Source of the DNA: Oopsacas minuta
Lineage: Eukaryota; Animalia; Porifera
Length of the DNA: 64,000 bases
Reading direction: 5' to 3'
Assembly (NCBI GenBank): GCA_024704765.1
Contig: JAKMXF010000022.1
Location: 310,001-374,000, forward strand
Below are positions 1 through 64,000 of the stretch, one piece after another. Position 1 is the first letter of the stretch; every line of letters begins with the position of its first letter. Under the pieces are notes generated by a model. It had not been told where the DNA came from and searched no databases. It saw only the letters and a program-made list of their open reading frames with translations. The position numbers and the translations under genes are program-made.

Positions 1-2279
1 TATAACACGCTACAAATTCATGAAAATGTAATGTTGTCACGAATGTTTTATGAACAAAATTATATGACCAAAAACAGTTTAAATTTGAAATCACTTCAAG
101 TTACGTACCGATCCGGGACTTAATGTGCCGGACCTGTAGCGATCACATAGACTGCGGAGCTATCGGACTTAATAATTAGGTACTAAGTCCTCTAACAGTA
201 GTGTTTCAGCTGTAAAAAGTTTTGGGACAGCAAGGTTAGGACAAGAAAAGTGTAGCCTAGAAATACTTGGATGAACTTATACAGGTAATATGTTATTATA
301 TATCTTTTGTCAGCGATATTAATTCTATTATTCTGGGTCTTGATTACCATTACAACAGTGAATTTAGGATTGCCTTTCTTCTTTGTTCCTCCTCTTCTTA
401 TTATGAGTGTTCAATTAGTTGAATTGTTTCTCATTAATACCAATTTTCATAAGCCAATACATTCTTTACTCTCTAGTTAGAATTACCCCCCCTAGCAGTT
501 GTACCCCCTCCCCCAATCTGACGCTCCTTACCCCTAAATACCTCTACAAAATTATTGTTTACTATTGTGTCATTATTATGTTATCATTCATCCTACGAAT
601 TTTCCTAAAACAATTATGAATTCTAGTATTTTTCCTACCCACAAGGATTCATTCAGTACAATTGTTCAACATTTCTTTGAATTAGTAATTTGAAACGTTG
701 TTTTTAGTTTTTACCCCTAAGAGTTATCTCATACCATCAGTATCTTATATCAGAATTGTTTGGAAAGTAATATCTATTGTGAGATTGTTTGTTTGATTTG
801 CTTAAATCAAGTTCACATATCTGCCCTTTGGTACACGCCTGGCAACATAGGTATTCTTACGTTTGGTAAACATCACACAATACCACATTGTTACCCTTAT
901 AGTCCATTGAAGACATACTTCGTGGTTTGTGTACAATTCCGGCAATGAACTCTCGATAGAATATCACATTACTCATCGACTTATTTGGAGTTGTTTATAG
1001 TTGACACATCAACATTTACCCCGGTTCAAATTCACTACATTTATCTATTAGAACCAATGTAGATGACATACTCATAGGCATTGAACTACTCAGCTCAATC
1101 ATGTTAATGTGCTTAGCATATATTATGTAATTTTAATAGAAATTAGCCTTTGAAGGTAGTAGATAGCGAATAATTTTACTTTTTCTAATTCGCTAATGGA
1201 ATTACATTTAACGGTTTATAGTTATAATCTACTCTGAAATACGAGGTTGTTATTAGAAGTTACGTCTTATTGAGGTTAGTTAGGTCAACTCATGAGGACT
1301 CTGCCAATATTGGAAGGAGGGGCTACATATTTTCGCTATAGACTCCACGCCTTCACAATCTCTAAAATAATATCTATTCTGTAATTCATAATTTTATCTA
1401 AAATTCTATAATGCATGGGATAGACAAGTATATTGTTACATACAATACTCATTAGAATAGTGTTAATCTGTTATACCATGGGGACGAGCAGCCTTTGTTT
1501 TCAGAATCAATCTTGAATTCCCTCCAGTTAATACACTAATTATTTCATTGATCAGTGTTAAATGGAAAATAACAAATCTCTGTAATTTTATTCACGTCAA
1601 TACAATTTGGCTATCTCTACGATTGAAGATTCAAATTTGTTATCGATAGATTATTTCTTTTATTAATCAAATTTAATCTAAAATGTATCCAAATTCCTTC
1701 CTAAAATGACGAATTGTTAATGACTCTAACATATTCAATTTACGGAATAGATACATTAACCTTTCATTTTGATAAAATTTGTTATTTAATGTGATAATAT
1801 CAACACCTTGTTATGCTATATGTACCAGTACTAACTTTTGAAAATATTTAATATAAGAGACAGCAGTTAGCTATATTCTTATAATCTTTGAGGTCAGTTT
1901 TAAGTGGGACAAACAATTTTAGTGCCTATCCTAATGTTGATCTAATCAATACATAAACAGAATTACTAGTATGAGTATATGTAGCAGTTATTGAGTGAGC
2001 TATGTACAGTGTAGCATGTAGACGTAAATGTTTAACAAAATCAATTATTAGTGAATTTGTTGAAATTGAAACTCCTGTCAATTGGTATAGTAGAAGTATT
2101 AAGTAGATGCTCGCAATAAATTTCTAAAAATACGTTACATCAGTCGCGTTATAGATAATCTACTTCGTGATTCATTTAACTTCTCTTAGCACTATAATAG
2201 AGAAGATTTCTATAAATACGCTTAGAAGAGTCTAGAAATAATAAAAGATTTATACACTACTAAATAGAAATATACTATA

Positions 2280-2897
2280 ATGTGTGCTTATTATATAAAA
2301 CGTGAGGGCAATATGATTGATAGTTCATCACTCCAAATAACTCCTCCCAATTATTGTCCTTCAAACTTCCATGACCAACTACCTCAGTTAACCCCTTCCC
2401 CTAGCCCTCCTCCTTCAGTGTTGATATCACCTCAACCTATTCGTACTCGCCCCAATCAGTTATATCTCAAATCATTCGGTATTGCTGCTACCAGACGTGA
2501 AGCAGATACCGTGTACCTTTTGAAAAAGTGTCAAGAATCAGAATTAATCTTGAAACAAAATTGGAGAGTACTCCTCCCTAAATGCAACTTCTTAAAAATT
2601 GTTGATAAAAACAAAGTTGCATATGATATTTCTGGCAAAGAATTAAATAGAATTTTCTCAACCGGCTTCTTCACTGATTACGAAATGAAATTTATCAAAA
2701 AGATGCGCTATCAAGGCCGGAACAATATGGCTGCAAAATTGATGCGTGAGAAGTACAAGTCTCGTGATAGACAAGTTGAATTATCCATGGAAATGCTGCG
2801 AAGAGAAAAACTCAGGTTGAAAAATGAGAAAGAACAACTGATTAGAGAAATAGAGCAATACAAGAAGTTCTTTGATGATTCACAGAATCAAAACTAA
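2280..2897 (+). CDS. CNC/Maf-like bZIP transcription factor, single exon; the start could be the ATG at 2310
   Basis: C-terminal ISGKELNRIF...EMKFIKKMRYQGRNNMAAKLMREK followed by a heptad zipper (VELSMEMLRREKLRLKNEKEQLIREIEQYK). This resembles the extended-homology helices plus NxxAAxxxR basic region of Maf/CNC bZIPs. The N-terminus is Pro/Ser-rich. Confidence 0.8.
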   Translation: MCAYYIKREGNMIDSSSLQITPPNYCPSNFHDQLPQLTPSPSPPPSVLISPQPIRTRPNQLYLKSFGIAATRREADTVYLLKKCQESELILKQNWRVLLPKCNFLKIVDKNKVAYDISGKELNRIFSTGFFTDYEMKFIKKMRYQGRNNMAAKLMREKYKSRDRQVELSMEMLRREKLRLKNEKEQLIREIEQYKKFFDDSQNQN

Positions 2898-5824
2898 TCT
2901 TAATGTGAAGGAAACGACTTTTGTTGTCAATTTTTTACTATTAATAATATTTATTTTAAATCAAAGTTAATATATTAAATATTGTGTTTTAATTTATCAT
3001 TTCAATAATTTTTTGCTTGTTTGTATAATTCAGTCCTTCGAATGAATGAAATATGAAAGTACAATCTTTTACAAACTTCAAATAAGTTATAACTTTTCCG
3101 TAAATACAACAAATTCTATTGATAATAAATAATATCGCTGTTTTTCTGCGATAAAACACAAACTTATCAAATGATATAAAATGTGCATATTTAGCAGCAT
3201 CAGCATTTTCATCTTATCAGCTCGTGTTTCTTCTAGAATAATATAGCTCTCCGCATTATTTCATAATGTTGCATAGTGTGGTTCTTCATAAACTGTGTTT
3301 TAGATCTGACAAAATCACTAATCTGGCATGACCGATGATATTCAAAACGGTCAGGAATGGCAGAATCAGTCATAAAGTGGCCAGACCCAAAAGTCACACT
3401 AGCTTGACCAATCTGTCCTTGTTAATCATAAAGAAACAATCCAATTACGTAGATAGATATACTATAATTTCTAAATAGATACTCCATCCATATTATATTG
3501 TTTGATTTGGCCCTTCTTATACTATCATGCTCCTTGTGTTCTTCTTTTTGAAATACGCTTATAGGATCAGATATACCTATCTACTATTTTGATGCATTTA
3601 TTGCTCGATATGTTCACTTTGATGCTTGTAGACTCCATTTGATTTAATGTTACTGTAGTTTTCTCATATATTTATTCATGGAATATGTGATTATATATTA
3701 ATTCTGCTTAAAGACAGTTGAAGTTTTAGGATGAATGATCTCATGAAATATTAGCTTTACGAGTTCAGACATTATAGAGGATTAGTTTCAATGCAATGTC
3801 ATGGTGAAATATCCTGGCTTGCTATTTCCAATAACTCAATTACTTACTATTCAGTTGACAAATGATTCGCACAGTTCCTTACTCTGATATTCTAATCAGT
3901 CATAGAGAAGGGATGTGAAATCATTTGGTTCTTATACTTATCGATTTTGTCTCAAAGTTTACTGTATTCCTTCTGGCAATAATCTAACCAATAATTACTC
4001 TACTTACTAAGATTATTGTATTATCGGCTATCAGTAAATATATGTATTATTCATAATTACGTATCAAATTCGCTTTCTGTATTCCAAGAAACTTGTTCAA
4101 TTCATTCCCCTAGATTTGATCTATGGCTAGATATGTACACTTGCCTGTGAATATCCTTGCTCTGAGTATTATTAATTGCTCTCTTACATTTAATTCTCAT
4201 TTCTAATTCATATTACATATTTAATTATCGCTTAATGTATTTTAACCTCTTAAGAGTTGTTGAAAATCCCATCTAATAATTATAAAATTAGCAAGAGCGT
4301 TTCTTAGTCAACTTTTGGCATTATCATGGGCTCAAGAAATGGCATTTGTTTCACAATCTTACAACTATGAATCGCTTATTTCCTCCCATTACTTCATGTA
4401 ACCGTATGTACATATCTAATTTCATAGTAAGGCTCTTTGAGAATGTTGAGACTGACTTTTTACTGGAGGATTGCGTATGTTATGAAATACTGCAATTTTG
4501 TCTTTATTGTGGAATTACTAACGTAGAAGTTATCTTGATCAATAAATGAAACGTTCTAAGCGAAATTTAGAGTATGTCTCCATTAAAAACTAGTAATAGT
4601 CTCTGAATGTGGGCCTTGTTATTATGATCGCAATAATTATTAAAATAGTGTTAATATTCGCAATAATTGACTAAATGAACTGTCGTATTGGATAATATAT
4701 TTGCGTCAATTTCTTCGCTAATCTACTAAAATCTATTAAGTTTTTCCTTCTCTTCTACAGTCTTTCATTCGAGTACTTTGTAATTTTCTGACAAATTAAT
4801 ATTTCGCTTTCTTTTAATTCCTTACTTTGTTTACCAATCAATAATCTGAGAGATCGCGAAATCTGATACAACAACTTTTCAAACGTTCTCTACATTTCAG
4901 AATGTGTCATTGCTCTTAGTAAATATTTTACAAATTACTTGCATGTAACCAGAAATTATTCTAATTATATTATTTTAACGAAGCGAGCATATTGTTAATT
5001 TTACCAAATTTGGATACTTTTATATATGATTATATATCAATTTATCATATAGATCATTTCATGATTCTCTGAAGTATGCTGATGAACGTATTTCTTCTCT
5101 TCCTAAGATCGCTGAAGTAAATGCTCTTGATTATATATCAATTTTATTGGGAGATAACCATCCTCCAAAGGTATGATATTATAGCTAATAATGCCCATTC
5201 TTACACTTTAGGATTACATTTAGAACTCCTAAAGTTGGGTACCCGGAAGCATTTGCTAGACTCTGTGCCCCACTTTGGGAAATACTTCATTCTGATGTTC
5301 GAATTTTACGACTTTTTTCTTCATTTTAGTATGAACTGTCCTCATATATATATATATATATGTAATATTATTGTATTGTCTCTTTCTGGGATTGTCTACA
5401 TTAATTTCCCCACTTATGACAAATGATGCACTTGGGAGGTTTAATTGGCTGTAGTTTTCCAAATAGGCCCCTCATCTATTCATTTTGGGAAACACCCCAA
5501 CCTTTACACGTTCCAGCGTATGTCACCCCCTTTGTGGATTATATTTGAAATTTTGCATACAACTTCATTAAATTACCTGTGGTGCTCACTGAATTCCGCT
5601 TCTGAAAAGTACACCGCGTTGGTAGGTTCGAATTTGCTTACTTTATTTTCCAGGAATGTATCATTACAATGAATTAATCCAAAGATTTCTTTTAACTGAC
5701 AAATGCTTTTTACCAATGACGGTATGAATATTGTTACTTAAGATTATATGTTATCATAATTTATTTAGTAAACTATGTAATACGTAGTTATTTGAGAGCA
5801 TTATTATTTTGTATCTCTAATCAG

Positions 5825-8800
5825 TTACAATCTCGCTACGTAAGAGAAGCAATTCCCGTATCAAGTAGCACTAGTAACTCCAACAATACAATTCAATTTA
5901 TTGTTCAACTAAATGAAAGTGTAATGCTCTTTTGGGCTCAGAACATCTCTGTGGTGATGAACAGCACAGACAAGGGTAACAACAATACATTTCAGTTATT
6001 CCCTAACAATACTGAATTTTCAAGTGGTGCTAGTTCTGACAACCATACTGAAAGGTATTTGTATATCGATTAATACTTTCTACCAATCTTGTATGACAAT
6101 TGCTTTCTAGGATTTGTTAAAAGTATATTTCTTTTATGCTGCCCTTATCCTGTCCATGTGTTACAAAATCAAATTATGATACACCACAGCTATGATTTTC
6201 CCTAAATTCTTTCAAAACTAATCCTCTTCTCCATAACATGACTTATTCAGATTATTAATTAGTTCTATTTGTTTAGAAATCAATTTCCTCTAACAATTAG
6301 GACGAATGAGCTAAGATACAGAGCATGTGGTCTTTAAAATGCCTTATTTTTTGAACTTACAAATTACTGATAATCTTATGTGAACTATTTAGTGGCAATT
6401 GGAATTGATATTATCGTATCGATAAACCATTGCGAACACATTAAAATCTTTGGAAGAAGCCCAACATTTCGCTGCCGTATATATTTTTAACAAAATATAC
6501 TATTTATATTCATGCACTGTACTTACATCTCTCACACAACTTTTCATGAATTTACATGACTGATACTTACTTATGTATTTAGCACTTCTTTTTATGGTTC
6601 TACTTTATGCTTTCTATTTTTATTAATAATTATCTAATCCTTGAACATAAACCGATATGACCTCTATCTCATTAAACCGAGCAGATTACCTCAAACTAAT
6701 TACTTAACGTAATTCGATCGGTATTTTCTCTCACAAGTATTTTATTTCCATAAACTCAATATTATACTTATTCAATATGTTTCATTTCTAGTTTACTTGA
6801 AATCTGTGACTAGTCAGTGAAAGTTTTTGTCATACTTGTGCTATTATTTGAGGATAGGAGCTAAAAATTTAGATGGAGAGAAAAGCTAGAAACCTTTGCT
6901 AAAACATTCAAACTTCTTTTTGAAACTTCAACATACTACACATGTCTATACAATTATTCAATGAATATTGTTTCTTCAATTTACCTTATGAATCGTTGCC
7001 GTAAAATACAATAAAATCTGAGGCTAGGGCCGCACGAGGGCGCGACATAGATGCGGCAAAGAAGCGGAACAGGTGCGGTATCGTCGCGCATCATATTACA
7101 TTACTATGTATGTAAACCTTTGTTGGGAACAAACTATTTTTGGAGCTGCAGTGCCCCATATGTCACACCTTGACTACGTCTATGGCGGTGACTAACATTA
7201 ATGCAGAATAGTCAAGTGTTGAATACATCACTTCATCTTCCTGTTGCAATGCCTCTATCCGGAGAAAATATTTTAAATAGTGAAAAAATTATATATCTCT
7301 CCTCGCTCAGTAATTTTAGTTACGTATAGAATACTTGAGGGGGATTATAGAGCTAAACCCCACCCCAACTATCTCTCTGATTCTTGAATGTTTATCATAT
7401 TCTATGTATTCCGATAAATAGGTCTGTAATTTGGATTCGTTTATTATTTGTACTAAATATTTATCGTTCGTATTCATGTCTTATACCATCTCGATTAATA
7501 TTTATCCTTCACAAGTCTAATAATTTATTATGCTATTGAGTAATGTTTACGAAAAATCATTGTACTTTGTAGTATATCAATCCAGTCCCGAATGTGTTTC
7601 CTCGATGTTGTTTGATCATTTCACCTAGTCCTCTAACAATTATTCAAGTTTTACACTTACGTATTTTTACGTACTCAAAAATTTGGTGATACTATATTGT
7701 ATCTATTGAATTATTACCTAATTTTTGCTGAAATAATAATCCGCATTAAATAATTACGCGTAATAATCACGTAATTATTTAATGTGCTCCAATCTACAAT
7801 TAGTTTAATTTATCTACAATTTTGAAAATCAAATTTTACCAACTCTTTCATATTGTATACGCAATCTCATTACTTGTGCAGTTTGCCTCTGATGAACTAA
7901 CTGATTTATACATTTGTTGTACACTAGAGCTTAATTCGAAAATCATAAATTTATTCCCACAATTAAATAATTAAAATCAAACCCAAATTTAATTCTCTTA
8001 AAAGTGTAATGAATATATGTACAGTTCTTTACAGTTCATTTGTATTATAGACCGATTTAATTTTTCTAACCCAAATTCATCTTATATTCAAAAAATAAAA
8101 GATCTTCAATTCAAGAAGTGTTACCATTATTGCTGAATAATCGTGATGCCATTCCTGGAATATAGTTACATAATAATTGATCTACTATTCAGCTCTATTT
8201 TTGGAGTATGAAGAAATAATCAAATTATCAATGACCTACATATTACATAATCTGGCCTTACACTAAGATACCAGTTTAACAGCTTTACCCATCAACTCGA
8301 TCGGAGATACGCTCGATCTTTTACACGATATAATTTACAAATAAGTTCAGGGTACTTAGCTTAGAGTAAGCAAAATTGATACCTACCCATATATCACACA
8401 AGGATATTGATTCATACTATCATTACTCCAACAAACACTATTATTGAGTTATACTGGGTTATTGATATCTAGAGAGTGCATTCAGGTGCGTGGCTGCGTC
8501 AGAAAGTCCACTCTAGTCACTCGATGGGTCATTCACACCCGTGTTTTTCCTAGGAGCTTTATTCAATCTTTTTTTAGTTATTTTGAAATTTCAACTACTG
8601 CTCTACAAGGCGATACAATGTGGCTGAAGTAAGTTATTTGGATGTATTTTTTGAATTTTAGCTGATCTTTATATCCTGAATTTATAATTGTTCTCAGGTT
8701 TGTCTTCATTAATGGAACTTCGAAATCTAACTTAACTGCTAATTCGTCGGTTATCCCTGATTACTGGTCAATGATGATCGTGCTCTCACTCGGTACAAAT

Positions 8801-11800
8801 AAAACCACATGTAAGTTGAAACAGGGGAAATGGTACAATATTCCTAGCTTGTATATCCAAAATTTACTTTGACTAAAACGCACATTAATATTGTCATTAT
8901 TTCACCATGTACCCAATGTAAATCAGGTATACGACAATAGAGATGATTTGAGATAAGAACATGCTCGAACTCTAGCATGTTCTTATCTCAAATTTTATGA
9001 ATCGACCAATTTTGCCTCTGATACTTCACAAAATAATGAAATATCGCCCGCCCGCATGCTCATATGGATATCATGTGGTGCTGAAACAAGTTTCTAATTA
9101 AGAGTGGCCTTAGAAATATTCATTAATCTCTAACAAATACTTTTCATCATCTCTACGCTGATGCTATGCTATTCGGAAAGTATGACTCCCCTCTGAGGAA
9201 TTTAATTTACAAGTGTTGCGACAAATTGGTAATCAATTGATTATGGAGCCATTCCAGTGAATATATTCATAAATAATTCCTGAACTCTTTGATATAACCG
9301 ACATTAGATTATGTATTATGACGCCACATGAGTTGATTGATTAGTCTACTAATTCCGCAGCTGCATTCTAACCTTTATCTGTAAAATTTTGATGTTTGCT
9401 TGTTATATATGTTGGAAAAATCAATTGGGGTTTTTCTACTGTATTATTTAGTATATCATGAACCTTAATTTCCTGGTGAATTGTACAATCTTTTGCGAAA
9501 TATTTGTTGTTAATACATTTTCGCAACTGTTCAAAGTTTCGATAGATATTTCGCGAATTTGCTTGCAACTTCGTACTTTTGCATAGGAGCTAAAATATCG
9601 TCAAAATTAATTACATTCTTATTCCTTAGCTATTCCGTTTTATCCGAATAAGGCTCTGACTGTTCCTTATGGATTTTCTTACCACTGCACTCCCACTCGG
9701 ATATTCAGCCCCCCCTCAAATTCTAGCTACATGGGAATGATAGTCATTAGTGGATTACAGGTATGTTTATTTTATGATTTATGGTAGAATCTGCTAAACT
9801 GATACCTAAATAAAGTCCTGTCCGACTATTTTCATTAGCAATCGACCCCTGTACACAGTCCCATCGGTGATCGTTATAGACAAGCATGACTGTAGACTAG
9901 AAATCGTATTTTTTCGTCCATTTCTTTCCACGAGGAATGAAGACAAAATATTCCCGATTGACAAATAATCCGAATACTATATCTATAGCTAAAAGCCTAT
10001 TTCTTTACAATTTATTTGTTTTTTTCTTCAAACAAATTATTCGTTATTAAAATAATAATCTTATTTCAACTCTATTTTAATCGATACCTTTAATTCTGAT
10101 AAAGTATTTATGTTGCCAGATTTCTTAGATTTACATTTGCCCATCTTTAAGTAGATCAAAGATCCTAAAACCTCTCTATTACTTACCTTACGGAACTACT
10201 CTAACATGACTTTGTCAAAGTCTATATATGTCCCATTGACTTAAAATTATCGATTTGGCTGTAGCACAGTTTTGTAAAATTGTAACTAGCATAAAAGAAA
10301 TATACTAACGATAAATTCGCCTTGAGCATTGCCTAATTACATACATTTAACTTACAATTACGTATATTAGGCTATTTGTTAAAATATGTGTTTAATGTAA
10401 ATCCCTTGAATGACTAGGCTTAGACATGTCGTATTATATTGCCCTTCAATTATTTATCTTGGCTTGTTACATAATTACAGTTCTTTTTGTTATACACGCC
10501 ATATTTTGTTATCTAATCAATACTACTTGCCTGTGTTGTGTGATGTAGAGTTAATATTAATGATTATAGTAACATGAGTCAACATTTTAATTAAAATCAT
10601 ATCTTACATACTTATTTCTTTGATAGTCACACACAAAATGTGTAGACATAATCATCATGAATGATTAATTTGTAAAATTTTACTAGGCAATTCCACTACC
10701 ATTTCGGGCTATTTGTTTGACCTTACATGTCATTTTCGAATTTGTCGGAATACTTATATTTTTCAGGTGAATAATAGATCTTATAATTAAACCCGAGATA
10801 TGCGTGTGTGGAATTATTGCTCTAATAATTAATTTAATACTTTTGCTTATGACATTAAGTTTATAGAAGGCCTCGCGAATTGTGTTTCAGATTTAGTAAT
10901 AACGAGCTTTCGGCTCGTCGCTTCGCGATGAACTCGGCGCATTCCGCCTCGAGGTATCCATTATTCTCCAGTATTATAATATAGATATATTTAGAACAAT
11001 GGAATTCACAAATATACGTATATGGCATATATACTATTGAATTATTTGGTAAGATCATCCCCTTTGTAGCCGTTGAGAGCAAGCTTGTACGTGGATTTTG
11101 AGATTTGGATGATTTGTTTACTTTATATTCATAAAACAACAATAAATTTACATATGATTAATCCAAAAGTGTGAAAATCGGATTCAGCATGTTCGATGTA
11201 TTTAGTGAAGTTTTATTGAATTCTATTTACTTCCTTGATAAACACAATAAATACATAGTCTCGCAACAATTTCAAAATTGCATACCGTAAATCCTTTCCT
11301 TGACAACAGATAGACAAACAACAATTGAGATTTAATAATATAGATTATTACAATTTTGACTAGATAATCGTTCAAAGTTGACAGTACTGTACAATTACAG
11401 CTGTTTGAAGTGATTCCATTTGCAATTTATGAGTTTACCAAACCATCTATAGTTATATATTCGATTAATAAAAATTAAAAATATCTGTTCAGCCGCTTTA
11501 TGCTAAATACACTCCAACCTTGATTATCCTATCTTGTTGGGACATGTCAAAGGCGTTCGGATAACCAACTATCAGATAATAGAGGTCGTTCATACATAAT
11601 GGAATAGGAACTAGGACCAGGGGGCAAGTTCGGATAATCGAAGTTGCACTGTATTACGTCTAATTTTGCATATGGATCTATTTGTATTTATCGACTGAGT
11701 AGGAAAGCACGTATAGACTGGAAATTGTGTAACTTGTTTGACACGATCAGAGTAAGTAGTTCTTTGATGTTTATATTAACTCAGTATAATAATTGAATTA

Positions 11801-12594
11801 ATTGGTTGCCTAATAAATTCCTTCCTTTATATACAATTTTGATTCATTTCAAAAATCTGCACAAATATTGCATTTTTTTGTTCGTATTTAAGAATTTGCT
11901 TCTCAATGAGGTTGTGTGGAGATAATTATAGTTTTCGTTTTATGCTTATTATCTTCTCTAGTTAATAAACGCTAAATTATTTTAGAGTAGTTTTCTATGT
12001 TCACAATTACTCTTTATGAGTTGCTGAGGTGTATCTTACGTTCTAGCACTGAGTATTTTTTTATGTGCGTAAACCCATTGTACTAATTCATGACTCTTAA
12101 TTTAATAATATTTAGTGATTATATTATTTATCTTTAATTTTCTTGATTCATGTGTATGAAATGATTTATTTTGTGGATCTGTTGACGCATAATAATAATT
12201 AATTGTCTAATTATTCCCATCATGCACATTTTAATAACTCAATGCTCCAACGTAACAATGCTATGTATTTTGACTAACTGATAGTGTATTTTACAGGTCA
12301 ATAAACTGAAATTTCTTCAATAATATTGCCACAGTAATTGTGAACGTTTGTATTTTTGTTTAGGTACAACCCTTTGAGGTCGCAAATGCAACTACCGAAG
12401 GAGTCTATTCATTCAGCACCTCAGATGATTGTGTTGGGTATTACACCTATGACATTTGGATGGGGATATTAACCTCCCTTATAATATTATGCATGCTTTA
12501 TTGTGCTGTTATGGGTCTCATGTCAATCTCAACCAGTGACAGGTTTGATGACCCTCAAGGCAAGCCTCTTATGGTTGAAGGTACTTCCCATTAG
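5825..12594 (+). CDS. ATP6AP1: V-ATPase accessory subunit S1 (Ac45), 3' part. Exons 5825-6054, 8578-8628, 8698-8810, 9630-9760, 12364-12594; 5' exons not located
   Basis: Manual splicing with GT-AG boundaries and matching phases gives LQSRYVREA (RxxR furin-like site)...DYWSMM...VPYGFSYHC...GLQ|VQPFEV...SDDCVGYYTYDIWMGILTSLIIL...SDRFDDPQGKPL. These match the Ac45 hallmark motifs SYHC, QVQPF, SDC, the TM helix and RFDD. Confidence 0.88.
7744..7784. repeat. Inverted repeat with a 15-bp perfect stem and 11-nt loop
   Basis: cattaaataattacg (7744-7758) and cgtaattatttaatg (7770-7784) are exact reverse complements. Confidence 0.9.
8946..8993. repeat. Inverted repeat with a 20-bp perfect stem and 8-nt loop, in an ATP6AP1 intron
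   Basis: atttgagataagaacatgct / cgaactct / agcatgttcttatctcaaat. Confidence 0.95.
10868..10960. mobile_element. CpG-rich double-hairpin remnant, probably from a non-autonomous element
   Basis: acgagc-tttcg-gctcgt (10902-10918) and ctcggcg-cattc-cgcctcgag (10933-10953) lie in otherwise AT-rich intron DNA. The element assignment is inference. Confidence 0.4.
11508..11653. mobile_element. MITE of the Tc1/mariner-pogo type, TA-flanked
   Basis: TA|CACTCCAACCTTGATTATCC ... GGATAATCGAAGTTGCACTG|TA; about 18 of 23 positions match between the terminal inverted repeats. Confidence 0.8.
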
Positions 12595-12873
12595 AAGAAT
12601 TTTGCAGTTCTTTAGTTGTATACATTTCCTCCTCCAACTATAGTATAAACATAATTACCTAAGTAATGCAGTTTCTGCTCCCTTAGAGTGTTAAAATGTT
12701 GGTTATATATGTGCTAATGTCTATTGATAATTATATTTGACATGAAAAGATCTAATTAGGTTAATTAATTAAAACTCTAATAGTATTAGTATCTTAACCA
12801 AAATTGTCGCTCACTTTGTACTTTTTGTCATCAGTTCATTAACAATTCTAACTCTAGTATAGAAAGCAGAAAT

Positions 12874-15276
12874 ATGGCAACTAGGAAGCATAATGTAGAT
12901 ACTGCTACCTCTTCTGCGAAAAGAACTAAAGTCGACCCGACTAATGGCGCCTCCTCGCCCTCTAGCTCCCTGGACTATACGTGGGAGTGGAGAGAGAGTG
13001 GAACTGACGAGTGGTCAGCGTACAGCTCTGGAGAACAAGAACGAATATCAGAAGCATTTGTAAAAGATAAACAATTTAAACTGGAGTCTCTTTCCAAAGA
13101 TACTTTATTTCTTGATTTCCAAAATATGACTCATTCAACAGAGAGCTCAACTGATAAGTTTGAATTTCGCTGTCGCTACAACGATCTGACTTACAACGAT
13201 CGTTGGCAGTGGAAAGAAGATTCTGGAATCTGGAAAGATTATGCTGATGAAGAGAAAAGAAGAATTGAATCTGCTCAAACTCTTGAACTCTACACTATAC
13301 AGATTATTTTAGGTTCAGCAATTTACGAAATCGATTTCTCCAAACATTTACAGACGAATTTGAAATCTAAATGTAGACGAAGTATTCGTAAGTATGATGC
13401 TGAGAAAGACCCAGTTGTCGCTAAACCTAAATGGCAATGGAAGGATGATACAGGTAAATGGAAAGATTTTTCTGATGAATTAAATGAAGAAATCGACAAT
13501 GAATATCAAGCAAGCAAATCTAAATTTTCATTCAAGATTGGTGCAAACAATTACAACCTTGATTTTGTTACAAGACTACAAGTGAATATTGTTACAGGTA
13601 TATCGCGACAAGTGAGGAGAAATGAACCAAAGACAGGTACTAGTACAAAAGCAAATGCACCGTTAAAATCTGATCCAATTTCTAACAAACAAAAATTCGA
13701 ATCTGAGGCTGAACCAGTCCCGACTAGCAGCACGGCTGAAGAAGAACCTAAATCTAAGACAACTGAGAAAAGTGTAAAATTTACAGGAAAGTCAATACTA
13801 CACCCATCTCTGAGCTCTCTAAAAGGCGCAGAAATCTATTCAGAAGGTGAGGATGTTTATGACGTCATGTTAAATCAGACTAATTTGAAGAATAACAACA
13901 ATAAATTCTACACAATCCAATTAATTCAGAGCTTATCCGGCACACAAAAGCACTTTAGTGTGTTTACTAGATGGGGACGTGTTGGCTTGTCCGGTCAGTG
14001 TAGTACGGAGGGATATGGTCCAGACCTACAACGTGCTAAGGGGAAATTTGAGCAAAAATTCTACGATAAGACTAACAACAGTTGGGAAGATAGGGATGAC
14101 TTCGTTAAAACTCCCGGGAAATATGATCTACTGGATATGGATTACGGAGAAGATGAAAAAGACGATTTGACCAAAGATATAAAGAATGCCTCAGATAGTG
14201 ATGAAGAAATGGAAGTAGGAGTTGAATCTAAACTGCAGAAGAGTCTGCAATCATTGATTGAATTTGTTTCTGATGTGAAAGCCTTCGAGACAATTATGAA
14301 AGAAATGAAATATGATACGAAAAAAGCTCCTCTAGGAAAGTTAACCAAATTACAGATAGAATCTGGAGTTATTGCTCTGAAGGAGATAGAAAAACTTATT
14401 AAAAAAGGGAAATTAGGAAATGAATTGACTGAGGCTTGTAACACATTCTACACTCGGATTCCGCATTGTTTCGGAATGACACGCCCTCCCATTCTATCCA
14501 CTGACGAGGACATTAAGGAAAAGATAGCTCTGATGGAAGCACTCGGAGATATTGAGATTGCTGTAACTCTCCTGAAGGAGAGCAATAAAACAGATGTTCA
14601 TCCAGTTGACCAGCACTACCTGGGTCTTAATTGCGAAATGGAGCCAATTTCTCGTATTTCAGACGAGTTCAAGTTAGTGGAGAAATACACTCTCCAAACA
14701 CACGGACCAACACACAGCCAATACACAATGCTAATCTTAGACATCTTTAAAACTTCAAAATCAAACCAGGACAATAATTTTGTGGATCATGGGAACAGGG
14801 TGCTACTCTGGCACGGTTCTCGTCTTACTAACTGGGTGGGGATCCTTAGTCAGGGGTTGAGGATAGCTCCACCAGAAGCTCCAACTACTGGCTATATGTT
14901 TGGCAAGGGATTATACTTTGCTGATGTTTCTTCAAAAAGTGCCAACTACTGCTATGCCACTCCTTCTAATAACCAGGGATGCTTGTTACTGTGTGAAGTA
15001 TCTCTAGGCAATACCAATAACCTGTTAGCAGCTGATTATGATGCCAGTGATCTGCCCTCTGGCACACACAGCACGTTTGCAAGTGGGAAAATGGTACCAG
15101 ATCCTGCTGAAGAAGTTACTATGGATGATGGCTGTAAAGTACCTTTAGGGAAAATAATGAAAACATCTGTCACTAATCCATCTGGATATACTCTTAATTA
15201 CAACGAGTATGTTGTGTATAATGTCAATCAGGTTAAGTTCCGATATCTTCTCAGGGTAAAGTTCAATTTCAAGTAA
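12874..15276 (+). CDS. Poly(ADP-ribose) polymerase, PARP2-like, with 3 N-terminal WWE domains, then WGR, regulatory and catalytic domains; intronless
   Basis: Three W-x-W...W..Y/F...DF repeats; NNNKFYTIQL...FTRWGRVG (WGR); LLWHGSRLTNW...GYMFGKGLYFAD...LNYNEYVVY gives an intact H-Y-E triad. Confidence 0.93.
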   Translation: MATRKHNVDTATSSAKRTKVDPTNGASSPSSSLDYTWEWRESGTDEWSAYSSGEQERISEAFVKDKQFKLESLSKDTLFLDFQNMTHSTESSTDKFEFRCRYNDLTYNDRWQWKEDSGIWKDYADEEKRRIESAQTLELYTIQIILGSAIYEIDFSKHLQTNLKSKCRRSIRKYDAEKDPVVAKPKWQWKDDTGKWKDFSDELNEEIDNEYQASKSKFSFKIGANNYNLDFVTRLQVNIVTGISRQVRRNEPKTGTSTKANAPLKSDPISNKQKFESEAEPVPTSSTAEEEPKSKTTEKSVKFTGKSILHPSLSSLKGAEIYSEGEDVYDVMLNQTNLKNNNNKFYTIQLIQSLSGTQKHFSVFTRWGRVGLSGQCSTEGYGPDLQRAKGKFEQKFYDKTNNSWEDRDDFVKTPGKYDLLDMDYGEDEKDDLTKDIKNASDSDEEMEVGVESKLQKSLQSLIEFVSDVKAFETIMKEMKYDTKKAPLGKLTKLQIESGVIALKEIEKLIKKGKLGNELTEACNTFYTRIPHCFGMTRPPILSTDEDIKEKIALMEALGDIEIAVTLLKESNKTDVHPVDQHYLGLNCEMEPISRISDEFKLVEKYTLQTHGPTHSQYTMLILDIFKTSKSNQDNNFVDHGNRVLLWHGSRLTNWVGILSQGLRIAPPEAPTTGYMFGKGLYFADVSSKSANYCYATPSNNQGCLLLCEVSLGNTNNLLAADYDASDLPSGTHSTFASGKMVPDPAEEVTMDDGCKVPLGKIMKTSVTNPSGYTLNYNEYVVYNVNQVKFRYLLRVKFNFK

Positions 15277-15533
15277 TAACTCTTGAGGGTAGAAGTTAGA
15301 TTTGCATGTTAATTGATCATCACTGAATATTATCAGTTCTCATATTGATTAGAACTTCCTTTTCAATAATGTATTTTAGTTATTGAAGATTATGCGAATG
15401 CTGAATTTTATAATGATAGACCTTTTATTATTCTCTATTAATGCTAATTAATTATTTCTAGTAATTAAACAATTATTCTTTTCATAACTATTCTTACTTC
15501 GGTTTTAATTACAAAATACATAGATCATATTTC

Positions 15534-16097
15534 ATGGCCGAGGCTAATCCAGAGCCCTCAACAGCTGATAACAGCACCCCTAATACTAGTACTACTGATG
15601 TTAAGGAAGAAAGTAACAGATCTCCTTTCGAGTGTAACATATGCTTTGACACTGCTCATGATGCTGTTGTGAGTAAGTGCGGACATCTTTACTGTTGGGC
15701 TTGTATTTACCAATGGATTAACCAGAAACCGCTTAATCCAACCTGTCCTGTATGTAAAGGTGCAATTTCAAAGGACACACTGACTCCAATTTATGGAAAA
15801 TCTGGCAATCAGAGTGACCCAAGAAACGAAGCACCGCCCAGGCCGCAAGGACAGCGTGAGGAATCTCCCCAACAGAATACCTTCTTTGGAGGGCCATTCG
15901 GGAACGAGCTAACTTTTCAAATTGGGATCGGAGCTTTTCCTTTTGGCCTTTTTACCAATTTTGGGCCATTTAACTACCCCGGCCCTCATGGCCAAAACCG
16001 TCAACAACAACAACATCCAGAGGCTGAGCAAGAGAGAACTCTTTCAAAGATATTCATTTATATCGCTATTGTGTTTATTATATGGGTTCTATACTAA
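15534..16097 (+). CDS. RNF5: RNF5/RNF185-family ER RING E3 ligase
   Basis: FECNICFDTAHDAVVSKCGHLYCWACIYQW...CPVCK...PIYGK, then DPRNEAPPRPQGQRE, FQIGIGAFPFG and a C-terminal TM helix. Confidence 0.9.
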   Translation: MAEANPEPSTADNSTPNTSTTDVKEESNRSPFECNICFDTAHDAVVSKCGHLYCWACIYQWINQKPLNPTCPVCKGAISKDTLTPIYGKSGNQSDPRNEAPPRPQGQREESPQQNTFFGGPFGNELTFQIGIGAFPFGLFTNFGPFNYPGPHGQNRQQQQHPEAEQERTLSKIFIYIAIVFIIWVLY

Positions 16098-16768
16098 ACA
16101 ACAAATCTCTAACATAATACAATTCAGGTCTGATTACAATTGCTATGTCTATTGTCTTGTTTGTTAGAGTTGTAGGTTCCTTGGTATGGAAACACAAATA
16201 ATTAATGGGAAGTTCAATAAATCTTTTCATACTTGTAATCTATTCATTAAGACTTTTCTTAACTTTAATTTTCATTACATTTATTGGACTATCTTGTCCC
16301 TAATTGCATTATTGATTGGGAGTAGAGACTTGAAATTATCCATAATTTAATACACAAAGTTGAATTGTTCAAATTAGCAATGAATAGTAATATTCCAGTT
16401 CTGATAATTAAACAATAATTGTATTAGCATGCGTATATCTGTTCTTAGCAAATCAGTATAATTTGCATTCATGTACCTGTAAGCCCCCTATCACAGATGT
16501 ATCGTTTAATAATAATCTGTCGTATATTACTAGAGTGCACAAAAATGCTCAATTATCAGGTCAGATTAGTGCTGTAAGTATGTAAAATCAAAACTTTAAT
16601 CTTAACTACAATCCTAGATTAGCTAAACACTGATAACCAGTTTTATTATTCTCATCTGTTTTATTACTTTTCTCCTTGAATTCTGACAGTATGTATTATG
16701 AACTTAGTTACTAATGATACAACTTTTGTTCTATAGTTGACATTTTTCACTAATTATATTTAGTTAGA

Positions 16769-19700
16769 ATGTACAATGCATCTGCCACTGGGACAGATGA
16801 AACTAGATTATCTCGCAAGAAAGTTACTAATTACAAATCTACGATGAACTCTCTATCTAGAAAGTATCCACTTGTTATTATTTCACCAAATAAGGAGCTT
16901 CTTAACAGTTCAAATAACAGAGAATTCTCTAGCAAATCCGATCTTCAACAGATGAGCATTAATGTTCGTAAACTTATGTAGTTATGCGTATCCACATGTC
17001 AACCTTATTATATATCTATAATTAGAAAATGTTTTTAATTACGCAAATACAATATTTTCCAATATATTATATCAATCGTTTAACAAATATTTTGTATATG
17101 ATCAGCAGAAAAGTAAGAAATCACCAAATGTATTTCGGTTAACCCAGGAAGCTAATCTAAATTGGGAACTACTCAAGAAAAAGAAATTGAATAAAACATA
17201 CTCTGTATCATCTACCCAGCAGATAGGAATGCCAATTTATAACTCTACACAAATCGTCGAACAAGGTGAATAATCTATGATTAGTAGGCCTTTAGGTATT
17301 TTATATTTTATCTCTTCGTTAGAATCTGATAGTGTATGTTCTCCACACAGATTGAATTCTCCAAACAGAGCTAAATTAAGGATGTCACCTGCCATCGACC
17401 TCCCTATACGCAATCAACAACATGGTACGAACTATGGATTTATACTAACTTTTTAGTTAAACAATTATTAATAATTCTCCCTTAGAAGAAGCTATTATTC
17501 CTTCTAACAAATCAAAACATAAATCAGCCTTAAGAACATCTTCAAGATCAAACAGAGGTTTAACAACAAAATATTCAAATCACCTAAATATTAACGACAA
17601 GGACAAAAACGACGATCAATCTATAGGTAGCAATTCACTACCAAATGAAAAGTATCCAATCTCAAAAGCTCAGCTAGTTTCTAGACTAATTTCTAGCACA
17701 AATAAGTTAGAGCATTCAAAGTCTATCTTACATAGACGAGCTAGTAAGTTTAAAAGTGACTAGTTAGGAATTTGCCTACTAAACCACAGTATAATTGACT
17801 TATTAGATTATGGTTTTAATTAGCATATTTTATCTAGAATTACACTTAACAACACCTAATTCAAAATTAAAAGACCACTTAACACATCACGTTAATTCTA
17901 AATTCAGTTCTTCCCTCAAAGTAAAATCGCCTACTAAATTAGACAACTCATATTCACCTCCCAACTTCTCACTCAACACATCTCACCAGGTGGTTAGAAA
18001 TGGAAAATATATTCACCTCAAAGTAATTTGTAAAACAGCTCAACAAAATATTTCCCTATTTTATTGTTATAGTAATATTATTGTATTTCTCTGAATCTTT
18101 TGCTAATCTTTATTCGAATTTGAAATATCTTTAGTCAGGCACTAATGATCAGATTCCAGAACAAGAGAGATTAGAGATTTCACTCAAAAGGAACTATTCA
18201 AATAACTCGTTAGCAGCTTTAGATACAGATAATTGTTCTGAAAAGTCCTCAGACGATGAGACAAGTACTCAGATAGAGACAGGTATGGTGGGTGTGTACC
18301 TTGAAGCTTCTTATCCTCAGCTCCCTCCCCTCTGCTCTCTCTGCTGTTCTGCCGGACCCCATGAGGCAAGTACCAATTTACATCTCAATAACTAAATTCA
18401 TTTTAATTGATACAGTAGAACTCGATTAGTACGTACACGTCTTAAGACGTACTTTTCTCCAAAACTGATTTCCAAATCTTGTATTAATGGTATCTATGAG
18501 AATATTCGGATAAGACATGCTCTGGTTAAGTACGTACTATTTTTGTTTCCCAAGGGGTTACGTCTTATCCTGGTCCTATATTCTACAGTATATTATTTCT
18601 AGTTAATCTACTGTTCTATCTGTTGTGACTGCTATCATCATTTCTGTGTTGGATTAGAATCTGATTCCTCAGGTGCAGACACCTGGATGTGCTCTTCTTG
18701 TACAAGTTGTGCAGTGTGTCGCAGAGGTAGAGATGTAGACATTGTAAGTTATTTAAATTAAATGCTATGTCAGATTTCGCACAGTACATTCTTGACTACA
18801 GTAAATGTTTCTAACATCATAGCGTAAGATTGTAACTGAATGTAACCAAATACACTCTGGAACACAATGATTGTGTTTATTGAAAGTAAAATATATTAAC
18901 GCGTTGGTTGAAATATAACCTTTACATTTTATTCATGTTGCCTACATATCATTACTCAACATTCAATTATTAAACCACTACCGATACAACCAATAGGTAA
19001 TTTAGCTTGCAATGTTTACTCATCATCTTGACTACTGGAATTCTGAGTACTTAATAGTGGTAAAATAAATCTATGCATTGCTCTATAATTTTATTCAACC
19101 ATAGTTCATTTGATTTGCTAGAAATTTGTAGAAATTATATTGCCTTCCTGTTCTTGCAAATCGCGATGTTTCTGCAAAAATATCGATTCAGTTCAATGTA
19201 CAACCAGCTTCCTCGAATTATTCGAGGATTCAAAAGTAACTATTCTCTTGTTTCACAACGTCATGTTCAAGACACAAACGTTTCTTACCTAAACCCATCA
19301 TTGCATTTCATCCGTAATATAACCAGAAATACATTATCTCGATCTATCACAACAGCCAGATTTCATAGTACAGTTACTAGCTTTTCCATTTCCGCTTTTC
19401 CTAAAGTTGAAACATCTCCTATCCCTTATACTGTCACGAACAAGCGAGGTCTCGTTACCTACAGCAAGTTAGGTAAATTCAAACCCAATAAAGCAGTAGT
19501 GGCTCGTTTCAGATTGACTAGCACTGGTAGAGTGAAGAGATGGAGATGCAGAACACGTAAAAACTTAAAGAGACGGGGCAAGGTCATGATGGAGGAGAAC
19601 TGGAGAGCTCAGAAGATACGTATAATGCTGGGACGATGTAAATTCAATATTAGGAGACATCACTCTTGGGTTGATTAATATTGACATTTATAACAATTTA

Positions 19701-22700
19701 TTATTTACTTTATCTGTATTGTGTTGTTGTTATTTTACACAAACTAACAATGTAACAAGTATTGTAGTAATAATTGTAGTTTCCTAATTCACTTTGGATT
19801 AATACACAAAATTAATATTCTATTTCTTAGATCCATCAGTGCTACAAATGTCAGACTTATTATCATATGGGGTGTCTAGGGATACATCTACCCTTCCCCC
19901 TTGCAGAGGAGGGGTCCAATAACTGGCCATGTCCAAGATGTGTAATCTGTCAAGGTTGTGGAACACAGAGGCCAGAAAAGGTGTTTGTTGTAATTTACAA
20001 ATATCAGGTTCTAGATAATTTACTTTCATATACTCTAGTTCCCAGAACAATTAACTGGTGAAAAAGTGTTCTGCAAGAGATGTATCTTCCTGAGAAAGAA
20101 AGGAAATTTCTGTCCGGTTTGTGACAAAGTCTATGAGGATAACAATTGGAATTGTCGGGTATGATATTGTAATAATTAACTATGGATTAATGCAGTAAAT
20201 TTAACAAAACATGTTTAGATGATACAATGTGATGACTGTAAGGCTTGGTTGCATGATACCTGTGAATCTTTATCAGATGAAGACTACCATCTACTTGGAG
20301 AACTCCCTGGTAACTTTCCTTACACGTGCTCTATCTGTCATAAAATGTCAGCTGATTCAAGTGAAGTTGCACCATGGAGACGTGCAGTAGATGAGGATAG
20401 AAACAAACGTATACATTCAGTCAGTTATTCTCACACCAGGGTTGCTGTGGGAAGGGATTTTATTCCCATAAGATTATGTACTTGCATTTCTATTAGAATT
20501 CCCATGTGATTTACAATAAGATTCCCGTATGATTAAGATTCACATAAGATTTGACATATGATCAGAAGGAGCCTGGTGTGGCAATGGCTGCATTAATCCT
20601 ACCAAATTATGAGTTTTCAAACTACCCACATTAATATAGCAAAATCTCAGCACGGAAAATACTAGGAATTGTATTCCCATAGTATCCCTGTTTTCTCTAG
20701 TATAGTTTGATACTTTATTTTATTTTAATTATATTACGTTGTAGATAGTATACCAACTAAAATCTCAACAAATGTTAGGTAACCTCTTGATCAATTTAGA
20801 AAGTGCCCCCAATGTAAGTCTTATACTATAAATTAATAGGAAAATTATGTATTTTCAGATATTCAATCTTTCTTCAGGGGATGAAATCTTTCCACTCAAC
20901 TCTAATAACGGTTATATCGAATGTTGATAATTGCACATATTTCACTGTTACAGCTTTTTGTAAGGATTTTATGAGTGTAATGCATGAGATATTCAAACTT
21001 GTCGATAAGCACAGTCTCATCCACAGATACACGTTCTCATTACAAACTATGTTCATTAAAGTAAGCTATTTTACATTTTCAATTTCAAACTTAAAATACT
21101 TACGTATTTAGTTAATTAACACTAGATATTCTATAGCTTATTTGTCAAGAATTTCCCTGGTTCGTGATACCACTGATTGGCTCTTCTGTTCCTCATTCTC
21201 GTTCCACAAAACAAGAAAAAAAGAGAAAGCTTTCAACTAGAAATTGTGACTATTTCCCTTCCTCAGATTTTTTCAATCCTACTGATTCATCAGTACTTTT
21301 CCCCGCTTACAAATTTGACCACAAATATGCTAAATCAAATTCTGAGAGTAACAGTCCTAAAAAGAGAAAAATATTATCACACAAATCATTTTCTTCTCCT
21401 CTAAAACAGAATCCAATAGACAGGAGACAATGTATCTTATGCAAGGAAATAGGAGATGCATTAGGGGAGGTGATTATCAACTGATGGGCTATACATATAC
21501 TACTTAATTATTAATTATTTTAACTAAATATAGAAAGAGGGACGGCTTCTTCCTTGTGGTATCAACGAGTGGGTCCATATAAACTGTGCCATCTGGTCTT
21601 CTGATGTAAGTAATAATTACTTCATTATTTATGACAACATAACAGCTATAAGTTTTAATCTAGGTATACACCAGAGGGAGTTGTATTAAGAATATCGATA
21701 CAGCATTGCTGACTGGTCTGAAGTCATGCTGTAGTTTGTGTGGCCTTCTAGGCGCTACAGTTGGTTGCTACAACAAATATTGTCTGCAAATGGTGCATTA
21801 CAAATGTGCTTTTAATGAACACTGGGTATTCCTAAAGAATATGAAAGTATATTGTCCTGAACATGGAAGCTCATTTAATTCAGAGGTACTATTAATTTAT
21901 GGGTTTACTTATTCAGCCATCATTGGTGGTGTGTATTAAATCTCTATACAATAATTACATGTACGGATGATCGCTAGACCCCACAGATGAGATCTACAAT
22001 CAGAGAAAGACACTTAACTACCCCTATTGAAATTTCTCATCGGTGATAACGAATTACCGATAATCTAATAGAGTATTTATTCTTAATATTTATACAACAA
22101 TTATCTCTTCAATATGTATCAAGCTTCAAAGCTAGCGTAAATGTACTTAATACAATGTAGAAGTATTTTTATGGTAAATGCAGTATGCAGTATGTCTACA
22201 TTTTTCCAAATATGGAAATTTCGTCTAACGTTTAAAACACTTAACTAGTTTGTGATAGTATGTTATTTTATAGATATATTTAACAATAGTAAATCATTGC
22301 AAAATAATTATTTGACTTGTTGGCCGACCCACCCGGCGACGTAATTGCTAACTAAATAGTTAAGAATATAATCTCTTCCTTGTATACCACTAGTTTGTGT
22401 GCAGCGAGACTGACTTTCTTATTGACGAGTTCTTGTTTGTGGAGTCAACTTCCTCACAGAAAAAACGTCTACAGAATATGACTCAACTTACAGGCCCACG
22501 CAAGCTTAATATTGTATCAGGTAACTGATAACACACATTTGAATTGTATTCATACTTTATTATTATATTATTTGTAGGGTGTGTAAGGGTGTACTCCCTT
22601 GGATCTATAGTCCCTTCATCTGATACTAGGGATGCGATATATCCTGTCAATTTTAGGTCAGTTTATATGAATACTTACAATAACTGTAAAAGAATTTGCA

Positions 22701-24584
22701 TTATAATAGAGTAGGTAATTATGTAAAGATTCGTAGAAATGTAATTTGATGTGACTGTTATCGAAAATATTCAATTTTGACGCAAGCCCTACTTTTGTTA
22801 CATTTGCGTGTCTCTAATTCCATTAAGACGACCAGAATATCTTTTCCTGCTTCCCTATTGTATTCAAATTAGATCCTCTCGGCTATTCTGGAGTATACGG
22901 AAACCTAACATACTTTCTACATACACTTGTTTTGTTAAAGAATACATTCCTGATGAACCTATTACTCACCAAGATATTAACTATACTATTCCACATGATC
23001 CCGATTCAAAGAATACTCATATTTCTCTCACAAACGCAAAACTACAAAATTCCCTCAAAGAGAAGCATTCACAAACATCTACAGTTTCTCTCTCCTTAAT
23101 TTCCCCCCACAGTTCTAAGGAATTATTAGAATTTGATAAAGTTAAGCTTGACTCTCCTCCTCCAGTAGAGATTAGCTCAGATATTAATCTAGGATCAGAC
23201 ATGTGTTCTTCACAATCTCATGTTTTTACAGGATTGTTTGAGCAGAGTTTTCCTTTCTTCAAACAAACTGATTCTTCTGACATCACATTTCAGAAAGTTA
23301 TTAATTATTCTAAGATTTGTGCTAATAAATTATTTCCTCTCACAAATGAAGATTTCTATTTGACTCAGCATCTGACTAGGCTAAGTGATTCCCACTTCTG
23401 TTACCATGACAACGCTCCAAATCAACAGCAGCAACAACCACAAAGTAAACAAATACATATATCTAGACTCAGATTCTTAATTGTTTGTTCAGATGGCTTT
23501 ACAACACAGGGTGACTCGCTGCAAGGTAAGTTGCATTAGTAACTTTTCTAAGTAATTATATACCGTTAACTGACCAAACTCGGTTATAACTGAGTAGTTA
23601 GATATCCAGAATTTTTTTTAATTAACAAACCCTGCTTACCATAAATGAAGCCGAGGTTCCGAGTATTTGCTATAACAGGAATTCACCTTATATTCACTAG
23701 GTGCATGGGATAATGTTATTCATGAGTTGACATTGGCACGGGAAATCAATCATCTACCACCACTCTCTTTCCAATCAACTTTCCCACAAGATATGTTTGG
23801 ATTCACTCTACATAGCGTATCACGTGAATTAGAAAAGCTAGATGATGTCGAGAAGTGCTCAATGTATCAATTCAAATTCCATCAACCATCAATTAGTCAG
23901 GATTGGAGTGATTCAGATCATGTGTATGGAAATAAATTCGGCGCTGCGAGATGTATCTCCTACACAACGAGATCACAATTAGGAATGTTCAACTTTTTCT
24001 ACTCCAAGCACCGTTTGCCTCCACCTCAACCGAACAAGCATAAATTGGCTTCTATTCTGAATGAAGACGAACTATACCCAGAATTGCAATTTCATAATCC
24101 TCAATTTTTCGAGAATGGTACACTCCCTTTTTTCCGTTACCGTCAAATGATAAAGAACCTTCCTAACACTGTCAGAGTGTTCCCCTCAAAAATCCAAGGG
24201 TTAGGAATATATGCGTTAAGAGACATAGATCCAGGAGATATGATAATAGAGTACACCGGTTTGGTTATTCGGCCTTTCATGTGTGACATTAAGGAGGCTC
24301 TATACGAGAGTAAAGGCATTGGTTGTTATATGTTCAAGATAGATCAGAACCAAGTAGTAGATGGGACTATGTCTGGGAATGCTAGCAGATTCATCAATCA
24401 TTCATGTCAACCTAACTGTGCTTCTAAAATTGTAATAATTGAGTTAAAGAAGAAAATATTAATATTTGCACAGAGAAAAATATTAATGGGAGAAGAGTTA
24501 ACTTATGATTACAAATTTCCTCTCGAAGATATCAAAATACCTTGTCTATGTAAATCGAGGAAATGTAGGAAATATATGAACTGA
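16769..24584 (+). CDS. KMT2: KMT2A/B (MLL/Trithorax)-like H3K4 methyltransferase, multi-exon: PHD1-3, ePHD, FYRN, FYRC, WIN, SET, post-SET
   Basis: Spliced exons give LPPLCSLCCSAG|LIYCSICCDCYHHFC, CAVCRRG|IHQCYKCQTYYHMGC, GNFCPVCDKVYED|MIQCDDCKAWLHDTC, GRLLPCGINEWVHINCAIWS, YSLGSIV...IYPVNF, GAARC (WIN) and SKIQGLG...RFINHSCQPNC...EELTYDYKF...CLCKSRKCRKYMN. The 5' exons from 16769 are low-complexity and were linked only by phase-consistent splicing, so they are less certain. Confidence 0.92.
18366..18602 (+). other. GC-AG intron within KMT2 PHD1
   Basis: The exon ends CAT GAG|gcaagt and the next exon starts ttctag|TTA ATC TAC TGT, both in phase 0. Only this junction restores PHD1. Confidence 0.8.
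18412..18590. mobile_element. Degenerate pogo/Tc1-type MITE inside the GC-AG intron
   Basis: Left end TA|CAGTAGAACTCGATTAGTACGTA. The right end TTACGTCTTATCCTGGTCCTATA is a diverged inverted copy. There are internal gataagac/gtacgtac subrepeats. Confidence 0.6.
19166..19678 (+). CDS. MRPL35: Mitochondrial ribosomal protein bL35m, intronless, nested on the same strand in KMT2 intron 18744-19830
   Basis: An Arg/Ser-rich, acid-free presequence (MFLQKYRFSS...) is followed by GLVTYSKLGKFKPNKAVVARFRLTSTGRVKRWR...RRHHSWVD, which resembles the bL35m pattern K-x-x-KAV-x-x-RF...G...R and the C-terminal W/YVD. Confidence 0.8.
   Translation: MFLQKYRFSSMYNQLPRIIRGFKSNYSLVSQRHVQDTNVSYLNPSLHFIRNITRNTLSRSITTARFHSTVTSFSISAFPKVETSPIPYTVTNKRGLVTYSKLGKFKPNKAVVARFRLTSTGRVKRWRCRTRKNLKRRGKVMMEENWRAQKIRIMLGRCKFNIRRHHSWVD
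20437..20690. mobile_element. MITE with CAGGG termini (hAT-like) in a KMT2 intron
   Basis: cagggttgctgtgggaa and ttcccatagtatccctg match at 14 of 17 inverted positions. Internal ATTCCC(A)T and ATAAGATT subrepeats are present. No target-site duplication is visible. Confidence 0.7.
23560..23692. mobile_element. Possible decayed pogo-type MITE in the KMT2 FYRC intron
   Basis: aaactcggttataac on the left and gctataacaggaattcacc on the right resemble the TIR style of the other TA-MITEs, but are heavily diverged. Confidence 0.35.
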
Positions 24585-25089
24585 TGATCATTATCTTCAA
24601 TCTTACAAACTTCATCACTTCCATGTATCAGAATGCTAGTTTTAACCGTTTCAAAATTCAATATTTTCGTATGTGTTGCTTGGATTTTATCAATTATATT
24701 AGAATTATCTTTTATATTACATAATTTGTAGTTTGTGCTTGTTTCCTATGAAACTATTCAATTGAGGCAATTATTTGAAATATTTTATTTATTCATTTGA
24801 GATAAATATTATTATTAGGAAGAAATATGCTGTAAATATATTGGAGATGTCTTGTACATATTGGGAGCTATCTGCTTCATACGAGTTTGCTGATATCCAC
24901 GAATACCTAGATACTTCCTATCACTCCATAATTGTCCCATTCAATTCCTTGTAGGTAATTGGTATAATCTATCAAATTAATCTAGACACGTTTTGAGTGT
25001 TCCACTCATACATTTGTTCTTTACTGAGATATTTATTTTTATTAGTAATTGACTTCAATCTCAATATGATTTGTAATTGATTATTAGTT

Positions 25090-26478
25090 ATGGCCTCAAT
25101 TTCTATAAAGCAAGAACTTGAAGCGGATACTAGTACGAATTCTGACGAGCTACACGAAATTAAACACAGAGAGATTAATCCCCTCTCAGCCCTCGATGAT
25201 AACCTGGAATTAAGGAGACAAGAAATGCATGATATATTTGCTAACTTTCACAAAATGATTGACATGAAGTTAAAACTCTTATTAGAAGAATTAAGTCACA
25301 CATACAAGAAACAGAAAGAAGATATCCAAGTTAAAATATCTCAAAAAGATCAACTTGAAAAATCTAAAATTCATCTTAGACATGCGAATATAGAATCACT
25401 GGAGCCTACACTCATGCAAATTAACAAAGAGATTGAAAATATCGAAGAGAGTATATTTCAAATGAGAGAGATAAAAATATCTTGGAATATAGACTCATTC
25501 GCTACTGCACTAACAAACATTCTTGTAATTGAAGCTGAAAAGCCATTGAATTCTAGTAAACATGCTTATATACCTAAACCAGCTTCATCTACTGCCTCAA
25601 CTGTGTCTACACCTCCGCTAGCTAACTATTCGTATTCTCACAGTGGAGATGATACTAAAACTATCAGAAACATTACACAAGGTCAAGGAGAGGATCAGAT
25701 ATCAACACCTAATGATATGGTGGTTGATAAGGTCACTGGAAATATTTTCGTAGCTGACAGAGCTAACCACAGAGTTCAAGTTTTCGATTTCTCAGGAGCA
25801 CACCTGTATGAAATGATAGATAGAGATCTCCGTAGTCCTAACCGTCTCTGTATCACAGATAGATATCTATACGTCACTTGTATTATGGAACCACAACGTA
25901 AAGCAAATAAATGTATTTCTTCACATGTTATGAAGTTTGATAAAACCGATCAGGAAGCTGTATCGATCCTCAAATTAGAAGATAAGCTAATTCGTATATG
26001 TTCATTTGACTCTGGTATACTGTGTACTGACTACATGAGTCACTATGTACGTCATTACGATTCTGCATTCAGATTATTGACGGCTAATAAACTGTCTTCT
26101 CCATACTTCACGAACAGTACTAAAGTATACGATATTATCCTAATGGATAAGGAGCTATACGTTCTCTCACAGGGTTCTATGTACCCTATACAGGTCTTTA
26201 ATCCAAGCTGTACTATAATAAGATGTATTACTCTATCTAGCCCACTCGTGGGTGCATATTATTTCTGTCTAGACAAAGGCAAGAGTACAATAGTTATCAG
26301 TGATACAGAAGGTAACATGGTGAAGGTATTCAATAGATTAGGAGAGTGTATTTGTGTGATTGGAGAAGGTGGTGATATTCCCTGTACACTAACTTCTCCT
26401 AGAGGAGTAGACATTGATTCAAATGGTAACATTATTGTGTGTGATACTAGAGAGAGTTTCATTATACAAAGTTTCTAG
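25090..26478 (+). CDS. Coiled-coil plus NHL-repeat beta-propeller protein (TRIM-NHL-like, without RING or B-box), paralog 1
   Basis: N-terminal heptads, then QISTPNDMVVD...NIFVADRANHRVQVFD and LTSPRGVDIDSNGNIIVCDT NHL repeats. Confidence 0.88.
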   Translation: MASISIKQELEADTSTNSDELHEIKHREINPLSALDDNLELRRQEMHDIFANFHKMIDMKLKLLLEELSHTYKKQKEDIQVKISQKDQLEKSKIHLRHANIESLEPTLMQINKEIENIEESIFQMREIKISWNIDSFATALTNILVIEAEKPLNSSKHAYIPKPASSTASTVSTPPLANYSYSHSGDDTKTIRNITQGQGEDQISTPNDMVVDKVTGNIFVADRANHRVQVFDFSGAHLYEMIDRDLRSPNRLCITDRYLYVTCIMEPQRKANKCISSHVMKFDKTDQEAVSILKLEDKLIRICSFDSGILCTDYMSHYVRHYDSAFRLLTANKLSSPYFTNSTKVYDIILMDKELYVLSQGSMYPIQVFNPSCTIIRCITLSSPLVGAYYFCLDKGKSTIVISDTEGNMVKVFNRLGECICVIGEGGDIPCTLTSPRGVDIDSNGNIIVCDTRESFIIQSF

Positions 26479-26967
26479 TAAGTTAAATTATTTCCAAAAT
26501 CTATCATACTTCCATTTTAGTACTTCTATACACTAGGTTTCTCAATTACCGTCCTTTTATGATTTCGTATATGTTTGCACATTGGCAGAGTAAAAGAAAA
26601 GTTATCGTGAGATCATTTTGCACGACATCTCTACAGGACTTGTAAGTTTTGATTGTGTCGTGATTTTGACATTCATTACAAGGCCACGCGGTATTCAAGT
26701 TCATTTACTGCTAATCACACTTTTAGCTATAGTTCTGATTCAGTCACGAGTATTGTTAGATTATATTCTGATTCCATCTTTATTGTACAGGAATATACTT
26801 CATCGCTCACGAGTTACACACGTGATCTGTGGAGCTGTGTACTGAATCTTGCGTGATTTTATGGTGGTACTAAGTCACGAATTTCCATATTTAAACTTAA
26901 ATTCTGAATCCTATTGTATTTATATTGAAATTATTTGGAATAGAAAATCACTTTTCAAAGTTTTCGA

Positions 26968-28284
26968 ATGACTCACAAGTTAATAATCAAGCAGGAAGAT
27001 CCGTTCGAAGTAATCGAATCTAACTTACAGCTTAAAACACACGAAATTCAAGAGGCATTTAATGATTTCCATAAAATACTCGATTCAAAACTGAAATCAA
27101 TCCTTGTAGAGATAAACACCTTATACAACCAGCAACGGGAAAAAGTTGAAGTGAAACACAACCAAATTGAAGAACTTAACAGTTCTAAAACTATGATTAC
27201 TGATCCCAGTCTTAGAAATATTCTGGTACAAATCGATAAACAAATTCTAGAACTTGAGCAAGAAATACACGTCACGAAAGAACCAATAATCAATTGGAAT
27301 ACAAATTTGCTAGAGAATGCTGTCAACAACATTGTTGATATTTACTTTCCTGGCGAGCAGTCGATAGCAAGAACCCTCAGTACGTCATCCTTAGAACTCA
27401 AGCCTACTCCCAGTCAATCTGTTACCAAAACTAATTTCAAGCCTATCGTCCGAGGCTATGAGAATGGTCAGGTACTCTCACCGAGTGGCCTCTGTATTGA
27501 CAGAAATACAGACCAGATATTCATCGCTGACCGCGGAAATGATCGCGTACAAGTTTACAAAAATTCAGGAGAACATATCATGTTTGTCAAAGATAAAGAC
27601 TTAGCCAATCCCAATAGAATAGCTATTGACCGTAAATTCCTATACGTAGCGTGTGCAGTCAATTCATACGTCATTCCACCAAGTAGGAAGATAAATTCGC
27701 ATTTAGCTAAGATTGACAAAGAAGACGGTGAGATTCAGAGTATACTTCCACTGGAAGGTACGATGCTACGTATTTGCACAAACCCTGTATTATCTGCTAG
27801 TACTCGTCTCTTCTGTGCCAGTCTCTCAGACAGCAAACTCGTACAAGGATACGATTCTGCATTCCGGCTAATCTCCTCAACTCTCTTACAGTCTCCTTAT
27901 TACGATCAGTATACTCAGATTTATGACATACGTGTACACGAGCATGAACTATTCGCGCTTTATCACAATTCAAGATATCCTCTTCAAGTGTTCGGAGCTG
28001 ACGGAAAGATTCTCAGATGTGTACAGCTCTCCCATCGCCTAGTAAACGCGGATTTTTTGTGTATCGATTCTTTCAGGAGTTACATAGTGATCAGTGATGG
28101 AGGGTCAAGTCAGGTCAAAGTATTCACATTTAGCGGGGAGTGTATAGCAGTGATAGGGAAGGACGGTGAGATACCTGCTGAATTCGAGAAACCTTGGGGA
28201 GTGGATATGGATCAATACGGCAATATTTTTATATGTGATAACAAGAGCAAATCTGCTGTCCACATGTTTGAGGGTCCTTTTTAG
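26968..28284 (+). CDS. Coiled-coil plus NHL-repeat protein, tandem paralog 2
   Basis: VLSPSGLCID...IFIADRGNDRVQVY and FEKPWGVDMDQYGNIFICDN; collinear with paralog 1 (shared YDSAFRL, SPY, YP[I/L]QVF, IVISD). Confidence 0.88.
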   Translation: MTHKLIIKQEDPFEVIESNLQLKTHEIQEAFNDFHKILDSKLKSILVEINTLYNQQREKVEVKHNQIEELNSSKTMITDPSLRNILVQIDKQILELEQEIHVTKEPIINWNTNLLENAVNNIVDIYFPGEQSIARTLSTSSLELKPTPSQSVTKTNFKPIVRGYENGQVLSPSGLCIDRNTDQIFIADRGNDRVQVYKNSGEHIMFVKDKDLANPNRIAIDRKFLYVACAVNSYVIPPSRKINSHLAKIDKEDGEIQSILPLEGTMLRICTNPVLSASTRLFCASLSDSKLVQGYDSAFRLISSTLLQSPYYDQYTQIYDIRVHEHELFALYHNSRYPLQVFGADGKILRCVQLSHRLVNADFLCIDSFRSYIVISDGGSSQVKVFTFSGECIAVIGKDGEIPAEFEKPWGVDMDQYGNIFICDNKSKSAVHMFEGPF

Positions 28285-28774
28285 CTTCTCTATATACAAG
28301 ACTAGCAATAAGACCAATTACAAATCAAATTAATTCTACACTTTAGTCATGGAGAATTCAGACTGAAAATCACTGTAATCTAGCGCTATTTTAACTTCAC
28401 TTGTGTGTAGTATACACCAGTTAATAATTTACAATATTTCCATTGCGTATTTTGCAATGAAATTCCTTAGCTGATCTGATAGCTTAAAATGTATTGTTAT
28501 TCGAAGGTTTACGCCCATCTCGCTTACTAATGGTATTTTGAGCCATTTGGCCATTGTTGTATGTGTTATTTAAAACTTTTCACCATTGACGACTACGTTC
28601 TAATTTTCTAATCTTATCAAAATTGTATTCAGTGCTATTCATTACAATATTTCTATAGAATGCAAATGGGCACTACTAATAGAAATCAGTAGGCGTGGGA
28701 GTAACTGCGTATATTACGTGGTTATATTAATTATTTTAAGTTACTTTGCAATTGAAAGATGTTACAACTGTCTC

Positions 28775-30682
28775 ATGGCTAAGGTTGGGTTGAATAATTA
28801 CGGACTACGAGCTGTCTTAAATCTGAGTGATCAGATTGAAGAAGAGAGCAACTTTTATGATTCTGAAGCGATCTCACTTCCAAAGAAGAAGGAATGGGTC
28901 CAATCTTATCAGAGAAGAAAGGAGCAACAAAATTGTGGACTCAGTCTTCCAATTAATAAACCCTATAGAGAACTGGGAGTAATTGATGATAGAGAGTTTT
29001 CTATCAGCAATGAGAAAGATAAGAGGAGTGTTCTTTTTCAACAGAAGAATATCAGTAAAGCTAAACCTCCTCTTACCCAGACAAAGGTTAAGTTACGCTC
29101 TATTTCTTCAAACCAAATTCCTCCCAAGATGCTTGATCTCTATGAGGAACTGAAATTAGGTTCCCGTAGAATTATGCTAGTTAAGAGTGGTCAATCTCTC
29201 CCCAAACTTCTACATGATGAAAAAGAAAATTTGGAACAATTGAAGGCAACAGAAGAGGCGCCAGAAGAAGGACAGAAGTGGCACCCTGGTGATGCCATAA
29301 TGGAGCTGGACTCTACCCCGCCCACAGCTAAGGAACAGTGGCGCAAGCAATCCATTGCAATGAATCAGATCCTGAGTCGATCAAACACATCCTCTCATCT
29401 AGACGTTAGTAATGCTAAATCTATACTACTCGAACCTTCTAAATTGCAACATTCTAGAAGTTCTGTAGATAATACCTCAGAAACTTCTCTGTTTCTCTCG
29501 CCTATACAACCTAGCGACAGTTCCTACCTCCCGGTCACTTTTGAGTATCAAAACCAAGTTTCTATTGCAGAGAGCAAAGCTATATCTTTCAAACAAACTA
29601 CTCCAAAGTTTACAGAAGATATGTCTTTGATTTACAAATTCCTTGCTATACTTGAATGGCTTCTAGAATGTACTATGATGCGAGACCCAACTTTTGCTCC
29701 TTCCCTTTACGACTATCTTAAGCTCCCACATCGAAAGCTCTCTTATGAGAAGTGCGTCCTAGCTTCAAAGAATAAACAACGAATAAACAAGTTATGGCTA
29801 CGAACATTAGATGATCCAATAGAGCTCTCATTTGATTCTCGTCCTAACAGTAACACTTCCCTCTCTCCTCCCTCGATCTCTCTAATTCCAAAATCTTCTA
29901 CTCCAAGAGGGAATAGATACAACAAACAATATGCAATTCCAAAGAAAAAGAAAATTGTATCTACTGAAACGAAAAAGTCACAAACTCACAATAATTCTAC
30001 TCCCAGACAGACACGTCTGTATCCAGAGGAACTTGAAGATTTCTTGGAGCTCCTAGAAGCTCCGCCTTCTCAGATACGATCCTCTGGTGCTACATTCAAA
30101 ACAGAACCCATTTGGGTTCCTAATACAATGCACGGACCAGATCTTGATGTTACTGAATATAAAGATACATTTGGAGAAGGATCTCTACAGAAATCTCTTG
30201 TTATTCACGAACAGCTGGCCGCCATGGAGCGAGCTCGTCTCGCATCCTGTGAGCAGAAGTTCGAAGCCCTGAGAGGCACCTGCAAACTTTGGGATGAGAT
30301 ACAAACTATGAGGAATGCAGTGGTAGCAGAAACAGCTGCTTCAGCTAGACGTAAACTTCAAATGAATTATCATTGGTATGAAGATCTAACCGAGATTATA
30401 CCACCTGATACCAGATACGACAGGTATTGTCTGGAGCTATTGGACAATCTTAAACTATTATCTGAGGTCTCCTGTCAGCTTGGACCCTCTGTCATGTCGA
30501 GGTACAGACTTGTGAAGGTGCTGAGTACCCTCACTCCCACTGATCTCGATTATCCAGAAGTTGAGATGGCTCTCACTTTTGTTGTCAACAAGATTATTTA
30601 CATTGCAAGTGAGGACTTTGCCAATTGGAAGACACACCACAGAACAACTTTTGATGTTACAAGAGCGAATAAATGGAAATAA
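28775..30682 (+). CDS. CCDC60-like (DUF4698) coiled-coil protein; ATG taken at 28775
   Basis: Long intronless ORF whose C-terminal LWDEIQ...YHWYEDL...RLVKVLSTLTPTDLDYPEVEMALTFV segment resembles CCDC60. The family assignment is from memory only. Confidence 0.55.
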   Translation: MAKVGLNNYGLRAVLNLSDQIEEESNFYDSEAISLPKKKEWVQSYQRRKEQQNCGLSLPINKPYRELGVIDDREFSISNEKDKRSVLFQQKNISKAKPPLTQTKVKLRSISSNQIPPKMLDLYEELKLGSRRIMLVKSGQSLPKLLHDEKENLEQLKATEEAPEEGQKWHPGDAIMELDSTPPTAKEQWRKQSIAMNQILSRSNTSSHLDVSNAKSILLEPSKLQHSRSSVDNTSETSLFLSPIQPSDSSYLPVTFEYQNQVSIAESKAISFKQTTPKFTEDMSLIYKFLAILEWLLECTMMRDPTFAPSLYDYLKLPHRKLSYEKCVLASKNKQRINKLWLRTLDDPIELSFDSRPNSNTSLSPPSISLIPKSSTPRGNRYNKQYAIPKKKKIVSTETKKSQTHNNSTPRQTRLYPEELEDFLELLEAPPSQIRSSGATFKTEPIWVPNTMHGPDLDVTEYKDTFGEGSLQKSLVIHEQLAAMERARLASCEQKFEALRGTCKLWDEIQTMRNAVVAETAASARRKLQMNYHWYEDLTEIIPPDTRYDRYCLELLDNLKLLSEVSCQLGPSVMSRYRLVKVLSTLTPTDLDYPEVEMALTFVVNKIIYIASEDFANWKTHHRTTFDVTRANKWK

Positions 30683-32149
30683 GATTCCTAGTCATTTCGA
30701 TTTTTTACTAGAATTGTGTACTATTCTGTTCTCCTTGTGACTGCCATATCTATACATTGATTTGTTGAATATTGTATCTCTCAATGAAATATGATTCTTT
30801 CTAATTAAAATTATATAGGTAAAGTTCCCATATTGATTTGCTACGAAAAAAAACTTGGAGTATCATTTGTTAATTCTACGTTGAAGTTCTAGATGATTAA
30901 TTTAGTTAAAGACATTCGCTAACACAACAATATAAAATTCTTTCTAGCACAATTAGCAGCACTACTAAATATAATTTGTTTTATTGAATCAGGATTACTA
31001 TTAATATAATATAGCAATTTTAGAGTTCGATTCATTTCCAAAATTTCACACTATTTACATTTTGCAATTAGAGAATACATTAGAACTAACCATCAACCCA
31101 CTTTATCAGTAGCTACACATTTCGATCCCACTCAACTGATTGGTGTAATATCATACCAGTAACATCTGCATATATTCTATATGATGATTCGATATAGTCT
31201 GGTGTTTTAATTTAGCCTGGTTTTATTTGCAACGTGTTCCCAACATATTATTATCCCATTCTCATGTTTTGGGTACATTAGGAGAATTATACTACAGGTG
31301 TATACGTCAACTTAATAATTCTATGTATATTATAGCACTTATGTGGTAATGTAAATGCTATGATTTGCCTTAATTAGCGTAGGAATACTTGTCTATTAAA
31401 CTAGTCTGTAATTACCAATTTAATTATCTGAGGCTACTTGCGTGAAGATATCTTATCATTCTAACAAAGTATTTCTTGATTTTAAGGACTTCAGGGATCA
31501 TTTGTTATCATAGTAAATTAGTGAAGATTCCAATGAACCGTTGAAAAACATACAAATTTCTTTTTTTCGTAAACACTAGGCTATTCTACTTTAATAGGAA
31601 AGGCGCTTTGTTTGTAATTATGACCTCATGTATAATATTTACTCGATAATGAACGAAACCTATGTAACTCTGGATACAGTAAGACCATTGACAATTAATA
31701 TTCTCTTATTAGTGTCATCCATCTAGTCAAGATTAGTCATTAAATCACGATAATCTTGATTTAATAGACTTCTTTACAGCTCGAGGTGCACCCTGATCTT
31801 TCATAATTAACATTTAAAATATCTACTGAAGCCGCCAAGCTTTATATTAAAAGTAAACAAACAGTTTATGGTATTAATAATTTATTCTAAAACTCAGGTC
31901 CCTCATACTATAGTGTACTTAATGACCACAAACGTTAAGTCGCTGGACAGTACGATTATTGCGTGGAGTTATGTAGCAATTTTAAATTAGCGTTAAAACA
32001 GTAGTTATGTAGATAATATTTGGTTGAGGTTTAATATTGGATGCACAGCCTGTGTGTTGGATGATATCCATCTCAGGTGCTCAGGTGCTTGGTGGATAAC
32101 GATTAACTAGGATAAAATTTAAGAAATTTGTAATTGATTAAGATTTTTA

Positions 32150-33475
32150 ATGGTATCAAAACTTCCTCACAAATTGGTTGTGATTCTTGGCTCCACTGGA
32201 ACTGGTAAAACTGATCTTTCTCTGCGAATTGCACAAAAGTTCAATGGTGAAATTGTCAATGCAGATTCAATGCAAATATATAAAAGTCTTGATATCCTGA
32301 CAAACAAACCTACACAGCTTGAGTTTGATACTTGTAGGCATCATCTTTTCAATGTATTCAATCCAAACGAGCAATGTAACGTGTTTGAATTCCAACGGAT
32401 GGCATTATCTCTTATAGACCAGATTTATTCACGTGGAAATCTGCCTGTACTGGTAGGTGGCACTCACTGCTATATTGATTCTGTTATATTCCATTATTTG
32501 ATTTCTAATAAACAACAAACAACTGAGTCTATGTCAGTTGCCAGCAGCTCTGAATTATTCAAGCTAGACTCAGGAGATCAAAATTTGAATTATCCGCTTT
32601 TGATGGAAATTGATCCTATTTCTGCAACCAGAATTCATCCCAATGATTCTAGAAAAACTATCCGAGCATTGGAAGTATTCTATCAAACAGGAAGAAAGTT
32701 GAGTGAGCACATCTCTGAGCAGAAACAAGAATCTGGAATTGATTCCCCTACAGGACCGCTACGGTTTGAGGATTCATGTGTAATATGGCTAGATTGTGAG
32801 AGAGCAGTTCTCTACAATAGACTAGATAAGAGGGTAGATAAGATGAATGAAAGAGGACTGTTACAGGAAGTTAAAGAATTTTATGTAAACGAATATTTGA
32901 AATCTTCAGAAGAGATGAAATCTAGAGGATTACTGCAATCTATCGGATTTAAGGAATGGTTGCCTTATTTAGAGGAGTGGCATAACGGTAGGGCAATTAG
33001 TAGTGAATTAGAGAGTACATGTATTCAGAAGTTGAAGCAGAGAAGCAGGAATTATGCTCGCAGTCAGTTGGCATGGATTCGTAACAGATATCTAATAAAG
33101 CGAGGGGAGAGAGAAATTTCACGTTTCTATAAACTTGATACTACTGATCTATTAAATTGGGAAGATAATGTTGGTAGACTATCTGATAAAATCGTATCAG
33201 CGTATATGAGAGATGAACTGCCAAAAGATGTGATATCTGTTACACATACACCTGCCACTACAAATAATAAATCATACAATTTCTGTGACAGATGTCAAAT
33301 CGTTTTAATAGGTGACAAGACATTACAATCACATCTCAAATCTCGTAGACATTCTAAGAGAGGAACTAAACTAAAGCGATTACAGAATCTTCTGTTGCAA
33401 CAGCAAATAAAGAAACATTTCGAACCACCTGAAAATCAGGGAGACATTCTCAGTGATGTGAAAAGTTTATTTTGA
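32150..33475 (+). CDS. TRIT1: tRNA dimethylallyltransferase
   Basis: VVILGSTGTGKT P-loop, EIVNADSMQIY, LVGGTHCY, RIHPNDSRK, QSIGFKEW, YARSQ, and a C-terminal C2H2 finger (CDRC...HLKSRRH). Confidence 0.95.
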   Translation: MVSKLPHKLVVILGSTGTGKTDLSLRIAQKFNGEIVNADSMQIYKSLDILTNKPTQLEFDTCRHHLFNVFNPNEQCNVFEFQRMALSLIDQIYSRGNLPVLVGGTHCYIDSVIFHYLISNKQQTTESMSVASSSELFKLDSGDQNLNYPLLMEIDPISATRIHPNDSRKTIRALEVFYQTGRKLSEHISEQKQESGIDSPTGPLRFEDSCVIWLDCERAVLYNRLDKRVDKMNERGLLQEVKEFYVNEYLKSSEEMKSRGLLQSIGFKEWLPYLEEWHNGRAISSELESTCIQKLKQRSRNYARSQLAWIRNRYLIKRGEREISRFYKLDTTDLLNWEDNVGRLSDKIVSAYMRDELPKDVISVTHTPATTNNKSYNFCDRCQIVLIGDKTLQSHLKSRRHSKRGTKLKRLQNLLLQQQIKKHFEPPENQGDILSDVKSLF

Positions 33476-34030
33476 ATTATATTTGATCTGTTTCCATCAA
33501 ATTCAATCTTCTAATGCAATTAATAATTGGTCTTAAAAGGAAGCAATGTATAATTTTATTGTGAATTCCACGTGTTTTACGTAACAGCTTGTGCACAATA
33601 GATGTATGTTGTACATGAGTGCTCCATTGGTTTCTCTTGATGAATATTTACTAGCTATACAAGTACATCTTGTCTATGCTAACCACTGCACTAGTTCTCA
33701 AAATTTCTACTATATAAAGGACTTATAGTAGTTCAGTGGAAGATCTTGTAAACTATAATTATGTGTCAATTATAAGCTACATTATCGATCAATAAATAAT
33801 AGAATCTTTATTAATTTTACGAATAGATTAAGTCATTTCCATAGCTTTTATACGTAGCTAGCTGTAGGCTTATTTTGTCTGAACTAACCTAATTAGTTTT
33901 CCAAATCGCGTATTTATAGAATTTAATTATATCATCTTTTATGGAGAATCATTGTCAGTCAATTTTTTAGAACTTCTTAATTCTTGCATTTATATTTATG
34001 TGTTAAAAGCTTAAGTTTCTGATATTTAGA

Positions 34031-34387
34031 ATGGGAAGACTTGAGAAGTTTCAAGACTATCTTACTGACCAATGTCACAGACGCTACTGTTGCGCGCACT
34101 GCAGAGCACACCTCGCTAACCATGATGACCTTATTTCTAAGTCCTTTCAAGGCAGTCAAGGTAAAGCGTACCTATTCAACGAAGTTTGTAATATCACAAT
34201 TGGCGATCCCGAAGAAAGATTGTTGCTTACGGGACTACACTCGATTGCAGATATAATTTGTATTTCCTGCAATCGAGTGCTGGGATGGAAATATGAAACA
34301 GCATACGAAACAAGCCAGAAATATAAAGAAGGTAAATTTATCATAGAACTCGTTCACATGATCAAAGAGAATAGATGGAATAAATAA
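34031..34387 (+). CDS. YPEL: Yippee-like protein (YPEL1-4 type)
   Basis: [31 protein letters not shown]...LLTGLH...CISC...LGWKYE...[12 protein letters not shown]. Confidence 0.96.
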
Positions 34388-35289
34388 TTTTTCACTTCTC
34401 TTATTCTCATGGCAACATTCATCTTTCAATCTCTCCACCGGTTTTGTTCGCGTTTCAGCTTTGTAACGAATATAATATTTTAACATACGTACGTAATTAA
34501 ACTTCTCCGATATTGATCATGCTCATCACATCTGTACAAAGTTTCATAAATCTCTCACCCTTGCAAATCAGTTATTTTTGTGAAGCGTCATGCTATTTGT
34601 ATGTTTTGTGTTTGAACCCTTGCTTTTGAAAAGTGATATTGTTCTTATTCTCATTCCTCTTAATAATTTTACATCTGTTTCTCTTATGTTTTGCATTCTA
34701 ATATGTTCATTTCTCATTTATTTTATTTCACTGATTTCCCTTCATGATACTATCAAAGAGATATATTCTGAACTTGCATTGATGTTCCTCGTACTTCTTT
34801 GTAAATGACCGATTGATTGATTGATTGTTAATCTAACAACGTAAATATTATAAATATCCTGCTATAGTCATTTTGTATTCACAAATAACTTACCAATGCA
34901 AATATTTACCCAATGGCACTGACACATGTTTGCTTCAACTCACGACCTTCCGAAACCTTTTAATTTAGAGAGGAAATGGCTCTTGCTAGCAAAGTTTAAC
35001 CGTTCTAAGGAATAAATTGATTTATTCCATTCCTTATTGTATCAAGTAGAATCTTTGTTAAAAATCTTCTCACTTTATACTTAGGTTTTAGTGTGTATTC
35101 TCAATCGTTCTCATCATCACTCAGGAAAAACTTGCTAAGCTCTTTTGAATGCATTTAATTGTGTTGAATTACGTTAATTATACTACTTTTGTGCTAGATC
35201 ACACAGTATACTAATCCTTTGAAATATCGATAAATAATAGCTACGTATATAAATAAAGAGAATATAGTAGTATATTTCTATTACTGCAT

Positions 35290-36795
35290 TTAATGATTAT
35301 ATTTCCCAATAGGGGGTGGGCGAATACATTTGCTATCATCTAACAGTACTGTTTTGTTCGGATTAAGAATACCATTTGGATCAAATCTTCTCTTCAATTG
35401 TCTCATTATTTCTACACTCTCTTTCTGCTTTGAGAAGTATATATATTTTGCTTTATCAAATCCCATTCCGTGTTCAGCACTTATACTGCCTCCTCGACTC
35501 GCTGTCCACTCAAACACGAATGGTTCTATTGTGTCTTTCAATTCTTGAGTGTAGTGTGTGTTATACACATTCAGATGCAGGTTCGAATCCCCTAGGTGTC
35601 CGTAGGATACTGTGTAGGATGCCAGACCTTTGCATCGCTTCCTCGTCTCCTGTACTAACTCATATAGACAGTTTAGAGGGAGGGATAAGTCATATTTGTA
35701 GATCCAACCAACTCGTACTCCTGCTTCTACTTGCCGCTCCCTCAGACCCCAGATGTACGCAGCCTTGCTTGAATCCTCTGCTACTGTGCCATCTGTAACC
35801 AATGCCTTACCATATACTTCCTCTAGATATTCGTCTAGTTTCTGTCTGTCATGCTCCTGATTAGAACCAGAAGTCTCAATAAAGAAGAAGAATGGAGCGA
35901 GGCTAATAGGACATTTTAAATCTAGGTGTTGATTTACAACTAACATAGCCTCGTAGTCGATGAATTCTAGAGCAGACACAATCTCGCCGAGTCGCGATTT
36001 CGCGAGGGAAAGAGCCTGTAAGAGATCTTCATAAGTGTGACAGGAGAACATTGCCACGTTCTTGTATGCTGGCTTTATAGGAGCTAATAATGCAATCTTA
36101 GTTATTACCCCTAGAGTACCTTCTGATCCGATAAACAGCTGTTTTATGTCATATCCGGTGTTGTCTTTACGCAGTGATGACATGCAATCTATAATTGTAC
36201 CATCAGCAAGTACAGCCTCTATTCCTAGTACATTCCCACGGAGGGATCCGTATCTTAGCAACCGTAGTCCTCCTGCGTTAGTTGACACATTTCCACCTAT
36301 CTGACAGGATCCCTTAGCCCCTAAATCAAGTGGAACACAGTGACCAAACTTCTCTAGGTATCTATCCAGATTTTCTAACACACACCCAGCTTCGCATGTC
36401 AACACTCCTAAGCTTGGTTCAAATTCAATGACTTTATTCATTTTTGAGAGAGATAGGATTATTTCGTTTGAATCCATTGGTACGCCTCCCCCAACGAGTC
36501 CTGTGTTACCTCCTTGGGGTACAACTGCTATTCTCTCTTGATTGCAGTAAGATAGAATTTGAGAAACTTTCTGAGTGGAATTCGGTTTGAGAACAAGTTT
36601 ACTTTTCGCATTACATCTCCTCATCCAGTCAGTATTATACGTCTCTAGGTCATCTGTATTTGTTATAATACTCCCCTCTACTATTTTGCTCAGTATTTCC
36701 ACGTCATTATCTGTCAATCTTTTATATGATAATGTAGATAATTGAGAGAATCGAGTTTGTGTAACGAACAATTTGGTTATACCTCTAAAAGCCAT
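35290..36795 (-). CDS. D2HGDH: D-2-hydroxyglutarate dehydrogenase, mitochondrial; ATG at 36795
   Basis: YNTDWMR, VVPQGGNTGLVGG, PLDLGAKGSCQIGGNVSTNAGGLRLLRYGSL, RKDNTGYD, YKYDLSL, YGHLGDSNLHLN, GSISAEHG. Confidence 0.96.
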   Translation of the reverse strand: MAFRGITKLFVTQTRFSQLSTLSYKRLTDNDVEILSKIVEGSIITNTDDLETYNTDWMRRCNAKSKLVLKPNSTQKVSQILSYCNQERIAVVPQGGNTGLVGGGVPMDSNEIILSLSKMNKVIEFEPSLGVLTCEAGCVLENLDRYLEKFGHCVPLDLGAKGSCQIGGNVSTNAGGLRLLRYGSLRGNVLGIEAVLADGTIIDCMSSLRKDNTGYDIKQLFIGSEGTLGVITKIALLAPIKPAYKNVAMFSCHTYEDLLQALSLAKSRLGEIVSALEFIDYEAMLVVNQHLDLKCPISLAPFFFFIETSGSNQEHDRQKLDEYLEEVYGKALVTDGTVAEDSSKAAYIWGLRERQVEAGVRVGWIYKYDLSLPLNCLYELVQETRKRCKGLASYTVSYGHLGDSNLHLNVYNTHYTQELKDTIEPFVFEWTASRGGSISAEHGMGFDKAKYIYFSKQKESVEIMRQLKRRFDPNGILNPNKTVLLDDSKCIRPPPIGKYNH

Positions 36796-37208
36796 GTTTA
36801 TATCTCCTACTGCTTTTGGTACAATTGTATTAGTTCGATTCTCAAATATCCATATTATGGTGTTATAACTAAATAGAGGATTATTTTCCTTTTTATGAAA
36901 TATACAAGACTGGATTCTTATTTTTACTATGATTCGGCAGCATGTATAGCCGTATTTTAGTAAGCCATGACTCCCGTTATATCGCAGCTCAACTGCTCCA
37001 GGGACCTGCAATAATTACTTCGATATACGCAGATATAATCGATGAAATATGTTACTTTGACGGTTTCGGAATTCGGATCATGTTTGTACAATTAGATTTT
37101 GATAAATGCAGACATTTGGATGTTTTCTTGTTCGATATAATGGAAGGGTTGACTGTATTTACTTTGTTGTACTTACAAACTAATTTTACTGTAGATAACA
37201 ACCTCTAA

Positions 37209-37946
37209 ATGTCTGCAACAGATCCAAACATTCACTTAGACCCCAGTGCTACTCTACACAATCCTCTGCTCTCTAAAGCTGAGCTAGGTAGACCCCGACT
37301 TAGGTTCTTTACTCTACCCCCCGAGGGGTTCACTTATGGACGCAAGAACTTCTCGAGGGATGGTGGTGCGAGAGAGGCCATGCATTGGACAGCATCTACC
37401 AACAGAGTAGAATTCAACACAACTCCTCTTCCTAAAGATTTCATTGCTATGAATAGAGAAGCTCTAGCTGCTGGATTCACCACAGCTCATGGACAAACTG
37501 ACTTTAGAGTTCTACACGATATCAGGCAGAGAGACAAGAATGGCAGAGCGAGGTGTCGATCAGATATACCCAAGTCTGCACCTCCAAACATTGCATATGG
37601 TATCAGCACGAGACCATCCACCCCAATTAATGAACTGTTGGAACACAAATACCAGGAACGGTGGGTGCAAGAGCGCAAGAGGAGTCTCCTTGAGGAGTTT
37701 GATAGAAATGAGGATGAACGTAGAGCTTTGAGGACTGTAAACCAAACAAAGACCTCTCTCATGCGAAAGAAAACACCAACAGTTGAGTGCTATACTTTCT
37801 GGCAAATGCCGCGATTCCAAAAAACTCCCTCTAAAGTAGCTTCCTTTCGAAACTTTGCTTCGAAAGATAAGTCATTCAAGGTACACCAAGAGGAAGCTCC
37901 CAAGAGAAAGGGGATATTTGGACAAGGGATATACAAAGCTTACTAA
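37209..37946 (+). CDS. CFAP77: Cilia- and flagella-associated protein 77
   Basis: KAELGR...LPPEGFTYG...DGGAREA...DFIAMNREA...YGISTRPSTPINELLEHKY. Confidence 0.85.
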   Translation: MSATDPNIHLDPSATLHNPLLSKAELGRPRLRFFTLPPEGFTYGRKNFSRDGGAREAMHWTASTNRVEFNTTPLPKDFIAMNREALAAGFTTAHGQTDFRVLHDIRQRDKNGRARCRSDIPKSAPPNIAYGISTRPSTPINELLEHKYQERWVQERKRSLLEEFDRNEDERRALRTVNQTKTSLMRKKTPTVECYTFWQMPRFQKTPSKVASFRNFASKDKSFKVHQEEAPKRKGIFGQGIYKAY

Positions 37947-38164
37947 TTTTTAATATTATCTATATGGCAACCAGATCTCTCCTTGGTATGCACACTTATT
38001 TATTTCCACATGATTTTCTCCATATATCTTATAATTATATTACTCTCATGAAAATGTCATATTTTTGATATTCTGGAATTTCCATAAATACCTATTGTCA
38101 TAGGTTATAAAATTTGTAATTTTAATTTCTACTAATAAAATGATCAGAATTAACTTTAGAGATT

Positions 38165-39606
38165 ATGGCTGAAGACGAATCTGTTCGCAGAGGAGATCAT
38201 GAAAACCAAAACACAGCACACAAAGTAGTTATGATGAGTGAGTCTATAATGGACACTCTAAAGATAATGAACTACGAATCTAAGTTCTGCTATCCTAATA
38301 CATTTCTTCCCTTCCCCAGACACTACTTTGCATTTTCCCTCAACCCAGGCGAGCAGTTCCACGCTTTCTCCTGTCTCTCTGCTTTTCTATTCAATCACTG
38401 CGGTATAAAATTTGAAATGCCTCAAGAATATGATGACCCTAACAGCACCGTAGCTGGTATAATCGAGGGTTTGAAGAAACTAGGAATAGCTGTTGATTTC
38501 GCTCCTGGCAAACTAAAGACAGGTTTCGGGGAGTATGTATGCACAGTGTTGAGTGATTTGTGTGCTGTAGCCTTGAATAAGACCCGATTCACTTATAGAA
38601 AACCAATTATTCCAAAGAATAAGACAGAAGATGAGATCATAGAAGAAGATGATTCAGAGGTACAGATCGACAAGGTACTACCAGTTTGTTTACTGCTTAA
38701 CATATTACTCAATTACTATTACAATTTACTCTTTGGTTTCAGGTCGAAGAAGCCATTATTGAAGAAAAGGATTCTGATGAAGAAGCATTCTTACAACTCA
38801 GCCCTCTAGGAGGTGATGGCATAACACAAGAGACTAATATAACACAACCCAGTAGACCTCAGTTCGATCCCAATGACTGGCAGCTAGAAGTAGAGAGAGC
38901 TATTCCAGCTCTCAAGGTACAGCTAAGCAGCTCTTCAAAAGACTGGAGATATCGCTTAGACCAGATGTTACAGTTTAGAGATGCTATGGGTTCTGTACAG
39001 AGTGAGTAACTATGCATGCAATATTAATACAATTTAGTTAGGGTGGAATTTGGACTCCTCCCAGATTGGTTTTAGAAAACCGTAATGTGTCCTCTACCTA
39101 CATCATTGGTCCTATATGCACCATATTATATCATTATTCAATTATTCGTAGCTAATACAAAGGGAAAGCTCGAAGATTTGCACCAGGAGCTGACTGCAAC
39201 TCTAGACAAAGTCGCGACTAGAGAGAAATACATGAATATTCAATTAGACGATACTCTCAAGGATTTGAGGGTATCTAGAGAGAGCCACTCTGAAGTCCGC
39301 CAGAAGTATGAAGTGGGTATGCAAAGAGTTAACGAATTGACTCAAGCGCTAAATAACATCACTGATGAGTTGGAAGGTGTTAAAATTCGCATGGATGAGC
39401 ATGGGACTAACATGACAGATGCTACACCTGTTGTACGTATCAAACATTCCCTACAACGAATTAAAACAGAGAATATGCAGATGGACTTAAGAATAGGAGT
39501 TCTTCAGCATTTACTGACAGCTTCTAAACTCAAGGAGAAATCTCTAATGCAGGAGGCAGCACCTGATGGGTCTGCTGGTCTTCCAACATTTGACGTAACC
39601 TATTAA
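38165..39606 (+). CDS. IFT57: Intraflagellar transport protein 57. Exons 38165-38674, 38743-39001, 39152-39606
   Basis: LKIMNYE...RHYFA...NPGEQF...EYDDPN...KLKTGFGE; DWQLEVER..PALKV...KDWR; ATREKYMNIQL; MDEHGTNMTDATPVVRIK. Confidence 0.93.
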
Positions 39607-40081
39607 CTGGTAACCATATCATTATCACTATGGTGTATTATTATATTTTAATTAAGGCGAAACAATATTTGAAATCGAAACTTTTTTCATAATCCTTAAA
39701 CCATAGCAAACTACGTATGTCTAAACATATTAATCAATACGTTGTAATCCTAATTTTATTGATTCCATAGATGGAATTAAGTGAATTTACTGCATTAGAC
39801 TTTAGTATATTGCACTCTCGAGGGAATTCACTCGAAAATGTTGCATAATAATAACTACTTTGAATATATACATTTATGCACAGTAGAATAAGGTACTTAC
39901 TCAAGATGTTACACGAAATTATTCAGTATATTACACGTATATACATGTGTAGAATTATTAAAACATTTTGATTTTCTTGGCATAATTTGTCGCATATCCA
40001 AGTCCTTGGCATATCTAGTTATTACTACTTTAATTAGCCTATAATTGTTGGAAATTCTTATTACTTAATCTAGCAAATGGA

Positions 40082-42760
40082 ATGCAGGTTGTTACACCTG
40101 AATTAACATTGAAGTATATTATTTTGAGTATTTGGCTAGCCATCCCTTTCTCTCTATATGCAGTACCTCTCAGATCAGTTTGCTCTCTCTATTCAGATTC
40201 ACCCAACATTCAATGCCTGACTGCATCTAATGTAGCTTCACACGTGGGTAATAGTCCTACCCTTTGGTTAATAGAATTCTATTCCTCTTCCTGTGGCCAC
40301 TGTATAGCATTCGCTCCCACATATCGGGAGCTATCTAACAGTATTAAGACCTGGAATAAGTTTATACGATTGGCTGTATTGGATTGCGCAACGTCTATGA
40401 ACAGAGCAACTTGTCAGGAATTTAAAGTATACTACTTTCCTTCTTTCAAATCGATTTCTCCATTTTCAGATGTGGACGGAGATAAATTTGCTATTTCTCG
40501 GAGAGATATACCATCTATCACTAACTTACTAACAGATTTGGTAATTGAGAACAAACAAAAGTATAATGAAGATATCAAGGCATACATTCAACAACTCGAG
40601 CCTCTGTATTGTGATATGGATTTAGATCAATTGTTTGAATCCAGCAGAGAAGTATGTATTCTGTTAATTGCTGAGTTGGCTGGTTCTTATACTGGGAAAC
40701 AGGTTATGTTGGATGTAGCGGATCAAACAATGCATAGAACAGACATCAAGGTTAAAATATTGATATTATCCATGGTATAGATACTATTAAACCTTCTACC
40801 TTTAGATAAGAAGACTGTTAATTACAGAAAATACAGATTGTCCGTTGATTCCAAGTACCCAATATGCTAGTGATGTTCCTCATCTCATTTTCTTCAGGAA
40901 TGCTACACTTACACTTCAATACCATTCTAACCTAGATGACGCCAGAACACATTATACATCTATAATTAGCCAACTCATTACATCATCAAGATCTGTCACA
41001 AAATTATCAGATTCTGAAATAGAAAACGCTGTGCATTTACCGAATAGTGTAAAAGATGTAAGCAATAAGGATGAAAATTCTGGTTTAGAATTAGGCGAAG
41101 TTCTATTTAATCGTATCAGACATGGATTCACAACTTCTGACATAATCAACTCTGTGAGTTACAGTTTACGTCATGAAGTGTCGCTCAAGGAACAAATTTC
41201 TGGAGAAGATATCAACTCGCTGCTAAATTATCTGCTAATGCTTGATCATATACTACCACAGGTAAGTACAGCTAGTATTAACTATTTGTTCAGATCTGTT
41301 TCGTAGCAAAATGTTTATTGTTCAGGTAGTTATGGGAATGATTGAGTGGAGCACCTTGGTGACTGATGGACAATTAATGAAATATTATTTAGCTTGATTT
41401 GTGTACTTTATTGTACTCAGGTATTACATAACTAAAGGAAATTGAATAATATTAATAGTAAGATTACGTAATTCTAATTTTGATATATCAATATTACATA
41501 ATTATAATTTTAATTTTGATATAGCAAACTAAGTTATTTCTTGTATTGTAAGTATAATTGCTTATTTGCAATTTATTCTCTTGATTATTCGTCATCCGAA
41601 CAGATATTGCAACTACAGGAATTTTAAGTAGAATCAAACTGCTACGTTGTAACATGATATTTCAACCTTGTAGCTACATCCCAAGACAAGCACTCTTCTC
41701 TCTGCTCTTATCAAAGAACTTACTCGATTTACGAGTTCTCCTAGCCACGTGGTTTCACATTCTATGACAGGAAGAGAATGGGACTTATTGGTTAGTGATA
41801 AACTAGATAAATCTGTATTTCCTATTAATCCTAGATGGGTAGGATGTCGTGGATCTAAGCCTTATTTGAGAGGGTACACCTGTGGACTATGGGTACTCTT
41901 CCATCTCTCACTTACTCACGTCTCACTAGAGGTTGATACAGATCCAGAATTGTCAGCAGTAAATGTAGCTGCTATTATCAAAGAGTATATTGTCAGGTTT
42001 TTCTCCTGTGCAGATTGTAAGTTACACTTTGTGAGAATGTCTACTCGCTTAGAGCTACAGATAACAACTGATAGGGAAGCAGTTATGTGGTTCTGGATAG
42101 CTCATAACAAGGTAGCATAAATAATTGTCGTGATCGACCGAAATAGGAATTATTAATACAGTAAATGTTCACATATTATTCAATATAATATTAGTGCAGC
42201 CTAAGTACAATGTTGGAGAATATACAAATTAATTCTCTTACTAACTAAATTGATCACAAATCATACGTATAGGTTTTTAGTTGTTCATTCATAATATGTG
42301 CTAACAACATATTAATACTACTAATTAATCTATAATTACTTATATCTCATTACAATGATGTTACTATTGTGGTGAATTATATAAATTGAAAAACGTGTGT
42401 TCCCAGATTAATGAACGGCTGAAAGATGACTCCAGCACTGATCCAATAGCTCCTAAAATTCAATTCCCTCCCCAAGACATCTGTCCCAGCTGTAGATTCT
42501 CAGCTCCTATCCTTAACCCTACTTCTGAAGTATTCTCTCTTAACAGTGTTACTTGGAATACAACAGAAGTACACAATTTCTTAATGAGTTATTATAATCG
42601 ACACAAAAAAGAGAAACTTGGAGATCCTGTAATTTTTAGCCAACATCTAGTACCTATTTGTTATCTATTCTATGGTCTAATTATTTTACTTCTCATCTTT
42701 CTGGTTCGTAAGATATGTCATCGCAAGCAAAGAATATTGAACAGGTTTAAACAATATTAA
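40082..42760 (+). CDS. QSOX: Quiescin sulfhydryl oxidase. Exons approx. 40082-40750, 40807-41261, 41674-42112, 42408-42760
   Basis: Signal peptide; Trx domain EFYSSSCGHC; Erv module WVGCRGS...RGYTCGLWVLFH, FFSCADC, WFWIAHNK|INERL...DPIAPKIQFPPQDICPSC; C-terminal TM helix. Confidence 0.93.
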
Positions 42761-42944
42761 TTGTGTATATCATGTGCTCTATATTGTGCAATGAATCTTT
42801 AAAAGGAAGGCATTTTATAGAGATAATCAAAGTATAATCGTACCCGGTAATATGTAATTATGTTTAATGTCTAATTTTAGAAATTATTATATTCAACTTT
42901 TATTAATGTTTGCTTCGTTGTAAAAGCTTTTAAAACACTATACT

Positions 42945-43951
42945 ATGGCATCTCTTGTCGAATCATTTTTCTCAAGTGAAACAGCACCTTCTAACCTTGA
43001 TGTTTCACTCGCTACAACACGTGAATTTATTCAGTTTCATTTGAAAGAGAATCGTCTCTTTTGTTTTATAACATCAGGGGGAACCACAGCACCCCTAGAG
43101 AAGAACACGGTCCGATTTGTTGATAACATTAGCAAAGGTACACGGGGTGCTACTTCAGCAGAGCATTTCTTGAACCAGGGATATGCTGTTATATTTCTAG
43201 CACGAAGAATGTCTATCCAACCTTTTACACGACATTTACAGCTTGATGAAATATTGGATAGTTTGTCAGATGGTACTATACATGATAATAAAGTTGATTT
43301 TGACTTAGGCCCGAAAGGTAAGAAAATATTCTCAATGATAGAGCAATACAAAAAAGTGAGTAACTAATTTATAGCATTTAATTTTTGTTGTTGTTATTAT
43401 TATTATTATTATTTACTGAGGTTAAGGAACATAATCTCCTGCTAAAAGTAGACTTCACTTCTATTTCAGATTACCTATTTCTTCTCCGCGGAATTTCACA
43501 ACTTCTCTCAAAATGCGAAAAGCGCGCTTTTTTTTATTTAGCAGCAGCTGTATCGGATTTCTTTGTACCAGCTGCTGAGCTATCCGAACACAAAATACAA
43601 TCTAGAGATTCTACTCAACTTACTCTTAAACTAACCCCCACCCCAAAGCTAATCCCCCTCCTCTCCAAAGAATGGGCTCCCCTCTCCCTACTTACTACAT
43701 TCAAACTTGAAACTGATCCTTCTCTCCTGATTCTTAAAGCTAAGCGAGCCTTCACAGATACAGGCCCTAATCACCGTGTTGTGGTGGCTAATTTGTTACA
43801 TGAGACTAGACGGAAGGTTGTACTAGTCCTCTCACATGAAAAACAACACAGAGAAATTGTAAACAGCTTAGAAAGTGGGAAGGAAATTGAAGAATTGATT
43901 ATAAAAGAATTAGCTCAAATACATCATGATTATATTGCAGAATCTAATTAG
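42945..43951 (+). CDS. PPCS: Phosphopantothenate--cysteine ligase. Exons 42945-43355, 43421-43951
   Basis: ITSGGTTAPLEKNTVRFVDN..KGTRGATSAEHF...GYAVIFL; FYLAAAVSDF; FKLETD; VVANLL. Confidence 0.95.
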
Positions 43952-44078
43952 GTATTTTGTGATAATTTTACTAATCATTAGATATTTGATAATATTTTAC
44001 GTACAAATCATTGTTTTACTTCCAACTGATTCACAAATTATTCACTTTCAATATGACTTAATATATTTTCTATTTAGA

Positions 44079-44778
44079 ATGCTATACAAGCATATCTTAG
44101 CAATCCATCTAGCTTTAATTCTGATAACACTAACACAATCCATTAATTTCTACATTACATCAGGAGTGAAGAAATGTCTACAAGAGGAAGTTCATAAGAA
44201 TGACATAGTATCTGGAGAGTACCATATATACCAGCAACAAGAAGTGAATATACCTGTTAAGGTTATAGTAACAGATGAGAGGGATCAGACATTGTACACA
44301 AAGGAGGAAGCTACTGAAGGTAAATTTGGATTCACTATCGACTACTACGGACCTTACACAATATGTTTCCATTCACTACCATCTCCTTTTGATGTCCAAA
44401 TAACTTTACGCGTAAGTCCATTAATTCACTTGTATAGTTATCACTATAGTATTTTACACGTTTGTTTGTTTGTTTGTTTAGGTTGAGCTTAACCTAAAAC
44501 ATGGAGTTGATTCTAAAGATTACAAAGATACGATTGAAGCAGAGCAACTTAAACCTCTTGAGGCTCAGCTCAGGAGGTTAGAAGATTTATCAAATGAAAT
44601 TGTGCAAGATTTCGCGTATATGCGAAAGCGCGAGGAAGAAATGCGTGACACAAACGAATCAACAAATACTCGTGTTCTCTACTTCAGCGTATTCTCTATG
44701 ATTTGTTTGCTTAGTTTGGCTGTTTGGCAGTTATTCTATTTGAGAAGATACTTCAAAGCTAAGAAATTAATAGATTAA
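44079..44778 (+). CDS. TMED10: p24-delta cargo receptor. Exons 44079-44411, 44482-44778
   Basis: Signal peptide, [14 protein letters not shown] domain, [14 protein letters not shown]...[13 protein letters not shown], and C-terminal YFKAKKLID. Confidence 0.96.
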
Positions 44779-45164
44779 CTTATAATGTGATTAGAAGATG
44801 GTGAATGATGCTGGTGTAGCATATTTTCATAGCTTAAATGATAGGAAATCAAACTTGTAATTTATTACTTATTACATTCATTCCTATACTGATTAATAAT
44901 GATAATATTTACTGAGCACGGATATAAGTATCTCCAGTAATTACGGATTCCCAGTTGGAATTTTTGAACCGTCTGAACTAATAGCTTATTCATTATATGA
45001 TTCTATTATTATTAATCTTATAATTGCGATTTCATGCATATATGTATATAATTTGTTATTCACAATAGATGCAAATAGCTATAGTTTAGCTTACAGCTAC
45101 AGGCCAGTTAACGTGTCTTTCTATCCATATTACTTCTAACGTTATTTCTTCTAGACTGATACAT

Positions 45165-48100
45165 ATGAAAAGTTCCTTCTTGTTTTGTACTGTTCCAGTT
45201 ATCTTTGTAATATTACCAGCAACTGGTTTGCTCTTGTTTACCAGTGGATTCTTCCTAACTAGAGTTGCAATAGAAGAGAAAAGTAATAGATCAGTACCTT
45301 ACTTATCCAATTATCCTGAAACAGATGAAATTAATTTCGAAGAATTTACCCGTTTCAACCGTGTAGTAATACTTGTCATCGATGCTCTAAGATATGATTT
45401 TGTTAAACGTATCACAAGAGATGAGCTTGCTATAGATGCTGAATTCAAGCCTTATCACAATCACATGAGAACTATTACTAATCTTATTGACAATTACCCA
45501 CGACAGGCTAAACTATACAAGTATGTTAAATTATAATTGCCTAACATAAATTGTATGCTTAGCGTTTTACCTATGCAATTTGATAGGTAAGCGCTAAGTT
45601 GTATTACCTATCAAATTGCTTACCTAAGCGCGCTGAAGAGAAATGGCACAAATCACACCAGATTTTCATTTTTTGCAAATAACACTTTTCATTATTGAGT
45701 AAGCTATGATGTAGTGTTGACTAATGCATCCTAGATTTCTTGCTGATCCTCCAACCAATACAATGCAACGTATCAAAGGCCTTACAACTGGAAGCCTTCC
45801 TACTTTTGTTGATCAGACAAGTAACTTCAATTCTCCTAAAATTACAGAAGATAGTATCATACATCAAATATATAGGTCAGGAAGAAAATCTTTGTTCGTT
45901 GGAGACGATACATGGATAGATTTATTTCCAGGTATATTATTGATTATTTTTGTGTTACAAAACTTAGATAATCATAATTTTTCCGATCAAATTATTTTAG
46001 ATACATTCGCTGAAACTTATCCTTACCCCAGCTTTAACGTGAGAGATCTGCATACAGTAGATGCTGGAGTTATAAAACATCTGCCTCCTTTCTTAGAGCG
46101 TGGAGACTGGAGTCTGTTAATTGGACATTTTCTAGGCGTAGATCATGTTGGTCATATATATGGACCTGATCATTCTAGTATGAAGAATAAATTAACGCAA
46201 CTTGATGGTGTTATCAAGTGAGTAGGGTTTCTAGCTATCTATTGCATGAATACAAATTATATCCAACGGATAGCCAACTTTAGAATGAAAGTTCAATGCT
46301 TTTATTTATGTAACGTATATCAGTTCTGTAGTTAACCAGATATCTGATGACACCCTACTGGTTGTACTAGGAGATCATGGTATGACTGAGACAGGCGATC
46401 ATGGAGGAGATACTTCTGATGAGACTGATGCAGCTCTTTTCCTCTACTCTCCTAATCCCATATTCCCCCTATTAATGCCTTCCCCTATTCTAAATTCTCC
46501 AATAATATCAGATTCTGTCTCTCAGAAGAATATTGTACCAACTATCTCTCTTCTGCTCGGGCTACCTATCCCTTACTCGAATTTAGGAGCTCTAATTCCA
46601 GAACTTTTTCTAAATAAAGAAAATCCTCTCTCTTCTCTTTCATTTCTTTCCAGAGCAATGTTAACAAACTGTCTCCAGTTATGGAGATGTCTGACTCACT
46701 ACTCACTTCTAACTTCTGATATCTCTTCTTACGATATGGAGATTTTACGTATTAAAATTGATTCAATTACTTCTTCGCATCAATCTTCTAATTTCTATGA
46801 AATTAATAATTTAATAGCTTTCATTGAGAAATGTACTGAATTCTTGAATCATTCAGAGAAGATTTGTCAGTCTGTTTGGGCTAGATTCCGTATTGAAAGG
46901 ATGTCAATAGGTTTTAGTATATTGATATTTACAGCTCTCCTTCAATATTACATCACTACCAATCTATATCAACATGATAATATATATCTAGGAGATAAGA
47001 TATTACTCTATGCTTCAATCTCTTACGTAATCTTAGGATTATTATTATTAATGTCAACAGAGTTGACTTATTCTATAAAGATCATCATGGTATCGTCCTG
47101 TATGGTTAGTATGTCTTTTATAATTTATCGTATAATAACTTCACGCTATCTCATTTATTTCAGAGAATCTGTTAATCTTTTCTCTATCTCTTCTCTTGTA
47201 TTTTCGATCATCTCTCCTATTAGTTTATTCTCTAATAGCTTCATAATCAGAGAGGATAGTCGAATAGAATTTATGTTACAAACTTATAATTTGATTTTGC
47301 TCTTCAAATCTCTATCAATTTGGTATACTCAATCCAGAGATAAATCTCATATTATAACATCACTATTCAATCCCTGCTTACTACTGAGTTTGATGTCATT
47401 AACTAGACTATTCCATGCTTGTAGACCTGAACAGTTACCCTGCGACTCTTCCATATTCTCACTTCATCTCCTTAACCTTGCAGAGAAGTCATTCATCTCT
47501 GCATTCTTGAGGATATTACTTTCTATAATACTTCTTATTATAACAGTTGATCTGCTCTCCTGGAAGTATCAGATTTCTAATTACAAATGTTACTCAATTT
47601 CCCTTACCTCACTTTATGTTCTAATAATAATATTTTGGCTAACTAAGCTCCTCCCAGAACCTCCTATACATTCTTCTTTAATCAGTTATTATTACACTTT
47701 CTCTCCCCGTATCGTTTATCTAATTGCTATTTTCCTAATCTGCATTTCTACATGGAATTTATCTAAACATAACACTGATTTCTCTATCCACTATTCGTCC
47801 TTATGTTTGGTAGTTTGGTTGCTATCCTGTCTGCTAGTAGGAGATGGAATGACTTCTTCTCTGGCTCTTCTCTTACTCTATCAAGGTATTCTTTCAAAAG
47901 TAGTCTCTTGTAAGTTTAATTGAATATAGTAGATGTCGGTTATATGAACATATTGATTATAAGAACACGTATTGCTACGTACTCCTAAGGGCGTTCTTGT
48001 AACCGACATCTACTGTATTAACTTGTTTCCATTCTCATAAATTACATTATTTAATTTTCTGTAAATTGTTGAGTTAAATGAGTTTATTTTATAATTAGAC

Positions 48101-48878
48101 TGCGGATCTCTACCCTTATTCTTCATTTCTCACTATTTCTTTCTCTTATGCTCCCAATTCTATTTCGCTATTGGCCATCAATTTACTGTTCATAGCATCC
48201 GTTATGAAGCAGCTTTCACTGGATTTCACGGGGATTTACCAAGCTTTATTTTGGCTGGCTTTTTAATTGGAATTAATATGTTTGCTCCTTACATTTGTAA
48301 CATTTGCTTCTTACCATTATTCTTATTAACAATTAACAACGAACTCAAGAAGGATACTTCTCTCTTACAAATATCTATGACTACATGGTTACATATACTT
48401 TGTTTTGCAAATATTCAGGTAATTTTAATTGATCCTATAATTAGATTTATTAATACAAGTATAATACTACGAACACGGTTCATACAAAACTCCTGATGAG
48501 ACTTACAAAGTTTGTTTCTCAACATTGTAATTCTTATCAAGAGTTCTCAATAATTACCTGTCAGTATTCCTTACAGACCATTTCCATAGTATCCTATTTC
48601 ACATCTGATTGGGAGTATAAAATTCTAAAATTATTAACACATGATTTATCATATTCCAAGAATAATTATTTTATTCTTGTCAGGTATTGTGTACTTGTGC
48701 AGCTGCTTATATTCACAGACGTCACTTGATGGTTTGGAATGTATTTGCTCCTCGTTTTGTATACGAGTCTGTTATCTATTATGTTTTAGTTGTATCAATT
48801 TTTGTAATATTTTCTATTGTGTATAGAGCCAGTTTACAAATTAATGTCAAAGGAAATTTACTAATTAAACGGCAGTAA
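45165..48878 (+). CDS. PIGO: GPI ethanolamine phosphate transferase 3, 6 exons
   Basis: FTSGFFLTR; VVILVIDALRYDF; FLADPPTNTMQRIKGLTTGSLPTF; GDDTW; FNVRDLHTVD; GHFLGVDHVGH; GDHGMTETGDHGG; FAIGHQ; RRHLMVWNVFAPRF. Confidence 0.95.
45558..45631. repeat. Interlocking inverted repeats in PIGO intron 1
   Basis: Perfect 16-bp stem gcaatttgataggtaa (45575-45590) / ttacctatcaaattgc (45604-45619). A competing near-perfect stem is cttagcgttttacctat (45558-45574) / ataggtaagcgctaag (45583-45598). Confidence 0.9.
47925..48017. mobile_element. Miniature (about 90 bp) TA-flanked MITE in a PIGO intron
   Basis: TA|TAGTAGATGTCGGTTA ... TAACCGACATCTACTG|TA; 15-bp perfect inverted core. Confidence 0.85.
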
Positions 48879-48951
48879 AATTGTATATTTATTATGGAAT
48901 GTTTTATTCAAACTTTTCTTTCGATTTATCATTTTTCATAATATTAGCTTA

Positions 48952-49719
48952 ATGCTCCTTGAGTATGCAAATAGCGATATACCTTGGTTGTACATATCAT
49001 TCAGCACTCTATGCTGGACAACATTGTACTTTATTATATACGGATTGATTCATAAACCTGAACATAGCGTACGAATTGTCACTGTATGTCACGCTCTCTC
49101 TAGTATGTGTCTGTGCTTCTATATCTGTGTGATCAAGAGTCCATTTCCTCTCTTTCCATGGGGTGTCGGTCAACAAAATACATGGTGGCATGATCTAGGG
49201 ATGACTTATAGTTTAGGATATTTTCTGTTTGACCTCACTTGGTCACTGTACATGCAATCTGAAAAGCAAATTATGTTAGCTCATCACGTGGTTTCCATAT
49301 TCGGATTTTTTACTACTCTCAGAATTGGAGTTTCAGGTTGTGAAATTCTAGCTACTACAGGAGGCGCTGAAGTTTCCAATCCATTCTTACAGCTGCGTTG
49401 GCTCCTCCAACACGAACAGAGACTTGACACAGAATTTGGTAAATTTGTAGAACACATGTTCTTATTGGTCTGGTTTGTGGTTAGGATGGGTATTGGTACT
49501 GTCCTCTATATTGTAGTAGTATTGTCCAGTCAACCACCTTTAATTATAAAGTTTGGTGCTAATTGTATGTTCACGGTTAGTTGTGCATTTACCTACGGTA
49601 TTATTCAGTACTACAGGAAGAGGTTTGGAAATATATTTCTTTTACCAAGATACTTTCTAAAAGAACTTCCTACTTTTGTCAGAACTCGTTGGAAGAGTTT
49701 TCACTTCAAACTTATTTGA
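48952..49719 (+). CDS. TLC-domain membrane protein (TMEM136/TLCD5-like)
   Basis: RIVTVCHA, YSLGYFLFDL, MLAHHVVS, GAEVSNPFLQLRW, LVWFVVR. Confidence 0.85.
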   Translation: MLLEYANSDIPWLYISFSTLCWTTLYFIIYGLIHKPEHSVRIVTVCHALSSMCLCFYICVIKSPFPLFPWGVGQQNTWWHDLGMTYSLGYFLFDLTWSLYMQSEKQIMLAHHVVSIFGFFTTLRIGVSGCEILATTGGAEVSNPFLQLRWLLQHEQRLDTEFGKFVEHMFLLVWFVVRMGIGTVLYIVVVLSSQPPLIIKFGANCMFTVSCAFTYGIIQYYRKRFGNIFLLPRYFLKELPTFVRTRWKSFHFKLI

Positions 49720-49974
49720 ATACGATAGTCGTGTTTACATTTTTACATCTAATTGTTAGAATTCGAGGTGAATATTTATTTCGTTTCTGGCCTTATTTAT
49801 TTCGTACTTTATTTATTACTTTTACAATTCTTGTACTGTTGTATTGATTAATTCATATTCACATTAATTAAATAGGTTTTTCAAATTCACACATTCAGTA
49901 CTTTCTTTGCTTAATACTTTTAATATGTAATCCTTAGAAATATTTTAAAATAATATCAGCCTCAAATTTCTACA

Positions 49975-51438
49975 ATGACAGAATCTACTAAACAAGAAAC
50001 AGTGAGTGTATTCAAAGCTCTTATGGGCGACGCAGCGAATAAACAATGCTTTGAATGCGGAGGAAAGAACCCAACTTGGGCCTCAGTAACTTACGGAGTT
50101 TTTCTCTGCATAGATTGTTCTGCAGTTCACCGCTCACTCGGTGTACACATAAGTTACATTAAATCAACACAGTTAGATCGCTGGACTTGGGACCGATTGA
50201 GATTGATGCAGGCTGGTGGCAATGCCAAAGCTAATGTATTCTTTCGCGAACACGGGATGTTACAAAATCAGGATATGAAGAAGAAATACCAGAGCAGAGC
50301 AGCAGAAATATATCGTAACAAATTAGCTGCTGAAGCTGCACAACCCAGAGAAGGAGCTAGTATGGGAACTGAAACACCAACTTCACCAGCTGAAGTTGAC
50401 TTTTTCGCTTCACAGTTGGATAATGCTACACCAGACACATCTTCTAATCAGCCTAGTGGCACACAAGAACCTGCTGTACAGACTGTAACTGCAATAAAGC
50501 CAACCTCACAAACTGGATATAGCTCTTCTATGATTGGTAAGAGAACTCCAGGAAAGAAAGGGAAAGGATTGGGAGGTCAGAAAATACGAGCTAATTTCTC
50601 AGATCTGGAGGATCAAGCCGCCACTCTAGAGTCTGCAAAAGAACGATCTGACAAAGTTATAACCTCAAAGCAAGAAATAGATCTATCTGAAGTATCCAAA
50701 GAATTCAATTCTAAGATCAAATTAGACTCACATAAAGCATCACAAGCAGAAAGATTAGGAATGGGAATAGGAATCGTAACTAACAGCACTGTTACATCTA
50801 AACCTGTATCCAGTTCCAAACAACAGCATTCTTCACATGGACATTCTATCTCTAATAATATGTCTTCAGTACACCAGATAACTCCATCATCAGGAATATC
50901 TCATCAACTCTACTCTTCTCCTCATGAAGATGAATCTTTCTTCTCAAACTATGGGATTACAAGCTACAGAGAGAACACAGATTTACCTACATATTCAAGT
51001 TCTCTTTCAAGCTATGAAAACATTGATAACAACTCTGGACTTGAGTTAGGAAAACATTCTATGTTCTCTTCTGAGAAGCCGAAACCTAAAGAGATAATAG
51101 AGCCAGTTATAAAACCACAAACGAAAAGTTATCAACCTCGAAGCAAACCTGTCCAAGTAAATGAGAATGAATGGAAAGAACAATACAAAGATGCGAATGC
51201 TATATCATCAGAAATGCTGTTTGGAAACAGGGATTCTAACGAGGATCAAACATCCGAATCTGGAGTTCAAAAGTTCAGGGGTTCAAATGCTATTTCTAGT
51301 GATGACTACTTTAACAAGCCTAAGCCACAGGAGAGCGAATCAATTGACATGTATCAAATCAAGGAGGGTATTTCAATGGTATCCACCAAGCTATCCTCTG
51401 TTGCCACCAACATGTACAAGAAAATGCAAACTATGTGA
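49975..51438 (+). CDS. ARFGAP2/3: ArfGAP2/3 (Glo3-type)
   Basis: [36 protein letters not shown]; [10 protein letters not shown]; AERLGMG; Glo3 repeats [11 protein letters not shown] and [10 protein letters not shown]. Confidence 0.95.
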
Positions 51439-51704
51439 TACATTTATTTCTAGCTTCATAGACCAACTAATAGTATAAATTTGTGACATTACATACTACT
51501 GACTACAGCTGTAATATTCTCCTCCCTCGCTAGTTTGCATTAAAATATAATTCTTATTCAAATTAGTTGTATTGTATTATTATAGGACTCAGTGTACTTT
51601 ATTATATTCAATCCATTTTTGTTTAATTTTGTTTTGATGGCTAATGATTAGTTTATTTGCTACGTATTTTGATTAGTTATTTTGTTTTATTCGGTAATCA
51701 TACA

Positions 51705-53097
51705 ATGGCTGGTATACTCTTTGAGGATATATTTCATGTCAAAGACTTGGACCGTGATGGGAAGAAGTTTGAAAGAGGTTTGTGCAGTGATTTGTGACGT
51801 GTTTCTTGTAATAATACTTTTAAATTCTATATTTTCTTGGCCAGATTGGTTTTACTCGTTGATTATGCAATCAATTCTTAGATGTATTCTAAATTGTTAT
51901 CACACAATTTGCCTTTAAGTAACCTTAAATTTCTAATTAATATTATTCGTGACCACGATACACATAAACAAGCGAAAAGCAGTCAAATACATTTCCTCCC
52001 ATTTCATATATCCTTTCAGGTGCTATTTTATTGGATGTTATCAATACATTTGTATTATGCTTCTAGTCATCTTGTTTTGGGGAGAAATGAACATTTAATG
52101 GTCATAACTAGCATATGTAAAAATGACTGGAATTTCCACTAGACTTATTGTACAGTAGACACTTAGCAACATTTGGTGAACTGTAATGAGTTTAACAGTT
52201 TGTGGATAACTGTAGAAATAAAATATCAAATTTCTTCTTAGCATACTAATTCTAATTCCAATCAAATCCAAACAATAATTGGATTCGATAAGTCAGAATA
52301 GGCAAAATTCCAAAAAACCATTTGTAATTAATATTACTCTGATATATCATTATACTCTGATATATCATTATACTCTGATATATCATTATACTCTGATATG
52401 TCATTATACTCTGATATGTCATTATACTCTGATATGTCATTATACTCTGATATGTCATTATACTCTGATATATCATTATACTCTGATATGTCATTATACT
52501 CTGATATGTCATTATACTCTGATATGTCATTATACTCTGATATTAGAAATTATGATTAATATCTTATACCTGTCTCTTATACACATCTCTTTTCAGATTA
52601 ACTGATCATTTTTAAAGTTTCTAGACTTTTTTGCGAGAGTGAGTCTTTCAAAATGGATTTAATATTGGATGTAAACACACAACTCTATCCAGTCGAAATA
52701 GGAGAGAAATTCCGTTTGTTGTTAGCTTCCACACTCAATGAAGATGGAACAGCTGATGATTATGATTATCAACCTGGAGCAAGTAATGCGCCTTCAAGAG
52801 CTGACCACTTTGAATACGTTATGTATGGAAAAGTATACAGACTTGAAAGTGAGGCTGGATCTTCTGAATCGAGCACATTGTCAGTTTGTAAAAGTTTTGT
52901 GAATATTTAGCATAAATCATAAAATAAAATTTTTAAAATATAAAACTACTCTGGCTCGCTTATAATTATTTGTATTTAGATCTGCTTTTGTATCCTATGG
53001 AGGACTGTTAATGAAAATTCACGGAGATGCTAACAATTTGCATGCAATTCAACCAGATACATACATCTATCTTCTCATGAAAAGATTAACTTATTAA
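51705..53097 (+). CDS. POLR2H: RNA polymerase I/II/III subunit RPB8. Exons 51705-51777, 52618-52879, 52980-53097
   Basis: [24 protein letters not shown]|[20 protein letters not shown]...[10 protein letters not shown]...[11 protein letters not shown]...YLLMKR. Confidence 0.97.
52335..52543. repeat. Minisatellite with an 18-bp unit TATACTCTGATAT(A/G)TCAT, about 11.5 copies, in POLR2H intron 1
   Basis: Directly visible tandem array with only an A/G variant position. Confidence 0.97.
52570..52588 (+). other. Exact Tn5 mosaic end / Nextera adapter sequence, probably an assembly artefact
   Basis: CTGTCTCTTATACACATCT matches the 19-bp mosaic end at 19/19 positions. Confidence 0.85.
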
Positions 53098-53322
53098 TGA
53101 ATTATATAATATTATTATTTCATTTGTATTAGCACTTTGTTGACATGATAGTGTTTAATTGGAGGCATGACAGCTTTTTAGATTCGCTGATCTGAGTCTA
53201 AATAACCTTTAACGTTCGTATATTTGTTCCAATATGATTTTAAATGTATAAATAAATTAAAGACCGTGAACTCGGCTTAATTGCGTTATTCCAGGAACAA
53301 ACTCGTGATTGCCCATTCGGGA

Positions 53323-53604
53323 TACAGTACATCCTCGCTAATCCGAACAACACTGTTCCCATTGCAAAATATTTCGTTCGGATTAGCGAAATGCATAGAA
53401 ACAATACTATAGGGTACATTTTTTCAAAAGTTGTATAAACAATGAAAAGGCTGCCAACTTGTGTAATATACAAATATGTATTTGTTCACAGTATTATTGC
53501 ACGTAATTATTTATCTTTGAATACTCTAAAACATTTTCTTAAGTTGTATAATATTTCGAACCTGTTCGGATTAACGAGGTTTGGATTAGCGAAGGTCTAC
53601 TGTA
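53323..53604. mobile_element. TA-flanked pogo/Tigger-type MITE, about 280 bp
   Basis: TA|CAGTACATCCTCGCTAATCCGAAC ... TTGGATTAGCGAAGGTCTACTG|TA; about 20 of 24 inverted positions match, with internal GTTCGGATTA subterminal repeats. Confidence 0.85.
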
Positions 53605-53967
53605 ATGCAAACATTTTGATTAATCGAACACTCACTATTATCAAACCGAACTTGTCTCTGAACGAACGCAACGAGTATGTGAAATCATTTTATTAGAAAT
53701 TTTATCAATGCAAGAGTTAAGCATTCATCTTTCCAACTATACGTGGAAATTAGCTAAATACTGAACATTCGCAGTTTCGGACAGCAATCGCAAGATTTCA
53801 AGCTCTTTGGGAACTAATATAACTTGCTCATTATCATTCTCAATACTTTTAATGAACATCACTCTGCTTACAATAAGTCATGCATAATAATTATTCAACA
53901 TAACCTCTATTCTAAATATATATACACACTGTTATAATACACATCATTAGCCTGTTGAATTGGCTTG

Positions 53968-54612
53968 CTAATGAGGCTCCCTTATCTCAGTTGGAATTGA
54001 CTGTAGTGTCTGTCCAAATAGGTCTTTAATTTTCACGTAGAAGATGCCATAATTGAAATCCTGTACTTCTTCAATTATCAGTTTTGAGCTCGTTTGTCCG
54101 TGTATTGGACGATCGTAGTCATCCATGTGATACCACTGAAATTTAGGTGCAACTCCTTCAACTGTTACGCTAAGCTCAGCTCTCTTACTTATGCCCGCAC
54201 TTACAGGAACTGGTTGACATATTATATTGAATATTGGCAGGTCATAAAACGGTTCTATCCTCTTTACCAATTTGTAAGGAGATTGTATGACCCTCTTCTC
54301 CTTCCATAGTCCTGCCTCAGCTGTTATCATTTCTCCAAGATTGTTCCTCACTTCCACACGATACTCACCAAAAGAAGCATTTGTTATCTTGTTAATTTCC
54401 AAGAAAGGACGGTATTCTTGCATCAATTGCCCTGAGGGATTATACCATCTATACCTGATAGACCCCGCCCCTGCAACTGCCAATGTGAATATAGCGTAAC
54501 CTCCTTCAATGTTGAACTGATTTTCTGGTTTTCTTACCCATTGTAAAGTTGTCTCAGGTTCTTTATAAAGTACTGGTATGTATCCTAACCGTGAGTGAGT
54601 TTTTGAGTACAT
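53968..54612 (-). CDS. Small protein of two cysteine-less I-set-like Ig domains
   Basis: KPENQ...G.AIFTLAVAG...RYRWY...LEI.....FGEYRVEVRN..G and QPVPV...AELSVTVEG..PKFQWY...IHGQTSSKLII..V....GIFYVKI. No signal peptide or TM helix is visible. Confidence 0.75.
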   Translation of the reverse strand: MYSKTHSRLGYIPVLYKEPETTLQWVRKPENQFNIEGGYAIFTLAVAGAGSIRYRWYNPSGQLMQEYRPFLEINKITNASFGEYRVEVRNNLGEMITAEAGLWKEKRVIQSPYKLVKRIEPFYDLPIFNIICQPVPVSAGISKRAELSVTVEGVAPKFQWYHMDDYDRPIHGQTSSKLIIEEVQDFNYGIFYVKIKDLFGQTLQSIPTEIREPH

Positions 54613-54940
54613 GCTGCTGTTTTCCTATGTGTTCAGAAGTGTATTTATTCAATTAATTTATTCTTGTATATATAGTAATGCTCTATGATAGAATTTGCAC
54701 GTTGTATATACTCTGGAGTCCGAGAACTACCCAACAATTATACCTTTCGAATATGGTTTATGAAATGAAACTGAATTGATTCATCCTATCCGCACGAGTT
54801 CTCTGCTGCTGGTAGTTAATAATTATAAGTGATCTACTTATAATTATACTTCAAATTGAAAGTGTCCAGAATATTATCTGATAATTATTTCTAATTAATT
54901 ATTGTTTTGAAGTAATTAGCTACAATTAACTGAGGTTATA

Positions 54941-55180
54941 ATGAGTGAATCAGGTAAGTTACCACCAAACGGTTCTCATCCCGATGAAAAGTCAGATGAA
55001 TTTTCTCAACTCAATGCTGAATTAGAACAGCTAGATAATGCTCTCTCAAAATTAGAAGATAATAGCAATGCTTTCAACGCAAATGCCATGTCTTTGTTAC
55101 TAGAAATAAAACAACTACGAGAAGAGAGTCAGTTAGAACAAGCTACTCCTGCAAAAGACACAGAGTCTAAATCAAAATAG
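54941..55180 (+). CDS. BBLN: Bublin / UPF0184 (C9orf16-like) small coiled-coil protein
   Basis: 79 aa, acidic; EFSQLNAELEQLDNALSKLEDNSNAFNANAMSLL follows the E-x3-N-x2-L-[DE]-Q-x4-L-x2-LE...LL pattern I recall for UPF0184. Confidence 0.65.
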   Translation: MSESGKLPPNGSHPDEKSDEFSQLNAELEQLDNALSKLEDNSNAFNANAMSLLLEIKQLREESQLEQATPAKDTESKSK

Positions 55181-56041
55181 AAATTTATATAGTATAGAAT
55201 AATTCACATGAATTTATCATCTCTATGTATTTGTATATGTATATTTAGTGTTGTTATTTATATATCTAGAAACATATGTTTCGCCTCAACATGATTTGTA
55301 TTGAATTCTCGTAACTGTAGATCCCTTAAACATCAAACTGGCCTGGAAAGTGATTGTACGTAGTAAGATTAATGATTACAAATTAATTGTCCGTAACAGA
55401 GTAATTGTGATTGTGCTTCTTAACAATAGGATGTAATAGCAATATAGGAGAAATTATTTTGTCTCATCGGTTTTTTTATCCAGAAAGCTTTGTATAATTT
55501 TATTTGTAATCCCCATATAAATAATAGGATATTTTGCCTTTCTTTTCAGTTTTTTCGTCTTATGAAGTTTATTAGGTGTCTGGGGGCACTTCTCTTGGAC
55601 ACGAAGTGTTCCCTGGCCACAACACGTAATCAAGCGAAGCGTGCTTGTATAATTGATTTGGTTTGCCAAATTTATAAATTCATTGATTTCATTTGCTAAA
55701 AGAATTTTTTAGGACTTTTTTCCAGAAGTTGCCAAAATAATATAACGCGTGGTTTCTCAAACTCTGATGAGACGGTGGCCACACCATGCTACACTGTAAT
55801 TATTAATCTAGAACAAGGCCACACCCAACTCGATTTTTTGTTCAAGTTTGGTCAAAGCAAAGATCAAACTCAAAATATGACCTGAAATTTCCATATGGCC
55901 AAGTTTGCTGCTTTGGTCATATGGCCACAGTCCGCAGGTTGAGTATAAACCATGAATTATAATTTTTCCAGAGGATAGATAATATTACATTCAACTCATT
56001 TTGATATTGCAACCATGAATAACAAAGTTTGTATTTATAGC

Positions 56042-58640
56042 ATGTACCGTCATAAGAGCAGCCCAGAATATGTTGACTTTGTGCGAGATTTAAACAGGCA
56101 TATGAATGAAGTACTCGACTCCAGTGACAAACAATTTCTAATCCACAGTTTGAAGCAATACTTCACATATAAGGATGTTGAGAAGTTTGCCCTCTCCTTA
56201 GAAAGTTGTCTTAACACTCCACGTAAGAGAGATCTGCTTTTGAAGATTAGAATTATAATCGCAAAACAGGATTTGATAAAGTTTGACACTCTCGCTCCTT
56301 ACAACCAGAAGCGTAGTCGTGACAGCAAACTATCTGGCAGAGGTCATCACTCCTATCCGAAGAGAACTCGTAGAAACCGTGCTGCAACAAGTTAGTATTA
56401 ATCTTGAATAATTTACCATTCCTGATCTAATCAATCTAGTTCAATTTAGCTTCAGTAGATCCTCCTAAAGACAGAGGCAGTGTACAATACGACAGTAGTC
56501 GTAAGGTACGAGTAGTTCGCATCCCTGGTTCAGAGGAGGAACTCGGATTCAATATTCGGGGAGGGAAAGACTTCGGAGTTGGAATCTACGTGAGTGCAAT
56601 TGAGAAGAGAATGTTAGCAGATAAATGCGGACTCAAGCCAGGTGATCAGATTCTAGAAGTGAATGGGATAGATTTCACTAACATACCGCACTCAACTGCA
56701 GTCAAGGTTGCTACTAGTTATGTCTATTCGAGGAGAAACTACGTATAAATGCTATAAACATTGTTCTTCGTAGGTACTGAAGTCACGTGGCAATCTCAAT
56801 TTGATGGTACAGCGAGTTGGTTTGATTCCCCGCGACAGATCTGGAGAGACTCACTTCATCTGGATAGACCCTCAGTCTGGCAAACCTATAAAAGGAAGCA
56901 CATCTGTAGAACCTGCGGAAGATAACGCTTATGAGCAGAAGAGTGATTTACAACTAATGACACGTTAGTATAATAATTCAATATTTTATCTGTACATATA
57001 TTATATTATATTATTATGTGTCGTTAGGTACTGATGAGCGTAAAGTTGTACTAAATGTCGCTGAGGATGGTAACATAGGGTTGAGTATTCGCGGGGGTCG
57101 TGAATACGGACTGGGTATATATCTGAGCATAGTAGATGAGAATTCTAGCGCACAGGACGCTGGCTTGAGGGTAGGAGATCAAATAATGAGAGTAAATAAT
57201 ATCTCATTTCATAATATATCACATGAGAGAGCAGTTCAAGTATTGAAGAGCTACACTCACTTGATGTTAACTATTCGTAATGTAGGTAGAATACCGCACA
57301 CATTCAAGCCCGCTAAACCCAGTTACGACAGTTCTACCTTCCCAAAATCTAGAAGCAAGAAGCAACGTCCCCCGCTCAACAACCTGCAGCAAAGAAACAC
57401 AGTAGATGGACTCAATCTTATATTCAAAAGTAGAGATGATTCTGAGAAAGAACACGATAAAACTGTATCTGTACAGGTATACATTATATAACTATATTGT
57501 TATAATAATCAATATGATCGTACTTCTTAAAAGGAGGAAGATCGTAGCAATTGGGAAACAAAGAGGAAGACAGCTACACACGTGGAACCTCCAGCTGTTT
57601 CTCGGGTAAAACGAACCCAGGAGTCAACTACAGGTGGTACCCCCCCCAGTCCCATGTTTACTCGATTTGTTGGAGGAATAACTACTCTATCTACTCAGGG
57701 TCTCTCTCAATCTCGTGAAATGTTGCTAGACAGGACCAGGAAGGCTGCTGGGGAATATATCCTCTCAGATGTAAAAGCTGCTATAAAAAAGTACGACGAG
57801 AATAAAGAGTTGGAGCCATTTGCTCGATTCTTCCGTGACATGGATGTGGTATGTGTAAATTTATTGTCTTAGATTGTAGCTCTGTTACTGAGTAATTTAC
57901 AAGTTTAAATTTGTTTTGTGTAATCTCAGTTTCCTGATAAGAAGTTGGTGATACAAGATGCTCGTTGTGTCCTAGAGCCGAGACATGTAGAGTTGTTTGA
58001 CAGAATAGTTGCTTATCGACCTGAGGGCACGGTTCTAAAGCCGAACAAGAGAGCATCCCTCACTGGTCCTCATAGTGGAGGTGGGTTTGTTAAGCCCGCT
58101 CCTAGAGAGAGACCTCCTCACGTGCACAAACTCCATCCCTCTCTACTCAGAGTATTCGAGAATGAAAACATAGCTGAAATGCTAGACCCTGCTAGTTATC
58201 CATTTCAGAGGGTAGCAGTAGAAGATAGGATCAGGACAAGGTATTCCTATACTACCAGTATAGGCATTAGGAATGTTACAGCTGCTTTGTAATTGTTTAG
58301 AGACTCCTTTCTGGCCATGCAGGAGCTGAATGCTGAGAGAGGAGAGGAACTACAACTAGGAGGTGTTAAGAAAGTCCTAGTTGAGATTTTCAAGAACTCC
58401 CCCATTCTAGGCCTGAGTATCAGTGGGGGATCTGACACACCTAATCCTGAGGTTATTATTGAGGAGGTTAAGCCTAGAGGAGCTGCTTACAGTGACGGAT
58501 TCCTGAAACCAGGTTTTGAGATTGTCAGTGTTAACTCTACTCCTTTGACAGGACATTCCCACAGAGAAGTGGTGGATATTATTAGTCGAGCTTTTGCAGA
58601 CTCTAAAGATACTATCGATATGGTTGTCATACCGAATTGA
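56042..58640 (+). CDS. WHRN: Whirlin/PDZD7-like scaffold (HHD-PDZ-PDZ-HHD-PDZ), multi-exon
   Basis: Harmonin-homology domain (LNTPRKRDLLLKIRIII); PDZ1 LGFNIRGGKDFGVGIYV; PDZ2 IGLSIRGGREYGLGIY; second HHD-like exon pair; PDZ3 LGLSISGGSD. The exons are phase-consistent. Confidence 0.82.
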
Positions 58641-58807
58641 TAGCAAACAGACCACTTATTCTATTTATACTTTACCCCTCAATGAAATATTTGTATTTTT
58701 ATACTCCTTCTATAGGAATTGAATGTTATTCTTTATACGTATTTATTCGTATAATATTTATTCGTATTTATAAGTTATTTATTAAATAATAATTGTTTGA
58801 ACATAAA

Positions 58808-59653
58808 TCAATTAATATTTTCTGTACTAACTGAAGAAGAATGTGCCTTCTTGCTGGGCGGGTGTAGAATATACCTTTGTGATACGGCTACAGGCTGACT
58901 GTATCCTCCTTCAAAATGGTGATCCTCGAATTTAACATTATATTCGTCATACACTGTTTTAGGCTGTGAATGCACTACTCCGGGATAGAAGCAAGTTGTA
59001 TGTGGGTATAGAGCTAGCACTGAATCTCCTAGTGTGTATAGAAGAGCTGGATTCTTGCTAGGTTCTACTTTCTGTAGAGGTAGAAACGCTATATGTCTGC
59101 GTTGTAAGTAATACATTGCATCTTCCCGTTCTATGTCCTGTACAGCATACCTAGCTGTGTAACCATTGAAACTCTGTATAACTCCTAGAATCCACTGAGA
59201 GCTTCCCTCACACGAGGAAATACGGGCAGCAACATGATCTCCTGTCCTTCCCTTATGCTTTTCATCAGGCTGTACATTTCCACAAAGGGCGGGAGCTTTG
59301 TCACTCTCTCCTCTCCACACGGGCAGTCTGTCTGCATGATCTCTCAGCAGAGCGAAGAGGGTACTCCTCCTGAAGGAGATCCCTACCTCTGCTAGATCCG
59401 AGCTACTCTCCTTGATTAGGAAATCAGCTTTATTTATAGCAGCCTCTGCATGTGTCAGCTGCTGGATTAAACTGTCTGCACATTCCTTTCTTCTCTCCCG
59501 TTGTTGTGAGCTGCTTATGTCCCTATCCCCTTTTTCCTTACCTGCTCTAGCATAATCTAACTGTTTATGACAAGCTATGTTCTCCTCCACCAGTTTCTGT
59601 ATTAGTTCATTCAGATCTCTAAGTGCCTCTGTTACGCTACTTGATCTCTCCAT
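58808..59653 (-). CDS. SGF29: SAGA-associated factor 29 (coiled coil plus tandem Tudor)
   Basis: LPVWRG...PALCG; GDHVAA...QWILG; VLALYPHTTCFYPGVV...YNVKFED...GYS...VSQRYIL. Confidence 0.93.
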   Translation of the reverse strand: MERSSSVTEALRDLNELIQKLVEENIACHKQLDYARAGKEKGDRDISSSQQRERRKECADSLIQQLTHAEAAINKADFLIKESSSDLAEVGISFRRSTLFALLRDHADRLPVWRGESDKAPALCGNVQPDEKHKGRTGDHVAARISSCEGSSQWILGVIQSFNGYTARYAVQDIEREDAMYYLQRRHIAFLPLQKVEPSKNPALLYTLGDSVLALYPHTTCFYPGVVHSQPKTVYDEYNVKFEDHHFEGGYSQPVAVSQRYILHPPSKKAHSSSVSTENIN

Positions 59654-59955
59654 TCTTGTAGATAAATTATCTGAAGCTAATTTGAGTTTCCCTTATTATT
59701 TGTAAGAGATATATCATGTGCTAAATTTTAATTTACATCATCTGGCACATACAACACAGTTAGAAATCAATGTACTTTGAAAATTCTTAAATGATTATCT
59801 GCTTTACTATTGAATTATGTTAGTTTAGTTATAACTATTCTGGTTATAGAATAGACAGACAATTCGTTAGTATAGTATTTGAATAAATGAACTGAATCAA
59901 CATTTACAGTAGTATTGTATTGCTAAGAAGATTTCTAGTCACCAAGACTTCTAGA

Positions 59956-61509
59956 ATGATCAGAATTCTAATTGTTTTATTCTACTATTATTCTCAATAC
60001 TAAGTTGTCTTGGTTTCATATCTGAATATGGAGAACTAACTAATCCAGAAGGATTAGCTATAATGACAATTCACAAGCCTGAGATTTGTATTGCTAAAGC
60101 CCAGAAGAATGATGTTGTATCTTATCATTATATTGGACGGCTGCTATCTGACAATTCTGTGTTTGGTAGAAGGTTAGTATAATTATTACGTAATAATTTT
60201 TCAAATAATGATAATTTAATGTATCAATTATTTGTTTACAGTTTCGACTATAACACACCATACATTACTCCATTGGGAGACGCTAAGATAATAGCAGGTA
60301 TGGATCAGGGATTGATTGGGACGTGTTTAGGAGAAAGAAGGAGGATCACAATCCCACCTCACCTGGGGTATGGTAAGAAAGGAGCGGGAGCTAATATACC
60401 ACCTGATTCTACCCTTGTATTCTATATAAAACTATTAGAAATTGAGCGTGTAAGTTCAATCAATTTTCATAAGGAAATATACCATGAATTTTATTCTACT
60501 TCTCTATAGGACGGTATCTCTATTGGATCTGATCAGACTCTTGAAGCAGTATACAATACTGCTAACAGGAATTACGAGGCTAAGAATTGGCGTAATTCCA
60601 TTAATGCGTTTGAATTCGCATTGAATCTTTTCCGCGAATTTGAAAATAAAACTGTGGAATGTGTTAGACAATGCAATAAGTGAGTAATCTGCGAGATTTG
60701 AATATTCACAATTAACCTATTTATTCGTATATTATATTAGTAACTCATTATTTGATGATATTGTGGAAATTGATGAAATACTACTCTCTTCTTCCATTAA
60801 TGGTATTGGCTCTGTTAAAGATTTACTACCAATGCTACAAACATCGAAATGCTTACAGTCTTGTAGAAAATACTCCTTCAAAAGCAAAGAATTAGATGTT
60901 TCCTATGATATTATCTATACTTTCTTCTCGAAACATTTCTATCTCGTCTTACAATGGGCTTATAACCAAGTAATTAGAATTGAGTAGCATAATTCCGTAA
61001 ATAGTCTAGATACAGTGGTGTTCGCATAAGAGCATATTTTTCAGTAACTTATAGTCCATTTTGGTATTGGAAATAATTCCTTTATTAGCAAGGAAAATTC
61101 GTGCAAAATACGACTGGCTGATAGGCGAACTCCACTGTGTTTGTTTTCAATATATTTCCATTTAAATGTATTCAATAGCAGAAACTTGTATTCTATAATT
61201 CATCAGCTCTTACTACACACAGATAGGGGATGACTACAATGCTGCTGTATACAATCAAATGTACTACAATTTATACCCAGATGTAGAAATGGCTAAAACT
61301 AACAGACAGTATTATAATCGTAAATTGGGAGAAGATTACAAATCTGTTAGAAACAGAGCAGTTACATACAACACTCATTCTTATTACATTTCTGGAGTTG
61401 AAGGTTTGTTATTGTTTGTGTTCTCAAGAATATGTTTTGATTCGATTTATATAATTTAGTTAGCAAATTAAACAACAAACTGTTTTATGAAATCTGTGAA
61501 AACAGATAA
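59956..61509 (+). CDS. Secreted FKBP-type PPIase fused to a CRTAP/leprecan-like helical domain. Exons 59956-60172 (apparent 1-nt frameshift near 59981), 60242-60449, 60510-60679, 60741-60969, 61223-61403, 61460-61509; 3' end uncertain
   Basis: IHKPEICIAKAQKNDVVSYHYIGRL...GMDQGLIGTCLGERRRITIPPHLGYG...IPPDSTLVFYIKLLEIER| then VYNTANRNYEAKNWRNSINAFEFALNLFREFENKTVECVRQC...SKCLQSCRK...FYLVLQWAYNQ|...YPDVEMAKTNRQYY. Confidence 0.75.
61011..61139. mobile_element. TA-type MITE, about 125 bp, in an intron of the FKBP-leprecan gene
   Basis: TA|CAGTGGTGTTCGCAT ... AGGCGAACTCCACTG|TG; 14 of 17 inverted positions match. Confidence 0.75.
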
Positions 61510-61926
61510 ATGTAAGTTAGAAGGAATCGAATTATTCAAGGAAATTACTACAACCTCTAATTAATTGAATTGAATAGTAATAGCTATAAATAAATACAGA
61601 AACCATTACCTATTAACGTATCTGTAGAGGTGTGATTAATACTAATATTTCAGGCCCTTTTTAGATCCAGCGATTATTTGAGTTCCCTTAACATTGACAG
61701 AGCCAAATTGCATGATCACGTACCATGAATCTATTCTCCTTTCTTGTACTACTGGGTTGTGAATGAACATTTATGTCCCAGATTTCCTCGGTATCCCAGT
61801 TGGTACTTACGTAGCTATGCAATGCCCAGTGAAGTGCAAATATTCGAAGGGGGTACTATCCGAGATTTCATTCACTTGATTAATACAATTTGTAACAGTA
61901 TTAAACACAATGTACATAAATATTAT

Positions 61927-64000
61927 TCAGAATACACTCAATAGTTCCTTTCTAACTGAAGCTACGTTATCATCTGTCTTTATGATAGATAAATAAGTGA
62001 AAAACAAAGCATAAGCAGATAGAATATGCCACACGTCATGTGTGTCGTAGAATCCCCATAACACACAGTCTCTGTTCATTTCTTTAGATACTACAGTACC
62101 CAAGGACCAATTAGTTACTGGATGTGAGTAAACACTGAATGCTATAATCCAAATAGCACAGCTTAATATCCCAATTGAGATTGTTACTACTAACACACCA
62201 GTGTTATATCTGTATTCCCTTTTGATTACTTTCATTAGCCAGTAATAGCAGAGATAGAAAAAGAAGTTTCCAACAAATATTCCTAGAAGTATAGTCACCA
62301 TTTCCAGCTTGGGTATGAATATGAGACAGCAGGCGCCACACAAGTTAATACCCAAAACAAAGCATATGTGTATAACGCGATGTTTGTTGTGATTAGGCCA
62401 GAATACACGATACACTGATTGTCTCCGTGTAAACACGTCATGTATCGTGAATATTATAAGAGAAGCATTTCCGAGATAATATAGGTTTATTAGTAGCGTT
62501 AGTGTGATTAGAAATACGAATAAAATGTATATAGTCCGTATACAGTAGAGGAATGATGAAGATTCGAATGCATCTAATAACGATAGACAAGTAAATATTC
62601 CTAGTAGGAGAATGAATGTGTGAGAGGATAGGTTTGAGCCTGCATGTCTGTAAGTGTAGAGTTGTAGGATAATTAGCAATAAACTCACAAACATGAATAG
62701 GGTGTCATATTTATAGTTACCCGCGTTAGGACAGGCGTGATACAATGCACTCATAAATCCCTCTGTTATCATACTACATCCCATGGCTAGTTCTAGTCCT
62801 ATGTATTTGTCAACCCCTCTCTTTGCTGGAAGGTTATCTCTGCTATAGCGAGCAGCAACGATTAACATAAACAATACCCCGAGTATGACAAATCCACTAT
62901 TGCTCCATACATTGTTAAACGCGTACAAATTGCCCAGACGTGAAGCACATCTTGCATTGTAGAAACAGAAATCTAGATCTCCTTGTTGTAGAGCTATTTG
63001 TTGTTTCAGGAACGTGCTCTGTAATGCTGGTATACAGAAGAACAAGCAAATAGAGCATAAACCCCAAACAAAACGCATATACTTCTTATCCAAATAATTA
63101 TTAGAAGGATCAGTCAAACTTTGTTTAGTTTCTAAATTCCAACTTAATTCTGAAAATAATTCCTGATAAGTTCTCTTCTTTTCTTCGAATTCTTCTCTGT
63201 CTTTCCGAGATAATAGATCAGAACATTCTTCACAGCTTTCTGTGGCAAAGAAGATTAATACAAATCTTGGATTCTTCGAATGCATAAATTTCTCAAATAT
63301 GAAAATTAAGAAGAACACTAGATACATCGGAGCGAATAAACAAGGAAATAAACAAATTTTCACCCAAAAATTATTCTCAAATTTGTTTTCATTTTCTTTC
63401 AAAACAGTAACATTCAATTTAATATGTGTATTTTGATTCTCCGAGCTTGACTGAATATTACAGATTTTTGGATTCACGAGCTTCAAAACTAGGAAGAACT
63501 CATTACTCCCGTTCCATTCATTCAATGGTATATATGCAAACTTCCTCATAAGAAAATGCTCAGTATTTTCAGCTAGCTGAGAACCAGGTACAGGTGGATA
63601 ACTATCATGATGTATCTCTCCTCTAATACAATAAATATCTTCTAAGTATATCTTAATATTGAGATGAGAATGGTTATTAGTTTGATAATCATCTTTGCTA
63701 CGAAGAATATTGTTGATAGAAGAATAGTATAATAGTAGAGGAGAGGAATAAGCTAACGTCAAAGGAGGGGTCGAAACACCATCTTGTAAGAATAAGTAAT
63801 CTACAGAAAAGTAATTGAAAGAATTAAATATTATACACGTAAATATTTCTAATTATATACTTACCTATACTTGAAAATATAATTTGATACATAATATAAT
63901 TAACAGAGTGTGTAATTAAGACAACATCCACCTCTTCAGTATGATTATTCTCTAATTTACTACAACAAATAGTATATTTTACAGAATAGTGTAATCTCTC
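61927..64000 (-). CDS. SID-1/ChUP family transmembrane protein (SIDT1/2-like). Exons 63865 to beyond 64000 and 61927-63782; the gene runs off the window
   Basis: DLDFCFYNARCA...FNNVWSNSGF; EGFMSALYHACPN...YDTLFM; CVLWGFYDTHDVWHILSA...DD...VF. An upstream exon is open to the window edge and joins in phase 1 (ag|gtaagt...cttacaag|). Confidence 0.93.

Follow-up and report, generated by a model that had tools for sequence, protein, structure and literature searches.

A gene of Oopsacas minuta joins an ER-type FKBP domain to a CRTAP-like scaffold

We find that the glass sponge Oopsacas minuta has a gene of nine exons and 529 codons that encodes an FKBP domain followed by a CRTAP-like protein. The two parts are transcribed as one spliced unit; judged by sequence comparison, hexactinellids and demosponges share both the fused architecture and the intron at its junction. 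An initial sequence-only reading of this DNA proposed that an ER-type FKBP is fused in frame to a CRTAP-like scaffold without a hydroxylase domain, and this is borne out by a joint seen in RNA and by the recurrence of the fusion in two sponge classes. The gene model given at the time was incomplete, missing four exons and an ER-retrieval-like tail. The architecture is already present, unremarked, in public databases, and the protein is a conserved variant of CRTAP.

Collagen folding is rate-limited by prolyl isomerisation. FKBP14 (FKBP22) and FKBP10 (FKBP65) are ER-lumenal FKBP-type isomerases of procollagen, and the ER FKBPs (FKBP65, FKBP22) and the cyclophilin B/P3H1/CRTAP system of vertebrates have been treated as separate players; defects in either system lead to brittle-bone and connective-tissue disease. 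Human P3H1 is stabilised by CRTAP, and CRTAP by P3H1.

Gene structure and transcript evidence

The window, by which we mean the whole stretch of 64,000 nucleotides analysed, contains the first five exons on the plus strand. Exon 1 (59956..60172) carries the start codon, a hydrophobic signal-peptide-like N-terminus and the first segment of the FKBP domain (FKBP_C positions 4-25). Intron 1 (60173..60241), a GT..AG intron of 69 nt in phase 2, lies within the FKBP domain, and all 69 letters are skipped by a contig from run X4. The remainder of the domain, up to ...LLEIER, is encoded by exon 2 (60242..60449; FKBP_C 31-94 of 94). Intron 2 (60450..60509; 60 nt, GT..AG, phase 0), also defined by an X4 contig, separates the FKBP from the CRTAP-like part. 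The CRTAP-like TPR region begins in exon 3 (60510..60679), which contains CVRQC and matches positions 2-46 of the 310 in TPR_leprecan and 143-198 of a demosponge fusion profile. Exon 4 (60741..60969; TPR_leprecan 72-116/310), with CLQSC and the YLVLQWAY helix, and exon 5 (61223..61403; Amphimedon residues 296-326, fusion profile 284-333) continue the CRTAP-like region, both placed by X4 junctions. Intron 5 is 3,130 nt long, its initial 2.6 kb (61404..64000) lying within the window and its end at window-equivalent position 64533. Exons 6-9 all fall outside the window, in the downstream segment L002, at 3534-3661 (E6), 5072-5228 (E7), 5293-5429 (E8) and 5500-5661 including the stop (E9); adding 61000 converts these numbers to window coordinates. 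They align collinearly to Amphimedon residues 330-519 and fusion-profile positions 337-532, and E7 matches positions 237-275 of the 310 in TPR_leprecan; the links from E6 to E9 have homology, not reads, as their basis.

The sequence-only reading had predicted an in-frame splice across the 60-nt phase-0 intron and suggested looking for RNA reads across 60449/60510. A spliced X4 contig 283 nt long spans that joint, with 134 letters to one side of it and 149 to the other, and further GT..AG junctions at 60172/60242, 60679/60741 and 60969/61223 are present in X4 contigs. The four joints are exclusive to X4, where intron depth is zero; contigs from X1 and X3 are DNA-like and run unbroken across the introns. 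X4 is RNA by behaviour only, its run type having no record as RNA. Depth at the FKBP/leprecan joint is about that of the neighbouring exons, and transcript-sized contigs (1.7-3 kb) in Logan and JGI hold the entire fusion ORF.

The ATG at 59956, earlier proposed as the start, does not serve in the window as given: it is one base off the frame of exon 1 and meets a TAA after 15 codons. All four runs (X1, X3, X4 and X5) carry, at full depth, an extra C behind 59977, with which the frame is regained and the proposed start holds. The nine exon lengths total a multiple of three only with this C, and the ATG and exon 1 share one frame in relatives. The frameshift is a one-base gap in the assembly.

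At the other end of the earlier model, 61460..61509 (+) had been taken as the last exon with its stop codon. This is ruled out, as X4 leaves exon 5 for another exon: after 61403 its sequence passes into CTTATAACAG, a string that is absent from the window and occurs once in L002, 3.13 kb downstream, immediately behind an AG. The rejected segment has an unspliced depth of 57 versus ~1,200 on exon 5, and conservation was not found at the matching place in the loci of two related genomes (L006 and L007).

Two introns of the fusion gene harbour nested other genes. The main exon of a separate SID-1 family gene (61927..63762, minus strand) lies antisense within intron 5; its ORF of 611 aa matches SID-1_RNA_chan with an E-value of 1.5e-94. 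The nesting is identical in both related genomes, and no nested SID-1 gene is found among the called genes at the demosponge fusion loci. Such a nested-gene layout is of the kind that automatic annotation can truncate, and the gene model is corrected here.

The two parts of the protein and their ER targeting

The FKBP domain is matched by Pfam FKBP_C (PF00254) over its full length across exons 1 and 2, exon 2 giving an E-value of 1.6e-20 (73.7 bits, the cut-off being 21.1). Translation and profile match agree with the domain end proposed earlier, ...LLEIER followed by gtaagt. Of the solved structures, human FKBP2 is the one that exon 2 matches best over its full length, the alignment reaching residue 138 of 142. 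No part of the gene is more conserved than exon 2, with 88% identity among hexactinellid genomes. One change concerns the binding pocket (residues in FKBP12 numbering): the tryptophan of the pocket floor, W59, is methionine in O. minuta and in all nine demosponge fusion sequences, whereas human FKBP2, human FKBP14 and a free FKBP2-like protein of O. minuta (SKEL tail, 46% identity over exon 2) retain it. Compared by eye with the genome's FKBP12-like sequence, the domain keeps Y26, F36, D37, I56, Y82, I91 and F99, and has tyrosine at F46. Because of the replaced tryptophan, catalysis by the fused domain is predicted but not assured; methionine is still hydrophobic, and a working pocket may thereby be possible.

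The leprecan/CRTAP signature noted earlier in the downstream exons is confirmed by matches of exons 3 and 4 to TPR_leprecan (PF23557; E 2.3e-5 for exon 3). The leprecan TPR-like region is complete, exons 3-9 all being collinear with the orthologue profile, and orthologues match the model with E-values of 1.5e-43 and 2.8e-52 over positions 5-308 and 3-309 of 310. There are four CXXXC motifs (CVRQC in exon 3, CLQSC in exon 4, CREFC in exon 6 and CKAEC in exon 7), and all four cysteine pairs are invariant in the demosponge sequences (9/9). No 2OG-dioxygenase domain is detected by profile searches, whether in the nine exons or in the full-length orthologues, which rules out membership of the prolyl 3-hydroxylases (P3H1-3), for which a 2OG-Fe(II) dioxygenase is the criterion. 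Exon 3 has no methionine and no signal peptide, in line with the earlier view that the leprecan part lacks both an ATG and a signal peptide of its own.

Among solved structures, the fusion-protein profile matches human CRTAP (8k0e_B) best, with 1.7e-41 over residues 41-385 and 4.4e-27 for P3H1, and the best fold match of the Amphimedon orthologue model is to CRTAP chains (target TM 0.75); this ranking of CRTAP over P3H was measured on the orthologue profile and model rather than on the O. minuta protein itself. Given the four CXXXC motifs, the lack of a dioxygenase domain and the match to human CRTAP, we class the leprecan part, by sequence and modelled fold, as CRTAP-like and non-catalytic. 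The TPR region also scores on TPR_P4H, the model for the peptide-substrate-binding region of P4H. In the Amphimedon AlphaFold model (pTM 0.59) the TPR part is confident and the FKBP part is poor, with pLDDT values of 40-60. When the exons are compared with the P3H of O. minuta, exon 3 alone is clearly similar; the remaining matches are weak and partly out of order, the latter attributable to internal repeats. Exon 4 alone has no match in the PDB; searched exhaustively against proteins, it retrieved no named entry, only two short fragments of ORFs in related genomes.

With the missing C restored, the residues behind the ATG form a hydrophobic N-terminus that, judged by eye, resembles a signal peptide; it is kept in relatives. 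The earlier reading was correct in seeing no 2OG domain but not in seeing no KDEL-type signal, since the last exon, beyond the window, ends in the KDEL-like RDEF. This tail is kept in three hexactinellid genomes, and the demosponge fusions end in H-x-EL. HDEF and KDEF function as KDEL-receptor signals, though weaker ones (PMC7617889), and by its likeness to these RDEF is a putative ER-retrieval tail. The fusion protein, of ~529 residues, probably resides in the ER lumen.

Conservation and a possible role in collagen folding

All nine exons recur in the two related genomes with 59-88% identity (59-61% for exon 4). In searches run exon by exon, the nine exon peptides follow one another along the demosponge fusion-protein profile, from position 25 to position 532 of its 535, and are likewise collinear with Amphimedon XP_019853696.1. 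NCBI and UniProt already contain full-length proteins that combine FKBP_C and TPR_leprecan, from Amphimedon queenslandica, Halichondria panicea and Geodia barretti, with automatically assigned names (‘cartilage-associated protein-like’, ‘SC65-like’ and ‘peptidylprolyl isomerase’ among them). The claim that no such protein had been described therefore fails as regards database entries from three demosponges, and stands as regards publications, no paper on the FKBP–CRTAP architecture having been found among open-access papers. The junction intron occupies the same position and phase in the two related genomes (where it is 56 nt long), in Amphimedon and in Halichondria, making five genomes from two sponge classes in all. 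Both classes share the joint sequence ..ER|DG.. with its phase-0 intron, which suggests that the fusion is old; one fusion event, predating the split of the two classes, is most likely on this comparison.

The O. minuta genome has only two TPR_leprecan loci, the fusion gene and a canonical, single-copy P3H of 639 aa with its 2OG domain. A cyclophilin B-like gene, with signal peptide, lies 2.1 kb downstream of the P3H gene, and this pair is on a different contig from the fusion gene. The sequence-only reading had the leprecan scaffold served by an FKBP rather than a cyclophilin. This is contradicted by the cyclophilin B-like gene: at the level of gene content the FKBP adds to cyclophilin B and does not replace it. 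A metagenome scan for a demosponge P3H, meant to give a pair from one species for complex prediction, yielded one distant leprecan-like contig (L011) only, and this was left aside.

The reading that we favour, with a probability of roughly 0.6, is an ER protein whose CRTAP-like part pairs with P3H while its FKBP acts on the same procollagen chain. From the N-terminus the protein would consist of a signal peptide, one FKBP2-like domain, a tether of ~10 residues, the CRTAP-like TPR scaffold and the RDEF tail. The scaffold would pair with the N-terminal TPR domain of P3H, as in human P3H1/CRTAP/PPIB, and would bind unfolded procollagen chains. The FKBP would hang at the N-terminal TPR1-2 end of the scaffold and isomerise X-Pro bonds of the chain, alongside cyclophilin B and not instead of it. 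Such a gene could have arisen when an FKBP2-type gene, minus its short retention tail, was spliced to a CRTAP gene minus its own signal-peptide exon. In the human complex the base is pseudo-symmetric and made up of the P3H1 N-terminal domain and CRTAP; the primary collagen site is CRTAP TPR1-2, by the reaction centre (PMC11381544). R114, R115 and K123, with which human CRTAP forms salt bridges at its P3H1 interface, are not kept in the demosponge consensus, and where human CRTAP has its acidic C-terminal patch for PPIB binding (around E386), the sponge fusions have a basic K[RK]xGxRG[DE] motif. The human geometry thus cannot be taken for granted, and both the complex with P3H and collagen binding are proposed for the sponge protein by analogy. 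A cross-species prediction with the N-terminal domain of O. minuta P3H and the Amphimedon CRTAP part scored 0.19 against a mark of 0.34, without controls, a value that weighs neither for nor against binding.

Could the joint be an artefact, with adjacent FKBP and CRTAP genes joined by read-through, mis-assembly or gene-prediction error? The frameshift near the start codon and the unrecorded run type of X4 would fit, but for practical purposes this is refuted. The frameshift occurs in no reads; the only stop behind the FKBP exon is the TAG on which intron 2 would close if retained, and that intron is spliced out; the CRTAP part has neither methionine nor signal peptide with which to begin a protein of its own. 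Joint depth in line with the flanking exons, contigs of 1.7-3 kb with the whole ORF, and the recurrence of the joint and its intron, with position and phase unchanged, across five genomes and two classes all argue for a real gene. A more serious alternative, though a doubtful one, is that the protein works outside the P3H complex as a stand-alone collagen chaperone, the TPR part being a handle that brings the FKBP to procollagen, with sponge P3H acting alone or with cyclophilin B only. The loss of the P3H1-contact residues, the TPR_P4H score and the position of P3H next to cyclophilin B, on another contig from the fusion gene, are consistent with this, as is the unsupportive complex prediction, itself no evidence against binding. 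Interface residues often co-vary between partners, however, so their loss in sequence is weak evidence; the CRTAP fold is retained in full, down to the helices from which the base of the human complex is built, and a sole non-catalytic leprecan gene beside a single P3H is the set expected of a P3H-CRTAP pair.

It is also conceivable, but decidedly unlikely, that the FKBP domain has lost its enzymatic activity and become a module for proline-peptide binding or docking, one that might hold collagen chains or occupy a site on the complex, with isomerisation left to cyclophilin B. Methionine at W59 throughout the nine demosponge sequences and O. minuta, where FKBP2, FKBP14 and the sponge's free FKBP2-like gene keep tryptophan, and a cyclophilin B gene in the same genome point in this direction. 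Against it, the remaining pocket residues appear by eye to be retained, exon 2 tops the gene's conservation at 88% between hexactinellid genomes, and methionine, being hydrophobic, may preserve a working pocket.

The retention of the fusion since before the demosponge/glass-sponge split suggests that an FKBP placed directly on a CRTAP scaffold is useful, and hints at an FKBP and the collagen prolyl 3-hydroxylase complex working in direct association. We raise only tentatively the wider, Rosetta-stone interpretation that an FKBP is an integral, ancient partner of P3H-CRTAP, that the 3-hydroxylation complex of siliceous sponges contains both an FKBP and cyclophilin B, and that vertebrate CRTAP or SC65 contacts a free ER FKBP. 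If that were true, vertebrates would have an unrecognised direct contact of CRTAP or SC65 with FKBP2, FKBP14 or FKBP65; FKBP-CRTAP or FKBP-SC65 contacts are in any case a testable prediction. The fusion would also serve as a naturally tethered model protein for the coupling of isomerisation and 3-hydroxylation.

Comparison with known systems

The function of the FKBP–CRTAP protein is inferred from sequence and from analogy with better known proteins. The large immunophilins FKBP51, FKBP52 and FKBP38 likewise have an FKBP domain at the N-terminus and, behind it, a helical client-binding domain of the TPR type, and there are weak fold matches (TM 0.15-0.3). Those proteins are cytosolic, however, with TPR domains of the Hsp90 MEEVD type to which the sponge leprecan TPR is unrelated, and the likeness is one of analogy, not membership. 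Closer is FKBP2 (FKBP13), the small ER-lumenal FKBP: it shares a single FKBP domain and a signal peptide, putative in the sponge protein, and sponge exon 2 ends four residues before the human C-terminus. In place of the retention tail of FKBP2 the sponge protein has a CRTAP-like scaffold of ~390 residues, and the pocket tryptophan has become methionine. Exon 2 also gives a strong sequence match to FKBP14, but the partner domains of FKBP14 and FKBP10 are EF-hands or further FKBP domains, and FKBP14 keeps the pocket tryptophan.

For the second part the nearest relatives are vertebrate CRTAP, which is the subunit without catalytic activity in the P3H1/CRTAP/cyclophilin B complex (PDB 8k0e and related entries; PMC11381544), and its paralogue SC65 (P3H4). 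They have in common with the sponge protein the TPR_leprecan fold, four CXXXC motifs, a secretory signal (putative in the sponge protein) and the lack of a 2OG domain; human CRTAP is the best match of the sponge fusion in both sequence and fold, and, as for vertebrate CRTAP, there is a candidate P3H partner, the one in the O. minuta genome. Unlike vertebrate CRTAP, the sponge protein has a fused N-terminal FKBP and a KDEL-like tail (RDEF or HxEL), with the P3H1-contact residues of the human protein lost and its PPIB-docking acidic patch exchanged for the basic motif. The fusions of Amphimedon (XP_019853696.1/A0A1X7ULA9), Halichondria and Geodia agree with that of O. minuta in domain order, the ..ER|DG.. 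joint, the CXXXC motifs, the Trp-to-Met change and a retrieval-like tail, and the junction intron is the same in Amphimedon and Halichondria, the two in which it was checked. The O. minuta protein differs from them in its CRTAP part, which is ~25-35% identical to theirs, and in ending with RDEF rather than HxEL.

Exon structure and splicing of the fusion gene

The host region is eukaryotic DNA, AT-rich and with short introns. On the plus strand, exon 1 (from 59958) translates into hydrophobic residues and then the first part of an FKBP domain, and exon 2 (60242–60449) supplies the rest of that domain, its closing ...LLEIER abutting gtaagt. Exon peptides were searched singly, one exon per search. 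Pfam FKBP_C positions 4–25 fell in exon 1 and 31–94 in exon 2 (the latter with E 1.6e-20), and positions 2–46 and 72–116 of the 310 in TPR_leprecan matched the two exons after exon 2. These matches bear out the FKBP and leprecan domains called in the sequence-only reading and, with them, the intron it placed at 60450–60509, across which a spliced contig from sequencing run X4 joins 60449 to 60510.

Five public runs contain the stretch, none of them on record as RNA, and their contigs were compared over 59500–61800. Contigs of X1 and X3 run unbroken through the introns; X4 has zero intron depth and four GT..AG joints (60172/60242, 60449/60510, 60679/60741 and 60969/61223), and therefore behaves as RNA. 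Junction reads across 60449/60510 had been proposed as a check on the fusion: a 283-nt contig of this RNA-like run, not recorded as RNA, spans the joint with 134 and 149 letters on either side. The FKBP and leprecan exons thus share one spliced molecule.

The ATG at 59956, where the span given in the sequence-only reading begins, is one base off the exon 1 frame in the window as given and meets a TAA after 15 codons. An extra C behind 59977 (59977/59978), present at full depth in four of four runs (X5 among them, which comes from a second organism), puts this ATG in frame with exon 1. Since all these runs carry the base, one base is missing from the window and the gene itself is intact. The nine exons amount to 1,587 nt (529 codons) only when the extra C is counted, and annotation of the gene based on the assembly, from which the C is absent, is expected to mis-call the N-terminus.

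The 3′ end and the contents of the introns

Past 61403 the X4 contig reads CTTATAACAG, which is found nowhere in the window. The 10 kb of assembly that follow contain it a single time, at position 3534 of the downstream stretch L002 (window-equivalent 64534), immediately 3′ of an AG. The last exon predicted earlier, at 61460–61509, is not used by this contig and was rejected. Four plus-strand exons lie in L002: exon 6 (3534–3661), its start marked by CTTATAACAG; exon 7 (5072–5228), matching TPR_leprecan 237–275; exon 8 (5293–5429); and exon 9 (5500–5661), ending in RDEF and a stop. Together they encode the third and fourth CXXXC motifs. The links from exon 6 to exon 9 are homology-based: each O. 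minuta exon peptide, taken alone, is collinear with the Amphimedon fusion protein and with a nine-sequence demosponge profile (positions 25–532 of 535), which validates exons 6–9 independently of read evidence. Retention of intron 5 is minor at most, because X4 depth on the unspliced path after 61403 is 57 vs about 1,200 on exon 5.

Intron 5 (3.13 kb) holds an antisense gene matching the SID-1 family of dsRNA channels (E 1.5e-94), which occupies window 61927–63762 and continues to window-equivalent 64285 (L002 927–3285). Intron 6 carries, in the orientation of the fusion gene, a 215-codon open reading frame (L002 4290–4937, window-equivalent 65290–65937) whose N-terminus is hydrophobic and which matches no Pfam model; two copies of it exist in each related genome at 53–55% identity, one intronic and one past the last exon. 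Intron 4 contains a short dispersed repeat (window 61027–61140) at which depth in the DNA-like runs climbs 20- to 40-fold, and about 55 letters of it (61082–61138) are matched by many unrelated contigs. Some contigs have 27 different letters in place of 61028–61093, pointing to an insertion/deletion allele. Upstream, window 59000–59655 on the minus strand matches an SGF29 Tudor-domain gene, whose divergent start is only about 300 nt from that of the fusion gene.

Conservation and distribution among sponges

An exhaustive search, made with exon 4 alone, returned two open reading frame fragments that are about 60% identical and lie on long ENA contigs. These loci (L006 and L007), in two related hexactinellid genomes, carry 9 of the 9 exons in the same order at 59–88% identity, with the ATG in frame, the RDEF end of O. 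minuta and a 56-nt GT..AG phase-0 intron at the same joint after ..ER. Both have SGF29 upstream and SID-1 nested at the same place, the latter at about 60% protein identity.

The wider distribution was drawn from word-based searches. The TPR part of the sponge prolyl 3-hydroxylase (P3H) retrieved a 531-residue protein with FKBP_C and TPR_leprecan, whose cluster contains Amphimedon queenslandica XP_019853696.1 (‘cartilage-associated protein-like’) and UniProt A0A1X7ULA9 (‘peptidylprolyl isomerase’). The same pair of domains occurs in Halichondria panicea (‘SC65-like’), in Geodia barretti (‘Cartilage-associated protein’) and on several transcript-sized Logan and JGI contigs. The architecture is therefore not unknown as sequence, being public for no fewer than three named demosponges, with automatic names that differ from entry to entry. 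The earlier statement that no such protein had been described holds for the open-access papers searched, where we found no mention of an FKBP–CRTAP fusion, and fails for the databases. Within the limits of word-based searches, the fusion appears to be restricted to siliceous sponges. Both the inter-domain intron and the last one interrupt the Amphimedon and Halichondria genes at matching codon boundaries and in matching phase. The simplest reading of these comparisons is one fusion event predating the Hexactinellida–Demospongiae split.

The two halves, their candidate partners and the human complex

The best whole-length alignment of exon 2 is to human FKBP2 and reaches as far as residue 138 of the 142 in that chain, so the sponge domain finishes at the point where FKBP2 begins its short C-terminal tail. 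Most FKBP pocket residues, judged by eye, are kept. FKBP2, FKBP14 and the sponge's own free FKBP2-like protein have a tryptophan at the pocket floor, whereas the O. minuta fusion and every demosponge sequence have methionine. The fusion-protein profile matches human CRTAP at 1.7e-41 (residues 41–385) vs 4.4e-27 for P3H1; CRTAP chains are the best fold matches of the Amphimedon orthologue model (target TM 0.75), and four CXXXC pairs are invariant in the alignment of fusion proteins. We class the fusion as a member of the CRTAP family that carries its own FKBP. Its C-terminus is RDEF in hexactinellids and HxEL in demosponges; these tails and the N-terminal hydrophobic leader, signal-peptide-like by eye, argue for residence in the ER. 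HDEF and KDEF function as ligands of the KDEL receptor, albeit weaker ones (PMC7617889).

Candidate partner genes were sought in an assembly of 61,460,524 bases and 365 contigs (the genome paper gives 365 scaffolds and 36% G+C; PMC10280926). The sole further TPR_leprecan locus is the intron-less, 639-codon P3H gene (G000:C166:593871–595790), which adds a 2OG-Fe(II) oxygenase domain and shows 100% identity with the protein that NCBI lists as ‘Prolyl 3-hydroxylase 1-like [Oopsacas minuta]’. On the same strand, 2.1 kb downstream, a cyclophilin B-like gene (G000:C166:597870–598487) encodes 205 residues, and its N-terminus resembles a signal peptide; the two genes lie head-to-tail and specify subunits of a single known complex. 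The free FKBP2-like gene (G000:C266:155247–155672, position 348–773 of locus L012), with a signal peptide, a SKEL tail and the pocket tryptophan, is likely a paralogue of the fused domain (46% identity over exon 2).

The base of the human complex is pseudo-symmetric and consists of P3H1-NTD and CRTAP. Its main collagen-binding site is TPR1-2 of CRTAP, adjoining the reaction centre, and cyclophilin B is anchored by acidic residues at the C-terminus of CRTAP and the N-terminus of P3H1 (PMC11381544). The tether in the sponge protein is about ten residues long and reaches the start of TPR1. By analogy with the human complex, the FKBP would sit beside the collagen site of the CRTAP part and could isomerise prolyl bonds in chains held by the scaffold. 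Two differences call for caution with this model. Human CRTAP makes contact through R114, R115 and K123, which are not kept in the sponge proteins. Near the sponge C-terminus a conserved motif of basic character, K[RK]xGxRG[DE] (exon 9, L002 5590–5610; columns about 555–570 of alignment A3), takes the place of the acidic patch around E386 that binds cyclophilin B; it ends in RGD in O. minuta and in the majority of demosponges, and in RGE in two relatives. Cyclophilin B may therefore dock on the sponge protein differently from its human counterpart, or not at all.
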